Origin: Amoebophrya sp. A120
Taxonomy: Eukaryota > Protista > Dinoflagellata
Assembly (NCBI GenBank): GCA_905178155.1
Contig: CAJINV010000003.1
Location: forward strand, 10,917,367 to 10,981,366
Length of the DNA stretch: 64,000 nt
Direction: 5' to 3'
Position numbers and translations under genes: made by a program. Under the pieces are notes generated by a model. It ran no database searches, had not been told where the DNA came from, and worked only from the letters and a program-made list of their open reading frames with translations. The number at the start of each line of letters is the position of its first letter. The first letter of the stretch is position 1. Of the stretch, positions 1 through 64,000 are shown in pieces.

Positions 1-195
1 GGACGAGGAGTCCTTCTTGCTAGACGCAAGTTGCGCCGGCCCATCTCAATTTATTGTGACGTGGCTTCGCTAGCTACCGACGATCGTCATTATGCGAGCC
101 CAAAGTTGTAGTCGCGCAGTCTGGTATTTCTACTGCCGGCCCAAACGTGTCATGTGCAGCATCAGGAATCAAAGCTTGTTATTTGTTGATTTGCG

Positions 196-3100
196 TTGCG
201 AAGGCCCCATCTTCAGGACTCTTCTGAGGCGGGGACGTGTTTAGACAGGATAGGCGTCCTAGGAGCAAGCACGCCTTTAATACGGACTGTATATGGTATC
301 GGGGAAAATCAACCGTGGCCAATCGGAGGTATCCTGGACTACAAGTGCAAGGAATGCCACTGCCCCGATCCTTCCCTGGCGGACCAGATTCTGACGGATT
401 TGGAAAGTTCCTGCAACATCCCTAAGTCGATGGGGCTCGGCACCGTCGACGATGTTAGCGCAGGGGTTACCGAGTCGCTGATCTACCACTCGAAGTGGAC
501 GCAGACATCGCAGGTGCACCCGGATTTAATGGATCACCTGTGCATCTCGCCCATTTGCCGATGGCGCATCGAGATGGCGTACGACGCATTCGCTGAGTGC
601 GATACGCTTGATTTGCCGGAAAAGGCAAAGACCACATCCTGGAGGCATTACAGCGAGCTGTCGCTTACTGTGGTCAAGCACTTTGTCATGGTGCTTAAGT
701 CCTCGAAGGAAGCTTGCAAGTCGACCACCAGCCCCAAGAATATCCACACAGGGTACTATTATTTGGGACCAGTTAATATGTCCGCAGCGTAATTTGATAA
801 TTGATAAAATATACTTGCAAAACAAAATCCGCTTTTCTTCTGGTATTTTGATATCTTCCACTTCCTCTGTGTGCGACGTTTGCGCTCGTTCCATGGTGGT
901 TAGGAGCGCAAAGCGTCAAGAAGCGGATGGCGAACGTGAGTGCGCTATCTGTGAGTGAGCAAATAAACTCGTGCGCTCAGACAGTATGACATTTTCATTC
1001 GATGTCATCGGAAAACTACTTAAGTAGATAGATTTAGGATCTTCAACAGCCATTACTGTCGATGGACAAACAGGGCCCTAATCCACCAGAAGCTGCAGAT
1101 AACGGGCATAGACGTGCGTAGTGACACAACGATGCGGGAGGGTGAGCTCGCTTTCCGAATGGCCCTCGCTTCCCTTCTGGATGTACCGATGCGCCGTCTG
1201 GATGTGCGGCTGGAGATGCAGCCCGAATTATGCAAACCCGATGCTGAAGACAACGCCCGGGGTACCTCGTGTAAAAACGTCCTCTCGCGCGACCCATAAT
1301 AACTCAAAGACGCATCTTTGGCACACACTTGGCCGCTTCGCACTCCAACTCTGGTTCTTCAATGTAGGCTTCGTCAATGTAGTTACATCTGTGCTATCAT
1401 CTTTTGCATTCACAATCACAGCATCGAACACATCGATCACCCTGTAGTGTTGATTTTCAAAGCATGTTGACAAGCTTTCAGAGTCCACTGACATCCAAAA
1501 TTCTTTTCATGATCATGAGGCGGCGCAAACGCACGAGTAAGTAAAGCTCTGTTCGGCACGCCGATTCGCTTGGTAAGTATAATTGGGAGAAAGGGATGCT
1601 TTTACACAGGATGTGGAACCCCCAAGTCACCAAGCCGCACGCTTTTCGTAATCCAGTTTGTGAGCATTCTCAATGCGGTTACGGTCAATGCGTGAGCAAC
1701 GAGGATGGCGACGGTTACACATGCCTCTGCAACGAGTGCTACAAGCTCGGCACTGTGAATGGGTATAAATCGACGTGTGGTTGTACTTGTAGAAGCCATT
1801 TTGCGACTTTTGTATATGTTCTTAGCACGTGCCTTCATTTCGTGTTTTCCATTCGATGAAGTGCGATTTTTCATCCAGTAGTGAATTGGGGGCCACTTCT
1901 ACTTCTGAAGGTATCAAACTTGTGTTCCCGACGAGATTTGCTTTTTCAAAAATCCCTGCGACACGTACCCGTCGCCCTGCAAATGTGGATCGCAGTGCGA
2001 GCCGTGCCCGGAGTGCACTGGACAAAAGTTTCAGTGCAAGTGCGGACCGACGTTTTCGGGACCTACCTGCGAGACGCTTGTCTGTCCGAAGGGCTTCTCC
2101 GAAGTTATGCCCTGCCTGGCTGGACTAATCTTCACTGGAAAAGTTGTAGAAATAAAACCCAGACGAGGCAGAGCATGATCAACATGCTAAAGCTGCGCCT
2201 CGCACTATATCGGGCAAAAGCAGAAGTAGGTGACTCCGCTTGTCCTACTATCGTTACATCTACATGATACATCAATATAGTACAACCGTGAGTTGCAATG
2301 CGGTGCGGAGTCAGAGTTTATTTCCCACCCTGGCATGAACATGATAGCGAGTAGTGGAGGAGAGGGGGGGGCGCTGTTCCGCGTTTTATTGCTTCACCAA
2401 TTTATTTTCCAGTTGAGATTGTAACATCAGCTGAGCCAGGTATAGAAGCAGGAGCTGCTGGTGGACAGTGCGGATCTTGTCAACCAATGGACGGTATTTT
2501 TAGTGCGCCGATTTGATATTAAACGACGTCTTCTGTTGATGTAGACGTAGTCGCAAAATGTTCTAATACCGAAGTCAGACCTGCTCGACGAATCTGTTCC
2601 TGAGTTAATGTTGCTTTCGCCTCCCCATCAATTCCAAAAATTCAAAAATACACACAGCAACAAACCCGTGTGATCCCAACCCATGCAAGCACGATGGCGT
2701 GTGTAAAGTGGAAGGGGAAGAGAAGACTTATGTGTGTCAGTGCCCTGCTGATTACACGGGTCCAAATTGCGAAACCCTTGTCTCTATCAACTGCAATATG
2801 TCTGGGTCCTCTGGATGATTCGACTGCAGCAGGAAAAGGAATTTGTTATGCATCTTCGTGGATCTCGCAGATCTTCCAGATGTTCTGGAATGAACGCAAA
2901 AGCATTACAGGTCTTGCGCAGGTCAGGCGATGCCTGTCTTGCGCAGGTCTTACGCCAAAAATGGCCAAGCATTGGTGCTCTTGCAAAACAATTTTTTTTC
3001 GTATTCGAGAGGCTGCGTGACAAGTGCCAATCTTTCGAGACCCAGACACAGTTGCAACGTATAGTCTGCCCCGACGGCTTCTTTGAAGAGGCTGGGAAAT

Positions 3101-6100
3101 GCGTCAGCGTCCAGACCGGCGCTATGAGAGTGCACACCCCCGCCCTCGCCCCCTCATTGGCCGTGGAAAATACCAAGTCCGTGCTTTGCCTCTCGGCACT
3201 GTTTGCGTGACAAGTTCTGCCAGCCCAAATGGCACTTACAATCCTGTGCAGACTTGTGATGCAAAACCTTCAATATTCCTGCTGACGTGTGTATTCGTGT
3301 TTGTTCAAGTCAAATGCGGGGGAGGGTGGAGGCTGTGCACCTTCATAGGCGCGGCCAGCACTGCAGAAACTGCCGCCGATCCCTGCGCGAAGATGCCGTG
3401 TAAGAACGGAGGCGAATGCATTCCCGACGGGGAGTACTACTCCTGTGCCTGTCCGTATGCAGAGAAAGAAGGGAGCGCTACACCACTTACACACGACACG
3501 CACACACACACTATGTTCATGCAGGACACACAATACAGAGAGGTTGTAATGCGGAAAATGCTGTGAGCCTGGTCTTATACGTGTTTTTCTTTGTGATCTT
3601 CGTCATGTAGATTCTTCTTCTCGTTCTCATGCAGATCACATAATGTATCTTCTGCGTTGCCAAACCCAAATCTGCAAAGCTGTGTAAGAACTGCAGCACC
3701 ACCACTTCTTTCCTGGGATAGTCCGCCACTGTATTCGGGCACGGACTGTGAATATAAAGGTGTTTTTTTATGAATTAAAGTATGTGCTGCACGAGTTGTG
3801 CTTGTTGTATGTTCGGATGTATCATGGAACTAGAGCTCCTGCATGTGATGATGATGATGATGATGCTTCATCGTGAAAATAGAGTTTCAATTGGAATTAT
3901 GTAGTATAATCTAAGCCCCAAGAATATCAATCTCCATGTGGCCTGAAGACGAGAACAGCAGTGCTGCTACACGTTGAACAAAAAACAGAAAACCCTTGCG
4001 ACGCCGATCCATGCGATGGCACGAAGTGCATTCCTGACGATACAACGGCCCTGGGTTACTATTGCCAGTGCGAAGATTGCGCGCACGGAGACTCGACGGG
4101 CTTCTTTGGCTTTCGCTTCAACAGCCGCTTGCTGCAGGAGATGGCCAAACGGAGAGTGGCTAAGCGCAGGAGGCGAATGCAAGTCACTACAAACCAAGAT
4201 GGTATTCTATTTGCACAATGCTTGTCGCGATCATGCAACATTTACTAGTTCTGATGTGCCGCCGAAGTTCACCTTACCATTTGCATTTCCAAAGCTCACG
4301 ATGACTGACGAAGCAAAAGCTGGTACGTAAGGCTTTTTTGTTCCTAGTTTTTGTTTTGAGCCCCTCATCTTCGATGAAACCCTAAAAAACCATAAGAAAT
4401 TCATTGACAGCGATGCTCTACAACTGGGACGCGGGGCGCACGGTTCCCGGCACGCGCCCGCTGGCCTCTGAGGCCATGGGCTACATATTCACTGCAACAT
4501 GTCTGGGTCCTCGGGAGTGTTGTAATGCTCGTTGGTGAATGATCATGCGCGCGCTGCAATAGTGCGCAGCCAAGCGTAACTTGTTTTTGAGCTGATATTT
4601 CTTGCGTATTCATCATCCTCATCCATGTGATAGACTGTGGTTTTCCATGACAGGCAGAAGCAGGACGAGCACGTCTTTGTTTCCGAGCAGGACGACCACG
4701 TCTTTGCTTCTGCCATGGGTCGCGGAGGTCTTCCGACTCGTTCTCAGACAGGCATGACAACAAATCCAGACCCAAACAGATGTGCAACGCATACTGTGGC
4801 GGCGTAGACAAAATTGCGCCCCACTGCGCGGTGTACCAGAACGCCCCCAACATGGGGGCGGAGGTGACGCTTTCCATCAAGTGTCCCAAGAACGATATCG
4901 GCGACGGTGTCGACTGTGCGGACCTGATGAGCAAAGTGACAAGACTGCAAACGTCGAGCAGCATGCAGAAGGAGTTGACCAAGCGCGCGCGCAACAACTG
5001 CGTGGCCACCGATGTGCACTTCGTGAGCTCCCCGATATGACAGCGCACGAGCCTTCCGCCCCCTCATTTGCAGGGCATGCTGAGCAGGAATACAAGGAAC
5101 AGCAGAAGTCAATGTGGCATCCGTATAGTAGTACTCTTTGAGCTGTTTCAAAATTTGCCATGTGCATTCTGTCCAAAATTTGCCATGATGCGTATTCTGC
5201 TCAGAGAGGCCATGACGCCGATTCTGCCTTCCAAATAAGTGGGGCAGGGACTTGCTCACTCCCATACCCGACGGAGGAGATTCAGATCGCGGATTGCCCT
5301 TCCACGGCGGAGTTCGACTTCCGCTGGAACAAGGTATGGGCTGAGTTATTCCACAATGAAACAAGGGCACCCAAATCAGAAACGAAAAAATGTCCTGCGG
5401 CTTTTTGCCTCACACACAAGGTCTTTCTGGCTCTCCAGGGTGACAAAGTTTTTGCAGCTTTATTTCTCGAAATGTGCCAAATGGTCGCACTACGACCTGC
5501 AGTCCATTTCTAACACGACTGGGACAGAAAACTACCTCTCTCGCCACGGTCCGTCTCCGCGTTCTTGCAGAGGTTTATTAGCGACGAAACTTTTTTTTCG
5601 GGTATGGGTGTGCTTTTCTGTGGAATACGATTGCGAATTTGAGAAGCTGGGTTTCGCGGAAGACGACCCCTGGAAAGTGTATATCGGACATGAAGGCGTT
5701 GAAACGCTGGACATGGAGTACCTCTTACGACAGCGCACAACTACGACTTCCCCTCCCCCGCATGTTGAAGAGATGAGAGAGTAGACGCAACAGAAGATAC
5801 AGAAGCTGCACCGGTAAAGAGAAAGATGCAGCCTTTGCGTCACTAGATTAGGCATAGTTGTGCTCTTTATTAATTTGGCTTTGGGGCGCCGCTATCGGAA
5901 CCGATTACGCATAAAGTGCCAAGAAACAATCACTGAATTTCCTTCATTTAAATGAGTGGCAGAGCAGGGAGTAGTTCTTGGGCACCTGCATACATCCCGC
6001 TGCTGTGCCACAATCCGGTGTGCCGCGGCATGGCCATGGACTTGTCTGGCCTCTTTACCAGCTGCAGCAACAGTGCGCCGGGCTACCTCGGCCGGCTGGC

Positions 6101-9100
6101 CCGGAAGGCCAAGGCCTTGAAGAACTCGCTCAAAGTGTGCGGGAACCCGAGCGGGGCCGTCATGAGCCGCCAGCAGGTCGCGGTCGTGGGCGTCTTGGAT
6201 CCGTTGTCCAAGTTATCTACAAAAAAACGACTGCTCATCCCCATACAATTCGTCATGCAAAGCATGCATCAAGATCAAAGTCAAACCCAGCGCTTGCGCT
6301 TCCCATACAAAAAAATGATAGGGATGTGTTTTTTTTTTCTGGGGATACAACTCGGAGCTCCTCCACACGGAGGCCTTCGTCGAGGAGCTAATCGTGAACG
6401 CGACCGGTATCGCCACCGATCGTGTTGTCGTTTTGACGCAGCCGGTGTTGCACGTGAATGATTTCTGGTCACAAATTCCGCAAACACCAAACGTCGTTGG
6501 CGCACGAAGCGCAGTTGCGATGGGGTGAGGAGATTTTGACTTTGCTAATTCCATTTTGTGTAAAGTATTTCGCCGCATGGAGCTGCGCACGTTTATTCAT
6601 GTTGCACTTGCATGGAAGATTCGAATTGTAATGAAATACGATTGCCTTTGCGACTGCTCATCTGCGCACGCAGTGCGGATACGGGCCTCCTGCATCATTC
6701 TTAAGATCTGGGTGCTCGATGATGAACTTGGAGTAGCTACTAGGACTACAACATACATCTCAGGCCTTTCCGTCCCGTCTCCCTAGCCGGTCTGCAATAC
6801 GGCGAGACACCCCACGCAAAAGTCTGTTTGGGCCTGTGCATTGCCACGGCCAGCCCCGGACCGGACCCAGGCATGACTACGGACCCGGCAGCGCCACTCG
6901 AGCTGACCTTTTCCGAACCCATCAAGATGGGCGACTGCCTGACCACTGGGTACTGCAAAATCAGCTTGAAGCCTTACAACTCCGCATACGGTTACTACAA
7001 TCTAGATGCCACCGTGATCACTTCCGAGATTGTCGTCGCAGGCATGAGCGTGAAGCTCAAGCCCCGCAGCTTTCTCAAGGCAAACGCAAACTACACTGTC
7101 GAAATCGAGGAGGGTGCCTTCGAGGGAGAAAAGACCGGTGAAATCATGAAGAAAACGGTACAGAAGCCAGATTTTCCGTTTGACAAAGACCCGAAATCAT
7201 AACCGTCACTTGAAGATATCAATTTCGTTATTTTCGCGTACGACCAGATCGTAGGAGTGGTAGAAGTAGAGCATAGATAGTTTGAGTTTAAGAGTGGACG
7301 TAGTTGTTCATCACCGGTAATATTGCGTGATGGTCATGAACATGATTTACACTCGTGTGATGGCGGACGTCTTAACTTTTCTTAGGATGGACCACGACCA
7401 CCACGTCGAGCAGGCATAAAACTGTGAGCATCTTTACTGTAGTAATATCGAAATTTCTTCAGGCTTTTTGGTTTTTGACCGGACCGCCGACGAGCAGTGT
7501 CGTGAAGGTTTCGGTTATGCTATCCTCCCGGAAACAAGTGTGCCCGTGCCAGAAAAGCGATAAAAAATATTTCGTTCTTGCAGCTGGTGCTGGATTCCTG
7601 TCACTAAAGCTTCGGCAGAAAGAACCACGAGGAGAAAAAGGCACTCTTCTGTCATGAACCGTGCCTGTTGCAAAACTTGCACTTCGACTTCTCGCTGGCG
7701 ACTTACTAGAGACGGGCACCAAAGAAGTTTGTCACTGTGAACAACCTCTATTTTTTTCTTGTATGGGTGTGGTTTTCTGTAGGATATATGCTGGGTTGCG
7801 ATGATCACGCGTCGTGTCACTACTACACCAGCTACCTGCCGGACTTTGTCGGCGATATTGAGGGGGCGCTGATCCAGCCCTTGCAGGGCAGATTGAAGAG
7901 TTTGCGCTCGCAAAAAAATCCTGAACCAGACAACTTCGACGAGAATGGCGACCAGCTTCCTACAGACCTGATTCCGGCGCCGGAGCGACGGCGTGTGCTC
8001 CAGGCACAAGCACAGAGACTTCTTTCGTCGACGGAGGATAGCGCGGCGACGGCTGGCGACCCCGTCGTGGAAGGCAGAAAGCCCGCGAAGTGCGAAACCG
8101 TGTCCACGTGGTTTTTGATGTGCGTGTTGAGTATGGTACCCCTGTTCCTGAGTTTTGTCACGGCTGCGCTCGCGGGCCGCGCCATCACGCCCTGGGTGCA
8201 AGACGTCCGGAAGGAGGGCTACCAGAAGACTTTTACGTATGCGCAGCACGTAGACGGTGGTTGGAAGTCCAAGCTGATCGAAAATCCCCGAAGTTTTTCG
8301 GCCCGGCTCGCGGGGCCATGGCTCTACCTGCCCCTGTTGATGCTACTGTCCCTGGGCGGCGCTGCGACCGTTGCAATCATCTTCATCAACTCCACCGACG
8401 ACGTCATCAATTACATGGCCGCTGTGATGTACAATTCCCTCTGCTGTTCATGATCGATGTTTCAGCTTTATTATCTTTGATTCTGCTTTCGCATGATGAT
8501 TTTTTTGGGTGATAAAAATTGAACCGTATATAGTAATTAAGGTCGTGCTCGTGGTCCGATTGATGCTCCTGAGAAGAAGTAGTGTACGAGTATGTTCTTG
8601 TACATGAAGAACATGAAGAACACGCTTTCAACATCAACTCAGGTCCATGTCTGTAGCGGGGATCATTTGGAACCTGTTCAGCATTTGTGTATCCACCTGG
8701 GTCGCACCCGGGTACCTCCCTTTCCAGACAGATAGCCCGAAGCAGCCACTCCAAGCGGGGGCGGGACTCTGGAACCTGGGCAGTAAGCACCACCGGAGCC
8801 CCTTGTCGCTGTATCCGATACCGTATGGGTACTCGGAAAAACCGGATTACGATGTCGAGGGACACGAGAACCAGGCAGATGTCGATGATATGGTAAACTC
8901 AGTGAACATCAACGTGCCGAGACATCTCGCCCAATCCACGGGAGCAATGAGCCGACTTACGAAGCCGATTCCGGAAGTAGAGCAGATAGCAAAGATATGC
9001 TACGCGATCGCGGTCTTTATCGGGATGATCTCAAGCGTTTTACATTCGTCCGTGTTACATGATTTTGCGTCCTCGCTACTAGAATGCCAAAAGTAGTCAA

Positions 9101-10538
9101 GCACACAGGGGAGGTGGTGCGTCTTACATAACATACAGATTATTTCAAAAGGATTTCAGCGCTATTGTAAAGTGCGTGGAAAATAATCTCTTGCCCCACG
9201 AAGTAAGTAGCTTGATCTTGTAGACGGGCGTCGCGATTTCATCGTATGGCAAGTCATAGTTAAGCATCGATCAGTGTATTAACGCTTGAGAGCGCCATAG
9301 TCTTCAATAGCTTTGTCGGGATGATGACGCTCACTGGTCTGGCCATGCAACTCTGTCCGCAGCCCGTCTCTATGCATTTGGTACAATATCAGAGACCTTC
9401 TCCTTCAAATTGTGTATTTTTCGTGATTTGCCAGGTAATTATTGCCATGGATACTTTGAGGTTAACGATTACTATCAACCAGGTTCAGTTCTGCAGTCTC
9501 TTCGGTTTCAGTTTCGCCGTTGGGTTCGTAATTTTAAGCGTGTCTCTGATGAAGCAGCACACGTTCCAGCCGGTTGTCGCAGTGAGCTACAAGCAAGATA
9601 ACCGCGAATGGCTGTCCCAAAGCTACCTAGCCCACGATGTGCAGTTCCAGGAGCAGAGTAACAAGGTTGTGTCATTCAATCATCTTCTCCCGCATATGAG
9701 ACTGCACAACTCCACTCCCCCGCCTCATTTTTGCATAATGCTAAAAAATCCAAGACCAAGATGAAGTCATGACATGCCTCGAAGCACTTCTTGCGTGACA
9801 CATAGTGGCAGCACACCCTCCTCGAACAGTACTACAATCGTATTCGTGTTCGGAGATTGCATAATTTGTGGCCTTGCTTCTGTTGCCACTCATGCCCTAA
9901 AAAAAAGCGGGAGGGGGGGTTGTGCAATCTGATACCGAAGGCCGCGAGCTCAGAAGGGGTGCTACCAGGATACGAGCTCGTACAGATCATCGAAAGGCAG
10001 GCAAATGGAATAGTGGTACCTACTCCGATTATTTTTTATTTTGGAAAGAAAAATACTGTTGAGATGCGGGCTTAAGTAGTCTGCTGTAATGCGTCATTGT
10101 GACACCTCAAAAACAAAACAGCACGTTGAAAGAAAACAGAATATGTGAATTTGTATTTTATGCGTTCCTGCTGCCTGCTGACAACCGCTTGATGTATTTT
10201 ACATGAGCGGCACAGCGACCCTGCTTCTTACAAAAAAACACCACTCTCAGAAAAACAAGCGGGATCTTCGCGACAACGACGATGCGAGGAACGAGTTGAA
10301 TTACTTTGAGCGGTATGGTAACGAGGTCACCCTGTTGTTCAAAGCAAGCTATTACCCCCTGCAGAAGGATGTGACAAGATTCGAACGAAGCAACCCATAC
10401 CTGCCCCCGTTGGTGCGCGCACCCATGAAAAAGAACCTGCCGCCCTCATCACCCGGGCGGTCGGCGCGAGGGGGTCCCGGGACGACGATGATGGCGGGAC
10501 CAGGCTCACCGTCCGCCACAGCTGCCCGCGCTTTGTAA
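196..10538 (+). CDS. Large multi-exon EGF-repeat / Cys-rich / Ig-like (Big_5/SbsA-type) multi-pass membrane protein; 5' end probably upstream of the window; may be two genes
   Basis: EGF repeats rebuilt across introns (NPCDPNPCKHDGVCKVEGEEKTYVCQCPADYTGPNCE; DPCAKMPCKNGGECIPDGEYYSCACPPLYSGTDCE). Ig-like segment at 6828-7160 (LELTFSEPI...LKANANYTVEIEEGAF). Hydrophobic helices at 8100-8430, 8650-8700, 9000-9030 and 9480-9550. Not all exon boundaries resolved. Confidence 0.65.
2784..3067 (+). mobile_element. Non-canonical TIR intron (introner), family A
   Basis: DR GTCT; IR TGCAATATGTCTGGGTC / GACCCAGACACAGTTGCA; splicing gives CETLVCPDGFFEEAGKC. Confidence 0.8.
3123..3352 (+). mobile_element. 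Non-canonical TIR intron, family B
   Basis: DR GGCGC; IR TATGAGAGTGCACA / TGTGCACCTTCATA; splicing gives QTGAASTAETAADPC in frame. Confidence 0.85.
3456..3725 (+). mobile_element. Non-canonical TIR intron interrupting an EGF repeat
   Basis: DR GTCCG; IR TATGCAGAGAAAGAAG / CTTCTTTCCTGGGATA; splicing completes the EGF motif CACPPLYSGTDCE. Confidence 0.88.
4485..4794 (+). mobile_element. Non-canonical TIR intron, family A
   Basis: TGCAACATGTCTGGGTC / GACCCAAACAGATGTGCA; DR TAC gives AMGYCGGVDK. Confidence 0.65.
5036..5271 (+). mobile_element. Non-canonical TIR intron, family B
   Basis: DR CCCGA; TATGACAGCGCAC / TCACTCCCATA; splicing gives VSSPTEEIQIADCP. Confidence 0.8.
5722..5993 (+). mobile_element. 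Non-canonical TIR intron, family B-like (degenerate)
   Basis: Left TACGACAGCGCACAACTAC plus C-run; right AAATGAG, G-rich, GGGCACCTGCATA; DR TAC gives DMEYIPLLCHNPVCR. Confidence 0.6.
9693..9937 (+). mobile_element. Non-canonical TIR intron, family B
   Basis: DR CCG; TATGAGACTGCACAAC / GTTGTGCAATCTGATA; splicing gives HLLPKAASS. Confidence 0.75.
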
Positions 10539-12057
10539 GGGAATTGTGACACCAACATGCGTTGTGTACTAATGAAAAGAGCCGCTTCAATTTTTTTCAC
10601 TGACTGCACCTCATAGATGCAGAACACGTCGCGCCGGCTCGCGTGGTCCGATGTCTTTTAGTGATACTCCTTTACGAGGAATGAAAGGGTTCTCATGGTT
10701 CATATATACTAGTAAATTGTATCTTTATGCAAGCCTGAAGTTTACCCCTATACGTGGATCGATGTACCGACTTTCGTGGTGAATGGAATTATAGTGATGT
10801 GTGAATCAAGCTTGAAAGAGGCTCCTCTTGGGACCGGCGTCTGCATTAGGGGGAGCGTTTGATGTAGTTCACTTCTAACTCACTTCCAACCTATTGTAGC
10901 CGCAAAGTGACAAGATGATAGCTCATCAACGGTCTTCAGCCACTCTGCGCTTCCTGGTGATAGCTCTGGCCTACCTGAAGAAGTGGTGACGGCAGAATGT
11001 AGAATTGATGAAATTTTGATCTTCCACGCCTGTGCCACGAGTGGGATTGGCGCGCGCTGCCCGAGGTGGTGTCATAAACTTGCATCATCCAAAACTACAT
11101 CGCGTCCCCAAGCGTGTCGTGTCGCTAGTAGTTAAATACTAAATAGTTTTCATAGAAAGGGGCTATGACTTTTTATAGTTCGCTGTATTACCGCTTCGAA
11201 CATCAACATGTTGTAACACTTACTTACGTAGGGTGCGTCGTATGCCTCCGGTCGTGCCTGCTGAGCTGAGGGCAGAACTCGCTCCATCAAGAAAATGCGT
11301 GAAAATGGTATATGGGTCAAAGTCAATCGTTATGTAAAACAGAGGATGTGAAGGGCGTTGCAGTTGTGGAGAAAAGAAACTAGTATCCGAAAATTTGTAG
11401 CGGAGCTCTCGTCTGCTCCGTCGAATGATATTAGCAACACCTGAGGACAACGACAACTACACCAGCTATTCGTAAATTCTAAACAGTGTTTTTGTTCATC
11501 ACGTGACGCTGCTTCAAACACTATGTTCGTGATTCATTGCCGAACTTTTGTTCGATCGTGGTCGTGCTGGCTCATCCATCGCATGCGCATGCCATGCTCG
11601 AGAGTGTGAGCGCATTTTTGTCGACCATCCGATTGTTTCTCAGGAGTCCCTTCCTCGTTGACAATACAGAGAGATTACGTCACAGCAGAGCTCGATGCAT
11701 CGGCGACAAGAGCGATTTAGCGGGCGTGATGTAGTCGTCCACCTCCCGATTTATTTTACATGAACTGCAGCCTGCTTGCGTCGATAGCAAATTCGACTTC
11801 GAGGCTTGAGATATCGTATATCTACTATATGCTAGTTATTCTAATGTTAATCTCGGAGTTGTGTTTGTGAGTGAGCATATGTTTTAGTTACAGCCCTCCT
11901 TTGCCATTCTGAAGAGTATGAAGATCGAGTTATTCATGGTTGACGTCTCAGTAGCGAGAGCATAGCGAATCCAGATCATCTTCGACTAAGTACACTACCG
12001 CTGTTGCGCGCCAGTGAGTGTGGACGACCTGCGCTGCGGGCGCTAAAAAGCGTGAAG

Positions 12058-15000
12058 ATGAATAACGGCCCCTGCGGATCGTTTTCAGTGGCTCGTCACT
12101 TCTTTTTGTGTCTGTTGCTCCAGCTCGCAAATGTCTCTCTCCGGCGGGGCGACGCCGTCGCGGCAGCTGCAGCTGCGCCGGACTACTCCGTGGCGGCAGC
12201 TGCTGCAGGTGCGCCGGACGCAGACTTGTTAGAAGCAACGCTTGATGTGGGTGGGCATCCGCGCGTTACGTCCACCGAGAAGAGTCCTCTTCAAAGTAGT
12301 GGCTCAGCACCTACACAAGACGAAGACAAGAAGATGAATATCATAACTTCATCCTCAAAAGTAGCAGCAGCAGCACCATTCGTCGCGTCATTATCGGGCG
12401 GGGGTAGCACCACCACCGTGAACACGATTGAACTGCCGGAAATAAATCCGGTAACTGCGAGAACAGCACGAACGCTGCAGAGTAGACCAGGCGAGCATGA
12501 GGGTGTAGCGTCGCCGCAGCAAATTTTTATACCGATCCAAGATCCACTCCACGAAGAACAGACACAGCCCGGTGACGCGAACCCTCAGACCTTGACCGGA
12601 AACGTATGAGAGTGCACAGCTCCACCTCCGCCCTGTCATTTCCATTAGTTGTGTATGGCACAAACAGCGAAGAGCGACAGAAATACTAAGAGAATGATGA
12701 AACATCCCGCATTCGCCCCTGGGTGCTGATCTTGATAAATTCATTTACTCTACACGCGGAATAGGGTAGGTACAGGTCGTACAGTTTGGACGTGGAGTGC
12801 TTGTGGTATAGCTTGTCATGAGGACTAGGCCTCACCAAGAACAGCAGGGGTTGTAAATTTGCATGTTCTCGGCCGCAGGTGAGTTAGAGGAGAAGTTGTG
12901 CACTGTCATAACACGGTTCGTGGGCCTCTCTTCTAGAGCAACACGGAACCGGACCAGGAGCAGCCCCCTCGCGACTCGTCGCATCGCAGCCCGGTGCATC
13001 AGATGCTGCGGCTTCGAAGACAGTAGCATCTGAAGTAGATCCACGATGGGCCGCTGAGCAGGAGCTGCCAGTGGTGCGGAGCAGTGACGGTAGCAACACG
13101 TCGGGGCGGGTATCAAATGGACATGTCGCACGGACTTTTGAATCTGTTGCTCAGGAAAGGCAAAGGGAAAGGACTGCTGACCCAGACGCAGTGGAGCACG
13201 GAGAAGCTGGAACAGAAGATCTCGTAAAGAAGCCCCTATCCTTGTCGTCTTCATCTGTAAGTGTAAGCAGCAACCGCAGAGAAGTTCACGAGCAAGCGCC
13301 AAGGGAAGATAGCGCAGTGCTCGCACTACAGAATAAGTTCCAGAAGGAAGAAGTTAAGGCTGGCGATCAGAAATCTGCCACCGAAGGTCGCGATCAGGTT
13401 CAGGATAATTGGTCTTCATCAGGATCAGGAGCTCGTAGTGTGGAGGAGAAAGAAGGAGCTGCTCTCCTGGAGGGCGACCCATCACACAACCGCGGCGCCG
13501 ACATAGTAGCGACGGCACCGACCACGTCGCCAAGCCGAACTTCACCAGTTATAAAGAATCACAACGAGGAGCATGGTCCTCCTCTCGGCCTGGAAATTCC
13601 ATCAACAAAGGCAACAGCTTTGCCACCGAGCACCAACAAAATTTTCCTCGAAAAAACAACAAGCACCGCCAAACCGCAGAGCTTCCTCGGCACCTCGGCG
13701 AGCAAAATTAGTACCAGCAGTAGTGTAGCTAGCAAAAGTAATAGGGCGCACGGAAAAGTGGATGTTGACACCACGGTCACGATCGATCTAGCGGCCAACG
13801 GCCTCCTGGCAAATGCGAGTGGTTCAAATTCTTCGAATAACAATTCGAATACTACGGGAAACAGCTCCGTCGCTGTCGTAGTGTCTCCAACGATGAAGAG
13901 TGTTGCTCCCGCCCTTGCGCCATCTCAGCATCTGGTCAACAAATATTTTTCTCCCCTGCAGTATCGAAAGAAAGAAAATTTACAGTTGCGCATTTGATGT
14001 AGCTTCACCTTCAGCAATTGACAATAAATTTTCTCTGTGTGGCAGAGAAACTTGCATCAATGCAGAGATCATAAGGGAAAATACGCATGAGGCTGTGCTC
14101 TTGTGCATATCCGGCATGAGAGGGCTTGTCTCTCATGCTTGTCCCGCAACACTATGTGTAACTGTAGCGCTTTTTTCTTGGCATATGCAGGGAATAACCA
14201 ACGATCTCTACAATGTCTTTGGCGGAGGTGGGGGATCTACTATGCAATTCTCAAGCGTTACATTCGCAATTGCTGCGTGGATTTGTGACGCAAGAAAAGC
14301 AAAACGGAGGAGGTTGATGCACGTCTAGCATAACAAATTCGGCACGGGAGATGTCCATGCGCATGTTGTCTAGCTCTTCAAAAAATTGCCGTGCGAAGTA
14401 GTTTCACCTTGTGGACGTTCATGCTAATTTGCGTGGCAAATCATGTGACAGCTCTTGAGAATGTAGTGCCTGCGAATCCCATACCCACAGCACCGACCAT
14501 GCAGTCGAGGGAGGAGGCTGCCAGCATTGGCATTGGCTCTGGCTACGACCTATTGCGGGACGAGCGTCGGGCCCCCGCACCTCTTTTGACTCGCCGAGGC
14601 AACGACACTACGCAGGTGAGTCAGCTGTCTTTTTATTGTTGCTTGCAGCAACGATGGACCGGCACCGGGGCGAGGACGAGTTTTTGTGTCCCTAGTAGGT
14701 TATTTACCAAGAATCACATAGACATACCCGCTTACTCAGTACGGCTAGGGGCAAATTACTGTTGAAATATCAAGAGCATGATTATTCAATAGCATCATGG
14801 TCTTCACATTGACGAGAGACAGAGACTCCATACCCCACATCAACGAACCGATCTGATTACAGGCTGATGCCTTCTCAGTGAAAGACGCCATTTTGACACG
14901 AACCGGACTTCTGGTGCGTGAAAGTACCGGGAACGGCGAGCTAGAGGGGCCTGGATACGACCGAAGTGACGTCACGCAGTCCGAACGGCGCACGCCCATT

Positions 15001-17548
15001 ATTCTGAGCCGGATGTCGCCGTACAGCCAGTACAAAGCGGATCCCGGGCCGGCAACGGATCCGAAGAAGTACCTGGACAGCGACCTTTACCACCGGGAGC
15101 TCATCATCCGGGACGATAAATATCGCATCCTGTACTTTTACATACACGTTCTATTTGGTAGTTCGTAGTCGGCTGCTGCGTGATTTCGTGTCAGTTGTCC
15201 ACTCCTTGCAGGGGCTCATAAATTTGTTCCTTCGTATTTTCTGATGTTGATAAGCTTCCTTTTTGTGTGGCTTTGCCTTTGGTGTTCTAGAATTATATAT
15301 TCATGAGGTCAAGAACAACTGCAAGGCATTGCATTGTTCGTTTTTCTCGTGGTTTCAGGTACAACGAGGAAATGCTGCGCGCTCGGCGACTACTGATCGA
15401 CAACGCGAAGCGGGATCCTCAGCGGTTGGGCTTGACCTCGAAGGTCGGTTACTGGGACGAACGTGTTTGCTCCTTCACGGGCAACGTTATTCCGTTACGG
15501 ACGTACGTCATGACCCGCGTGCCCATGCTGGATCAGCAGGCAAAAGACACCAGGACCAGGGACGGAGTGAGTGGAAGTTATCCGAACTTTCGGGTGCGAC
15601 AAGTCCCCATGCCCGAAGAACCGTGCCTACCAAAGCCCGCTCCGCTCTGGAACGCCGGTACTTATTTATCTTTTGCTGTAAAACTTGCAGCAGGTCTAAT
15701 ACGACAGTACTTGCTTTGCTGTGAGGCCAGTTTATCTTGCTTCGCATATGTTGTGTAAGTACTTCTTGAGTGATGAAGAACGGCTCCACATGAAGTTTGA
15801 CTGGTCCACGCTAGGCGGTCGCCATCGCGTACGCGCTTCCCAAATACGCACTTGGACGTGTTTCTAATTTTATGCCATCGGATTTATTATACACTCAACG
15901 ATGTTTTAGTCTAGAGGAGCTATAACACGACGCATGAGCTGCGTACGCATGATGCACCTGCAAGAGCCCTAGGCCGGCTAGGGATCTAGGTCAACTTCTA
16001 ACTAGTTTGTTTCACTAGCAAAAGCGCTAGAATCTTCATCTTGAACAAGATCCCAGTTTATACTTTAACATCCAGCAACATGATGATTATGCTCTTATCG
16101 TCCACAATCACAGCCTCGCCGCAGGGTCTCGCCTTGATGAACGCGACCAACGTCACGGGAAAAAATGCCTCCACCTCTTCGGCCTCTGCCATGTCATTTC
16201 TGGATGAGAATTACAGGACAGCAGGAGCAGCAGCACAAGGACATCAGAGAAACATCGCGCCATCTGGCAGCATGCTGCAAGCGAAAGACGTGGCGGTGGA
16301 CACCGCGGCTGAGATTTCCTTCTCCACACGGGCCAGCAACGACGAAGTTTACCGGGCACTGGCGAAAAGTAACGTACCAGCCTCGGGGACTCCTGTCTAC
16401 GACGACACTGTGCCGCCGCCAGGAACGGAATTCGACGACGACAAGGAGTTCAAGCTGGACTACGGTAAGTACATAGAAATTACGGGTGGATGAACATAAC
16501 TTGTTTAGTCTTGCCTGAGCACTAATATTTTTCGTCCCTGCAACAAAAAGGTTTACTCGACTTGTGAGAAGGGCGGTCTACTCCGTTTCGAGCAGCGTCC
16601 GCTGCTAGTGCATGCTTGTATCTTCATCGACGTATTAAGATTTTCATTCGCTACATTTATGTATGCCCGCTAATTATGTACGGGAGAAGCGTATGGTGTC
16701 TTTTTGCCGCCCTAGATGACACAGCCTCTCCTAATACATAGCTATCGACGATATTTTCGCAATTTTGAACAGCCGGCCTCGCCTTCCACAACGTTTTGGT
16801 TGAGCAGGATTGTTGGATGTTGTGCGCATATCATGTAGAAAAAAGTGCTATGCTGCAGATTGACTATACCTTTAAGTGCAGGAGACGATGCGAAAAATTC
16901 GCAACTGCTTTGCTTGCTCGGGGATGCTGGACTCGGAGCCGTATTTTCTTCCCTACTTGGGAAGTACGTATGGACTACATGAATCTTCATTATCGACGTC
17001 TAGTAGAGGAATAAAACTGAAACCTGTGAAAAATAACAAGATCAAAACCTTGTATGTAAAATCAAAAGTCGTAATACGGTGCAGCACTTTTTTCTTGCAA
17101 TACTGCACAGCATTTCAATTGTCTGACCTGGAAGTATACCAAGTGTCTCTCCGCCGAATCCTGCGGCGTGACCGCCGGAAACTGCTTCTTGTATGACTCC
17201 AGCGAAGTGGTTTTTGTGCCGGAGCCGTTGGCTGATGTAGACGCAGATCGGGCAGTGTCGATCATTAACGATGATTTCACGTTCGGGTTCCGCTTCTGCC
17301 TCACGGACCCGCCGGTGAAGTCGTTTAACCTGATGCCCTGGATCACCTTCTCGATCATGATCGTCTTCTGCTGCATGTTGGGCACGCTCTTCCGCGTTTC
17401 TCGGGAAAAAAAAGACAAGCTCGTCGCGGCAGACGCGGGCACGGCCGGTGGTGCCGCAGGGAAGAACCGACAACAAGGCGAGAATCAAATGCGCGACCTG
17501 AACACCCTGCGATGGTCACCAAAAAAGGGGTTTGTCCTGAAGCAATAG
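12058..17548 (+). CDS. Multi-exon type-I membrane/surface protein with Ser/Thr/Ala-rich ectodomain
   Basis: Signal-peptide-like start (MNNGPCGSFSVARHFFLCLLLQLANVSL), low-complexity exons, single C-terminal TM (WITFSIMIVFCCMLGTLF) and short tail ending at 17548. No family recognised. Confidence 0.55.
12605..12915 (+). mobile_element. Non-canonical TIR intron, family B
   Basis: DR ACG; TATGAGAGTGCACA / TGTGCACTGTCATA; joins ORF 12004 to ORF 13071 in frame (TGNGSWAS). Confidence 0.8.
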
Positions 17549-19695
17549 GACGGCGACTCGTGATGCTTCGACGTCGTTCTATCTGAAAACTAGGCTTCTA
17601 CTTGAGTTAGATTGTAATAAAGAATGAAAGTAACGTAAGCGAGCTCCTGCTACTAAAGCTCGAGCTCCCCGGAGTCGATAGTAATCAATGTGCATCATGC
17701 TGTGGATTTGGAGGTTTGATGTTGAAAGTCTGAGTATTATAAATTTCAATGATGAGTAAATGTTTAGCGCGAAAGTACCCCTAACGAAAAAATCTCCAAC
17801 AAATTGCAAGAGTTTTCAAATTTTCTTGTCGTCGCTCTTTTGTTGCGCGTTGCGATGGTATGGACCGAGATGCCCAGCAGGCTGGGTCTGTGGCCGGCGT
17901 GGGGGAGTTTTGGCCGCGAGGCCTGTTGAGGCCGCAGGCCCGGTGGAGCATAAAGCTTGGGGCTGACAGCCCATCGCCTCATGGCACGTGAGCCGTTTTA
18001 GTGATTATTTTGGCGATGAAAGCGCTCGCACCTTTTTTCCAAAATTCGGCCAAAAATAAATCGCAGGCGGGCCCGTTTTTCGGCGCCCAAATTTCCGGCG
18101 GACCGCAGACGGACTGCAGACGGACTGCAGACGGACTGCAGCCGGACCACACTTGTGCACGCAACAAAACAAATTGCCAAAATTCCCAAAGTGAGGCGAT
18201 TCCTTAGGGTTTTTGCAGGCTCGAGCCAATTCGGATGATTTTGTTTGCACAAAAAGGATTTGTTTTTGTAACAAGCGGAATTTGGGAAAAATTTGTTTTT
18301 GCACAAAAAAAATTTGGGAAGGCGATACGAATGGGGGGTAAGATTGGGGGTTGGAAACTTTTTTTTCCCGGGAAGCAGGACGCCACGCTGCGTGAACGCA
18401 ATCCATGTCGCGGCTGCAGAATTAGTGTTGTGGGCCCGGATGGTTGGGCAACCTCCCGCCCGCGCCAGGCCCACATTGCGAACGCTTCAACTTGGCAGGC
18501 CTCGGCATTTCAATTTTCCCGATCATGGCCGCAGGAAGGGCCGCGAACTTTTTGGGGATTTTCGCGACGACAAAAAAAAAACAAATTTGTTGGAATCAGA
18601 TTCCTTAGGGCAACTTTCTACCCAAAAATGTAAACAAGTGACGTGTAGTTTGTATCTATCGTCCCTAACTTGTAGTTGCTTTGCGTTTGCCCTTGCTTCA
18701 TTTTTTGTACGATTACGGATTCAAATCTGCGTTCTTCCCGGGTCTCTCGCGAAGAGCGCAATGCGCTATATGAATTCGATGCGAAGAACTCTGAATCTTT
18801 TTTCTCCGACTTGAATCCAATCCTACGGCGGGATATATCAGGAAGACCCAAGCGAAAGTTAGCAATTGTAGGATTTTTGGGGTTTTTAGCTCCTGCATGG
18901 TCCTCCTGACGTAGGAAAACAAGAAGAGACTTGATTGTATCAAAGCCTTGCAAAATGTACAAGAAAACATTCACGGACCCCCAGAGTACTTCGTCTTGGC
19001 CTTCTAATTATCTCATTTTCGCGGTTTCATCCACCGTCTTTGCAGATGAAGGATAGAAGCCACTTTTTTTTGCGTATGCGCGTTGTGGTTTTTGAGTGAG
19101 TTCATCCAGGAGGTGTCCCTGTGTGCTATGGCGTCCTCTGTCTTTTTGAGCGAACAGTGAGAAGGTGTCGACGAATTGGCTTTCTTTGTTTATTGTGGTC
19201 GGTGCTGTTTGCAGCGATTGCGAGGTGGCGGGTTGTGATGATGATGGTGATGATGCGCTGACTTACCACCGGTACTACAGACCTGTACGAAAGGCAGCGC
19301 CTTCTGTTTTATTGCTTCCCTCTGTTCAACATTTCCACCATCAAAGACCAAAATCTAGAAGACGTTTACTCAGTCACTCTATTGCAATCGCTTTCGAAGG
19401 TCGCTGTGCATTAACGACCAGAAAAAATGCAGATGCATTCAGTCGGCGTCGGTCGAGTCTGATCGCTTCAATCCTCGCAGTGACCGGAAGAACGAAGGAG
19501 GGGGGGCTTGGACTTGCGGGGAGCAGCTGCGAGGAGTGGGCAGTGACTGCACGGCTGCTTACCCGCCAGGACGCTGCACACTTCTGAGGTTTGTCGCTTG
19601 TACGCGGTCCCGGGAAGAAGTGTTTGATACTCCGGCTTGCCGTGTTTCATTACGTTGTAATAGTTCCAAACCCGCCGACCAAGACGAACAACAAG

Positions 19696-22600
19696 ATGTC
19701 GCAGCGGCAGATTCATCCGGCCACGGGCAGCCAGAGCATGGCACCGCGGAAAAGCATGGTGGCCACGCCGTTGACAAACTTCGGCAGTATTGGAGGACGT
19801 CGAAACTCGAAGGACAATCTGGGCGTGATCCCGAGCTTCATCACAGACCAGGACCAAAGTTGGCAGCGCGCGTCCTCAGCTTCGGCGAAGGGCGGCGACC
19901 TTTTCCGTATCGTGTGTAGTCCCTGTTGTTCACGGTCAGAAAAAGTCACAGCATACCTGAAAAATGTAAAACCCAGTCGTGGGAGGTGACTTATAATGAT
20001 ACGCGGTTCGTCTACTTCGTCCTGCTGTAGTTCTATGTCTCAGCGTAGTTGTGGGCATCGGCCCTACTTGCTCCTAGGGAGAAAGCCGAGCTCTCGTCAG
20101 GACGAGATGGAGCCATCTTATTGCGATACCCTTAATTTTCAATTTCGATTACAGCTCCCGGGGCGTGTGCAAGTACAACTACACGTAGCTCATTTTTCAG
20201 TCTCGGGTATACTAGCTGCACATTCATGTTCACAAAACAGCGATGAGTTTACTTTTTACAACAAATATCAGCGGCGGGTGAGGGCTCCCCCGCACGAGAC
20301 AGCAGCTTGAAGCGAAACAGTCGAGAAAGCCAACAAGAGCAGGCAGCTGTGTCACCGGCCCGCTCACACCGGCGGTCAAGCACAATCGAGAGCAGTACCG
20401 GGGAGCAATTAATCGTCGCCCCCGAAGTACCAAATGCAAGGGTGTCTGGGGCTGGAACAAGAGAGAAATTTTGGCCCGTGCGTGTCATGCATCTTTTGGC
20501 TTACACACACAGACCGACGAGAGAGGTATTGTTGATCGACGCTCGTCGTCTGCAGATAAAGCATACAGGTTCTTCTTCTGTGCAAACCTCTTGATGCATG
20601 ATGCTTGTCTCGCATGAGAATTTTTCGATCGCTGAGTGCGCGTCAACAAATCAATGGGGAGCTTTTGGCGCTCAACTATGCAACACGAATTTTGAATTAT
20701 AAAAGGAGACTCATCAGACAGAAGGTTCAGCAACTCAACAAATACAAGTTTGCATCTGTGTCCGAGATCCATCTGCGCCAGACATATTTGCAATGCATGT
20801 GAAGAGGAGACGTACGAGATGCGGGGTCTGCTGATCAACGTGTGCATCTCCGTTCTCCTCGGCGTTCTTATCGGGGTGTGCGGTGCGATGTTTCACAACG
20901 CTGTGCACCTGATGAAGGTGTTTTTTCGTGTCGTGCTAGGGTCGGCGATGGTGGACGCGTTCGACTACGGACCCTACATTTTCATCCACATGTGGTAAGA
21001 TACCAATCTTGCTACTATTTCTCATTTTCATCATGCGTCGACACATAAAAATCGTCGCTCGCCGTCAGTTGTGTTTTTGTCTCTTTTCATCATAAATAAA
21101 TTCGCGTCCTGTGGTGCTGTGCTGCTGTCACCCATTGATTTGGTGTCGTATGTCAGAATATGCAGCACTCCCTACGTCGTTTTTCTACCTTGGGAGGCAC
21201 CAGCACCAGCAGGACAAACCATACGCAAGACATTAAATGAAGAAAATGTTGCAGTCAAGTCGGATGATGTTATCACGCAGGTTGGGAGCTACAGCTTGCT
21301 CGATGGTTGTGTCCTTTATCACAAGGCACATGTGCCCCGAATGCATCGGAGGCGGGATGGTCGCCACCAAAATCTGCATCTGTTTGTCTTGTATGCAGTG
21401 CAAATGCAAAAGTGTAATTTGCTCGTGCAAAAAATTGCATAAATTTGGGCTATTTAGATGAAATTCATGTGGGGCTTCGACTTGTATCGCTGATGCGGGA
21501 CCAGGATGTTAATATGAAAGATGCATGGAGGGTGCACGAATTGGCACGAGCGCGTTACGTTTGCAATGTATATCTTCTCCGATCCAGCTGCAGATTATTG
21601 CTTACCGCTTTGTTGTACAAAATTTTGCTTTTCGTTTTTTAGATGTGCGTCATGATTTGTCGTGTAATTGCTTATAGTTATGATGTAGATCATGTGCCGG
21701 CGCCCGCACGGCCACTAGGTTAAAATTTTGTTTCGTTCTGTTGTTGAGTTCTCTAATAAAGTCTGTAAACAGCAGGACCTGTAGTGCTACAATTTGTTTC
21801 GCGAACCAAAGCGAAATCTTATTGCGCAACATCAACAGCTCTCCGCAATTTACATCGGGGGAGGAAGTCCTCTGGGTATCGAAGCGCCAACGTTTCACCT
21901 GTCTGCCGCGCTTGCAAGCAACGCCAACAAATTTATTGAGCGGCTCGACAACACGATTCTGAATGCCGACACCATGCCGCAAATCGTTCTTATCGGCTGC
22001 GTTGCGGGACTAAGTCAAGCCTTCAATACGCCCATCGGGAGCCTCCTGTTTGTCCTCGAAGAGTTCGACTTCGTCCGCCGCTCCCATATTACGTTTGTTA
22101 TGATCGTCGCCTGTTCGGTCCCGGCAACGGCGGTGAGCTTGTACTTGAAAAAAGCCTTCGACCTCCACTCCAGCTTTCTGGCACTGCCGCCCCCGGAGAA
22201 CCTCGCGAGTGACGGTATAAAAATTACTCAAGCTAGTCATTGACATTGTCTTTTTGTGAATGCGATTGTAAAGAAAAGAAAGAACGTGATAATTAAGTAT
22301 ATATATCCAGACACAGTAGATCCGATCCCGATGGCGAACGTGTTGCGGCGCGCTGCCGCGCCGAAAAAAATAGCTGCAGCGCCAGTGGTCCACTACGTCG
22401 AAGGACACCAGTAAAAGCAAATCAAGCTCGAGCAAGTGCACGAGGACGATCATTTTCTTTCATAAAGTTACCAACACATTGAAATTTAGTACGAAAAATG
22501 CACTAATAAACGCGACGACAAATTGTAGATGTCTCCCTCCTTCTCCTGTACCTCTACGCGGGTTTGATTGGGGCGATCACCAGCATGTTTTCGGAGCTGT

Positions 22601-25600
22601 TTTCGACCCTGGTCTTGCGGTTCCGCAGCCGGTTCGCGACCTTTGTGTCCAGTTTTGAGGTTGAGGGCGAGGACGAGAGCGACCACCGAGTCGGGGAGGA
22701 GGAGATGAGTTCCTTCCCGATATGCATTGCAACCATGTCTGGGTCTGGACGAAAACTACAACTTCTTGTGCCGCAACCTGTACTGAAACTAGTTGTGTTG
22801 CGCGGGTACTAGCAGAAGATTCCCGTAATTTTCATTTCGACCATGCTGAAGTGGTACAGTATTTTTCATGCGATGAAATAGGCAGTGGCAATGCAGTTGC
22901 AAAGTCATCAACATAATATACAAAACCTGTGATGTTGTGCCCTACAACATTCCGGATACCTTGGAGCACGAACATGATCCGAAATCAGCAACAGCATGAC
23001 AAACTGCTGCACTCATCAAGACGAGCCAGGCATGTTTGCAATTCATACCCGACAACCACGAACAACAGCGACCCGAAAAGCACCAAGGCGAATCAAGACC
23101 GGAGGTTGTCGCTGGACAGTGACGACATGTTGGGAAAGAGCGACTCGGGCTGCTCGGGCTTTCCGCCTTCGTCCTCCGATCCGCCGGGGTCCGAACCCCG
23201 CACCGTGAACCGGTTTTCCGGCGTGTCGAACATGACGCCTCCGCCTAATGCTTTTGGCGGGAACAACAGCGTCTCGGCCGCGAGCAGTCCCGGCGCCGGC
23301 GGGCAAACCGCTGGTGCCGCACCTGCAGGACCCACTTCCGCAGTGGTCGTTCCTGGGATGGTCAACAATGCTGGCGTATTGACATCTGGTCCTGTTCCTG
23401 GCGGAGGAGGTGGCCAGGGAGCGGGCGCCACACCCAGTGGCAGTTCCAACAAGCAAGACGTCAGCACCAGCAGTTCCCACGTCGAGCCGGACAAGGACAA
23501 CTCAAGTTCCTCCAACGCCGACGGAGTTGGAAATGGTGCTGGTGGAAGTTGTATTAATCACGTGTTTGCGATGAACAACCAAGTTGTAGTTGTTCCTACT
23601 TCCACAGGACCACAGCCAGCGCACCAAATGAACAACGCGAGCGCGGCTGGTGCTGGAGGCCCGATAATAATACCAACGGTCCACCGAAACCCGAGCGGAA
23701 ATGCCTCCAGCATAGACCCGGACGCCTTTAACCAGGGGTCGGGGGGCGCAGCGTCTCTGAGTTCTCTGTCCGCTTCGACGAGCGCGGGCAAGACAACCAG
23801 CAAGTCGAAGCCCGGACAAGCAGCAGGGTCACAGATCAGTACGGTGTCGCCCACGGCGGCTGCGCAAGGTGGGCGTATGACCATGACAAACTTCAACCAG
23901 AACAACCCAAACGCGCCCTACGGTGGCGGCGCCGCGGCGCAGATCTCGGGGCAGGCACTCGTGACCAGTATTACCGGCCTCAAGAGGCGCTTTTTCTCTT
24001 TCGAGAAGATTAAACTGAAGCGCACCGAGCGGGGCTACTTTCTCCTGAACGTACTCGCGGGCAGCGTGGTGGGCGTGTGCGGAATTATCGTGTACAATGT
24101 TTCCCGTTCGCAAGCAAACATCGCCTGCAACCAGTGGAAAAAGGAGTGCCCCGACTCGTGGGGCACAGGCGAGCAGTTGCTGGAGTATCTCCACCGCAAG
24201 GCCCACCAGGCTGCCAATCGCAACGATGGCGGTGTAGTGAGAAGGATGAGCAGGCGGGGCACGAACGCACAAACGGTTCTTGAGGAGCAGGGAGTTGTAG
24301 TAGAAGAAGAAAGGGCGGCGCAGCTGCGGCAGCTGCGCGCCGGAACTCCATCCTCTAGGATTTTTCCGGAGCAGACGCGCAGGAGGAGCAGAAATCGACC
24401 TCCGATACGCAGCTATAGCGCAACATCTACATCGTCTACCTCTGCACAACACGGAGAAAATCGTGATCGTCCAAGTCGTGGACTGCAAGCTACTGGAAGA
24501 GCAGAGCTCCCTTCGTATTTTTCCCCTTCGGAAGCCGAAATACAAAGAGAGCCGCTGGGAGCTGCTCCTGCGTCTGCGCGGCCACTAAGTGGAAGTAGAC
24601 CATCGGCACAAGAAGAAAGCAACTTTTTTCCGAGGGCGGAAGATTTCCAAGGTACTGGCAGGGCGCATAGTTTGCACGAGGGTACTAGCTGGGCGAGCAT
24701 TGGTCGAAAACTTATGCAGACCTCCGGCGAGACCAGAGAAACGGCGCCGCGCGCAAGCATCGTCGAGAATGATCAACTTCAACCACGAAAACAAAAAACG
24801 ACATCGCCAAAGAACCTGCTGCACCGGTCATCTCGATTATTGTCTAAAGGACCAGCTGATGCTTCTTTTTCGTCAGCAGATGTTGGCAAGAAGGTCGACA
24901 TAGGTATTGAGGAAGATGATGAAGTAGGTACTGAGCAGCACCACATCTTTGCCAGTGATTCCTTTCGGACGTCCTCGTCTTCTATCTATCCCAGTGCGCC
25001 GCCGCGTTTCCGTGAGCGGAGCCAGAACCCGCCTCATTTACTTCGCGATGGGGATGTAGAACAAGAAAAAAGGTTGATGATGTACAGCAGATATCATCAT
25101 GATTCTAGGCGAGGGCTTTTGACGAGCCCGGAGGACGAGGAACAAGAGGCGCTCTTCTCATCATCAACACCGGAGTACTTTTATGAGCAGCACGACCACC
25201 TGGAGCCCCTTCAACAACTCCGAGCATCACCACAAAGGCAGCTCGGTAGTAGCACATTTGTTGACTACGGTGACATTCCCATTAGCAGCATGGCGCTGAC
25301 GTATTTCGTGGTGGGGTTTCTGAAAATGATCGCGGTCGCGGTTTGCACAGCGGCTGGTGGCAGCGGTATCCTGCGGAAAAAGTGTTCCACCGCCACGGTT
25401 ATTGCATTGTGTTTGTGATGATGTTGTTGTTGGCCGGTTTTTTGCATACCAAACCTGTCATGCGCGCTTCCCAAGAAGTACGGGATATTAAACGGCTGAA
25501 AAAGCTGGCCTCTCTTGCATTTCGATTTCTGGCAACCGAAAAAGTTGTGAGTGTCGTGATCTTGCATGTTCAGTATAAGGACGTGGCAATGGAGCAGTTT

Positions 25601-28600
25601 TTCTCTTCGATAAGCGGAGGTATGTTCGCTCCCGCGATGATTATGGGGGGCTACCTATGCGGGCTAAAAGCGTACACTTCCTCCCGTAGCCAAAATGGGG
25701 GCGTGGCCCACAATTTGAGACGTTTTGGGTTTGGGATTCACGCAGGCATGACAGTTTCGGGGCCATGCTGTACTCGTGGTTAGCTACAGGGCGGCAGCGT
25801 CCGCCTCAGTTGCAGTCGACTTTATCAACACTCCGCGACGGAGCGTAACAAGGACAAAATTGGAAGCCGCGGCTGATAAAAATTAGAAACTTGATTATTC
25901 AAATACTACTCGTCGTCCTCATAATTTTGCGCGTGAGAAACCCAAACCAAGAATAGCCTTTGCATGCAGATTTGCAGCTTCCTGAGACGAAGTATGTACT
26001 TAAACTTATGTTGAACTTGAAGCGGGGAGGAAGCTTTCGTTTTTATAGAGCATACTAATTCGGCGGGGGCCTCGGTAGTCTTTTGAAGTGGATAAGCGAC
26101 GAGACAGACCCAGTAAATGGGACCTACCTTCAGCTCTGCGTTTTATTTGGCATGGTGGGATTCTTTTCTGCCTCGCACCGACTACCGCTGACTGGTACGA
26201 ACGTACCCTCTCTCGTGTTTCTTGTCCGTTTCTGTTTCAAATGCGATCACGTTGTAGGATTCGGGAAAAAAGAATTTTACTTAAAAATCCAATTTGATGA
26301 TCCTCCGACCAAGGAAGACGACGAGGATCAGCTTGATGCTTTCTTCGTCGTGTTTCCATCTCATTTTGAAAAATCACAGGCTCACTGTGCATTTACGAGC
26401 TAATTGTGGCCTCGACCGACGAGGACAAAACCATTGCTGGAAGCTTCATCGTGTCGCGGCTGTTCTTTCCCATGTTGGTGTGCTCCATTGTCAGCTTCTG
26501 CCTCAGCATTTACATGCATCCACAGGCCTTGTTGGAGCGGACGATGGAGCAAGATGGCCTGCATGACCTGTGCTTTGGACCTGCCGCAGATTCAGATGAC
26601 GACAGTTCTGTATGCATTACAGCCGTGTAGTCTGGGTCCCGAAGTTTGTGTTGATGGATGCTACTTTGATGTGAAGGATGAGCGCGTGGCTTCTGCATTG
26701 CGCAGCCAAGCATCCTCAGCAGGAGTTTTCGAGAGTCTAGGCCTTGTGGAAACTGCTGTGTTTTTTCATGACAGATAGAGAGTTGTGTCTCCCGGACATC
26801 AACATCATGCGTGACAGATCTTCTCAGCGTCGTACCGGATAATCATGAATGATCTTGCTGGGCGCTTCCATTATCCAGAGACGCAGACCCAGTCCCAGAC
26901 AAATTTGCCATGCATATTCCGAAGAGGATGACGATGACGACGATGAGACCGACTCTGATTCAGAGTCCACTTCCGAAGAAAAGACGCTGGACAAAGACAA
27001 AGATGGTTTCAAGTTTGATTTTTTTAGTACCTCTCCAAGAAAAAAATGACTTTGAAGCGATGCAAGCCTTTATTTCATTTTGCACCCTGGTTTTGATGCC
27101 ATCCTATTGGCTATCGCTACGGTTATGCTTTCGCGAGGACGAACACGTTGTAATAAATCAAAAAGGTGGGAGCGCGGAGTCCAACGGGAAGAATGGCAGC
27201 GTAGCAGGAGACCAGGCAAGCATCATGAGTCTGGTGAGCAAGACTCTTCTCCCTCCCGAGCTGATGGTGGCGGGGAAATCACGGCGGCAATCCGTGGACC
27301 TTGGTCAGGTGTTTCGAAAGCCACTCTATGAGACCGGTTCTTTCGTTACCTCTAGTGCGACCCACAACATGCAGAAAGACGGGAAGCGCCACAGCCTGAA
27401 AAAGCCAAAAAAATCCAACCACTCCTCGAGCTCTCCGAACGCAGAGCAGAGTGCACCATCGGCCGAGGATGGAAGCTCGCAGCTATTCTTTGAAAATCAT
27501 ATAACCATCCCATGATCTTCGTCTTCCACTTTCTGCGTGACAAAAGCCGACTCTGCTCCATGAGTTTCAGGTTCGCATGGGAAATAATTTGATGGGGATG
27601 TTGGCATGTTGATGTTGTTTAGCGTCACAAATTGGATGAGGATGGTAAATTTTCTGAGAATACTCGCAAACGGGAACCAACAGCAGGAACAGTCGGAACA
27701 TGGAGGATCCTGTGACGGGAATGGATCCCGGATCCATGATTTCGCAACATGCACTAGCGCAGGCACAGGCAGAAAAAGGTACTTAGTTCTAAAGGCACTA
27801 CGTCCTCACGAACAACGAGGTTTAGAGTTGTTGACTCGACTTTTGTTCTTTCTGAGCTGTGGTCGACAGGTCGTCCTCATGCGATTAATACCTTGTAGCT
27901 CTCTGTCGTAGTCATGGACGAGGACGACACCTAGCTTACGTCGCACAGCGATTTGCTTCTTCATCTTCCTGTTCTGGCACTCCTTTACTGACATGACAGA
28001 CCGGCTGAAGATCCGGCGGGCGAGCCATCCACCAACGGCGTCTGCAGTCAACACTAACGCGCGGATTGTGGAGTTCTATCAGCGGAATTCGCAAGATTTG
28101 CGGAAGGAGTTCGAAGCCCTCCGGCAAGCTACTGCAACGCCGTCTAGCTCGACGAGCAAGCGCAGTTTCGTGCCCTTGCAGATTTTACAACAGCGAAGGC
28201 CCTCGGCGCCGGACGCATCTAGTATTTCCGCGCGGCGCGCCGATAGCAAGGAGGCTCCGGACCGCATTCAGAACGTGATACGCAGTGGCGGGGGCACCGG
28301 CGATGCGGGTGGTGATAGCCCCCCCCTGGTCCACCGCGAACTGAGCATAGGCGCCGGCAGTGAGGACGTGTTTCGGGCCCGGCTGGCGTCTGCGGCTGGA
28401 AGCAACTTGTCGTCGGATTACAACACCAGCACCGAAGGGAACCTGAGCGGCGTAACCGGCACCTCGAGCATGCTGATCAGTAGAGGGGGCATTCTCCCCG
28501 CCGGCTCCCCGAGCGTGTGTGCTGTCACGACCTCAGCATCCTCGCAAAGTGCGGGCTATGCCTTGCAAAATTATCGCGCTAGAGCTACTATGAATTGCAT

Positions 28601-30125
28601 AGACATACACACGTTCACATGATTTTTCCGAAACAATGCAACTTGTGGCGCCGAGTTCCTGTCGGCCATACCCATAGATCATCTGTCATGATGCATCACT
28701 GCGGCCAGCAGCACTGCAATTAGTACGAGTGCGATGCTTTTGCAGGGCATACGGGCATGGCAGGCGCGGGGGCAGGCGCAGCCAATGCCGCCGCGAACAG
28801 CAAGCGAGCGACGAAGCGAAACACGAAAGTTTCCTCGACTAGCACTCTGCGAATTCTCGAGAACGCAATGAAGCGGCGGGGCAACGCGGCCGACACCGCG
28901 TCTTCCTTGTCATCCATGGGCAGCAGTGCGGAAAGCAACGCCCTCGGCTATCCACACGAAAGCTGCTCCTTTTTTACCCCAGACCGAGGAAGTGTCTGCA
29001 TTGCAAACCATCTCAATGTTGTAATTGGAGCACTGCACCACAAAATCCAGGTGCAGAGTATCGCCTGGCCGTGTTGCAAATCGTGTTCTCGATGTCGATC
29101 AGGAACTACGCTTTGAGTCCTTTAATTTGGGAAAGGAAACTTTGCATGGCCATCGGAACAAATTTCCACTCGTGGGACGCGGGGCACTTTTCAGCATAAT
29201 ACTGGCCAGGGCGCCGCGATGGTAGTGGGCAGTGGGGGTCCGATACGAGATTGCACAACTACTTTCCCTCCGCCTCATTTTTTGTAAAATGAAAAATACA
29301 AAGCCCAATACTTATTCACTATGTAGCCGCTCGCATAATCGATTGACAAGCTCCGGAGAGGGCTGACACAGCACTGAAAGGACACAGTGCAAACCTATCG
29401 TGCAGCAAAAAGACGCATCGCTGTCCACGCTACTTTTCTTGCAGTGCATGCTCCGCGTCCACCCAAAGCGATGAGGGGGAGGGAACAAGGTGTGCACTCT
29501 GATACGCGGGGACGCTCGGGTCTAACGTACCGCGACCCAGTGCCATGATCGGGCGCGGGCGGTCCGGTAGCATTTCGACCACACCCGGGCAGCTCTGGAA
29601 GGACCTCCGGGAGTCTCGGGCGGAGCGCGATCGGTCCGTCCACCTCGCGGCGACGTTGGAAGAGGAGAGCAATGTCAACAGTTGGGAAATGCTCTCAAAC
29701 CTGGGGACGAACCTGTATGGATTACAAATATGTCTGGGTCTGGAAGAATGGAACTTGTAATGCTGTGTGCGGATTCTAGAAATATCTGTGTTGCATGAGC
29801 AGCAAGAGGAGTCCAGTTCCTAGCACGCGGAGAGGGCATTTCTCATGCGCAATTAGCATCAAGAAGCTCTCAAAAAATCTGTAATGCTAGCGCCAGCATC
29901 ACAGACCTCGCGGGTCATGCAAAATGTGCATGACATTGACAAGCCTCGACTCTTCCAGACCCAGACATTTTTGGAGTTGATAACCTGTCGCAGAGGTCCA
30001 TTGTCGGGGGCCCGAAGCATTCCATGTCCATGGTGTCCATCGGGTCCAACGCACCGCTCGGAATCCACCCCGAAATAGTCTATCCGTCCGCGGTACCGGA
30101 AGAAGACGAAAAGGAAAGCAAATAA
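19696..30125 (+). CDS. CLC-family chloride channel / anion-proton antiporter, multi-exon, with long low-complexity insertions
   Basis: CLC motifs in the expected order: PECIGGGMVATK (GSGIP position), GSPLGIEAPTFHL (GxEGP), GLSQAFNTPIGSLLFVLEE, GGSGGMFAP (GxFxP), GMVGFFSASHRLPLTGSLCIYEL. Start and last exons are inferred. Confidence 0.85.
20485..20801 (+). mobile_element. Probable non-canonical TIR intron, family A-like
   Basis: Right end CCAGACATATTTGCAATGCAT; DR GTG gives WPVREEETYEMR. The left TIR is degenerate. Confidence 0.5.
22721..23052 (+). mobile_element. Non-canonical TIR intron, family A
   Basis: DR CCCGA; IR TATGCATTGCAACCATGTCTGG / CCAGGCATGTTTGCAATTCATA (19/22); splicing gives SSFPTTTNN. 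Confidence 0.85.
25367..25617 (+). mobile_element. TIR intron inside the CLC GxFxP motif
   Basis: DR AGCGG; ends TATC/GATA plus inner IR GAAAAAGTGTTCCACCGCCACG / CGTGGCAATGGAGCAGTTTTTC; splicing gives GGSGGMFAP. Confidence 0.8.
26195..26379 (+). other. Canonical GT-AG intron (185 nt)
   Basis: GTACGA...TCACAG; splicing gives the CLC motif RLPLTGSLCIYEL. Confidence 0.8.
26609..26919 (+). mobile_element. Non-canonical TIR intron, family A
   Basis: DR TTC; TATGCAT..GTCTGGGTC / CCCAGACAAATTTGCCATGCATA; splicing gives DDDSSEEDDD. Confidence 0.75.
29243..29506 (+). mobile_element. Non-canonical TIR intron, family B (boundaries approximate)
   Basis: TACGAGATTGCACAAC, C-run, CCTCATTT on the left; ATGAG, G-run, TGTGCACTCTGATA on the right; DR CG gives WGSAGTLGS. 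Confidence 0.6.
29717..29988 (+). mobile_element. Non-canonical TIR intron, family A (272 nt)
   Basis: DR AACCTGT; AAATATGTCTGGGTCTGGAAGA / TCTTCCAGACCCAGACATTTTT; alignable over its whole length to 55261-55532. Confidence 0.85.
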
Positions 30126-31887
30126 GGTGCAGACTGAGCAGCTGTCGGGCGGGGAGCACACCTACTTTTTTGCTCCAAGCGCACGACCACGATTTTAACA
30201 TTCTATGCCTGATGCTCGTGCCTGATCACACTCGGGTTGTATCGTCCGTGACGAAGACAAGAGAAAGTTGTCTTGGTGCGGAATTAAGATCTGCAAGGCT
30301 AAGGCGTGCAGCTTGTTGCTCTCTCGCGTCCAGCATCATAGATATGAGTATGATCGTATATTTGGGGTTTTCAGACGGTCACTATCAACGGTTTTCGCAG
30401 CTGGTGTGAGCCGCTTAATGGATAAGGACTTGAAAAAATATGATGATTCTGAAAAGTAATGTACAGTAGCGATGTGTCCAAATTGAAATTCGACTGTTTT
30501 ACAATATCGGAGCAGGTTTGTCCAGAATCTTCGCCGTATTTTGAATTTGATTCTTCCTCTTGTACAGACACTGTTGCTCGTCGTAGTGCTTTCAGGTGCT
30601 CTTTGTTCGCATGAAATTGAATTAACTAGTGCTATTTCATCAATCGGCTGATAGATTACGATATCGGAAATGCAAATAGGTATTAGTGCTAGCGAGAACA
30701 ACTGAGTAGAAAAAATCATTGCTGGAGTCCATCATCAATGCGCAGCATCAATGAAAAATTGATGAGCGCTGCAATACAAGTTTCCGTAATAACTATGAAA
30801 TATATGATTTGTTGGTGAAGAACAAGTAAAAAAGTGAAAGTGTAGAAATCGCTGGACCATGTCGCATAAGTCTTGCGCAACATCGCAAAAGAAAACCTGA
30901 CAAAGTATAGCGATAGGTGCTAGGAAATAACAATAAGTAAGTGCCATCATTCAACAAAGGGATTTGCAGCTGCAAAAGCTATTGCTATTATGGGCATGGA
31001 TTATTTGAAGTTGGTTGCCTACGTTTTCCAGTCGGGCTGCCGAAAAAGAAGAAGCGCAGCCCTTCCCTATAACACCGATATTACAACTAGTGCACTGCAT
31101 AACTAAGTTCTGCGCACCACCATATGCACAGGCGTGGGTTCTGAATTCGCATCAGTATCTGCTACTGCTTTTGGCATAATTTTTCCGACTGTCGGAATAT
31201 TTGCCAAACGAGAAAAATCATACAAAATGTTATGAATTATCAGACAATTTGAATTTGAATTCGCGTTCTCCTATCTATAAGCACTCGAGAAACTGCAATG
31301 CTCTGTGAGAACCTATCTTCTGTTCGGTGTTGGCGATTTTCGTGTTGCAGTGTATTTGTTCTTAGCCACACAGCACATCATGCTCACTATTGAAACGACT
31401 TCTCCTCGGTGGTTTTATTTTTTGCATATGAAGAAAATCACCTTAGTAGCAAGCCGTCCGCTCTTCCAGGTCGACAATGTTGAGCTATGAAGAAAACAAA
31501 TTTCGAAACAGCAACACGAAAGATAAAGAACTCCTGGCTTTATATATACCCCGATGTGAAGATCAACAGTATCGGAATACGCAGCATTTCGATCACGAAA
31601 AATACGATCAATTCACCTTTCATCGTGCAGTCGAATCTTTGACCTTGCCCTTGATTTTGGTTAAGGATGTGTTTATGATCATTTCCGTGGCTGCATGAAT
31701 AATAATTTCTTGTTACTCGGGGGTTATAACGTTAACATCCGGTGGATGTCACGACCAGATGTTAATGTGAAAATATACACAGATAATTCACCTCGTTTAT
31801 GTAGTAAGTTAATCGTATTACACACAGGAAAGAAATGCCGCGGCAGCACCTTCGGAAAAGAGAGGTTTAGCGTTAGGACGAACCACC

Positions 31888-34800
31888 ATGGGAGGCAAGA
31901 AGCAGGAGCCGAAAGGTCAGCCCCAAGGGGCGCCGCAACAGCTTGGAGGAGACAAAGCCAAAAGCGGTAGCAAAAACAAAAAAGCACCAGCGACGGCACC
32001 AGAAGCCGCGCAAGGAGCAAATGCTAATGCGAAGAACATCAGCAAGAATAACAATATTAAGGCGTCGAACTTGACTGGAAATGCGGCCCCGCCTTCCAAA
32101 TCGAAAAAACAGTTGGCAGAGGAGCGGCGGCGGGCGGCAGAGGAGCAGAAGGCACAAAGAGACGCTGTCTGGGATAACATGCTGAACCCGGCGTGCGAGG
32201 ACCTGTCCGAAGGAACGTCAGACGAGGACGAAAGTGCCGCCTTACAGCCTGAGCGAAAGGCAGGGAACAGCGACAAAATTGGAAAGTTTTCACCAGCAAA
32301 AAGAGCTACGGAAGATGACACGAGCGCCGGCGATGGTGCTCGCAGCTGCAAGAATTTTTCCAGCTCCGCCAGTGCGGACCGAAAGCTCGTTGATGTCATG
32401 ATCGCTGCCGATGCTGGCGCAGCAGAGGACGAAGTGGCTAAATCCAGCCAGAGACTTCGAAGACAGGGCCTGCAAAATGAAGAAATCGATGTTGCAAAGC
32501 AATACGAGGCAGCGAAGGCAGAGCTCGAGAAACTCCAGAAGAAGGCGGAAACGAACGCGAAAGGCTTGTCGAATAAAGACAAGCGGTCACTGGAGAAATT
32601 AACTCAAAAGGTCGCGGAACTGGAGGAAGACGCAAGACGAGATCAGGAAAGTAAAAGCTGTCCGATATTAGACGATAGCGTGCCCGACACTCGGCTGCTT
32701 GCAGAAAAATACTCGGAAAAGCTTCGGCCCTTTCACTTTTCGATCGCCGACGAAGCCACAGCCGCATCACAAAGCACCGACCTCATCATCGACCGGTTTT
32801 CCATAAGTGTAAAAGGCCAAAAGCTTTTCGACGACGCGCCACTGAAACTTGTACAAGGGCGCAGGTACGGGCTTCTCGGGCCCAACGGGCGCGGAAAAAG
32901 CACATTGCTGCTGCACCTCGCAGCCGGGAAGTTTCCGATGCCAAGCACATGGAGCTGCATCTTAGTGGAGCAAGAGGTAGCCGCGTCCTCCCGGTCGTGC
33001 GTGGAAGAAGTGCTCTTTGCCGACCAGGAATTGCAGAAGTGGCGGCGAGAAGAGGCAGACCTTTTCGCGCAGCTCGCGTATACTTCTTCTTATCACCTCA
33101 CTTCCCGTTGTTCCCTTTCCACACAAATATTACTAGCAAAGCCAGCTTCGCCTGCAGGTAGGCATTAGAAGAAATGCAAATGTCAGCTAGCATCATCTAG
33201 ATAAACAAATCAAAAAAAAAGAAGCGCCGGCCCCAAAACAAAGCCGCGGCGCGCCCAATGTGGTCGTCGCGGCTCCGGCTCGCCCAGATTGGTCGCTCCA
33301 TTTCCGGCGCGCCCAGTCTGGTCGTCCCGGCTCCGGCGCGCCCAGTCTGATCGCCCCGGCTGCGGCGTTCCCGACCTGGTTGCCTCGGCTTCGGCGCGCC
33401 CAATCTGATCAACCCGGTCCCGAACGGTCGGGACGATTTTTGGCTGGTCCGACGGCCGTCGGACGACTTTGGGCTGTCCGACGGCCGTCGGATGACTTTC
33501 GGTTGTCCGACCGCCGTCGGACGACTTTTGGGTATCCGACGGCCGTCGGACGACTTTCGGCTGTGCGACGGCCGTCGAGCAACTTCTGAGCCGTCGGGCG
33601 ACTTTTGGCCGCCCGACGGCCATCGGACGACTTTTGGGCCGTGGGATAGCTTTTGGATGTCCGAGGGCCGTCGGAGGAATTTTGGCCGTCCGACGGCCGT
33701 CGGACGACTTTTGGTTGTCCGACGGCCGTCGGGCGGCTTTTGTTTGGTTGTCCGACGGCCGTCGCACGACTTTCTGACTGGCCGCCGGACGACTTTCGGC
33801 TGTCCGACGGCCGGCGGACAACTTTTGGCCGTCCGACGGCCGTCGGACAACTTCTGGCCGTCGGACGACTTTGGGGCCGTCGGACAATTTCGGGCCGTCC
33901 GACGGCCGTCGGGCGACTTTTGGGCCGCCGGACAACTTTTGGCTGTCCGACGAGCGTCGGACGACTTTTGGCTGTCCGACGGCCGTCGGGCGACTTTTGG
34001 GCCGTTGGACAACTTCTGGGTGGCCGTCCGACGGCCGTCGGGCGATTTTTGGCTGTCCGACGACCATCGAACGACTTTTGGCCGTTCGACGGGCGTCAGA
34101 CAACTTTTGGCCGTCCGACGGCCGTCGGCTCGGACGACTTTCGGTTGTCCGACGGCCGTCTTGAAGTCGAAAGCGAAACTCAAACTCCAAGTGGATTCTG
34201 AAACTCGAAGTCGAAACTGAAACTGGAACTCAAACTGAGTGTCGAAATTCAAACTCAAGCTGAACGCTGAAACTCAAACTCAAACTCAATGTTGAGACTC
34301 AAACTCAATGTTGAGACTCAAACTCAAACTCAACGCTGAAACTCAAACTCAAACTGACACTTGCACTCTTTTACGCCAAGGTAGTTAGTATCTATACCAG
34401 GATAAGATTTCATTTTCAGCATTGTTTAATATTGTTGATTTACATCAACTACAACTTCAACTCAAGGTTAAGGTGTGACTACTGGATTTGTGCTCCTCGT
34501 GTTCATCTTCCTGCGCTAACTACTCGATCGCAATTGTCTCAAATATGTTTAGTTCCAAGCCGTGTGATATAGATGCTGCTCGCTGTAACTGCTGCCGCAG
34601 TTTACGTTTTCGAATTTCAGTACGGATTTTTGCTTTGCTTGTTGGCTTGCGCGTTGCGACCACGATTGTAGTACTTGTTCTTCCCTCCACCATTTCAGGG
34701 TCATCGAGAATGACGGTGTTGAAGCTGCGGGTCTACTAGGTGACGACCCAGTCGCAGCAGCGAAGGCATTGGAGGCGCTCGTGGACCGGGCACAAGAAGT

Positions 34801-36695
34801 GAGTAGCAATTTGACGGAAAAGGAGTCAGCCGAATCGGAAGTGCGACGCATTCTTGCGGGTCTGGGGTTTTCCGAGGAGGGTATGGAAGCGGCAACAGAG
34901 AACTTTAGTGGGGGCTGGCGTATGCGCATCGCGCTGGCCAAGGGCTTGTTTCTGAAGCCCAAGCTCCTCCTGTTGGACGAACCAACGAACCACTTGGACC
35001 TGGAGGCGGCATGTTGGTTGGAGGATTACTATCCAAGAACAGAAGAGTTTTTGCACTCGACGACCCAGGCCAGAGAAAGTAGAAAGATCATTCTTATGTT
35101 TGCTCGCGCTGGCTGCAATACAGAAAGCATTGCGAAGACATGCGAAGACCAAAAGGGAGTTGATTCTCTATTATGCAGAATGCAGTTACTGCTTGATGTC
35201 CTGCTCCTTCGGGTCTTGATGTCCTCCTTCGGGTCTGGGACTGTAAAAGCGATTCGTTAATAGGTGCTTTCAGACGTGTTAGTTATGTTGCTAATTATTT
35301 GATGCAAAACCAGGACTCCTGCAATTTTCTCTGACACTAAGGCTGAACAACCGCTGCAGCACATATTTCGTTTTTCTCTGGTTGTACAGGTGTCGTCGTG
35401 CATTTCTGTAGAATAAGTATTTGGCAAGCTACCCGCACACGCTGCTTACCGTGTCCCACGACGCCGAGTTTCTGGACCAGGTGTGCACGGACATGGTCGC
35501 GCTGGTCCCGGAAACGGGCAAACTTTTGTACGCGCGCGGCAGTTACAATTCCTACAAACAGAAGAAAGAGCAAGAGCGAGCGGCGGCCCTGAAAGAGTAC
35601 AAAAAATCCGGGCAGCGGAAAGATCTGAAGCCCCGCCCCGACTACGTAGTGAACTTTTCCTTCCCGGAAGTAGACGACGTGGCGCATCACGGGTCCGCCA
35701 GCTCGTGGATCAGCGCACAAGACGTGTCCTTTGGCTTCAGTGCAGCTTCTCCCGCAGCAGCAGAAGCTTCCGCCCCGGCTGGGAACGAGGGCACAAGAGC
35801 AAGCCGCGACATCAGCACGAGTTCAAAACCTATGAGCAAGAGGCTGCACACGGGTCCAGGGACCGATCCGTCATCTTCGTCTTCGGGTGGCGACGACGCA
35901 TTGCTGTTCAAGGATTTGTCGTTGCGCGTGGACGAAAGCTCCCGAATAGCGCTCGTTGGTCCCAACGGCTGCGGCAAAAGTACTTTGTTGCGATTGCTGA
36001 TGAAAATGCAGGTCGAGCCGCAGGATGGCTTTGTGGAGCACAGCAAGCAATTGCGTGTGGGGTACTACTCGCAGCACTTCGAGGAACTGCTGCCTTTAAG
36101 GAAGAAAGCCGCAGTCGGCTCTTCTACCACTGCAACGAAGGGGGCCAGCGGCGGAATTTCGGCCTGCGAATTTTTTGTGCAGCAATTCCAACTGAGTGAG
36201 CAAAAGGCACGGGCCACCCTCGGATCGTTCGGCCTGCAGTCCGCACAGCATCTGATCCCCATGACGGAGCTCTCGGGCGGGCAGAAGGCTCGTGTTTGCT
36301 TCGCCAAGATCACCTTGCAGAAACCGCGGCTGCTGATTTTTGACGAGCCGACCAACCACCTCGACTTGGAATCCGTAGAAGCGCTTATGGAAGCCCTGGA
36401 AACCTACAGCGGTGGGGTAGTGCTTGTCAGTCACGACGCGCGACTAGTGCGGAGCGTCACGAATGTCGAGCACGCATCCTGCGCACCCGGCACTGTGTAC
36501 AAAGTCGAACGGGAAGGGCTCGTTGAGATCTCTTACTCCAGATACGTGCGGCAAGTCTTGAACGAGATCGAGCTCCGAGCACAGGCCAGTCAAGCGAGAG
36601 CGCAAAAGAAACAAGCTGAGGCAGAGGAGAAGAGAAAACAAAAGCTGCGCTCAGTGCAAAACAAGTACAAGGCCGGGGGCTCGAAGAAAATATGA
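31888..36695 (+). CDS. ABCF1: ABCF-family soluble ABC ATPase (ABCF1-like); exons 31888-33077, 34699-35028, 35420-36695
   Basis: Two NBDs (GPNGRGKS / FSGGWRMR / DEPTNHLD / VSHD and GPNGCGKS / LSGGQKAR / DEPTNHLD / VSHD), no TM segments, K/E-rich N-terminus, linker [14 protein letters not shown]. Exon joins are in frame. Paralog assignment is tentative. Confidence 0.9.
33430..34160. repeat. Tandem array of the palindrome GTCCGACGGCCGTCGGAC with GACTTTT linkers
   Basis: Perfect 18-bp palindrome recurring in roughly 30-bp units, with degenerate and half copies. Confidence 0.9.
34170..34357. repeat. (AAACTC)n degenerate microsatellite
   Basis: Runs of AAACTC / AAACTG directly after the palindrome array. 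Confidence 0.9.
35029..35419 (+). other. Non-canonical intron in ABCF NBD1
   Basis: DR TA with weak IR TACT/AGTA. This join restores the conserved [19 protein letters not shown]; there is no GT donor at that position. Confidence 0.8.
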
Positions 36696-37232
36696 GTCCG
36701 ACCCTAGTAATTGTAATACTGCACATACAGCGATAAATAGCGCTAGATGTTGCGAGAGTCACATCTGACAGCTGTCCTAGTGTTTTTCCCGGATTCAGTC
36801 TCAAGACCTTATGGTCATGAACTACTTACACGAAATGTTCAACAGATATGTAAGTGGAGTCACCAATAGATATTGGACGGCCGCGACACGTACAAGTAGT
36901 CACAATCACATGACATTGAGTGAGAGAAGATTCTTGTCGCTCCTCGTTCTATTCGTGAAAAGAGGTCGTTGATGAAATTGGCGAGGATTGAATGAGACGT
37001 CGCGTGAAAAAGAAATACCAACCCTCCGCGATCGTGTTTTATGTCGACGACTATTTCGTCCTTCGTTCGCACCTCGACGACGTTCCATGAGAGTTATGTT
37101 GCAGTTTCTTTCGCAGACAGAGGCAGAGCATCCAAGTTGATGTCCTGCTCCGACGTGGTGCAAAAATTATCTCCAAATTAGTACCAACTGATCACGCGTG
37201 TGGATGTCCTCTTGCTCCTCACCAGAAACAAG

Positions 37233-39104
37233 ATGAAGTCTTACACATACCTCTTGGTCGCTCAGTGGTCGGTCTTCCAACTTGCGACTGCGAGACAGCG
37301 CATGCTCCGGCGAGAGCCGCGACCGCTACCAGTTAGCGAGGAGGTGGTATCTCCATCGAGCCAGGCGCTCGGTCACCAAGAGCCAGATGAACAAGGAGCA
37401 AAAGACGACTCCTCAACCACTTTCCTCGCTCTCGGAGAAGACGAGGAACAGCATGGGGGTGCTAGAGCCAAGCCCAAGGCCACGAAGCGGAAAAATGAAA
37501 ATCGCGATGAACGAGGGGGTACAACTACAACTTCTCCCGACCACGGAGCGGCACAGCGTGTCAACCAAGGAGATAATTACGGAGACAAGGTGAACTATGA
37601 CCTGGATGCGATGGATAACGAAGGGTGCTCCAACCTGAACAAGTTGCATGTGCGAGAGTCGAGGTTGCGGTACAACGAGGACCCACTTTCGTATCAGATT
37701 CGGCAGCTGGGAACGATGCTGAGCCGCGCGGAACGCATCACGGACACGGATTCCACAGCGTTCCGTGAAGCCTACACAGCGGCACTGCAGCAGCGTGACT
37801 GTTTGTTCTGGCTCATCGACGAAGCAAAGGGCGAGCCGGAGCTTGCTTCTCACAAGGCGATCGACCATGCTGTGGAAGGTATTGATGATTTTCTTCGGAA
37901 CAATGAACTGCTTCGACGTGCAGAACGAAGCAAAGTAGACCATAGTGCATTTGCCGGCTTCTTTCGACAGCGGGTCGCTCGCACTTGCCTTTTTGAAAAG
38001 ACCTAAAACCAAGTACAAAAAATAAAAATAATGCGCTCAGTATACTTTTTTTGTTCATGATCATGGGCTCCGGTGAAAACCGCAAATCGGTAATACATAC
38101 TTACGATGCCGTCGTCGCGTCGTTCTTGAAGAAGATTTCGAACAATCAGACAAGAGTAAGCGGACCTGGTCTTTTTTGAAAACACACAGTTAGTGCTCTC
38201 GCGCGCGCCGGTGATATCAGCGCGTTGGAGAAGCGGTACCGCACCCTGTTCAGCGGGGAGGAGAAGCCACGCCATTTGAAGTCGGATGTTTCAACCAGCG
38301 ATGTCTTGCGAAACAAGGTCCGAAGTGGTGAGTTCGAGGACAAATTTGACAACTACCTTGCCATGCACTATGGAAGCATCAGCTTGGAAATCTACTGCAA
38401 AGTGGAAAGTGTAATGATCTGTGTAGAAGTTCGCAAAACGGGCAAGAATGTGCCAAGCGGTTGCTATTAAAGAGCACGCCGGGTGGCGAAAAAGCGGTCC
38501 CTCTCCCTATCATCTATTTCCCCTCCGGACCATAGAGACAGTGTGATGAATTGCTGTTGGGTGCTGTCTCAAAATAAAAATGCCATACGTCACCGCTTAC
38601 TAGGACAGAAGTCCGCTATTGCGGGGGGCCCAAGAACAGGCACAGCTATCCGCTCCATCAATATGCATGCACAAAAAATAAAAACTGTGATTGCAATTGC
38701 TATTGCACTTTGAAACTTTGTCGAAGATTTCCAATGGCTGACGCCTCCATATGCACATTGTGCAGGAGAACGACAACGCGCGCCCGGGGGAGAAAACCCT
38801 CCTGTCGGAGGGGACCGCGCACAACAGCGCGGGCGAGTCCATGGTGGACGTAGTGGAGAAGGCGGGCGCCTGGTTTGGGAAGCAGGAACGAGTAGCAAAG
38901 CGGCTGCGAGACGACTACAGCCAAATGCAAAATCACTTGGAGGCGGCTGCCGTCAGTCTGCCCGCAGACATCGAAGCGAACCCGCCGGAGTACCCGGACG
39001 GTATCGTGAATGGCGCGAAGGCACTGAAAAACCTGCGCAGCGTCGTGCCAAGCTTCATCCGTCACACGAAGGACAAACTGATGAAAATTTTCGAACAGGT
39101 TTGA
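37233..39104 (+). CDS. Putative secreted protein of unknown function, about 3 exons
   Basis: Signal-peptide-like MKSYTYLLVAQWSVFQLATA. Coding blocks at about 37233-37980, 38190-38368 and 38757-39104. The last join is in frame across a TIR intron. Confidence 0.55.
38369..38756 (+). mobile_element. Non-canonical TIR intron, family C
   Basis: DR ATGCAC; about 45-nt imperfect IR TATGGAAGCATCAGCTTGGAAATC... / ...GATTTCCAATGGCTGACGCCTCCATA; splicing gives LAMHIVQEND. Confidence 0.85.
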
Positions 39105-39577
39105 ATGTAGTTTGTCGAATTTAAGAACAAGAAAACAGCAATGCGAAAGTGCCCTGTAGTGCGTGAGAATGAGAAGTGTAAACGTTGTTGGGGATGATGA
39201 ACCTCCCGTCAAGAACACCCTCCTACCAGAAGAAGAAAAAGTAGGGTGCGCCATAGCAACATGAGGGTGACGAGTGCGGCGCCCAAACTCTCAGTTACTT
39301 AACCTTTCTGAATGTATGTCTATTATGAACCAATGAAAAATGATGTTTGTGCCTGTGTTTCTGTGTATGTGAATAACCACCGTAGTTCTTCTTCTTGTAT
39401 AAAAATAAACGAAACAATTCCCCCGCCCGTTTCAGTTTCTTACTCTTAGCACGTCGAAATTTTGCGAATGTAAGCTTTGTTGTAATTGTTGCCGGCTAAT
39501 ACTGATCAAGTAGAATGATGCAGCATAAAAATCTGCAATGATTCAGCACTACAGTCGTCCTCCCCGCCACGGACGAG

Positions 39578-42500
39578 ATGTTCGGAAGACATGGCCTGTC
39601 AGGTGACGGGAACTCGAAAAACACAAAGCCACAGCACAAACGCTCACAGTCTTGGAAGAGCGTGTCGACAGAGACAAATTCAAAACGCAAGGAGGGAAAG
39701 AAGCTGCTGGGAGAGAGGGAAAAGATAAGTAGCTCCATATGTTGTATCTATAACTGTGATTTAATGTAACTTGGAGCGACAAAGACAATAAAAATTGTGG
39801 AGCGAGAGCCGCACCTGAGCAGACTACAAAAACAAAAGTGGACAACAAGCGAAGCATTTCATTTCTCCTGCCGCCCTCGTCTTTTTTCGGATCCTGCCCT
39901 GCAGCATCAGACGAAAACAATGAACCAAGGTTTTATTCAACAAAAGAAGAGGTGTGGCTCTAAGTTCAGGCTCACTGCTATACTTTGCGATAGAACTACA
40001 AGTATCTGGTTTTATTGCTAGGGCAGGACTGGTGTTACTTACTCGTTTTTTGGTATTGCATCTTGCACCATCTTTCTTGTTTTTGTTACTTTGATTCGTC
40101 TTCTTCAGCTCGACGTTGATATCTTTCGTTTGCCGCTGACCGTGTGTACAATTAGAAAAGGAAATGGAGAACTCCTTGCAGGGCCTTTCGGTACTGGTGC
40201 CATACGAGCAGCAGCAGCTACTCAGTGCGCGTCAACAAGCAGAAAGGCAGAGCATTTTGGAGCAGTCCCTGCGTGGCGAATCAGCCTTCGTGCGGCTTTC
40301 CCTGGATGACCAGGACTTTTTCCACGATGCGTTGGAGGGAGAAGATGGGTCGTCAGCCTCATCTAGCAGCGGTCCTCGCGATCATGATAGGCCAAGATCG
40401 ACGTACTTGCTCGCGTTCAATTTTCGTTTTATCGTACAACATGAACATGAGTATCAATCGACTTGATGTTAGAATCTTTTGAAGAGAAGCACAGCTTCTC
40501 CTTCTGCTACTGATTGTTTTTGAAGAGATTCCACTGTCCTGATTTGTTTTTATGTCCTCGATCGTGTAGTGAAAAAAGGGAGCACCTGACAGATGATATT
40601 GATCAGGGTCGTTGTTCCACCTTCGGAGGTCCTTCATGGCGCAGCGCGTAATCGGGCGCCGGGGACTTCACCACTTCACAGTATGCGACCCGGTCTTGTT
40701 GGCCAGCAAGATGACCTCCGCACGAGTGCTTCCTCTCACGAGCGGCTCAGCGGGTCGCAGCAAATTCTCTCATCTCCGCTGCCAACCGTGTCGGATCTCA
40801 TCTGGGGCATGTCTTCTCTGGGCTCCTATCCATTGTTGAAAAAAAGTATCGTACTAGTCCCACTTAATATGTTAGTTGCACGACGACTGAAGTTGTAGTA
40901 ATTCTAGTTTCCTAAGAAGACATAACGGAATTATGTGTAATGCGCATGCTGGTAAGGAAAGTGAGTTGCATTTGTAGTGATGCTGCATGGCGCTTCGAAG
41001 AAAAAGTGTGAGCAGTGCGATGAAACTTTTTTGCCCGAGGATAGCTCTTCTGCTGAGCATCCAATCCAGCATTCGCAGCGCCTCGGGCTCGCGGGTAGGT
41101 CGCCTGCCGCGGGTGGAAGCGTCGCGCGCAATGTCAATAACGCTGGTGCTACAGACAGCTTCATCAGCCCGGTCGCCGGGAGGCCGCTAGGAAAAGTGGT
41201 AGAAGGCGAAGGTGGCACGACAAGAACTGGTGTGGACGCCGGCATGCGTGCGAACAACATTGGTGATTTTGGCGGCCTCAGACAAAAAGACGAAGAGAAG
41301 ATTGATCCTGAACTGCGGCACGAAGAAGAAGGCACTCCGTTGGCAGGTCGATATGTTGGATACGCCGCGTCTTCAGAGGCAGATAATGTAGATTTTCGTG
41401 ATAAAGACAAGTCTTGTTCACGCGACGGAATCCATTCAGCCGCACTGCTGGACGACGTCGTCGAGCCGAACAGAATAGAAAACAGTTCGGAACTGCAAGA
41501 ATCCGAAGCTGCGGTGCGGCGCGCGACTCCAGCAACAATCAATAAGTGGGAGCATGGAATCGACTTCAACCTCGAGCTTCCGGACTTAAACCATGCCAGC
41601 AGCAGCTCCTGCGCAACCACTTCCGAGCGGTTGCATGAAATGCGAGCGGCGGCGGTTCCCAATTGCCACCTGGAATCGTCACCGGAAGGAAGGGACCCGC
41701 TGCTCGACACGTTCTACTCCACCGGCACAGCCTGCTCTGCCGCCGCGCCCGCTGCCACGAATACTGATGAAACCGGCACGGCTGCCACGGACAAGGATGA
41801 AACGGGCCCCCGCGGACAGCAGCAGTGCCAGCCGAGAGCGCCGAAAATGGAGGCGGTCTCCCAAGCCACCAGAGGCTGCGACGAAGACGAACTCTCGCCA
41901 ATCAAGGCGGGCCGTTGCTTCGTCGAAGAAAGAGCTAGGACCAGCGGGGAAGACCAAGAAGTTAGGCGTGGAGTAGAGATCGATGATGCCACTCGTCCCA
42001 CTGCTTTAAACAAAAACCTGCAAAACGGGGAGGATCGCGCGGCATCTTCTCTTGATGGGGTTCCTGGTGCAGCTGCACTGCGTGAGGACTGCACCGAGGA
42101 CGTGACGACTCGCGTGGAGAAAGTGAAGCAGAATCTTCAGGAAAGCAGTGACCGTTTGCACGCGCGTGCACAGAAGCTACTGGAAGAGCTCCGCCTCGAG
42201 AACGACAATGCTCCAGCTTTGCCATTGCCAACCTTTGATCTTCCAGCTACAGCAGAAAGTCCCGAGGGGGAACCGATAGGCAGTGGCTTTGAAGACGGAA
42301 GCAAGATCAACAGGATTGACTGTGCTGGCATCAAACCGAACACAATGATGCCAAGAATTTGTGATGTGGACGACATCAAGGACAGCCAAGAGCTGCATCA
42401 GGCGCAAGAAGACAACATGTTGAGCCGCGAGCTTCATGTCGATGAAATCACACGTTCTTCGCAAAAGGAGCCTGGAGAGGGCGGGCTCGGGGAGCTGCCT

Positions 42501-45500
42501 GAGGCGCGCGGTTTCAGAGGAGTCACTAAGGCTGACTACGATAAACTTTATGCAAGAACCGCTACCGCAACCGCTTCTGTCCCGAACAAGGCTGAAACAA
42601 CGAGGACAACGAGTGCACCCAGGGAAAACGAAAAGGTGATGCAGGACCCCAGGCAAGATTTAGGTTGTACTCCCTGTCGAACATCTTCGAGCCCGGAGGC
42701 CGACGGCGGCGCGTGCAAGACATCGATACGAGATCAAGACGTACAAATTCAAATAACATAAACACAAATTGGAAGATGAAGTAGCGGAGGCAACTTTGTT
42801 TTTTTTTATTTGAAAAGAAGTACTACGTAGTAGATAGACGACTCCCGTTGTAATACCTCATCATCCTCTTGTTGTAGTTGCTCTTGATGATGTTGATGCT
42901 AGGCGACGACTTGAATTTGATCGAGATCGCGTCACATGTGCTAGTATGTGTACTACAATATAAATATGGAGGCGCGACGGCGACTCCATATTTATAGTTC
43001 CCAAAATGAACAAGAACAACAGAGCACGGATCGCCGGGGCTAAAGATACATGAAAAAGAGGAATTTGAAATGATGCAACCGCACCAGGTTAATATGCTGG
43101 GAACAAGTCCGCAGCTGGTCGACGAGACTGGAATGAAATTCACCACCCCACGTGCGAGCGGGGTGCTGCCAGATTGTGGTCTTGTTCGCGAGCCGCTTCG
43201 GGCGTCGGACAGCTTTCGTCGTGCCTCCCCAGATGCGGTAAAGTCAACATCACCACAGGAGCTGCGCCAGGAGCTATCTACTTCTGCTTTCCATACCCCA
43301 GCGAGCGTGTACCACTTGAGTGACCAAGGCAGTGTGAATCGCACCCTCGCGGAGGAAATGGTAGGGGATTGTTTGATATCCCCTGCAGCAAAAGTATCGC
43401 ACTCGTAGCAAGAACCGCAGGCACATCGTGCCGCAGCACAATTATGACAATATCATATATCTTTACTTTTTTTGTAAGCTAGATCAGCAACATTCCGCAA
43501 GCTTGCCATTCTTCTAAAGGAAATCGATATTCTCATGCAATAGGTACTGCTCAAATAAATAGATATAAAATTGATAAATTTGACGACTACGATAGCGATA
43601 CCTTTGCGATGCATATTTCACCTCTTACGACTTCGACTTCGAGGACGAGACTCCTGCAGCTGGTTACGCTTCAATCCGTAGCGGTACTTTCGAGCAGCCA
43701 CAGTGGAACAAGAGCAACAGCAAGGAATCCCATGACACGATCGCACACCAAACGCAAACCACGGACGATCCTGCTCCTCGTGGGGGTGCACGACGACTCG
43801 CGGCGGACAGTCAAGATCATGCTACCAACTCCACCCTGCTGCGCTCCCCAACGCCAACAAAAGGTGATGCAGGGTTGGCTCTTAATGATCTTCAGGAAAA
43901 TGCAATGGACAGACGAGGAGGATGTGGCGACGAAGACCACTTGGAGGATCAAAGCACGCCTTCAACACTACACGCCGTTGCAGCAGCTGCGCGTAGTTGT
44001 AGCACTGCCAATCACGACGTCAATGTCAGAAACATGGCGGAGAATGCTAATGCATCTGGGGACGAAGAGCCTCCTGCAGCCGCGCTTGCGTCCCTGAACT
44101 CCAATGCGCACTCGAGCTTGTCCACAGCCTCCAGCAATGTTCCCACGATTCTTCTGGCAGAGCCAGAAGATGTCGAACTACACGCAGAACAATTGTGTGT
44201 CAACCCTGCCGCGAACAAGAACATCAAGAACCACCAGCAGGAAGATTGCCGCATTTTTGACGACGATGATTCGGCGAGTGGCACATTCAAAACTCTAACG
44301 CCCGGAGGAGCTACGAGGGAACGATCTAGTCGTAGTCAGGACGATGCAGGAGCATTAGAACTTCAGCAAGGTCGTGAGAAGTCTCCTTTTTTTGCTTCAG
44401 CGCTGAGCATCTCCAGCACCCGAGAAGAGCAAGCTGCTGCAAGCACGGGGCCACCAAATGATCTTGACGCTCTTGATAAGGCGACGCTGGGCGGAAGTCT
44501 TGTGAAGCTAAGCAGCTCCTTCGAGCAGATGGGAGAAACTCTAGGCCAGACGCAAATGTTCAGCGCATTGGATCACATGGTCGAAGCTCCTGTGCAGCAC
44601 CAAGAGCGGTCTGATGAAGGAACCTTCAGACCGGACAACGACAGCTGCAAGAGCAACCGTGAGTCTCTCGTCGAACAAAGACCGCAGAATGAGCTACTGC
44701 TGGCAGGAGAGAAACAGGAACAACAGCAAAAACATTGGTCGAACTCATCATCAATTATGATAGAGGGCCGGGAGCAGGACGAGCAGCAGGACGAGCAGCA
44801 CCATGTGATTTTTGACAAGAAGCACATCACCGACACGCGGACGAGCTTGACTGAGCTGGATACAGGAGCAGCCACGGAGGACGAACATTCCTGCTCAACC
44901 ACGGTTGGAGGCACTGCAACAGGCTACATATGCACTTCAAAAGTATCGGTACCGCCCTAGTAGAAGTAGTTGTAAAAATAATTATTGCACCACACTTGTT
45001 CCAGTTCTTTAGTGAAAATGAAATTTTTTGTGATGCTCATTGAGAGGGCAGGAAGGGAAGGCAGGTGAGGTCTCTGCTCCTGCTGCCAGAAAGGAATTAC
45101 TTTTGATATGGCGAGTGCGATACTTTTGCAAAGGATACTACAACTCGGTGAGCGAAATCACGACTGCGTCAAACTTTCCCTTCTCTGGATACACCACAAA
45201 AAGCAGCAATCTGTTGCTGCCGTCCACAGTTAGTACTAGGCGCACTGGACGAGCAGGAACTACGGCAGCCGCGGACGAGGCGGACTCGGCCTCGGGCACC
45301 TCGACAGGAAGGGAAGAAGAACTGCTCGACGAGCAGCTGTCTGTACCACATCAAGAAGATGAAGCCCGACACTGTGCTGTTGAGGGTACGCGCACTACGT
45401 CTCCCCACAGCAACTCTGTGGCCCCAACAACCACAAGCTCACGAGCAGTCCCAAGTAGAAGTGTCGAAAGTAGAGGACCACTAGTCCCGCAGCGGCAATT

Positions 45501-47215
45501 AAAGACGCCGGGACAGCATCAGCCTCAGCTAGTGCACGGCCCCAGTGTACGGCGAAGCGCCGCTGGTCATGAGGCGGCTGGACACAAATTGCACGCGGAG
45601 CAGCGTCGCGATCTGCATCGCGCGGACCGGGACAAAATGCCTCGGCCGACATTGTGGTCAAAAAATAACAACAAGCCAGACGTAGCAGGAGCTGGTGCGA
45701 ACTTTACGTCTGCACGGCCCCACTTAGAAACAAGCGGCAGGAACGTCCTGGCTTCTAAAAATGCTGGGCGCGGTGGCAGCGACTCCCGTCGACCGTCTGA
45801 CGGTGCTCCGGCTGCCCCCCCAAGCCCGGAACAAGTGACCCGGTACCGGGCACTGCGCGTACCGCGCAGCCTGCAGCAGAAGCATTCCGCCGGTCAAGAA
45901 CAACCACACGAGCAATTACACCCTGAGGACAGCGCCGTGCCCTCGCTATCGTCGACGACGGAAGACCCGAATGGAGCTTTGCAGCACTCGTCGAGTTCAA
46001 ACGCGCTCAACAGGCTCCGGACCTCGTCGGACTCCAACACAACAGGGAGATCGCTTCTGGACAATTTGTCGAAGGTGATGCATCGTGGGCAGTATCGGCG
46101 TTGCAAATGTGTCTGGGTCGTCCGAAAAGGTGCAGATAACTTGTCGTGACGCAGCGCCCTATCACTAATCAGTATACGTACAAAGTAATACAAAGTAAAA
46201 AACGCGTCTCACTATTAAGAGGTGGAGGCATTCTTTTTCTTGCCAAATCGTTGTATAATATACTTGTTCCGACGATGAAGATGCTACGCCACTTATTCGA
46301 GACCTTCGCGGCCAATCAAAACGTTGTACATGCACTCTTGGTCTTGATGCACACCCAGACATATTTGCATGCGATGGGCAGCAACGAGCTCACAACGAAC
46401 ACGCCGTGATGAATAACGGTCAAGCACAGGGGGCGCACTCAAAGGAGCTCCGGGAGCAGCAGCTACGCCGAGCAGCAGAAAACGCTGAAGCGCATCGAGC
46501 CCGTCTCTTGCGCGGCCGTGGTCGATCTCAAACAGACGGCCGCATCGATGGTAATGCCAAGACCGCCCCTGGTGGAGGTGGTGCTCATCACCCAGGAACA
46601 GTAGCAGCTGCTCTGCCCTCTGCAGCATCTTCAACGCGCGGGTCGAAAGCGAAGAAAGGAAAGGATCAGCTTCAATTTCAACGACATAACGCAGAGAAAA
46701 TGAAAAACAAAAAGAACCTTGATGTCAGGGACGAAGCCGCTAGCATTTCATTCTCCAGCGGCCATGGGACAGAAAGACTAGGAGAGCAGCTTGAAGACGG
46801 GTCATCCATTCCTCGAGCGCGGTCCATGTCGACGTGCTCCTCCTCGCGCATGCAGCGCGTCACCGCAACCTCGGCGAGTGCTTCTGCAAAGATGCGAAGT
46901 GCTGCCCCCGATGCGGCTTTTGCAGGCGGCCAAGAGCAAGCCGCGCCGCAGCAAGTTTTTCAGGACAAAGTAGTTGCTGCGTCGTCGTCCTCGCAGCAGG
47001 AGCTTGATAATGCGGGAGATAAATCTTGGTCAGGCGCCGCAGAAGAGTACCAGGATGCTAATACTCCTACGCAGCTGCCACACGGCAGCACCGCAGCGCC
47101 TGAGCCGCCTTCCGAAACGAAAATCTTTCGAATTGCTGAAGCGGTCCGGATAGCGCCCGGTCTACCGCCAGAGCTGCGTGGAGACCTGCTTTCACTCCTG
47201 GAATCGCGGAAATAG
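39578..47215 (+). CDS. Long low-complexity, probably disordered hypothetical protein, multi-exon
   Basis: Co-oriented long ORFs at 40977-42761, 43875-44960, 45040-46149 and 46406-47215. The join across 46093-46381 is in frame. Start is uncertain. Confidence 0.5.
46093..46381 (+). mobile_element. Non-canonical TIR intron, family A
   Basis: DR TGGGCAG; TGCAAATGTGTCTGGGT / ACCCAGACATATTTGCA; joins ORFs 45040 and 46406 in frame. Confidence 0.85.
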
Positions 47216-47702
47216 CACACAGCTGCAGCACACCAGCTGTACCTGCAAGGATGATGATGATGATGATGAACGACGAAGATGAGAGCAGGTTTAGGGTTTT
47301 GATGGAGGACGGGTCGCGCAGCTGCACAGCAGCCACCCTAGTATAGAAATGAACGACGCGGCGGTGGCCCGTTTCAATGACTCCAATTTATCAGTATGAA
47401 CTTTCTTCGGTGCGTGAGGAGGTGGATGATCGAAAGCTGGGCATCGCCAATCCTGGTTTATTGGTTGCCCGTTGGAATCGTGAAGTAGATCATGGATTAA
47501 GCCTATTTTTTTCGAAAGCTGGGAGCAAAACCCTAGTCGCAGGACGGTCCGCCATTGTGCTGCATCGTGAAAGTCTAAGCCTAGTTCGGTTGCTGCCCTC
47601 CATTGGAAAAGATCGTCACTGTGATCCTTGGATCCCCCAAAAGCTCTTTCGATCTGCTGGTGCCAAGTCTCCATTTATTTAGGCACGCCATTATATCAAC
47701 AT

Positions 47703-47825
47703 TTAAACGCCAAACCATACCAGCCCTGTTTAAAGTCATTAAGAAACTTGAAGAGAGTCGACGACCAAGAGAACCCGAACATCAGCAAAAACCCCTTCAG
47801 CAAAGTTGTGAACTTCAGCGTTCAC
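47703..47825. repeat. Split direct repeat A, terminal copy (123 bp)
   Basis: TTAAACGCCAAACC...TTCAGCGTTCAC, identical to 52793-52915. Confidence 0.95.
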
Positions 47826-49390
47826 GACGCCCCCTTGGTCACGCCCGCTATGCCCGGGCTCAGGGAGGAGACATAGCGACAAAGGCCGCGCACGCTCAGC
47901 AAGTCCCCCAGACTCGCCGACCTGTTGGTGATGTCGGCCACCAGCTTCTCGATGTTTGCAACACATTTCGCCACCTTCTCCTGTGGAATGAACACGGACA
48001 GACGAGACCCGTCCGGACTCAGGTCGTAGGCGATCCCCAGGGACACCAAGACCCGCTGCACAGTGTGCGACTCTGATTTTTTGTGTGCAACAGTCCAGCC
48101 GGTCAGTGCTAGATACAAATCCAGAAGGGCTGCACAGGACGCCAGGGCCCGAAGGCGCGCGAACAGCGTCGCGTCGTCTATATAAAATGGACAAGCGAGG
48201 CGCAGCAAAGTCACACAGATCAACATGTGGACTTCACTGACCCCGATGCAATCAAACACAGACCCGAGACTGCCAAACAGGGCAACGTAGGACTTGATCA
48301 CCCGCCATTGCCGTGCGCCGCGGCAGCTCTTCCCCCGGGGCCGTGGTAATGCAACAAGATTCTCGCCAGGCGTGGACACGCAAAGCTGGTAGTAGTAGCC
48401 CTCTAGGTCGCGAGTAGCCAATGCCGCGGTAAAACCGAACTCGTCGCCCGGCTCCCTGCTCTCATCCGTAGCAGCCGCGCGGCACGGGGGAAGCGCGAAA
48501 GGCTTCGCGTGATTCCGCAGAAAAGCCCGCTCACAAAAGGTGTCGGCGATTACATCCCTCTTGGTCTGGAAACAGGACGCAACCGAACCGGACGAACTCG
48601 CGCACAGCTCCGCGACCTCCACGGAGTGGCGGGGCCCCAGGAGGCGAATCCTATCCGCCGGCCGCATGTGTTTGTTGTGCGGTCTGAAATCTACACAGAG
48701 CCGCGTCTTGTTCTTTTGCTCAACTGGGAACCCGATCGCCGGAACGGAAGAAAGAGGCGCGGCGGGATCAAGTTCGACCCAGATGCCGGCAGCGATATTG
48801 GCGTCTGCCTGCCTCTCCATCTCCAGCACCTGTTCCTCTGACGCCCAATGATCGGCCGGCGGACGCCATTTGGCAGGATCCAGCACCGGAGGAGCAGCCC
48901 CCTGCGCATCATCTGCAGTCGGCAAGGCTTCTCTCCAGAACCCGCAGGGGGGAATGTCGCCCCGTGTGGTAACACCAGTCAGGAGCTTCTGCCTGCACGC
49001 CTTCATCTTTAGCTTGTCCGCCGGCGTCACGAACGGGTCCTGAAGCCTGTCCACCGCGAGGTCCAGAAGGAAAAACCACATCTCCAGCTGCTTCCCGTGG
49101 TTTTGATAATTCACCCGCATATGCTCCGGCAGACCCTTCATCGTTATCTCGTTGGCGCCCCGGGTAGCCGAATGCACTGACACGAGCCACCGCGCAAGGA
49201 TTTCGTTTCTCGCTATAGTTTCCCGTGCGGGGGTTCGCTTTAGCTCCTGTACAACGTCTCGCATCATCCAGGGCATGACAGACCGACACCCATAGGACCG
49301 ACGCTGATCAAAGATCTCCCCCGCGTGGATCAGGTCCTTCTTCTCATCGTCGGGGGCGGGTGGGAGGGCCATCTTGTTGCAGTTCGTCAT
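47822..49390 (-). CDS. Reverse transcriptase, no recognisable RNase H
   Basis: RLCVDFRPHN, TRDLEGYYYQL, LFGSLGSV, FYIDDA, GWTVAHKKS, SLGI, then thumb-like IPQEKVAK...LLSVRGLCRYVS. The stop codon lies inside repeat A. Confidence 0.88.
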   Translation of the reverse strand: MTNCNKMALPPAPDDEKKDLIHAGEIFDQRRSYGCRSVMPWMMRDVVQELKRTPARETIARNEILARWLVSVHSATRGANEITMKGLPEHMRVNYQNHGKQLEMWFFLLDLAVDRLQDPFVTPADKLKMKACRQKLLTGVTTRGDIPPCGFWREALPTADDAQGAAPPVLDPAKWRPPADHWASEEQVLEMERQADANIAAGIWVELDPAAPLSSVPAIGFPVEQKNKTRLCVDFRPHNKHMRPADRIRLLGPRHSVEVAELCASSSGSVASCFQTKRDVIADTFCERAFLRNHAKPFALPPCRAAATDESREPGDEFGFTAALATRDLEGYYYQLCVSTPGENLVALPRPRGKSCRGARQWRVIKSYVALFGSLGSVFDCIGVSEVHMLICVTLLRLACPFYIDDATLFARLRALASCAALLDLYLALTGWTVAHKKSESHTVQRVLVSLGIAYDLSPDGSRLSVFIPQEKVAKCVANIEKLVADITNRSASLGDLLSVRGLCRYVSSLSPGIAGVTKGAS

Positions 49391-50199
49391 CTCCCGCTCG
49401 CAGCGAAATAAATAAGGAGATGCGCACACGCTCACGGAGAGATCGCTCACAAGCACCTCAACGAACAGAACACTCACAATCAGTCACACTCACCTCGCGC
49501 TCACATCAATCAGTCAAAAAGAAACACAAGAGTGGCACGGACGTTTGTGCCCGCGTCAGCCTGTTTCACGAATTCACGGAGGTAGGACACACACAATCAC
49601 CGATCTCTCTCTCAAACACAATTATCAGCAGTGCAGGTGGGTTGATAGGCTTCGTAAGGTGTCGACGCAGTAAAACAACATACAGTACTAGATAAAATCG
49701 AATCCCGGCGCTGGCGTAGACCTGAAGGTATGTTTATGGTTTTAGCAAAAAGTCGACACCTCATCCAGCCTATCAACCCACAGGTCAGGATCGATGGCAA
49801 GGAAATCGGGTCAGATTAGTCAGGAGTTAGAGCATCCGCCATCTCAGGCTCAAGATCAAGATCTTCACACTCCAGCTTTTGAATGCAAGAGCAAAAGCAG
49901 GAAGTAGCAGCATCAAATATCCAAGTGGAGCAGCGTTGCTTTGCAACTCAGAGACGGGCCGGCGGAGAGCCAATGCCTGTGCGTGAGTTCTAAGACAGGG
50001 CAGGGAACACACTGATGCGAAACAATAGCAAACTAACTAAACTCTACTAGGCAGAAACTTCTTTTTACAACCAAGGCACCTCTACACACTCAAGCTTCGT
50101 TTTCTGGTTTGTAGTAGTTCCACAATGTGGAACATCCAAACACGCGATAAGTGCGCGGCGGCAGATGTCAACACCTAGGCGATGTAAACAAAAAAAAAC

Positions 50200-51018
50200 C
50201 TAGGACGCAAGCTCTTGCAGCTTATCGTCCGAAATAGCGAACCCCTTCAGGTCGCGAACAAATTTCAGGCGGTCCAATGAGCCGGAGTGAGCAAATTTAC
50301 AGGCTGCACCCCGGGCGCAGGAGCCTTTCATCCAGTCATGGCAAAGCAGAGGGGTACTAAACTTGCGGCCCGCCCCGGTGTCGCCCTCCCCCGGGCGCTT
50401 GCGGCCCGCATGAGCCTGAATCGTGTCGAGCTTCTTGGACATCTTGGACATGGCGGAGTCGAGGATGCTCGTCACCTTGCGCTCGATCTCGGCCGTCATG
50501 CTGTTCTTCTCCTTCTCCAGCTCCGCAGCAGTACGCATCGCAGCCTTCAAAGAGACAGTGAGGGCAACTCTGCACCGGAACTGGTAGGGGTTCGCCTGCC
50601 CCGCCGGGGCGGCCGGCATGCTCTGGACGACGCCCTTGGCCTTCTCAAAGTACATGTCCCACACCTTCTTCTTCGGGAGGCCGACGGCGGACGGGGTCAG
50701 CATGTCGCCGGTGTGGAGCTTCGTGACGTACTGGATCATTGTGTTGGCCTGATCATCATCAAAAAGACCGATGGCGCGCAGAACACCGCAGAACTGCTGC
50801 GGGGCCATCTCCTTGGCCGCCATGTCAATCATGGCCATCATCTGCTCCCCATCGTACCGGCGGCGGTACTTTTGGGTCGTGCCGAAGGTGGGCTTGTACT
50901 CCTCCGGGATGTTCTCGACCGCAGCATTGTGGGCAACCAGTTGCGCCGCGGTGGGTAACTGGACCCCTGCGTCTCCAAGGAGACCCATGAATTGCTGCGC
51001 AGCGTTTGCATTGGCCAT
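50200..51018 (-). CDS. Gag-like protein with coiled coil and C-terminal CCCH zinc finger
   Basis: Likely start MANANAAQQ at 51018. CHDWMKGSCARGAACKFAH is C-x7-C-x5-C-x3-H. Lies inside the element; the gag role is inferred. Confidence 0.7.
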   Translation of the reverse strand: MANANAAQQFMGLLGDAGVQLPTAAQLVAHNAAVENIPEEYKPTFGTTQKYRRRYDGEQMMAMIDMAAKEMAPQQFCGVLRAIGLFDDDQANTMIQYVTKLHTGDMLTPSAVGLPKKKVWDMYFEKAKGVVQSMPAAPAGQANPYQFRCRVALTVSLKAAMRTAAELEKEKNSMTAEIERKVTSILDSAMSKMSKKLDTIQAHAGRKRPGEGDTGAGRKFSTPLLCHDWMKGSCARGAACKFAHSGSLDRLKFVRDLKGFAISDDKLQELAS

Positions 51019-51458
51019 TTTGTCGAGTTTGTTGTTCTGAAGCGAGTGTGTATAAAGGTTCAAACGGTTATCAAGTTCCCCTGCAGGCAAGACAGATACA
51101 GAGATAGAAGGGCCACCAAAGAAAGCGAAGCACTCACTTCGTGCCCCCACCGGATCTTGCGTCGTCGACTCTCACGAATGCACTCAATCAGCACTCACGT
51201 CACGCAGTCACCACTCACATCACGATATTTCGATTTGTACGACCAGAGCGAGGCGATAGAAAAACTTGAGAACGGGAGCGACTGAAGATCACGGGCATCA
51301 TGTACAGCAGGCTTAATAGCATAAATTTTCTTCGGAACCTTATTGGGTCTTCGTTCCGATGGGGAGCGGATCCGGGGCAACATTTATGATTTATCATCAG
51401 CAAGATTCAGGAGCGTCAATCAGCATTTTGCTTACTTACTTCAAAAACATCAATGGGA

Positions 51459-52673
51459 TTACTTGATCACATTCAGCGGGGCAGAGAGCGGCCAACGGAT
51501 TGCCGTCATCTCCGTGCAATTCACGGAGCAACCGTCGAGATAGGCCGCCATTGTCTGGAACTGCTTCCAGCGGCCCAGCTTCTTGATCGACAAATGGTCC
51601 AGGCCGCCCTGACTCACCGCCTGGGCCCCACCAATGCGGAAGCTGTACAGGCCCCACTCACTTCGAGTCGTGTTGACCTTCTTGTTCGGGATCTTGCACC
51701 GCTCCAGGATGCTTGCAAAACAGCGGCGGTGGAGCGTCATGGGCTGTTGACTCCAGGCGGCCCAGGCCGCGTCCGAAACACAGTGCGCCGCGCAGAGCTT
51801 CCGCGACAAGCCGGCAGTGACAGACAAGTCACAGGAACACCGGAACGACGCATCAAAGCCGCGACCCCCCTGGTCGACCTTCGACTTCGACAAGTGATAT
51901 CGCGCATCGCCCGAAGGCGTTATCGTGCGCGAGAGGTCTCGCAGCTCGTCCGGGCGGGACAACAACAGCCAAGCCGAAACCGCAAACCCCAACCACTCCG
52001 CGCAGGAAAACTGTTGCCCCTTATGCTCAACCTTTGTATCATCGGCGGCGGTAATCACGTCAACAGCGGCCCAGAAGCTACAAAGAACGGGCTTCTCCTG
52101 GCTTGGGCTCGCGTCCAGCTGTAGAATTTTGAAACACCGGGCGTACTCCGCCTGCAAGGTGGCCGACCAGGACACCTTGCCATCTACACTCGCCTTGATG
52201 TTGGCAAGGTATATCGCCGCACTATTATCGATGCCGCTGCACTTGTGCAAAACTGCGGCAATGAGCCGAAGCTTTTCTTCGTCGAGCGGGGCCCCGACTT
52301 CCCAGCCCATCGCACTGCAGATCGGGCTGACGTATTTGCTCACCACGAAACCCTGCGCCGCTTTCGTCCTGGAGGCGTACTGCCGACCCGCGAAATCTTG
52401 CACAAGCTTCTCGCGGAAGGCTTTGTTCTGTAGCTTCTCAATGATCTGCCCAAGTGGCAGTTTGCCACCCTCGTCGGCGGCCGCAGCAGCCGCTTGCGTA
52501 TCCTTCGATCTGTCGAACCTCCGTTTCTTGGCCGCGGGGGGAGGGGCGGTCGGGGACCTATCTTTCTTCTCGTCGGCTGGGGGTTTGTTACTAGCTACTG
52601 CCGCACTACTGCTGCTAACGCCGGTCGAGGCGTAAAGCATGGCCCCGTACATCGCAGCCTCTTCAATGTCCAT
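51459..52673 (-). CDS. Tyrosine recombinase of the retrotransposon
   Basis: LLLSRPDEL (catalytic R), SKSKVDQGGRG (K), YSFRIGGA (HxxR position), LGRWKQFQTMAAYL (W and catalytic Y), the pattern of DIRS-order YRs. Confidence 0.9.
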   Translation of the reverse strand: MDIEEAAMYGAMLYASTGVSSSSAAVASNKPPADEKKDRSPTAPPPAAKKRRFDRSKDTQAAAAAADEGGKLPLGQIIEKLQNKAFREKLVQDFAGRQYASRTKAAQGFVVSKYVSPICSAMGWEVGAPLDEEKLRLIAAVLHKCSGIDNSAAIYLANIKASVDGKVSWSATLQAEYARCFKILQLDASPSQEKPVLCSFWAAVDVITAADDTKVEHKGQQFSCAEWLGFAVSAWLLLSRPDELRDLSRTITPSGDARYHLSKSKVDQGGRGFDASFRCSCDLSVTAGLSRKLCAAHCVSDAAWAAWSQQPMTLHRRCFASILERCKIPNKKVNTTRSEWGLYSFRIGGAQAVSQGGLDHLSIKKLGRWKQFQTMAAYLDGCSVNCTEMTAIRWPLSAPLNVIK

Positions 52674-52691
52674 CTTGGGTGGGCGGGCGGG

Positions 52692-52915
52692 ACAAAAAAT
52701 TCACGACCTACAAAACGGTGTAGGATCACCTCACTGCATGTACCAGAGGACCCTTGCCGGTCGTGCGATCTCTTACAAGTTTCATAATTTCATTAAACGC
52801 CAAACCATACCAGCCCTGTTTAAAGTCATTAAGAAACTTGAAGAGAGTCGACGACCAAGAGAACCCGAACATCAGCAAAAACCCCTTCAGCAAAGTTGTG
52901 AACTTCAGCGTTCAC
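52692..52915. repeat. Internal B+A junction copy of the split direct repeats
   Basis: B (52692-52793) abuts A (52793-52915), sharing one T, so it reproduces the join of the two element ends. Confidence 0.95.
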
Positions 52916-53416
52916 ATTTCTCAAATATTTCTTTCAATTCACTGGCTGTGACCTCGTACTTTGGCGTGGTGGTGCGCGCGAGCAAATCAACGCAAATCTT
53001 CTGAATCAAGTGCAAAACCTGAAGGCCGACAAAAACGAGCCTTTCAGGTCATCACGCTGAGGCTCCTGTTGTGACAGTACAAAGGCAGACCCGGGAGGAG
53101 CTATCTCAGCATCTGTGGATCGGTCAGCCCAACACAAGGCTGGGCCGACGTCACTCTACAACGAGCTCCATGCCCGGATCTGCGCGAAAATGCGCTGCGA
53201 GGCACACTTCCTCCACAAGACCCCCAAAAGGTAGCGAAGCAACGACTGAGCCGAAGCAACGCAAAAAGCTGCACGCGCCTCACCTCGCATCACACTCTTG
53301 CGCTCAGTCACGCGAACATCATCGAACTTCAACGAATCAGACTACGGAAGCTGGGGGTGGCGTGTCGTGCTTCCTTGGACACTCTCCTCCTGAACCACAT
53401 GCATCACGTCACGCCC

Positions 53417-53518
53417 ACAAAAAATTCACGACCTACAAAACGGTGTAGGATCACCTCACTGCATGTACCAGAGGACCCTTGCCGGTCGTGCGATCTCTTA
53501 CAAGTTTCATAATTTCAT
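53417..53518. repeat. Split direct repeat B, terminal copy (102 bp)
   Basis: ACAAAAAATTCACG...CATAATTTCAT, identical to 52692-52793. Confidence 0.95.
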
Positions 53519-53776
53519 AAATCATAGTGCCCTGAGGATCAGCGTTGTATTCTGATTCCGGTCGTTGTCATCGTCTATGATACCGCGATTTGTATTTTTT
53601 CTCCTTGTGGGGACTTCGTGTTTGCGTGGTACACCCAGATCGTGATTATTTCTACGAGTTCCTGCTGTGCAAGTGCAGCTTGCTGCGTAGATTGAGATTT
53701 TATGTGATGTTTTTGTTGTTGAACCTTTGGAACAATGTTGACAAGAATATAAGGGCGGGTGAGTGTTGATTCGACC

Positions 53777-56700
53777 ATGGAAGCGCCGGCCGCAAGCTTT
53801 GCTCCTGAGTCCGGGACGCGGTCTTCTCCCGAGGAAGTACAACAACCTCAAGAGGACAGAGCCGCAGCGTCTTCGCGATCGCAATGTAGTGGTGGATGGT
53901 TCTCCACCACAAAAAGCGCGCTCCATCAGATATTTCTGATGGATAATCTGAATGTGTATTCTGTGTTGAGCCTCGAGGCATGGTGCAACGCCGTCAAGGA
54001 CGGGCTTTGGATGCGACTCATGTCCGTCTACGTCTTGGTTCTCTTCGCCGGCGACCCCCGCAACGCCGGCGTCGTCCTCATGGTAAGCGGGTTGACCCGC
54101 GCCTTGTCGGGCGTGGTTACCGGCACACTGCTTGTGCCCGCCTCCAGTGCCGACGTGCTGCTGCAGGCGGCCGGCTGGCTTGGCATTTTGGGATTGCTGG
54201 CGAACACGTTCACATTCTGGACCGCCCGAGCCGCAATTTGCAATCCTCAGACAGGAGTCTTCTCGAACTTGTTCAGCAGCATTATTTTTTTGGCGCGTGA
54301 AGATGAAAACGTGGAAGAAGATCTTCCTCGTGGCCCCGCTCTGACATGGATCGGTGACGTTGGGACCAGAGGACAGACATTGCTTCATTCTCCGGAGAAC
54401 GCTGCGAAAGCAGTGAACGCTTTTGATGCCGGGGGTGCGTTTTTACGGAGTGACGTAGGTGAGACCTACCATATCCACAGTAACAAATTTCCCGTACACG
54501 TAGAATGTGAATGAATGCGGTTTCTGCAGCATGACTACAAGCTTTTCGTCCTGCAGTGGTCATATAAAGCATGACAGGTGCGTGGCGTTCTTTAAGTATG
54601 GCGAAATTTGTGCTGGTTTTGGTACTTACGTGAGTTGCAGCTGCAGGGAATTTGTATTTTTGCATATGGATATGCCATCAAGCCGAGGAGTTTCGCGACG
54701 ACGAGAAGCAGCGCATGCTGTTTCTCAAGGTTTTGGCAGTCAACTTCATTTGGGGTCTGTTCACTGGCATCTCAAATGCCAGTGGAGAGGTGGCATGGGC
54801 GCGTTCAGTGGTGTCCGAGAAGCGCGTCGATGCGAATCTGGGTCGGCAAATGCTGAACAAAGCTACCACCGCCTGCGGGCCCTTGCTCGGCATTTTGTTT
54901 GTGATGTCTCTCCAGCACAACGACAAGAACCAGGTTCAGTTTGCAAGCAGAAGTGCCGCGGACACGACAGTAGAACATGCTCAGACCACTCCTGGCTACA
55001 CCCCGCGAGGAGGAGCTCCAAGGGCCTCCGAATCCGACATGACGTTCTTTGACCGCAGTTCTGCGCTCAACATACTGAATGCGCCGCCAACCACTTCCGG
55101 TTCTGACGTGAGGCCACTTGAGCGCAGTTCAACATCAACTTTGGACACGCGGACGAAGCTGCGCGAGCTTCGGGACGCGGGCTGGTCGCTCGAGATGCTG
55201 AACCACGTGATGCTCCTCGGCACGCTGCTGACCGTGGTTCCGGTTGTGACCTGTTTCTTTATGCATTGCAAATATGTCTGGGTCTGGAAGACAGTAACTT
55301 GTGATGCTAAATCTGCATCATGCTAAAATCTATCTGTGTTGCATAAGTGCCAAAAGCTTTCCACTTTCGACCAAGTTGGGAACGGATTTCTCATGCAGGA
55401 CAGGCATGACAGAGACCTCGCAGAGTTTGTCATGCTAGGCCCCGCATTCCAGACCTCATGGGTCATGGAAAATCTGCATGACAAGTTGCATTCTTCCAGA
55501 CCCAGACATATTTGCATTTAATATTCTTCTTTGATCAGCGATTCGAGATGCGTCAGAAAATTCTACTGCGCGAGATTCGAAAGCTGGTTTTCCTCTATGG
55601 AAGCGTCAGGTTTGAAATCGTCAAAGTTGAAATAGTTTGCCATGCATAAAATGCAGCCCTCAAAGTGCCTGTCTTGCAGAGTAGGCAAGTGAGGCAGATT
55701 GTAAGCCTTTTGAGGGATAGAAACTGAGCTGCTAAAGTAGCATGACAAAAGGCGTCTTTCTTACCCAAACAGCATGACAAACTGGATTTCGGCTCTACCC
55801 AAATTTGTCATGCGCTACTTGGAAACTGGGTCACGACTTTCATCCATTCTATGCATTACAAGTTATTTCAACTTTGTCGATTTCAATCCTGACACATCCA
55901 TATCCTCGATCCCGAAGTTGTCCCTGTCGCAGCAGAGGGAGTTAGCGACGGTGCCTACAACTTGGCACCACCTCCTCTAGGTCCGCCGCCGACGGGAAAT
56001 ATTAAGGCAGATGAAAGAAAAAATGAAGGTAAGAGGGAGAAGATGAAGATGAATCAGCCTTACAGGAGAACCTCCTCTGCTGCCGGAGGGGTCGGAGTCC
56101 GTGTTGAGGGGTTGGGGGATGAGAAAGTAGGCTCAGGCTTTCAACACCATCATCTCGATCCAGCTGCAAGTGCCCGAGCGCTGTCGACATCAATGGGCAC
56201 ATCAATCATGGCCAAGAAGCTGCGACCCAGGCCCAGCGGCATCCAGCTTGGCGATTTCTGCCACAAGGTTGAACTCTATTGCGACAGGCTGACAAAGTAC
56301 AGCTTTGTCGCTGCCCGTCCCGGCTTTGTTCGCCTCAGCTACCCTATCCGGCCCTCTTCGCGGTACGCCAGTCTGTCGGTTTTGAAGAAAACGACTTTGG
56401 AGGAAACGGATCTGCTGCTTGGAAAATCCTACGACGCGACAATTAACTTAGCGCCATTATTCTTTGATGAAAATGGCACGTCACTTCTGTCGAATAAGCA
56501 GCGCTCTCTTATGAACCACTTCTACAACCTGCACACACACCAGGAGCTGCTTGGGAATAAGGAACATGCTATGGGAGATGAAAGAGGACCTCCGCCAGTG
56601 GGAGGACGACCAGGTGAACATGAGACCGCCGCCAGCAACGCAAGCAGGAGGACAGATGATGATGACAATAAAGGCAGCTCTGGTTGTGCTGATCGTTGGA

Positions 56701-59700
56701 GCACTTCTAGTACTTCTGCAGCCGCAGAGCCGGAGCCGGAGCTACACAAACAACAGAAGTTGAAGCTCGTGCTCCGCATTCCAGAGGTGGACCCCTTGGT
56801 GAAAGTGGTTTTCAAAGACAGCAGCCAAGCGCCCCTGCGCGCCACACTCAGCAATCTGAAAATCTTCCTGGATCCGGTCAAGTCGGTGGACTGTCAGACA
56901 TCGACCATTGTCTGCTCGCTCTCCCCAGAAAGCGACGAGGCCAAAATCCTCAAGCGAAGTCTGGCTGCCTCCTCGGACTCCCTGATGTCGAGAATAGGCG
57001 AGATCGTCTCCTTGCGCTCCACATTCCATACCTGCTACAGGCTCTACAAGTGGTGCGGTCACTGGCGGCGCAGCTGCGACATCAAGAGCTCCACCTCGCG
57101 CGCAGATCAGGACGCCTCTTCTTTTCCCGGGTCTGATGCGCGCGAGCGCTCCGCGGCTTCTCAAACAGATGCGCAGCCAGCATTGGAAGTAGCGAACCAC
57201 AGCTGTACTAGCAGAGAGAAGTTCACGACGACGAAACACGACCCCAGGGCGAGCAGTATTGACGTCACGTCCATTGAGGCTGCACTTTTTTCCCCTCAGA
57301 GTCGTGACGCATCGAAAAACTCGACAGACAATTTTTTGCGGTCCGCATCGATCCCGCTGCTCAGCGAGAAAAAGACACGGTATGAACGAGCAAGCGCGAA
57401 GCCTGAACTTCGAGGAGGCACGCAGGTAGAAGTCTCTAGAACGGGTAAAAATGACGCAGCACCCGCTTCTTCCTTTCCCGGAGCTCAGCACCTGCAAAAG
57501 GATTGCGTGGGCACAAGTTCTCTCAGCCAGCCCTTGCTCAAAAATATCGATATTAATAGCCCCGCCGGAACCACAGACCATCTTGGTCTGAGCCCGATCA
57601 TTGCAGAGGCCTATCGGAAGCACCGCAAGCAGATAAGTGAGGAGGTAGGTACACGTCGAGAGCGAAACCGAGACCGGATATTTCGCGACCTCCAGCTGGA
57701 AGACGAACAAGAAGGCCGAACTTTTGCACCCGAGTCTGCACGACCTCCACCTGAGGACAAGCAGGTCCCGCTGGGACCGCAACATGCTAGCGCAGCAGAG
57801 ATGATGAAAAAGGCTACAAAACAAGAAGGGGCCAACTTCGACGAAAAGTTAGTGCCGCCCCGCCCGTCAACCGGAATCGTGAAACTTGATCGCAACATGC
57901 GTAAGCAGCAGCTTCGGGTGAAAATGCAGCCCGCGCCAGGCGAAAAGGGCAACGTCAAGAAATCTTTCGGGAGTAGCGCTTACCGACCCAATCTTTATGG
58001 TGCCCGCGTGATTCTGGGATGCGATCTATTGAACGCGGTGGCGACCGGGTTTTCCGGGAAGTTGATTCCTTTGTTTCTGGTGCAGCACTACGGCTTCTCA
58101 CCGGTGGATGTGCTGTGGGTGGCCTTTTTTTCCAACGTGTGTGCTGTTTGGGTCGCACCGTACACAAAAACCGTCATCAGCTGGACCCGAGACCGTGGCT
58201 ACCCAGGAAAAGCTGGCGTCTTGCTGGTCTGGCTCCTTGGTGCGGGGCTGTTTGTATCCCCCAGAAAAGTGCACGCATGCTCATACCCGAAAACATATAT
58301 ATCAACCCGCACCACGGGGAGGTTTTAGTGCAAGTGCTACAACGGGGCTGCTCTGTGCTGCTCAACATGACAAACTTTTCTGATACTTTTCGCACGCGAA
58401 TTGCAATCGCTGGAGCGCGTATAGCATTACAATTTACAACAAAGAAGCATGCATATTATATATAGCATTTTGCATGACAGAGTAAACATGAAATTTCCCC
58501 TCTCGTTGCGTTCGTATTTTTCGGAATTTTTCAGTGACACCCACACCACTTCAGCAGCGCAACTTCTTTTTACCTCTCATGCCTGTGCTTTTCTGTGACT
58601 ATGGGATAGTTTTCCGTCTTGTGTCTACCGCTGGAAGACTTCCTCGCTCGGGAGACCGCCCGGTAAGCATAGCAAATATGTTTGTATTCTAGGTTTGAAA
58701 ACTTGTGTATCTGCTGTTGATACACAAGTTGCAGAGAAGCGGCTGCTTGCACGACGTAGCAGCATCGCAAGTTTTTCGTTGCACCAGTCTTTTTATTGCA
58801 GGTTTATTGTCATTCGTCAAAGAACGCATAAAGAGCACGAAAAAATAGCTGGAGGTGACCACTTGGACGATTCACGATCACGCGCCACACATCTTGTTGC
58901 CCTTGAATTCTTGCCAGACAAATCCACACCTAGACTACACATTTGCAATGCATAAGCGCTGGCTTACGACAATTGCGATAATTTTGCGCATATCAAGTGT
59001 AAATATGTTTGGGTCTACTTAAAGGTCAAAGTTGCCGTGATGCTGGTTGGTCGTGAGTCAGGAGCTTTCTTGATCACGCCTTGATTTTTGACGGCCAGGA
59101 ATTTTTTGATGAGGAGGTGTTGCCCATTCTGCATATCAAACTGCGCTCCATCTGTATGTCCGAAATGAAGAATTGGGCTTCGGTTTGCTGCGTAATGTGC
59201 ATGACATACTTGAGGGTTAAGGTTATGCAAGCCGAACATGACCACAGTGACAAATTTTGCACTCATTCTGCTTCTCGAGTAGACCCAGACATATTATTTG
59301 CCATGTATAGGCCAATGCAGTGAACGGTTCCGCGAAAAGCTACCTCCGGGCGAAGCTGGTGAGCTACCTCCCGCACGACAAACTTCCAAACTACATGGCT
59401 TGGGACACGCTCAACAAGGCACAGCAGGGCGGGCTGGTCATTTTCGGGTCGCAGCTCGTCTTTTTCGGTGGCTACCGGTTCTGTTTTGCGTTGACGCTTA
59501 TCTTCTTGGCCTTCCGGTGGCTGGTATTCTACTGGTTTATCGCTTCTACGCACGGCCGCAACTGGTACCGCCTGGATGAAAGAAGTGCTACCTCCTCCGA
59601 AGTGCAAAAAGTTCAAGTTTCAAGCAGCAGTATTACGTTCGGCGGAGTAGGGGTTCCAAATCCAGTGACGACTGGGGGTAAAAACATCGGTGTTGCCACC

Positions 59701-61372
59701 GTGGGGCGATTGATAAAAACAGCGGCTGCAAACAATACCCATAGCAGGGCAGGCGATTCGGCGGCAGCTGGCCTGCCGCGCGAAGCCCCTGCCCCCTCTC
59801 CGCCCGAACGCCAGGCCTAGGCCCAGGATCGGCCGCAGCCGTCCCACAAGCTGGCCAGATCGGCGCAGAGGCTGAGGGGAGGGCGCTGCCCAAGGTCTGC
59901 ACCGGTGCGCGCCCCTGACCCTACCCGGAGGCCCCCCGCGCCCGAATCTGGCTGGCTCCAGCGCGCTGCCGGCCTCGCCAAACTTTCGCCAGAGCTTGGT
60001 GTGACAGCTGCCCGAAGGCGCGTAGGCGTATAGGGGCTATGTATAGGGTTGCTCTCATGGATGTGCACAGGCGCGCCAGCATGAGGTAAAAGATGGCGCA
60101 AAAGCGCCTGCTTCCGCACAAAAACATGCCCGAGGTGCAAAGTTGTGAAATAGTAAAAAGCGGTCAGATTCTGACGAAAAGGAGACCCCTGACCTCTAGA
60201 GGTCTGGGGTCTCCTTTGGGGTCTCCTTTTGCCACTTTTGGCTCGTGATTCAAGATAGAAGTTGTGGAACCTCTAGAGGTCAGGGGTCTCCTTTGTCGTC
60301 TCCTTTCGAGAATAGCATGGCGATTGGAAGCAGAAAAAGCCCCGCAGGAAACTCGACCTCTAGAGGTCAGGGGTCTCCTTTGTGGTCTCCTTTTCGTCAG
60401 AATCTCGCCCTGTTTGCAGTTTCAATAAAGTAGGCCAAAAAAGGCCCGACCTCTAGAGGTTTTGGTCTCCTTAGGGGTCTCCTTTGGGGTCTCATCGGCT
60501 GTAGTGCCACCGTGCAAGGTGTTGCCTATAGGTTTTTGTCTCCTTGTTCGTCAGGTCTTTGGTCTAGTTGGTTGCAGTCTATAGTTCTCTTGGGTACTTT
60601 CGGCGGAGTAGGGGTTCCAAATCCAGTGACGACTGGGGGTAGCGACGATATTACCAGCGGCATCGATAGAACCCTAGTGGAAATAGTACCATCTGCGGAG
60701 GACACGACGGCTGCCCCTGTTGGAATGAACTTCATCGGCCAGATGAACGGAGAGTCCAGTGCGCCCAGAGGACCGCTGCACAACACTGCGGCGCAGTTGA
60801 ATGACCAATCGATGCACCATGTTAATCATACGTCAACACTTGATGATGAAGAGAGGAGGTTTATTGTTCCGAGTGAAAGCAGAAAGGCCAAGGGTGAAGA
60901 TGGTCACGTTGACAGCACCAGCACGACTATTCCTTTTATTGCACATGATCCTGACAGTTTTCCTCGTCCTGCTCCCACCGTTGATGCGGATGCGTTGAGC
61001 CTGCACATGAGCCAACAGCCCCTGCTCAAGATCCCGCTACCGCTGGATGACTCCCCGCCATTGCGGAGTGAGGGGGTCAGCAAGCTCCTAGCGGAATGGG
61101 AATTTGACGACGACGAAGATGCGGAACTCATTGAGCTGCAAGGCTACAGGACGAACCACGAGGAAGTTCTTGACAACCATGACACGGGTTCCTTTATTGC
61201 TGGGAGGTCGACGTTGACGCTCCATCGACCGGAAGAGTCCTCCGCGAGCGAAGAAGAGGACAATGCTGCAACTACGACGCACGCCGAGACTGAGGACGCG
61301 GTCGGTTTTTTTGGTACGTCGTCATCAACCGGCGCACGTGGCAGAAGTAGGAATCGTTTTTCGCGGGATTGA
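53777..61372 (+). CDS. Major facilitator superfamily (MFS)-like transporter with a very large central cytoplasmic insertion
   Basis: Two TM bundles: N-half (LMSVYVLVLFAGDPRNAGVVLMVSGLTRALSGVVTG...) and C-half (DLLNAVATGFSGKLIPLFLVQHYGFSP...LRAKLVSYLP...GGYRFCFALT). Several in-frame joins across TIR introns. Confidence 0.7.
54473..54678 (+). mobile_element. Non-canonical TIR intron
   Basis: DR CCAT; CATATCCA / TGGATATG and ACAAATTTCCC / GGGAATTTGT; splicing gives TYHQAEEFRDD. Confidence 0.75.
55261..55532 (+). mobile_element. Non-canonical TIR intron, family A (272 nt)
   Basis: DR TTCTTT; perfect IR TGCAAATATGTCTGGGTCTGGAAGA / TCTTCCAGACCCAGACATATTTGCA; splicing gives TCFFDQRFEMR. Confidence 0.85.
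55596..55907 (+). mobile_element. Non-canonical TIR intron, family C
   Basis: DR TCCTC; IR TATGGAAGCGTCAGGTTTGAAATCGTCAAAGTTGAAATA / TATTTCAACTTTGTCGATTTCAATCCTGACACATCCATA; join is in frame with ORF 55962. Confidence 0.9.
58254..58612 (+). mobile_element. Non-canonical TIR intron
   Basis: DR GTTT; TATCCC..CAGAAAAG / CTTTTCTG..GGGATA; splicing gives GAGLFSVLCLPL. Confidence 0.7.
58995..59310 (+). mobile_element. TIR intron, family A (boundaries approximate)
   Basis: AATATGTTTGGGTCTAC / GTAGACCCAGACATATT between MFS exons. A more degenerate copy lies at about 58663-58958. Confidence 0.6.
59681..60641 (+). other. 961-nt insertion/intron bounded by a 43-bp exact duplication of exon sequence
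   Basis: 59638-59680 equals 60599-60641 (encodes FGGVGVPNPVTTGG); ORFs 59320 and 60512 read the duplicate in the same frame. Confidence 0.75.
60166..60492. repeat. Array of GACCTCTAGAGGTC palindromes and GGGGTCTCCTTT motifs
   Basis: Copies at 60191, 60268, 60355 and 60448; 40-bp near-perfect palindrome at 60178-60217; 22-bp IR at 60166-60187 / 60384-60405. Confidence 0.85.
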
Positions 61373-63280
61373 TCAAGCAACAAGCCTGATGCAACCATGG
61401 CAGGGACAGGTTTTGATATTGTCGTACTAGTTTTTTTCTGATTTAAGTACTTAGATAGGTTTTGGTGTCGAGGAGTGTCCCCCGCCGTCAAGAACAACTT
61501 TCTGTTTTTTTATGTATTAAGCAGATTGGCTGACCACGGGGACGGGGCGAAGGCGAAGCTCACGGATGTGCCGCAAAAATACTTATTTCGGACGAGGATG
61601 GTCTTTTCAGATTTATTTTGCAACAACGAAGTGCGAGTGCCTGCTGGTGACCAGCCTTGGGTATTTTCTGTCGCCATTCTTGATTATGATCATTTGGGGA
61701 ATCACCATAGCCCCCCGCTTTGATCGTGTTGGTACGACCACTTGCAGTGGTGTGATGTTCTTCATGTGGCGGAAGTTCGTCGGGGATTAACGCTGTTTTC
61801 TGTATTGTCTAAATGCACATAGAGTGCTTATTTCGTAGTATCATTCGACGATGATGTTTTTCTTTTGTCATTCCGAGCAAGGAAATCAAACGGAGAGATG
61901 GAGGCAGCAGTGGTCATCGGCTTCGCTCAGATGACCGATGACACACGCCTCGATTTTTTTGTTTTTTTGGTGTGTTTTTGATGAAAAATGAGCCACCAGA
62001 AGCAGAATGCAAGGAACGCAAATAGTGCCCACCATAGTTACTAGACTGCGAGACGTATAATTAGATTCAGAGTTCATCTTAGAAGCAAGTGAGACCACAA
62101 GGACCAAAACCTCCACCTGACATCATCTATTGGGGAACTCTTGTGAAGATCTGTTACGCCACCTAAGCCTAACCCATGGCGATCAAAACCGAGGTTCCTC
62201 CAAAGGAGACCATTCCTTTACGGGATGTCTACATCATGATTGGAATCGTTTTCGTCTTCGTTTGCGTCCTGTTTACCGTCCTGACACTTCAGCGTCAGTA
62301 TGACGAGCGCAAATGGGCTGAACGAGAAAAAAAAGCTGTGAAAAAAAGCGAATGACAAAAAGCAGGCCTATTCTGTATTTCGATTCTGCGACTGCAGCAA
62401 GATGGAACCTTGAGCGTAAGCCTCTGGATGTAGAAGTTGTTGAAAAAAGCAATCTTTTGCTCTTTCCGTTCATTGTATCGCTTCGCCGGCTTCTTGTGCC
62501 TAGTCCTCCACCATCATTCATGGACAGTTGTAACAAGGAAGCGCTCAGCGCCCACGATGCGTCCTCCTGTGGCACGTCCCTTCAGATTCTGATAGTGTTC
62601 GAGGAGGAACAATAATTTGTTCGGTCATGATGAAGAACAAGAATATTGATTCTTGCAGCCAATGAAAGTTCTTGTGATGTCGGTTGTTCCAGTATCCCAT
62701 GAAAAGTATTTAGATCCTCGCTGTTTGTTTGCTTTTCTACCAGCGCGTTGAAGCTACACAGTAGCCTCTTTTTGGAAACCAAATTCGTTATGCTCGCCCA
62801 CTCTATCTCCTGTGGCTAGGATCTCCTGTTTGATGTCGTAGTCGTTACCCCCGCCCACGTTATATTAGATTTTGTTTCATTTTATTGATTTTATAATTTT
62901 GCAGAATTCGTCCTAAAAATTCAATGCTATTGATGAAAAAGAAGTTTTCATGTAGTTGTTAGTTTTACTTTTACTTAGCGACACTGCGCTCGTCGTCTTC
63001 ACGCCGATATCCATAACTTTGTATACACTCGTGAGACCACAACTTTCAGTTCAACTACAACAGAACAGACTTCTACGTTTTCTTCGGAGTATTTGTTGTG
63101 AAAAAAAAAGATGCTGCGCTTGTCATTCGTGTGTTTGGCGGGATTGTCCTGCTTACCCTGCTCTGCCATCTCAAATTGTGTGTGAGTCAGCTCGTTCCTC
63201 AGTAATCTGCTGTGGTGCAACAGCGCAGGTGTGCGGTGCATCTTCGCTTTGCAATTGCTACTACTCTTTGCGCCACGAAA

Positions 63281-64000
63281 ATGCAGCAGCGCACGTCACG
63301 GGATCCGTCGAAGTCCTCCTCTGCGGGGTCACAACAAGGGGCCAGCGGAACAAGCTTGTTGGACATCCCAAACCGCGACAGTACCGCCTCCGCAAGTAGT
63401 TCCTCGAAAAGAACACAGCCTACGCCCAAACAGGACTACTTGCGGCGAACCAGCAGCATGCCACACGATTCCCTGCAGGCCCAGGGGGAATACTATCACA
63501 CCTACCTTTGTTTGGACAAAATTCTCGAGGCACAGCACCCAGTAAGTGGGTACCCCGGGGGGGCTCCCGCATCAATCAGCACCACACGAGTGGCGGCCGG
63601 CCCCAGCAGTCCAGCTGAAGGACCGCCTGCACAACTCGTCCACGGAAGTGCTTTATTGCCTTCTTCCCTTTATCACAGTGTTGGCAGTTCGGAGGCGAAA
63701 GCAGCATCTCCCCTCGTGCCTGGGACGAAACTAAGCGGCTGTCCTGGAGGGACTACGGCGCAGCACGTCGATAGTGCGAAGATACCAAGAACGCCACTAC
63801 ATCATGATGATACAGCCGCGACAGCAGGTGCAGCTGGCTCATCTGCACCACAGCTTCCGCAGGGAGTCCAAACTTCCGAAGACGCAGGCAGCATTCCACA
63901 CCAAGTGACACAAACCAGCAACGCGTCGAGGCCTCCAGCGCACGAAGAGATGCTGTTTATTGTGATCCACCAGACCTACGAGCTGTGGTTCAAGCAAATT
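63281..64000 (+). CDS. TDO2: Tryptophan 2,3-dioxygenase, 5' part (runs off the window)
   Basis: Open frame from ATG 63281 to the window end, absent from the supplied ORF track. Contains YYHTYLCLDKILEAQHPVS and AHEEMLFIVIHQTYELWFKQI, the TDO N-terminal signature motifs. Confidence 0.9.
   Translation, partial: MQQRTSRDPSKSSSAGSQQGASGTSLLDIPNRDSTASASSSSKRTQPTPKQDYLRRTSSMPHDSLQAQGEYYHTYLCLDKILEAQHPVSGYPGGAPASISTTRVAAGPSSPAEGPPAQLVHGSALLPSSLYHSVGSSEAKAASPLVPGTKLSGCPGGTTAQHVDSAKIPRTPLHHDDTAATAGAAGSSAPQLPQGVQTSEDAGSIPHQVTQTSNASRPPAHEEMLFIVIHQTYELWFKQI

Follow-up and report, generated by a model that had tools for sequence, protein, structure and literature searches.

A probable family of recombinase-first YR retrotransposons in Amoebophrya sp. 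A120

The window analysed here is a stretch of 64,000 nucleotides from Amoebophrya sp. A120, and it contains what is probably a single-copy, internally deleted 5.8-kb member of a tyrosine-recombinase (YR) retrotransposon family of about 6.9 kb, of the DIRS order, with splinted replication. Read in coding direction, the lineage has the full plan X1-(leader)-Y1X2-YR-CCCH protein-RT/RNase H-Y2, with no methyltransferase and no target-site duplication; it is represented in environmental sequence data as well as in several Amoebophrya genomes. As in other DIRS-order elements, RT/RNase H and YR occur in one element that has no DDE integrase (RNase H is deleted from the window copy), and the element ends are repeated side by side internally without target-site duplication (window, C15, C7 and C3:8.59 Mb). 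No description of YR retrotransposons in Amoebophrya was found in the literature searched.

Genes and repeats of the window element

Three open, non-overlapping ORFs lie on the minus strand (Table 1), as a sequence-only reading of this DNA had proposed, and the order that it gave in coding direction, B'-501 nt-A'B'-YR-CCCH-RT-A', also holds. The first ORF is confirmed as a tyrosine recombinase by profile, catalytic motifs and fold model. Its profile matches Cre over residues 277-328, which contain H289, R292, W315 and Y324 (E = 1e-3), the motifs R..K..(H/Y)xxR..W..Y are kept, and the fold model finds only tyrosine recombinases among its best matches (Cre, Tre, XerH, TelA, Flp and lambda Int), at probabilities of up to 0.99 but with a best E of 6e-3, a mean pLDDT of 57.6 and a TM of about 0.3. 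The ATG is 18 nt past X2, and no ORF lies ahead of YR in the window family.

The middle ORF matches Pfam zf-CCCH with an E-value of 5.8e-8, a hit that passes the curated cut-off, and its start is likely the conserved Met at 51018. Of the earlier label "CCCH gag-like" the zinc finger stands and the gag role is only putative, a fold search with the protein having given no significant match, capsid or other; "gag-like" is an analogy drawn from position and the nucleic-acid-binding motif.

The last ORF is confirmed as a reverse transcriptase (RT) by conserved motifs (FPV..R.C.D.R..N, D..YYYQ, FGS, YIDD and LG are kept) and by profiles. A PDB profile built from 8 sequences gave only a marginal match to HIV-2 RT, and a 60-sequence profile gave significant ones (HIV-2 RT, 1.1e-6; group II intron RT, 7e-6); the homologue P0129 passes Pfam RVT_1. 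All three ORFs are under purifying selection, with dN/dS values in the range 0.04-0.09 (0.084 for YR against the C35 copy, 0.041 for the CCCH ORF and 0.086 for the RT ORF).

The RT ORF of the window copy ends in GVTKGAS, its stop being the first codon inside A', whereas in an alignment all relatives run on for about 220-250 aa with DAS..E..HxDN..N.AD. RNase H is found in all sister copies, and its D, E, D and D residues are invariant over 60 sequences. Compared with the sister copies C35 and C29, both of which are partly read as N and incompletely seen at their 5' ends, the window copy lacks about 1.15 kb comprising the RNase H domain, the 3' UTR and the 5' part of Y2; the C29 copy measures 6929 nt and the window copy 5819 nt. 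With neither RNase H nor the 5' part of Y2, the window copy is unable to replicate alone. It is also the only copy of its exact sequence and subfamily in the assembly, and the suggestion of recent activity does not suit it as an autonomous element.

Table 1. Features of the window element (positions in the window).
Feature	Position	Strand	Remarks
Left element boundary	53521		
X1 (B' of the earlier reading)	53417..53521	-	5'-terminal split repeat in coding direction; 99% identical to 52692-52796
Unique leader	53204..53416	-	True spacer, about 213 nt; family-inherited
Y1, 5' part	52916..53203	-	Belongs to the long Y1 repeat; Y2 partner deleted
Y1, 3' part (A' of the earlier reading)	52793..52915	-	123/123 against 47703-47825
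X2	52692..52796	-	With Y1 makes the internal Y/X junction
Tyrosine recombinase ORF, 404 aa	51459..52673	-	Cre profile match, fold matches, conserved catalytic motifs
Helical protein with C-terminal CCCH zinc finger, 316 aa	50200..51150	-	Pfam zf-CCCH
Reverse transcriptase ORF, 551 aa, truncated	47822..49477	-	Fingers, palm, thumb and connection regions; no RNase H
Deletion junction	47826..47835	-	C35 homology breaks off at 47833 and picks up again inside A
Y2 remnant (A' of the earlier reading)	47703..47825	-	3'-terminal repeat; identical to Y1 3' part
Conserved terminal motif GGGCTGGTATGGTTTGGCGTTTAA	47703-47726	-	Last 24 nt of Y2 remnant
Right element boundary	47703		

The split direct repeats lie where the sequence-only reading had placed them. 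The two copies of repeat A are indeed identical (100% over 123 nt); those of repeat B, also taken for identical, agree at 99% over 105 nt, with the sole mismatch at the junction end. The internal Y1/X2 junction, at which GGCGTTTAA runs directly into TGAAATTATG, equals both element ends joined (the end of Y2 and the start of X1). At the junction of flank and X1, CACTATGATTTA abuts TGAAATT, and a target-site duplication is absent there. What had been read as a 500-nt spacer is in part a true leader, about 82% homologous to the stretch following b1 of the C29 copy and with no counterpart within Y2 of C35; the remaining 288 nt or so are the 5' part of the long Y repeat. Window positions 53203-52793 align with C35:125621-126035, a stretch that closely follows the RT/RH stop codon of C35 and extends into Y2. 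The description of the repeats as a mirror image is mistaken, since the A..BA..B pattern keeps its form on the opposite strand, and the one difference is where the junction lies relative to the ORFs. A loose end at 47702 in the run labelled X1, considered as a possible third insertion, is accounted for by the C35 and C29 copies: they have in common the first 34 nt of A plus the flank at 47702.

Sister copies and related families

The 115.5-Mb genome of Amoebophrya sp. A120 was surveyed for further copies. At 10 of the 10 loci where both were found (C35, C15, C3:8.59 Mb, C6/C90/C91, C7, C5, C10, C16 and the window), YR precedes RT on the same strand; these loci represent at least seven diverged families. 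In every family the CCCH ORF separates YR from RT. Four families show the plan X1-(leader)-Y1X2-ORFs-Y2, namely window/C35/C29, C15 (X of 111 nt, Y of 476 nt), C7 (71 and 300 nt) and C3:8.59 Mb (95 and 681 nt, no leader); in the latter three, too, the joined ends equal the internal junction and there is no target-site duplication. Recombinase-first order and an internal junction upstream of the genes thus belong to the lineage as a whole, as had been proposed, with ten loci for the order and four families for the plan. RT identity among the window, C35, C15, C3:8.59 Mb and C6 families is only 35-38%, yet they share the terminal motif.

Leaders are inherited: that of the window recurs in the C29 copy, and a solo X-leader-Y of the C15 family is found at a second locus. 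Solo repeat units also occur in Ngaro (PMC8547959). The notion that all spacers are degenerate Y was rejected; it is true for 288 nt of the window spacer, but the 172-nt leader of C15 is unrelated to Y. The deeper families C7 and C5 have an extra ORF (ORF1) upstream of YR. The C6 family carries the gene set and terminal motif of the lineage but lacks split repeats, and a head-to-tail Y/X junction of a sister family is present as DNA on contigs C90 and C91. In a related family the internal repeat is located between RT/RH and YR.

Across eight families, Pfam searches with every YR, RT/RH and extra ORF yielded no match except CCCH. No methyltransferase was recognised by Pfam, and the intact RT/RH ORFs of eight family members end shortly past the last RNase H motif.

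There are at least 61 matches to RT/RH in the Amoebophrya sp. A120 genome and 2227 homologues in public protein sets, and the order YR-CCCH-RT occurs also in one protein of Amoebophrya AT5.2 and in one other protein. The taxa recorded for the clusters nearest RT/RH in a protein-atlas search include an alveolate (Perkinsozoa). A metagenome scan with the RT alignment gave no match, and one with P0056 gave a single contig (L051), on which a 701-aa ORF with a weak CCCH match lies upstream of the RT; no YR is found in its 5.4 kb, and because it ends inside RT this contig is uninformative on gene order.

Status of the lineage and its replication

We tentatively propose that these elements form a distinct, undescribed superfamily-level clade of YR retrotransposons in Syndiniales and marine relatives, the named groups being compared by description. 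Its marks may be a gene order in which the recombinase comes first and a CCCH protein separates YR from RT, an RT/RH not covered by Pfam models, and the conserved terminal recombination motif. It is also conceivable, if short of likely, that the lineage is the Amoebophrya branch of the dinoflagellate DIRS-like elements (SymbioDIRS), with nothing new at the family level. The published account of the Symbiodinium elements (PMC5890265) reports a Pfam-invisible DIRS RT, A/B split repeats and two structures with shuffled integrase/Pol order, and the Perkinsozoa among the taxa of the nearest RT/RH clusters point the same way; the same account, however, gives the plan A-coding-B-A-B with the junction downstream, and mentions neither a CCCH ORF nor a recombinase as first ORF.

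In the splinted replication that we favour, an RNA running from X1 to Y2 would be reverse-transcribed, and the cDNA ends would meet on the internal Y1/X2 junction, which carries the joined-end sequence, and be closed into a circle. The recombinase would then integrate this circle by a crossover at the new Y/X junction, within a short TA-rich core (putatively TTTAA here). Such a route would be the Goodwin-Poulter model for Ngaro and PAT with the splint 5' of the genes instead of 3', so that the integrated form is a circular permutation of the Ngaro layout. Since it is such a permutation, no new end-regeneration chemistry is needed, and the different way of regenerating ends that had been suggested is not required. 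The splint is not the sole route in the lineage, because the C6 family has no split repeats. For the window element neither RNA ends nor a circle junction nor an empty site was seen, and contigs labelled 'RNA?' were sparse. The forms observed are three, with the junction upstream, with no junction (C6 family) and with a head-to-tail junction as DNA (C90/C91), and they may be alternative openings of one circular intermediate.

We regard as unlikely an LTR-like mode of replication, in which the Y1X2 unit would be the promoter, the RNA would run from Y1 to Y2 with Y as its terminal redundancy, the recombinase would cut open, at a Y/X site, a circle with one or two YX units, and X1 would be a by-product of which junction was cut. 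Such a mode is consistent with the intact junction unit directly upstream of the first ORF in all families, and it accounts for the C90 head-to-tail junction as well as for the C6 copy without repeats (X-ORFs-Y, which would come from a one-unit circle). However, diverged copies and the solo have inherited the leader that separates X1 from Y1, and an RNA starting in Y1 would omit it; moreover, Y1 and Y2 are unlike in their 5' parts in both the window and the C15 copy, whereas LTR-like copying would equalize them.

That the window element is a rearranged or misassembled standard Ngaro/PAT-like element, with a true form of gag-RT/RH-YR and a downstream junction, is highly improbable and largely refuted: its exact sequence has only one copy in the assembly and short-read unitigs break at repeats, giving no independent bridging, but the other copies keep the same gene order at every locus holding both genes (as does the AT5.2 protein) and the same repeat plan in four diverged families on different contigs, and an independent short-read contig set with the same organism label shows single-copy depth for every unique segment.

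Replication of YR retrotransposons is still mostly a model, and the circular junction of DIRS-1 has not been amplified so far (PMC7192593). Sister families with different integrated forms in one genome provide a natural series bearing on which repeat parts are needed and where the recombinase cuts, and if both the clade and the alternative circle openings are true, circle resolution in DIRS-order elements becomes directly testable. The RT/RH sequences represent a large superfamily missed by standard domain models. Amoebophrya repeats are reported as mostly unclassified (PMC7789003), and the YR retrotransposons found here could contribute to that fraction.

Comparison with known YR retrotransposons

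Like Ngaro elements (DrNgaro1 and the Cafeteria Ngaros), the Amoebophrya elements have YR and RT/RH, no methyltransferase, and split direct repeats with an internal junction identical to the joined ends; they make no target-site duplication. They differ in gene order, which is gag-RT/RH-YR in Ngaro and YR-CCCH-RT/RH here, with YR first and RT last, and in plan, the Ngaro arrangement being A1-ORFs-B1A2B2 with the junction downstream, whereas in four families here it is upstream of all ORFs. Unlike in the Cafeteria Ngaros, RT and YR are invisible to Pfam.

PAT, Kangaroo and DIRS-1 are likewise YR retrotransposons, but carry a methyltransferase domain, of which there is none here; nor is the inverted YR of Kangaroo found. 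In DIRS-1 the YR ORF is likewise ahead of RT/RH. DIRS-1 differs in having inverted terminal repeats and an internal complementary region, neither of which is present in the window element, which is bounded by direct repeats alone and whose sole inverted repeat is a 30-nt pair at 49637-49781. PAT forms differ in where their internal repeat lies (PMC4157794).

The VIPER and TATE elements of kinetoplastids have YR upstream of RT/RH in separate ORFs, and share with the present elements the lack of a methyltransferase, split direct repeats, and a host with spliced-leader trans-splicing (PMC6681497). VIPER begins with a CCHC gag-like ORF (gag-YR-RT/RH), whereas here YR is first and the CCCH ORF lies between YR and RT; VIPER also has A1 at its 5' end and B1A2B2 at its 3' end, whereas here the junction is upstream. 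The C7 and C5 families do have an ORF before YR; this ORF1 has no Pfam match.

SymbioDIRS of Symbiodiniaceae, in which both YR/Pol orders exist (de Mendoza et al. 2018; PMC5890265), are, as compared by published description, similar in their dinoflagellate host, Pfam-invisible RT and A/B split repeats, and differ in plan and in their DNMT3 domain, there being no DNMT or other methyltransferase here. YR before RT is already known from VIPER/TATE and, in shuffled form, from the Symbiodinium DIRS-like elements.

Gene order and repeat plan across the genome

The Amoebophrya sp. A120 assembly (115,520,608 bases, 401 contigs) was searched using as queries the reverse transcriptase (RT) and tyrosine recombinase (YR) proteins of the element in the window, hereafter the window copy. 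Genome-wide matches number at least 61 for the superfamily of RT with RNase H (RT/RH) and 16 for the YR profile used. Both genes are present at ten loci—the window, C35, C15, C3:8.59 Mb, C6, C90 and C91, C7, C5, C10 and C16, named for their contigs—which represent at least seven families with RT identities down to 25-35%. At all ten, YR lies upstream of RT on the same strand, and in every family an ORF for a CCCH zinc-finger protein separates the two; the order YR-CCCH-RT is also seen in two predicted public proteins, one of them from Amoebophrya AT5.2. The recombinase-first order proposed in the sequence-only reading is thus borne out by other copies. The split direct repeats that it described in the window copy are exactly as claimed, and the three uninterrupted, non-overlapping minus-strand ORFs between them were confirmed (see table).

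Features of the window copy and of related families (window coordinates unless a contig or stretch is named; Y, long split repeat, of which A is the 3' part; X, split repeat, formerly B)
Feature	Position	Strand	Length	Remarks
Y (A) repeat	47703-47825 and 52793-52915		123 nt	123/123 nt identical
X (B) repeat	52692-52796 and 53417-53521		105 nt	single difference, at junction end
YR ORF	51459-52673	minus	404 aa	
CCCH ORF	50200-51150	minus	316 aa	
RT ORF	47822-49477	minus	551 aa	
Conserved 3'-terminal motif	47703-47726 and 52793-52816; L043:9505-9529; C3:8.59 Mb copy (L044/L031); C6 element end			
C15 family repeats			X 111 nt, leader 172 nt, Y 476 nt	both repeat pairs 100% identical
C7 family repeats			X 71 nt, leader 440 nt, Y 300 nt	Y 100%, X 95.8% identical
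C3:8.59 Mb family repeats			X 95 nt, no leader, Y 681 nt	Y 99.6%, X 100% identical; Y overlaps RT ORF end

Numbering the repeats in the coding direction, and calling the unique stretch between X1 and Y1 the leader, the plan X1-(leader)-Y1X2-ORFs-Y2 was found by self-comparison in three further families, C15, C7 and C3:8.59 Mb. In each of these the internal Y-X junction consists of the two ends joined, and no target-site duplication was found in any of the three. Since both gene order and repeat plan recur in diverged families, a local rearrangement or misassembly is ruled out. All unique segments of the element are also represented, at single-copy depth, in a short-read contig set that is independent and bears the same organism label. 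More than 15 sites in the genome hold further copies (77-83% identical) of a ~70-nt unit in the C7 leader (L049:1653-1726), probably a small repeat or introner nested there.

The window/C35, C15/C3:8.59 Mb and C6 families, whose RTs are just 35-38% identical, have conserved the last ~25 nt of Y, GGGCTGG..TGGTTTGG(C/T)..TAA; as carried at the Y-X junction the motif reads GGGCTGG..TGGTTTGGCGT..TAA. It is a candidate recombinase or priming site. Five families have a further motif, GG(C/T)AAGG, at a distance of ~40-55 nt from the start of X; it resembles a GT/GC splice donor.

The C6 family shares these genes and the terminal motif, but showed no split direct repeats. The C6 element (G000:C6:2867709-2877173; stretches L045 and L012) spans 9465 nt and encodes a YR of 623 aa, a CCCH protein of 316 aa and an RT/RH of 815 aa. 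Contigs C90 (L050) and C91 are circular permutations of this element, with a head-to-tail junction at which ..GGTCTATAA is joined to TGGTTAG.., and have identical 95-nt ends; the junction fits either tandem copies or a circular DNA form.

A deletion in the window copy

The window copy is defective, as its RNase H domain is missing. The stop of its RT ORF is the first codon inside Y, so that the protein ends ..GVTKGAS, a point past which all of the relatives in the alignment of related ORFs continue for ~220-250 residues, through the RNase H domain. In the DNA alignment with the C35 copy, homology reaches window position 47833 and picks up again only within Y; the window copy lacks ~1.15 kb of C35, from the RNase H domain through the 3' UTR into the 5' part of Y2. 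On the other side of the ORFs, window 53203-52916 is homologous to the C35 sequence just downstream of the RT/RH stop, leading into Y2. These 288 nt therefore form the 5' part of a long Y repeat that has lost its 3' partner to the deletion, and the 500-nt spacer of the sequence-only reading is a true leader only for the remaining ~213 nt (53204-53416), which are also present in the C29 copy. Measured from X1 through Y2, the C29 copy has 6929 nt, against 5819 nt in the window copy, which occupies C3:10965069-10970887 of the assembly.

The window copy is the sole member of its subfamily in the assembly; its sister copies C35 and C29, both partly read as N, are 75-88% identical to it. In the C35 YR (L042:3847-5142) a histidine stands in place of the arginine at the catalytic (H/Y)xxR position (YSFHIGG; YSFRIGG in the window copy), and this copy, whose RT/RH is intact, probably has a dead recombinase. 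Neither the window copy nor the C35 copy looks fully competent. Because the assembly holds no autonomous partner of the window subfamily, we lean towards a deletion that arose after insertion rather than before it.

In X3, a set of contigs guessed to be RNA, the matches listed (seven of ten) are all low-depth contigs and all fall in non-coding parts of the element, none inside an ORF; they sit mostly upstream of ORF starts (window 49502-49879, 51116-51355, 52764-52985 and 53243-53611). This pattern could be a filter effect or could reflect separate 5' UTRs. Just to the right of the element, at 55260-55902, are two inverted-repeat pairs of ~58 nt that are 80-84% complementary.

Enzyme identities and constraint

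Pfam matches a CCCH zinc finger in the middle ORF (E = 5.8e-8); a gag role for this protein found no support from its fold. No Pfam match was obtained for YR or RT, either in the window copy or in its relatives from the genome's families, so these proteins had to be identified by other means. Nine related first ORFs have in common a tyrosine-recombinase catalytic signature (LRPDE, SKxDQ, (H/Y)SxRIGG, GRW, Y), and their profile matches Cre residues 277-328 (E about 1e-3), a stretch containing H289, R292, W315 and Y324. The AlphaFold model of the window YR has a mean pLDDT of 57.6, and its top Foldseek matches are all tyrosine recombinases—Cre, Tre, XerH, TelA, Flp and lambda Int—with probabilities of up to 0.99, E values of 6e-3 at best and TM scores of about 0.3.

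Eight related last ORFs carry the RT motifs FPV..R.C.D.R..N, D..YYYQ, FGS, YIDD and LG and, beyond them, motifs of RNase H. A 60-sequence RT/RH alignment shows no variation at the RT aspartates or at RNase H residues D, E, D and D. The profile of this alignment matches the RTs of HIV-2 (1.1e-6), a group II intron (7e-6) and foamy virus (1e-4), and the homologous protein P0129 of Amoebophrya AT5.2 passes Pfam RVT_1. Searched against public protein data, the RT/RH profile returns 2227 proteins with E no higher than 1e-3; of the 30 homologues whose sources were checked, the majority come from environmental assemblies, and Amoebophrya sp. AT5.2 is the sole named source.

When the window copy is compared with the C35 copy, dN/dS is 0.084 for YR, 0.041 for CCCH and 0.086 for RT, showing that the three ORFs are genuine genes and have been under constraint in their evolution. 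The dS of the CCCH ORF (window 50200-51150 and L042:5651-6508) is 0.65, much below that of YR and RT (1.4-1.5), which suggests recombination between subfamilies.

Layout, replication and relation to known elements

The repeat layout had been described as a mirror image of the known one. The internal junction does lie 5' of the genes, whereas in Ngaro, VIPER and SymbioDIRS it lies 3' of them; the topology is nevertheless standard, as the form A..BA..B is unchanged when read from the opposite strand. A circle with two junction units would give the window layout if opened at the unit downstream of the genes, and the Ngaro layout if opened at the upstream unit. If the intermediate is such a two-junction circle, the two layouts are circular permutations of each other, and the Goodwin-Poulter splint model, as summarised in PMC6681497 and PMC7192593, would hold unchanged; the different way of regenerating ends once suggested for this element is not needed.

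An LTR-like route would have the RNA start within Y1. Leaders, however, are inherited between diverged copies, and an X-leader-Y unit of the C15 family that stands alone at a separate locus (C3:10447361-10448130, 92% identical), equivalent to a solo LTR or solo AB repeat, has its leader as well; this sequence pattern favours an RNA that starts at X1.

The opposite gene order occurs in a related family (L041, G000:C3:2339090-2342932; L040, C1:12.06 Mb), in which RT/RH is followed by a YR of 360 aa. Between the two genes, where nematode PAT elements also have their internal repeat, is a 118-nt repeat with a 100% identical copy 5.7 kb upstream (C3:2334672-2334789). PAT forms differ in where their internal repeat lies (PMC4157794).

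In the papers searched, we found no element described with the recombinase first and a CCCH protein second, none with its internal junction upstream of every gene, and no YR retrotransposon described from Amoebophrya; the genome paper lists LTR and non-LTR elements beside repeats that are mostly unclassified (PMC7789003). YR precedes RT in VIPER/TATE (PMC6681497), and the DIRS-like elements of Symbiodinium are reported to have an RT too divergent for Pfam (de Mendoza et al., PMC5890265). Set against the named groups by their descriptions, the window lineage is best filed within the DIRS order as a variant, and it may be a Syndiniales branch of the dinoflagellate DIRS-like elements.
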